From assembly GCF_018977255.1 (NCBI RefSeq), contig NW_024704755.1:2666001-2730000 (forward strand): 64,000 nucleotides of DNA, read 5' to 3'. Positions 1 to 64,000 of the stretch are shown here, in pieces. A program made the translations under genes and the position numbers. This stretch comes from Callorhinchus milii (taxonomy: Eukaryota). Within the stretch, counting starts at the first letter, position 1, and each line of letters begins with the position of its first letter. The notes under the pieces are model-generated. The model saw nothing but the letters and a program-made list of their open reading frames with translations. It was not told the origin of the DNA and ran no database searches.

Positions 1-27696: not shown

Positions 27697-28248
27697 TTAT
27701 GGGCCAGGCTGGGCCGAGGGTAGTACAGTTGGTTTCTTAGTGGCTTGATCTCTCAGCCTGGTTTCCCTCTGGCTCTTGGCGAGTTCAACCCGAACCGCGA
27801 TCCCACTAATCCTCAGGCCACTCAGAGAAGTCACGGCTTTCCCTGCAGTTACTTCATCCCTGTAGTCGAGAAAGGCTCTGTGCTGGGCTCCCTTCCAGTT
27901 CAGTCGCACTGGCACAGCATCGTGCTCTCTCAGGACATCCTTCAGTTCACTGACTCTCAGGTTGTGAGGTATATTACCAATGTAAACCGTGGTAATGCTG
28001 CTTGAAACACCGAACCCTTTTTCGGCCTCGGATTCCTTACCCGCGCGGCTGTTGCTATTTCTGAACGTTTTGGATCGGCTATTTTTAACCCCGGCCCCAA
28101 CTCCCAGAGAAAGTGTATCGTCATCCAAACACATCTGCCCCTTCGCTGGGATCGTTCCTTCCATCAGTCGGACGTCTTTTCCTGCTTGTTTTTCTTTGAA
28201 TCGAAGGTGTTTTAGGATCGGTATTTTTCCCATCATCTGCGAGTCCAC
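27697..28248 (-). CDS. MTHFSD: MTHFSD last coding exon with C-terminal RRM (spliced protein 413 aa with one exon 3)
   Basis: CCCAAG| VDSQMMGKIPILKHLR... RRM with VYIGNIP (RNP2-like) and HRAFLDY (RNP1-like). Stop TAA at 27697-27699. Confidence 0.93.
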   Translation of the reverse strand: MDSQMMGKIPILKHLRFKEKQAGKDVRLMEGTIPAKGQMCLDDDTLSLGVGAGVKNSRSKTFRNSNSRAGKESEAEKGFGVSSSITTVYIGNIPHNLRVSELKDVLREHDAVPVRLNWKGAQHRAFLDYRDEVTAGKAVTSLSGLRISGIAVRVELAKSQRETRLRDQATKKPTVLPSAQPGP

Positions 28249-28808
28249 CTTGGGAGGGAGTGCAGGCGGGTGGGAGGGGGAGGGGAGTTGGAAGACAAGG
28301 TGAAATACAAGACTTGCAATGCAGACTATGGTTCTATAAATAAGAATGCACTTCAGAGGCTGTGGGAACTTTGTGCTGCCTTTATGCTGTATGTTTAACG
28401 TCAAATTGTGTCGGTTTGCAACAGATGTTTGCTGGGTTTTTATCCGGTCAGCAGTATGTGTAGTGTATTGACTGTGTATTTTATTGGCGAAACGCAGGAC
28501 ATAATTATAATAAATAATCCTTGCATTTTATAAAGCGCTTTTCATGTCTTCTCGACGTTTCAAAGCACTTCACAGAATATACTATAAAGTGAATTCACTG
28601 TATTTTTGTGGGCAAAACTATAATTGTGCACTGCAGCAGCCCACAAACAGTCGTGGACTGAATGATCACAATTATTATTATTAACATGAAGCAAAAGTAG
28701 TTTTTAAATCACAGGAGAGAGGAAATACTGGAATGGAGTATAAATTCTAAAGCAATGAACACTGGTTAAACATTAAACTCTCTACTAGTTCCCTTCCTCA
28801 GGTTTTAC

Positions 28809-28934
28809 CTTGGACCATATAACCCCCTTTGGCTTGGGGCGTCTGCAGTTTGTTCTGATCACCCGGGTGGGGGTAAGGATATAATCTACTGTAAGGTCGT
28901 GCTCTTCCATCAACTCTCCTGGGACGTCAAGCAC
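28809..28934 (-). CDS. MTHFSD: MTHFSD coding exon 7
   Basis: CTCAG| [42 protein letters not shown] |GTAAAA, 126 nt. Confidence 0.95.
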
Positions 28935-30569
28935 CTGAGAGCCAGAATAAGGAGGGTTATTAGATTCAGAGTATTTCAATCCGACCTCCGACATTCAATG
29001 ATGTTGCTCCGCGAGACAGCAGCGAGCAACCAACCACGGAATAAAATAGCTGATTATAATGATAACAATCATACGCCTTGCATTCGATATTGCGCCTTAT
29101 CACGTCGCTGAGACGTCTGAAAGCACTTTACGGTGTGTGGTATAGTGTATTGACTGTGTATTTTGTGGGTGAAACCCAGTAGCCAATTGCGCACAGCAGG
29201 ATCCCACAAACAATCGTGGATTGAATGACCAATTTTTTTTTGAGGGGGGATTATTACCCGCAGAAAGCGATCCGCCAATCAACCAACAACCGGGTTCCTA
29301 TATCAAGTTGTTTGTCTAACATTGCTTGGCTGGTTCCCACTTCCACACTTCCATGGCTGCATAAGCACAAACACTTGGTCCTATCTCTTTGGGTTGGGGA
29401 GGAACTGCAGTGGGAAAGATCCCGAATGGTACCTTAATTCAAATCAGTGAATGAAGTGCAGGCATACTGGAGGATAAGGGAGCACAGTAGTCTTACGTTC
29501 GAGGAAATATGAAGCCGGTTATTTATTTTTTTAGAACTCATTCGCTTATTCAGGAGGTAAAAAAATATTTAAATGTTTTGCTGTCGAAAATGACTGGCTT
29601 CCCCCATCGGAGCCACACTTTTTTAAAAAAAAACTGAGAACGTAACATCCCACCTCTCAGTCCGCAGCTCCTAATGAGCCTCCCTTAACACCCCCTGCTC
29701 TCCCCCGCTCTAACATCACCATCCTATCCTTTACCCCCTCCCCCACAAAATCCTAATCACTGAGAGATGTTCACACAAAACACAACGCAGCTTTTTACAG
29801 CTGGTATTTAGCAACCAGTGCTCGAAGCCCCCTGAGGGAAATCGCACTAGAACTCCCTGGTGTATTTGAACACAGAAGTTCTGGCTTATTTTAAGTGCAC
29901 TGCCACATATTCAGATCTGCAGGTCAATTTCTGCTGTGTTTTCTCAAAATCCTGCTGCTGAATTCACTGAGCAATTAAGAGTGGGAAAATCCTAACTGAT
30001 GTTTCCCCCTCCTCCCTCGCCCCTCGCAAAATCACAGCGATTTGTTTCTTTCTGAAACGCTTCAATAAAACTTGCAATCTAATTACAGTGCAATATACAG
30101 CACCTACAACAACAACTTGCAATTGTATAGCGCCCCCCCCACCCCCCACCCCCCATGCAGGGTAGAGTCTCAGAGCGCTTACACCTATGTTCATCTCAAT
30201 GCGCCTGGCCTAGGGAGGATTAGCTGTTCCTGATTGCTCTGCCAACGGGAAAGTGTGTGTGTATGTGTTTGCGTGTGTGTGTGCGCGCGCGCGAGTGTGT
30301 GTTTGGGGAGGTCGGGATGCATTGGGCAAACAGTTAGATAAGATTCCCCCAATGCTTGAGTTGGCCTCGATGCCTGTGTGGAGAGGAACTAGCGACATGG
30401 AAGATTGGGCCAACAAGACTAAGAGGAGAGAAAGCACCGGGGGAGTGAGGTTACTAAGAAATATGATTTAATTGTGTTTATGACTGGTGGCTGAACACAC
30501 AGCTCTCTCTTTCTCTCTCTCTCTTGCAACAGCCACCTGATCATTTGTCAATGTCTTCGCCGGACACAC

Positions 30570-30682
30570 CTGGGAATCGTGTACCGTGGTCACCACAACT
30601 GTCTTCTCATCCACAGCTCCCATCGATACCATCATCGAGTACTCCAGGTCAGAGAAACCCTCGCCTTTGCCAATCCTCCAGC
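30570..30682 (-). CDS. MTHFSD: MTHFSD coding exon 6
   Basis: CCAAG| (G)[37 protein letters not shown] |GTGTGT, 113 nt. Contains the RIGKGEG glycine motif of the 5-formyl-THF cyclo-ligase family. Confidence 0.95.
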
Positions 30683-30959
30683 CTTGGCAGCCAGGACAAG
30701 ATAAGGACCATTAGAGGCACGTAACTGGACTGGTACTCAGTGACACATCAGATATCATCTTTGTTTCTAATCCTAGTGAACTGACACTCCCATGGTTTTA
30801 CTGGGACTATTGACCCCCTACTCCCATCCCCTCACCTGCTTACCCATTGCTCAATGTCCCCTCACCTGCTTTGACTTTCTTCCCCCACATGTACATTCTC
30901 TCACGATTCCCAGCACAGCATCGAGTTGTTTTATAAACGAGTCCCAATGTTCCTGGCAT

Positions 30960-31195
30960 AAACCACCCTTTCTGATAACCTGTTCCAGTCGTTAATTATC
31001 CACTAGGTAAAGAAATACTTTACTCTGACCTGAGATAGACCCCTTTGGCAGCCATTTAAACCAGTGCTATCTTGTCCCACAGTCTTGGTGCATTTGAGAG
31101 TATTGTTCTGGGTTTACTTTTTTTTCATCCCATTTAACGTGTAACACACTTCTCGATCGGGCCCAGTCAGTGACACCTCCTTTCGAGACTGAATG
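30960..31195 (-). mobile_element. Degenerate CR1 LINE ORF2 C-terminal fragment
   Basis: The reverse complement translates in broken frames to FSLERR...GTR.H.FK...KYFFT.WIINDWNRLSERV, the CR1 ORF2 C-terminal pattern. A related piece lies at about 38535-38625 (+). Confidence 0.65.
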
Positions 31196-31303
31196 TGATA
31201 TTAATGCGGATTCACTGTGATAGAAATCTGAGTACAGTTGATGTTACAGCATAAGTTACAGCACTTGGCTGGTCATATTCGGAGATAATTCGCCACGTGT
31301 TAC

Positions 31304-31394
31304 CTTTGTCTGAAACGGCCACAGAACCCACCACAATCAGATCTACATGGACTTTAGCATCAAGTCCTACCGGCACACTGTACTCCTTCACCCC
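31304..31394 (-). CDS. MTHFSD: MTHFSD coding exon 5
   Basis: CCCCAG| [31 protein letters not shown] |GTAACA, 91 nt, ends in phase 1. Confidence 0.95.
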
Positions 31395-32024
31395 CTGGGG
31401 GGGGAAAAAAAACACAAAGATACACTAATTCGACATAGCGCCTTATCACGTCATTGAGACATCTCAAAACGCTTCATAGGATAGATACACTGTAAAGTGG
31501 ACTGATTTGTGGCCGAAACTCAGCAGCCAGTTTGTGCACAGCAATGTCCCGCAATCAGCCATGAAGCAAGACTTTTCGAAAAGACTTTTTTTCCTCTCCA
31601 ACCAAAATGTAGTCCCAGCGAGTGATTTGTGAACGAGGTTAATTTTTAAACTGCGCTTTTCACCAAAGAGCGGACTTTTCTCTCCCCCTCCCCCAACACA
31701 CATATAAAATCCGTTCTGTGATCAGATTGCAGGGTGAGGCTTCCCCCCATCAGTAGTTTCATTGCTCACTGAATGTGCTGAGAATGCAGGTGCTCGTGCA
31801 TAAGGCATCTTACCCAGTGGCAAGATGACTTCCATTCAATCCACCTTCCTGCTGCGAGTCAATGCAACCTTGTGCATTATAAAAACACTTCAATTCCTGA
31901 AATGCCAAACTGAAATCCCTATTGTCGGTCTCGTTCCTTTTTTTAAGGGCGGGGGGTGGGGGTGGGGGTGGCAGAGCGGAAGCAAATCTTTTCGTACAGG
32001 TAAGAATAGAGAGAATAACCTTTA

Positions 32025-32292
32025 CATTCGTCTCAAAGCACTTCACAGGATTTTACTGTAAACCGTAGTGACTGCGTGGTTCGCAGGTGAACCCGGCAAC
32101 CAATTCGCGCAGTGAGCAAACGCCCCACAAACAGCCGTGAAGTGAATGAGCGATTTGATTGAGGGGATTGTCGGCCAGGACAGGACACCGAGAAAGAGAA
32201 ACTCCCTCCTCTTTTCAAGCAGTGCCGTGGGATCTTTAACGTCCACCTGAACGGGGTGTAGATGGGGAGTGAGGTTTCAATGAAGGACGGAT
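32025..32292 (-). mobile_element. DeuSINE-like fragment in MTHFSD intron 4; further fragments near 24950-25100 (+), 33395-33465 (-) and 34905-35110 (-)
   Basis: GAAACTCCCTCCTCTTTTCAAGCAGTGCCGTGGGATCTTTAACGTCCACCTGAAC matches the Deu core of the 36580-37025 copy. Confidence 0.75.
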
Positions 32293-33526
32293 CGAACAAA
32301 AACAAAAACACACACGCCAACAGCTGTACTCCAATCAAGTCTGTTGCCATTAACAGTTGCCCTTACCTTAGCAAAGTGCTCTGAGAAGGGCAGTATAAAA
32401 ATGTCTATTTCAGTCATCAGATAAGTGGCTGATATTTGCAAGTTCGTTGTTTAAACTTGGAAATAACTGGAGCTGCCCTTCTCCACCACCCCCCTCCCCC
32501 ACAACCCCCACCACCCCCGCACATTTCATATATATTTGTTGTGGTTTCACTGATCAATGGCTCCTTCCGATCGGGCGGGGAACTCAAAGGCAACTTTGGA
32601 CATTAATTAATCCGCAGATAACCAATGCTCAGTTTTTGCATTAACCCGGGAACGCCAGTGAACAAGGTCGCCTGGTGACACAGCTCAGCAGCTTCATTAT
32701 TACCGGAGCATGTGACAAAGTCACTGAACCGAATCGTTTGCTGTGGATTCCTTGCACGTTTTTCCCATATTCGCTCCTCAGTTAATCCGTTAATCGCTCA
32801 CTCCCCGTCACTACCCGGCTTTAAAATGGCAAGTCACCCTGTTAATGAAACTCCCCATCATCTACCCTTGACTTCTTCCTCTGTTAAACACCCTATTGCT
32901 CTGCCCGTCCTCTTGTTTAATCGCACACCAGCTCCTGGGTCCGTGTAGCCACTGGATTGCCTGTACCATGTTCCACACCATTTGTGCTGTCAATCTTAAC
33001 GTTAACTCAGTTACTTTCCAGACAGTAGCAAGTGACGAACACTGGATGGCGAACTAATTCTGTCCTCAGGAATGGGCTGAAAAAAAATCGCAAACCAGCT
33101 AGCACATTATCGCAGCACATGCGGAAACCCATCACCGTGCTGAAGAGTATCCAAACCAAACTAAGAATTTCATGCGTCAATCCTTGCCATTGATTCAGCG
33201 GCATCGTTCATGTCGGGAGGACTTCCCAAAGCATTCACGGGGGATTTAATGTAAAATGGAGTCACTGTGGATTCTGCAGCAAATTTGCGTGCAGCAATGA
33301 CTCACAAGCTGCCATGAAGTGAGTGACTAATTTTTGTATGTATAACCTATCGGAGCTTTTGGAACTGTCCCTCCGTTTGCAACTCAAAAGTACCCAACGT
33401 GGGGTTTGAACCCACGACTTTCTGACTCAAAGGCGAGAGCGTCAGCAACTGAACCAAGCTGCCTCTGCCTCTAATAACACTAAACTCAGGCTGAAAAGAA
33501 GTGAAGCAAAGAAGTAATGTACCCAC

Positions 33527-33640
33527 CCGAGCCGTAGAACACACTCTGAGCATTTCCTTCGAGGCTCCCACTGGAGGGATTATCTTGTTGAACAGCCCTG
33601 TTCTAAGCCGAGGTGTTGGGACCAGCAAGGTTTTTTTTGC
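33527..33640 (-). CDS. MTHFSD: MTHFSD coding exon 4
   Basis: TGCAG| [38 protein letters not shown] |GTGGGT, 114 nt. Confidence 0.95.
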
Positions 33641-34108
33641 CTGCAACAATATGAATCACATCAAACAACGACTTTTTTTGCACACAAGCATCCTGGTGAA
33701 CAGTGTATAAACCAGCTCATCCCCCGCGGACACCGTCCAACAAAACATGCAAGTCCACTTCGTAATCCGCAAAAGTCATTTTCACACAGGCCCAAACTAA
33801 TTTGATTGCTGGCAATCAATGTAACTGAGTGCCTCAGGTTATTTGAGCACAGCGACGTCCCACAAACAGCCGTGAAGTGAATGACCGATGTTATAATAAT
33901 AGTATATAATAATCTTTGCATTTGATGCAGTGCCTTATCACGTCTCCGAGACCTCTCAAAGCGCCTTCACAGAATATACTGCAAAGTGAATCGACTGTAT
34001 ATTTTGTGGGCGAAACGCCAGCAGCCAATTGCCCACAGCAGCGCCCCGCAAACAGTCGTGGACTGAGTGACCAAATTATTATGATTATTCTTTATGTGTT
34101 GCCACTAC

Positions 34109-34222
34109 CTGGAGGCTGACTAAACGGATTCCTTCCAGTGGTTTATCGGGATCCACTTTGACCTCCCTCGTTGCGCTGAAGAAGTCGAGGTCCACGATTT
34201 TACTGCAGGCATCACCGGCCCC
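34109..34222 (-). CDS. MTHFSD: MTHFSD exon 3b (mammal-like canonical exon 3)
   Basis: 114 nt, phase 0/0, CCCCCAG| ... |[44 protein letters not shown]. It matches the human [15 protein letters not shown] motif as I recall it. Not in the ORF track; translated by hand. Confidence 0.92.
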
Positions 34223-34256
34223 CTGGGGGAGTGACAACACACGCAAAGACACTTAC

Positions 34257-34370
34257 TTCCAAGGTGAGAAAACGGTTCTGTTCCTGAGGCTCGTCAGGGT
34301 TCACTTTGACCCTCCCCGCAATCCTGAACTCCCACAAGTTTGACCCATTTTCTGCAGCTCGGGCAGCCCC
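34257..34370 (-). CDS. MTHFSD: MTHFSD alternative exon 3a (paralogous duplicate of exon 3)
   Basis: 114 nt, phase 0/0, CACAG| ... |GTAAGT, open frame GAARAAENGSNLWEFRIAGRVKVNPDEPQEQNRFLTLE. Confidence 0.8.
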
Positions 34371-34751
34371 CTGTGATTGCAGAAGATGTGACAAACTTTG
34401 AAAAAATTATATTTAAATAAAAGTAAGCAACGGGAAGGGAAGCATCATCTCCTTGCTACGAACTCTTCTCTCTCCCTAACGAGGCTGCTTAACCTTTTCG
34501 TCCACATTAATCGCATGGCCTTTTGAAGGCTTAAAAGATCTGACTGGACCGACATAGGAAAAGAGACCATAGAGCAGAAGTGTGGGATTAAAGGTGGAGC
34601 TATTTCAGAGGACCAGCACAGTCCAGTCCAGATGGGCTGAACGGAGCTCACTATTTTCTGCCACAAAAGTTCTGGACTCTATGACACACGTCGTCTGTAT
34701 CAGATCTCATAATTAGCAGCATCCCAACCCCTCTCTAACTGGCAACGCTAC

Positions 34752-34855
34752 CTTAAAATTAGGGATTCTGTGATGAACCGGCCTTGGGAAGTTTGCCAGG
34801 TCGTTTGCTTCCATATAATCCCAAACTTTTTGCCGAATGTCCCATTTGGTGATAC
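34752..34855 (-). CDS. MTHFSD: MTHFSD coding exon 2
   Basis: TTCCAG| ... (G)[34 protein letters not shown] |[19 protein letters not shown] is the MTHFSD signature. Confidence 0.95.
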
Positions 34856-35139
34856 CTGGAAAAGAGGAAAATCCACATCAGCCCAGTCTTCACAAATAGT
34901 TGGACACTGGGAGAAATTCCTTTTCCTTTTGAACGAGCGCCACAAGATTGTTAACGTCCACCTGAACAGACAGACGGAACCTCATTTTAATGTTTAATCC
35001 GAAGACCGGCACCACCAACAACACAGCGTTACCCCCAGCATTGCACTGTTACGTCAGCCTGGGCTATGAGCTCGATATCCCAACGTGGGGCTTGAACCCA
35101 CAACTTTCTGGATAGCAGTCGGGGGCTTCTACATCTACA

Positions 35140-35403
35140 ATATTTTATATAGCGCCTTATCACGTCTTTAAGACGGCTCAAAGCGCTTTACAGAGTATAC
35201 GCAGCAGCCAATTGTGCACAGCAGTGTCCCGCAAACGTGGATTGAGTGATCAAACTATAATTATTTTTAAGGGATCATTATCCCCAGAAAAGCCAATCGA
35301 CGAACAGCTGGGTTTCTACTTACTCCTAGGTAAACAGAGGCGTGGGGAGTAAGGACATGTCATCTCGCTTGCGAGACGAGTGCTCTAACCACTACGCTAC
35401 AGG
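35140..35403 (-). mobile_element. tRNA(Ala)-SINE, degraded, in MTHFSD intron 1
   Basis: Tail, body (GGGTTTCTACTTACT...AAACAGAGGCGTG) and partial head TCTCGCTTGCGAGACGAGTGCTCTAACC. Confidence 0.8.
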
Positions 35404-35654
35404 GTAAAAAAAAACAAGCCACCAGCTATATAAAATCCTGCTTTGCTAAAATGGCTCTCTCCTCACTCCCAAATCCCCCAGAATTCACAACTTGGCTTTG
35501 AACTGAGCATCAGCGAAGGTGTCTTTCACCGCAATATCTGCGCACTGTTTACGTATACCGCACTGGAACATAGAAAGTAAGAAAAGCAAATATATTTATA
35601 ATTATATATATATAAATATATACAGTATTTATACAGGAAAAAAAAAGGTTGTAC

Positions 35655-35682
35655 CAGGCTTTAACTTGATGGCTGGTTCCAT
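35655..35682 (-). CDS. MTHFSD: MTHFSD coding exon 1 (MEPAIKLKP-G)
   Basis: ATG in AAAATGG context. The N-terminus resembles vertebrate MEP..G. Phase-1 donor G|GTACAA joins in frame to exon 2. Confidence 0.75.
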
Positions 35683-36217
35683 TTTCGCTGAACCACTTAT
35701 AAAGAGAGTGTGTGGGTGGGGGGTGATCAGCTGTTTGAGATTGCCTTGTGCCACACACACACAAAAACAGACGCACACAGTCTTTTTGTGGCTGAGTCTG
35801 CAATAGAACCAGCCACAGTTGGGAGAGCGAAGTGAGTCAGCAAACAGCAGCCACACTCTCCGGCTTATCTCTGAACTCTCCCCAGCTCTTTTTTTTTGCC
35901 TCTCTCTCCCTCCCTCCCTCCCTCCCTCCCTCCCTCTTTCTCTGGCCGATGCTGAACGTGTCTCTACCCACTACGGCGTGTCTCGCAGCTCTAAAGACCA
36001 GCAATAAACTCAGCCTCTGCGCCTCCTTTCAATCGATTTGAGTTCAAAGAGTGATTGAAGCCCTTCTCTGACTTCCAGTCATTGCACTGCAATTGCGCTG
36101 TGCGACAATCAGACATTCTCAACCACTGCACACTTAACTGAAACCCCCCCCCCACCCCGAGAGATGTCACCCCTTGAACTCAATTTGAATCTGTGAGCTC
36201 AAAGCCTGTCAGGTATG

Positions 36218-36541
36218 ATAATCATCCTTGCATTTGATGCAGCGCCTCATCGCCTCTTCGAGACGTCTCAAAGCTGATTCACAGAGCATACGGTAAAGCG
36301 AATTGACTGCATGTCTTTGCGGGCGGAACGCGGCAGCCAATTGCGCACGGCTGCGTCCCACAAACAGCCGTGGATTGAGTGATCAATTAGTATTGTTATT
36401 TTTACTATTATTTTTTTCTTGAGGGATCGTTATCAGGCATGTAGAGTAAGGAAACTTGCCCAATATTTGGCCCTGCCGGGAATCAAACCCAGGTCTCTCG
36501 CTTGCGAAGCGAGTGCTCTAACCGCTGAGCTGCAGGACTCC
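36218..36541 (-). mobile_element. tRNA(Ala)-SINE, head plus tail with an internal deletion
   Basis: Head ...GCTGCAGGACTCC at 36541; shared tail ATCCTTGCATTTGATGCAGCGCC. Confidence 0.85.
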
Positions 36542-36579
36542 AGTCACCAAAATATTGATTCTTCCCTGGCCTCACTATT

Positions 36580-37025
36580 AATAATAATGATCATTGCTTT
36601 TGATATAGATGCCTTATCACCTCGTCGAGATGTCTCAAAACGCTTCGCAGGATATACTGTTAAGTGGAGTGACTGTGTATTTTATGGGTGAAACGCGGCA
36701 GCCAGTCGCACACAGCAGTGTCCCACAAACAGACCTGGAGTAAGCGACCAATTTTATTTGGGGGGATTTTTGGTCAGGACCCCGGAAGAAACTCCCTCCT
36801 CTTTTCAAATAATGCCACGGGGTCTTTAACATTCATCTGAACAGGCAGACGGAACCATGGTTTAACATCCCATCCAAAGGACGGCACCTCCAACAGTGTA
36901 GCATGCCCCCCATCACTGCATTGATGTGACATTTAGACTATGTGATTCCAAGCCGCAAAGTGGGGCTTGAACGCACAATCTTCTGACACAGAGGCGAGAG
37001 GGCTAGCCTTTAGCCAGACTGACAC
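36580..37025 (-). mobile_element. Full-length DeuSINE-like element (SacSINE1/AmnSINE1 superfamily)
   Basis: The reverse complement has a different tRNA-like head, the Deu-like core GGAGGTGCCGTCCTTTGGATG...CCGTCTGCCTGTTCAGATG...AAAGACCCCGTGGCATTATTTGAAAAGAGGAGGGAGTTTCT, and the shared tail. The family name is from recall of the consensus. Confidence 0.75.
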
Positions 37026-37124
37026 ATAAATTATTCCCAGCGTACAGAACAAAACAAGGAATAATCCCATCTCTTACTCTTCAAATGACTTCACTATAAT
37101 GATTTGCATTGTACACATTTACAT

Positions 37125-37853
37125 TATAATAATAGTAATAATAATCCTTGCATTTGATATAGCGCCTTATCACATCTTTGAGACGTGTCAAAGCACTTCA
37201 CAGCGTATACTGTAAAGTGAATTGACTGTATGTTTCGTGGGCAAAATATGGCAGCCAATGCGCACAGCAGTGTCCTACAAACAGTCATGGATTGAAGTGA
37301 CCAATTCATTTTTATTATTTTTTTAATGAATTATTAAAATTATTATTAATTAGTTTGTGGAGTCCTGTAGCTCAGTGGTTAGAGCACTCGCTTTGCAAGT
37401 GAGAGACCTGAGTTCAATTCCAGGCAGAGGGCGAAACCTTGGGCAAGTTTCCTTACCACACAGAGCCTAATAATAATCCCTCCAAAAAAACAAAACAATA
37501 ATAAATTGGTCATTTTCAATCTACGACTGTTTGTGGGACATTGCTGTGCGCAATTGGCTGCCGCGTTCGCCCACAAATATACAGTCAATTCACTTTACAG
37601 TGTGTTCTGTGAAGCGCTTTGGGACGTCCTCCCGACGTGAAAAGAGCTATATCAAATGCAAGGATTATTATTTATTATTATTACCCTTGGAAAAGCGATC
37701 CGCCAATCGACTAACAGCTGGGTTCCTACTTACTGGTAATAAACAGAGGCGTGTAGTGTAAGGAAACTCGCCCAACATTTCGCCCTGCCAGGAATTGAAC
37801 CCAGGTCTCTCACTTGCAAAGCAAGCGCTCTAACCTCTGAGCTACAGGACTCC
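37125..37853 (-). mobile_element. tRNA(Ala)-SINE split by the opposite-strand SINE at 37359-37683
   Basis: Head and body at 37853-37684, tail at about 37310-37125. The same junction is uninterrupted in the copy at 26903-27170. Confidence 0.8.
37359..37683 (+). mobile_element. Full-length tRNA(Ala)-derived SINE
   Basis: Head GGAGTCCTGTAGCTCAGTGGTTAGAGC with A box 37368, TGC anticodon loop 37394-37396 and B box GTTCAATTCC 37412. Tail ...AAGCGCTTT...CTATATCAAATGCAAGG(ATT)n. Confidence 0.9.

Positions 37854-64000: not shown

What the first reader, a model, noticed from the sequence alone, without database searches (positions are those of the whole stretch)
34109..34370. Tandemly duplicated MTHFSD exon 3: sterically forced mutually exclusive exons
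Seen: two 114-nt, phase-0/0, stop-free exons with canonical AG/GT sites. 3a (34370-34257) encodes GAARAAENGSNLWEFRIAGRVKVNPDEPQEQNRFLTLE; 3b (34222-34109) encodes [38 protein letters not shown]. They align without gaps (GA...L..F....VKV.PD.P....R...L). The spacer is only 34 nt (GTAAGT...CCCCCAG). Established: vertebrate introns this short are essentially not spliced, so including both exons should be blocked. Retaining the spacer would read GTA AGT... and shift the frame (34 is not a multiple of 3). Inference: heavy divergence with preserved length and frame implies an old duplication under selection, giving two isoforms that differ inside the 5-formyl-THF cyclo-ligase-like domain. From recall, 3b matches the mammalian reference, while the VKVNPD.PQ motif of 3a resembles plant/archaeal COG0212 paralogues, so 3a may be the ancestral version. 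An MTHFSD exon pair may already be listed in human mutually-exclusive-exon catalogues; I cannot verify that.
Basis: partly seen in the sequence, partly recalled or inferred. Interest (0 to 1): 0.85.

Follow-up and report, generated by a model that had tools for sequence, protein, structure and literature searches.

The report
Known alternative exon pair in MTHFSD
The elephant shark MTHFSD gene carries two tandem versions of one coding exon only 34 bases apart, which likely forces each mRNA to use one or the other; the same pair is already catalogued in humans and annotated in this species, so it is real but known.

Summary
The window's protein matches Callorhinchus milii, whose RefSeq set already has both isoforms (X1 = 3b, X2 = 3a). 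The human pair is an 'annotated MXE' (Hatje 2017) and event 139 of Martinez Gomez 2021, dated to Vertebrata; its coordinates give a 32-nt spacer. So the event is already known. Two refinements hold up here. Exon 3a keeps the ancestral residues (101 of 110 non-vertebrate homologues are nearer 3a), whereas 3b fixed D24, L29, E30, G31 and L34 in the beta1 loop that lines the folate pocket of related cyclo-ligases. The only usable branch adenines for 3b lie in exon 3a's end or its donor, which supports steric exclusion. Against: four cichlid RefSeq models join both exons, and no RNA contig covered the pair here, so exclusion is inferred. The scan's notes held no earlier MTHFSD finding.

The parts
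35655..35682 (-). MTHFSD first coding exon (ATG), 28 coding nt
   Evidence: joined frame equals database protein P0027 at the N-terminus
34752..34855 (-). Constitutive exon 2 (104 nt), ends in phase 0 (..RIPNFK)
34257..34370 (-). Alternative exon 3a (114 nt, 38 aa), ancestral-like copy; in RefSeq isoform X2, XP_042196305.1
34264..34268 (-). Best branch-point candidate (CTCAC, yTnAy; A at -43) for splicing to exon 3b, inside the coding end of exon 3a; predicted only
34223..34256 (-). 34-nt spacer: donor of 3a (GTAAGT, adenines at -32/-31 from the 3b acceptor), pyrimidine tract and AG of 3b; no adenine between -30 and -11
   Evidence: human spacer 32 nt from the coordinates
34109..34222 (-). Alternative exon 3b (114 nt, 38 aa), derived copy; in RefSeq isoform X1, XP_007887426.2
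33527..33640 (-). Constitutive exon 4 (114 nt), starts in phase 0 ([12 protein letters not shown]..)
   Evidence: covered by a 1289-nt contig of run X1
31304..31394 (-). Exon 5
30570..30682 (-). Exon 6 (R-x-G-K-G-x-G motif, PF01812 match)
28809..28934 (-). Exon 7
27697..28248 (-). Last coding exon with the RRM and stop codon

Best explanation
This is the elephant shark copy of the vertebrate-wide MTHFSD exon 3a/3b pair: two homologous 114-nt exons that likely arose by one tandem duplication before lampreys and jawed vertebrates split, and that are likely kept mutually exclusive because the 34-nt spacer leaves no room to join 3a to 3b. SHOWN here: the two exons, their phase, the open 413-aa frame with either exon, both isoforms in database models of this species and of lamprey, cichlids, frogs, whale and squirrels, and a 32-nt spacer in human. 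INFERRED splicing mechanism: exon 2 is joined either to 3a (then 3a donor to exon 4, removing spacer and 3b) or to 3b; the branch point for the second route probably lies in the last codons of 3a or inside the 3a donor, so U1 on the 3a donor and U2 for 3b cannot act on the same molecule. Nonsense-mediated decay cannot enforce the choice, since double inclusion and double skipping stay in frame, but it would remove spacer-retaining RNA. INFERRED protein effect: the exon encodes helix-helix-strand-loop-helix of the cyclo-ligase-like domain; both isoforms keep the fold, the nucleotide-binding motif and the RRM, and differ in the loop that lines the folate pocket in true cyclo-ligases. 3a keeps the ancestral N-P-D-x-P-Q loop and probably the ancestral, still unidentified COG0212 ligand site; 3b carries a fixed vertebrate D-P-D-K-P-L-E-G loop and probably altered ligand preference.
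For: Anatomy and homology. Single locus in FOXF1-MTHFSD-FOXC2-FOXL1 order (human cluster in PMC2809919). RefSeq X1/X2 of C. milii differ only within this exon. Of 89 fetched database proteins, 71 had both anchors: 40 carry 3b alone, 21 carry 3a alone, 3 a shortened 3a, 2 neither, 5 two copies. Human pair listed as annotated, validated MXE with PSI differing across samples (adjusted P 0.024 tissue atlas; 1.6e-6 and 1.7e-5 embryonic; 0.0065 and 0.011 ENCODE) and dated to Vertebrata; coordinates give 32 nt. 3b copies of 7 species group at 99/95 support. 101 of 110 non-vertebrate segments are nearer 3a, 7 nearer 3b, 2 tied; all 7 species score 3a above 3b on the non-vertebrate profile. Adenine scan upstream of 3b; steric class defined as under 50 nt from donor to branch point (PMC5740500; PMC7969005). 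AlphaFold2 gives the same elements for both isoforms at pLDDT 95-99 in the exon; best fold matches are 5-formyl-THF cyclo-ligases (2jcb Z 15.9, rmsd 3.7, 177 aligned). Profile alignment puts the loop on the beta1 loop of 1ydm, 1sou, 2jcb and Q/L29 on human MTHFS T64; E61 there contacts the folate substrate (PMC10545881).
Against: Four cichlid RefSeq models (P0023, P0081, P0083, P0089) join 3a and 3b, as do GenBank models of Takifugu, Galemys and Bagarius; their spacers could not be seen, so exclusion may be leaky in teleosts or the models may be wrong. AU tests on the 38 columns did not reject a shark-only 3a+3b clade (p 0.111) or a lamprey-only one (p 0.12), and 3a is not a clade in the best tree. 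Lamprey 3a is as close to lamprey 3b (20/38) as to other 3a copies (16-18/38). The branch point is a motif guess. The loop-to-pocket mapping rests on weak profile alignments (human MTHFS E 0.027, starting at residue 64, so E61 itself was not aligned). The proteomics cell of the MTHFSD row in PMC8373072 is blank. The models were built on alignments sharing 69 non-vertebrate rows, so their likeness is partly built in.
Confidence: 0.9

Rival explanations
1. The pair is real and orthologous, but exclusivity is not purely steric: the spacer can be spliced at low rate or is longer in some lineages, and regulators or protein quality control do the rest.
For: Double-inclusion RefSeq models in four cichlids; double inclusion is in frame; human introns of 43, 49 and 56 nt are spliced (PMC4463651); double-skip models in lamprey (P0030, P0032).
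Against: Spacers of 34 nt (here) and 32 nt (human) are below the 37-65 nt range screened in PMC4463651; no adenine between -30 and -11 of the 3b acceptor; no double-inclusion model among the 4 C. milii proteins of the cluster.
Confidence: 0.2
2. Exon 3a is a decaying, rarely used relic in this species and only 3b makes protein.
For: 3a is less conserved than 3b (49% vs 59% mean identity among 5 lineages); shark 3a has the lowest profile score of the seven 3a copies (53.6 bits) and a long branch (0.57); one non-synonymous difference (N32D) in run X2.
Against: Open frame, strong donor (7 of 9 consensus matches), N24, P25, D26, P28, Q29, R33, L37 all kept; RefSeq X2 includes it; 3a-type models in all 7 species compared.
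Confidence: 0.06
3. The duplication is older than vertebrates, or happened more than once (for example separately in lampreys).
For: 7 of 110 non-vertebrate segments have D24 with L29; five such sequences, among them leech and woodlouse, group with 3b at 94/87; lamprey 3a shares K27, E30, G31 with 3b.
Against: No non-vertebrate representative showed two unlike copies in tandem; the invertebrate D/L sequences lack the 3b G31 and L34; 38 columns invite convergence; PMC8373072 dated the event to Vertebrata after looking in tunicates and lancelets by its stated method.
Confidence: 0.1

Closest known systems
Human MTHFSD mutually exclusive exons (Hatje et al. 2017, PMC5740500, cluster 1051, hsapMXE24827982/84; Martinez Gomez et al. 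2021, PMC8373072, event 139, ENST00000381214 / ENST00000360900)
   Same: Same gene, same position, 114 nt, frame 0-0, same order (3a upstream), type-matched similarity (19/38 for 3a, 25/38 for 3b, counted by eye), ultra-short spacer.
   Different: Spacer 34 nt here, 32 nt in human. Neither main text names MTHFSD in the searches run; I saw no statement of mechanism, polarity or function for this pair.
RefSeq isoforms X1 (XP_007887426.2) and X2 (XP_042196305.1) of Callorhinchus milii MTHFSD
   Same: Contain the window's 3b and 3a peptides letter for letter.
   Different: They start 23 residues later than the 413-aa frame mapped here, which equals the older XP_007887426.1.
Steric-interference MXE class (57 of 629 human clusters in PMC5740500; OGDH exons 4a/4b in PMC7969005)
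   Same: Donor of the first exon less than 50 nt from the branch point of the second.
   Different: In OGDH a longer intron has distant branch points 25-41 nt after the donor; here the whole spacer is 34 nt and the likely branch point overlaps the donor or the first exon.
COG0212 paralogues of 5-formyltetrahydrofolate cyclo-ligase (archaea, plants; linked to thiamin metabolism, function unknown, as summarised in PMC4120688) and true cyclo-ligases (MTHFS/YgfA; PDB 2jcb, 3hy3, 1ydm)
   Same: PF01812 domain and fold; archaeal proteins are 39-45% identical and have the 3a-type loop.
   Different: Vertebrate MTHFSD adds a C-terminal RRM and the alternative 3b loop; the loop is about 4 residues shorter than in true cyclo-ligases.

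Membership tests
Tandem-duplicated mutually exclusive exons | Neighbouring internal exons of like length, same phase, canonical splice sites | tested here: met
   114 and 114 nt, phase 0/0, AG/GT
Tandem-duplicated mutually exclusive exons | Sequence homology between the exons | tested here: met
   14/38 aa without gaps; 0 of 100,000 shuffles reach the score
Tandem-duplicated mutually exclusive exons | Each exon used alone between the same flanking exons | tested here: inconclusive
   RefSeq X1 and X2 show it as annotation; the read support behind them was not seen and no junction was obtained
Tandem-duplicated mutually exclusive exons | Exons not included together | tested here: inconclusive
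   No such model for this species; 4 cichlid RefSeq models have both; no raw reads available
Tandem-duplicated mutually exclusive exons | Both encode the same structural element | tested here: met
   Predicted helix-helix-strand-loop-helix in both models
Orthologue of human MTHFSD event 139 | Same gene and synteny | tested here: met
   Forkhead ORFs at 9502, 48618 and 59307 flank the gene (gene names assigned from sequence and the order in PMC2809919); single locus
Orthologue of human MTHFSD event 139 | Each exon closer to its counterpart in other species than to its twin | tested here: met
   Shark 3a vs other 3a 18-20/38, shark 3b vs other 3b 21-25/38, twin 14/38; 3b clade 99/95, though AU tests lack power
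Steric-interference MXE class | Donor to branch point under 50 nt | tested here: met
   The spacer is 34 nt in all; candidate adenines at -43 to -31 and -10
Steric-interference MXE class | Branch point mapped and double inclusion shown to be blocked | not testable with these tools
   Needs lariat reads or a minigene
U12/U2-incompatibility MXE class | A U12-type donor on one of the introns | tested here: not met
   All eight donors are U2-type
Frameshift/NMD-enforced MXE class | Exon length not divisible by three | tested here: not met
   Double inclusion (451 aa) and double skipping (375 aa) are open
Docking-site/selector RNA-structure MXE class | Conserved competing base-pairings | tested here: inconclusive
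   3 of 21 segment pairs beat all of 15 shuffles by 2-4 kcal/mol, no correction, no second genome
MTHFSD / COG0212 paralogue family | PF01812 domain plus C-terminal RRM | tested here: met
   E 2.9e-23 (3a) and 8e-23 (3b) for PF01812; RRM matches human MTHFSD RRM 2e5j at 3.6e-18
True 5-formyl-THF cyclo-ligase (MTHFS/YgfA) | Pterin-binding glutamate (human E61) in the beta1 loop | tested here: inconclusive
   Loop is 4 residues shorter and no conserved Glu aligns in 1ydm/1sou/2jcb alignments; human alignment starts at residue 64
True 5-formyl-THF cyclo-ligase (MTHFS/YgfA) | Cyclo-ligase activity | not testable with these tools
   Needs an enzyme assay; COG0212 function is described as unknown (PMC4120688)

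The most novel reading that the evidence does not exclude
Vertebrates use this exon switch to toggle MTHFSD between an ancient metabolite-binding form (3a, N-P-D-x-P-Q loop shared with archaeal and invertebrate COG0212 proteins) and a neofunctionalised form (3b, D-P-D-K-P-L-E-G loop fixed since lampreys) with a different ligand pocket, and the choice is hard-wired by a branch point for 3b that sits inside exon 3a's last codons or donor. The human reference isoform would then be the derived one, and work on MTHFSD as a stress-granule RNA-binding protein may have missed the isoform that keeps the ancestral chemistry; the pair would be a ready-made handle on the unknown COG0212 reaction.
Probability: 0.35. 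Interest if true: 0.45.

Novelty: already known. Interest (0 to 1): 0.17.

Why it matters
As a discovery it matters little: the event is in two human catalogues and in this species' RefSeq models. Its remaining value is as a test case. A spacer held at 32-34 nt between human and elephant shark is a clean example of steric exclusion, and the two isoforms differ where related enzymes bind their substrate, in a protein family whose reaction is unknown. I found no paper on the function or mechanism of the two MTHFSD isoforms, but the library lacks most subscription papers, and two large supplements of PMC5740500 that may list the mechanism per cluster could not be read.

Tried and rejected
RNA evidence in this species: no RNA holder on record was listed. 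Contigs of three presumed RNA runs were laid (X1, X6, X8): X1 covers exon 4 and part of exon 2, none covers 3a or 3b, and no splice joint was listed among the 15 of 77 joints shown, which were repeats; this is no evidence for or against use. A homologue search with exon 3a plus two upstream codons found nothing (7 candidates); exon 7 worked. Pfam and PDB scans of single short exons were mostly blank. PMC9741552 (main text and one supplement) and PMC7954323 (six supplements) had no MTHFSD entry; PMC7969005 and PMC4463651 main texts had none. A damselfish splicing paper gave only one row, a 104-nt and a 114-nt exon 641 nt apart, from a cut file, so no teleost spacer length. The COG0212 paper (PMC6078417) is not held; its content is taken second hand. 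dN/dS was not computed: no orthologous nucleotide sequences were available. Rejected: assembly artefact, second gene copy, U12/U2 incompatibility and frameshift-NMD as the excluding mechanism. RNA-structure control was only screened crudely. No complex prediction was run, as no binding claim is made.

Full report
OBSERVATION. The minus strand holds two 114-nt exons at 34370-34257 (3a) and 34222-34109 (3b) with the stated peptides, AG/GT ends and a 34-nt spacer. They align without gaps at 14/38 aa and 58/114 nt; 0 of 100,000 shuffles reached the score; second codon positions match most (24) and third least (15), as for old coding copies. One contig of run X2 spans both exons, with no difference in 3b or the spacer and one in 3a, N32D.

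THE GENE. I mapped eight coding exon positions from 35682 to 27697; with either exon the frame is open for 413 aa, and it is also open with both or neither. The locus is single in G000. Forkhead ORFs lie at 9502-10563, 48618-50201 and 59307-60803, matching the human order FOXF1, MTHFSD, FOXC2, FOXL1 (PMC2809919, passages); the three names are my assignment from sequence and order. The best database hit is Callorhinchus milii MTHFSD. Its cluster holds RefSeq X1 (XP_007887426.2), which contains 3b, and X2 (XP_042196305.1), which contains 3a; they differ at 24 positions, all in this exon. Both match PF01812 (8e-23, 2.9e-23) and an RRM.

WHAT IS KNOWN. Hatje et al. 2017 (PMC5740500; supplement rows and main-text passages seen) list both human exons as 'annotated MXE', 114 nt, frame 0-0, cluster 1051, with inclusion differing among samples but low tissue inequality (Gini about 0.12). 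Martinez Gomez et al. 2021 (PMC8373072; supplement rows and passages seen) list event 139, last common ancestor Vertebrata, also in Hatje and in Lam et al.; the proteomics cell is blank. Their coordinates, chr16 86552033-146 and 86552179-292, give a 32-nt human spacer (my subtraction). By eye, shark and human share 19/38 (3a) and 25/38 (3b).

SPREAD AND AGE. Of 89 database proteins fetched lacked the anchors; of the other 71, 40 carry 3b alone, 21 carry 3a alone, 3 a shortened 3a, 2 neither, 4 both (cichlids) and 1 two 3b-like copies (Albula). Both types occur in lamprey, elephant shark, tilapia, two frogs, sperm whale and ground squirrel. These are gene models, not reads. Mean identity among five lineages is 49% for 3a and 59% for 3b. 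In a 32-row tree of the 38 columns the seven 3b copies form a group (99/95); the 3a copies are unresolved among invertebrate sequences; AU tests rejected nothing, including species-specific pairs (p 0.111, 0.12), so the tree supports but does not prove one duplication.

WHICH COPY IS ANCESTRAL. From the 150 best representatives I removed those in the vertebrate clade of a tree of exons 4-7 (support 0.83) plus four short ones by identity, one multi-repeat protein, and rows with under 30 of 38 columns, leaving 104, and added 6 of 8 prokaryote loci, all archaeal (one truncated and one true cyclo-ligase left out). Most of the 104 are unnamed; seven were named as leech, woodlouse, copepod, limpet, sea urchin, scallop and lobster. 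Of these 110, 101 are nearer 3a, 7 nearer 3b, 2 tied. A18 (104/109), N24 (87/110), Q29 (91/109) and F/Y34 (68/110) are the outgroup states; 3a has N24, Q29 and F/Y34 in 7 of 7 species, whereas 3b has D24, K27, L29, E30, G31, L34 in 7 of 7. Against a simple story, lamprey 3a shares K27, E30, G31 with 3b, and 7 of 110 outgroup rows have D24 with L29.

SPLICING MECHANISM (inferred). All donors are U2-type and both exons keep the frame, so U12 incompatibility and frameshift decay are out. Within -18 to -45 of the 3b acceptor the only adenines are -43 (a yTnAy match inside exon 3a), -36/-35 (last codon of 3a) and -32/-31 (inside the 3a donor); the only other is at -10. The yTnAy consensus and the usual window are established knowledge, not from a call. 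A branch point at or upstream of the donor cannot serve a 3a-3b splice. The published steric limit is about 50 nt (PMC5740500; PMC7969005, passages). Human ultra-short introns screened were 37-65 nt, with 43-56 nt ones shown to be spliced (PMC4463651, passages); a 30-nt intron is claimed (PMC4675715, abstract). 'Not spliced' is therefore likely, not absolute. Spacer retention stops 105 nt before the next junction and would be a decay target by the usual rule. The main counter-evidence is the set of double-inclusion models in cichlids and three GenBank genomes, whose spacers I could not see. No junction data were obtained for this species.

PROTEIN EFFECT (inferred). AlphaFold2 models of P0027 (3b) and P0026 (3a, lacking the first 23 residues) give the same elements for the exon: two helices, a strand, a loop and a helix, at pLDDT 95-99. 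Both match 5-formyl-THF cyclo-ligases (Foldseek 1ydm 1.3e-9; VIA-align 2jcb Z 15.9, rmsd 3.7, 177 aligned). The R-x-G-K-G-x-G motif and acidic residues near the C-terminal end of the domain lie in shared exons and are nearly invariant; their role in nucleotide binding is recalled from MTHFS. A profile alignment places V-N-P-D-K-P-Q on the first strand and loop of 1ydm, 1sou and 2jcb, with a 4-residue gap, and Q29 on human MTHFS T64; E61 of that loop contacts the folate (PMC10545881, passages). The swap thus probably changes the substrate side of the pocket. COG0212 function is unknown, with a link to thiamin metabolism (PMC4120688, passages), and MTHFSD is cited as a TDP-43-regulated protein in stress-granule pathways (PMC10835012, passage). 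No functional difference was tested.

VERDICT. Real, ancient, probably sterically exclusive, and already known in human catalogues and in this species' annotation. I found no paper on the mechanism or function of this pair, with the limits that subscription papers and two large supplements of PMC5740500 were not visible. The scan's earlier notes had no MTHFSD finding and did not change my reading. Interest 0.17.

Noticed in passing
P0023, P0081, P0083, P0089 (cichlid RefSeq models): Four cichlid models contain 3a and 3b in tandem; either the teleost spacer is long enough to splice or the models are wrong.
   Followed up: partly
P0006 (Albula glossodonta): Model with two 3b-like exons in tandem, suggesting a further lineage-specific duplication of 3b.
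   Followed up: no
P0029, P0035 (lamprey), P0049 (sperm whale): Models using an internal acceptor in exon 3a that leaves 24-25 aa; lamprey also has models skipping both exons (P0030, P0032).
   Followed up: no
window 34277: One contig of run X2 differs in exon 3a, giving N32D; a variable position across species.
   Followed up: partly
window 9502-10563, 48618-50201, 59307-60803: Intact FOXF1, FOXC2 and FOXL1-like ORFs around MTHFSD: the human 16q24.1 cluster order is conserved.
   Followed up: partly
P0111, P0121, P0126, P0146 (leech), P0187 (woodlouse): Non-vertebrate homologues with a 3b-like D-P-D-K-P-L loop; convergence or an older origin of the 3b state.
   Followed up: partly
P0092: An 1810-aa protein with about seven MTHFSD-like stretches, apparently a tandem multi-domain COG0212 protein; a cluster member comes from a marine microbial eukaryote transcriptome set.
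   Followed up: no
window 33830-34100: A very high-copy interspersed repeat begins just after the 3b donor, while the 3a-3b spacer is free of insertions.
   Followed up: no
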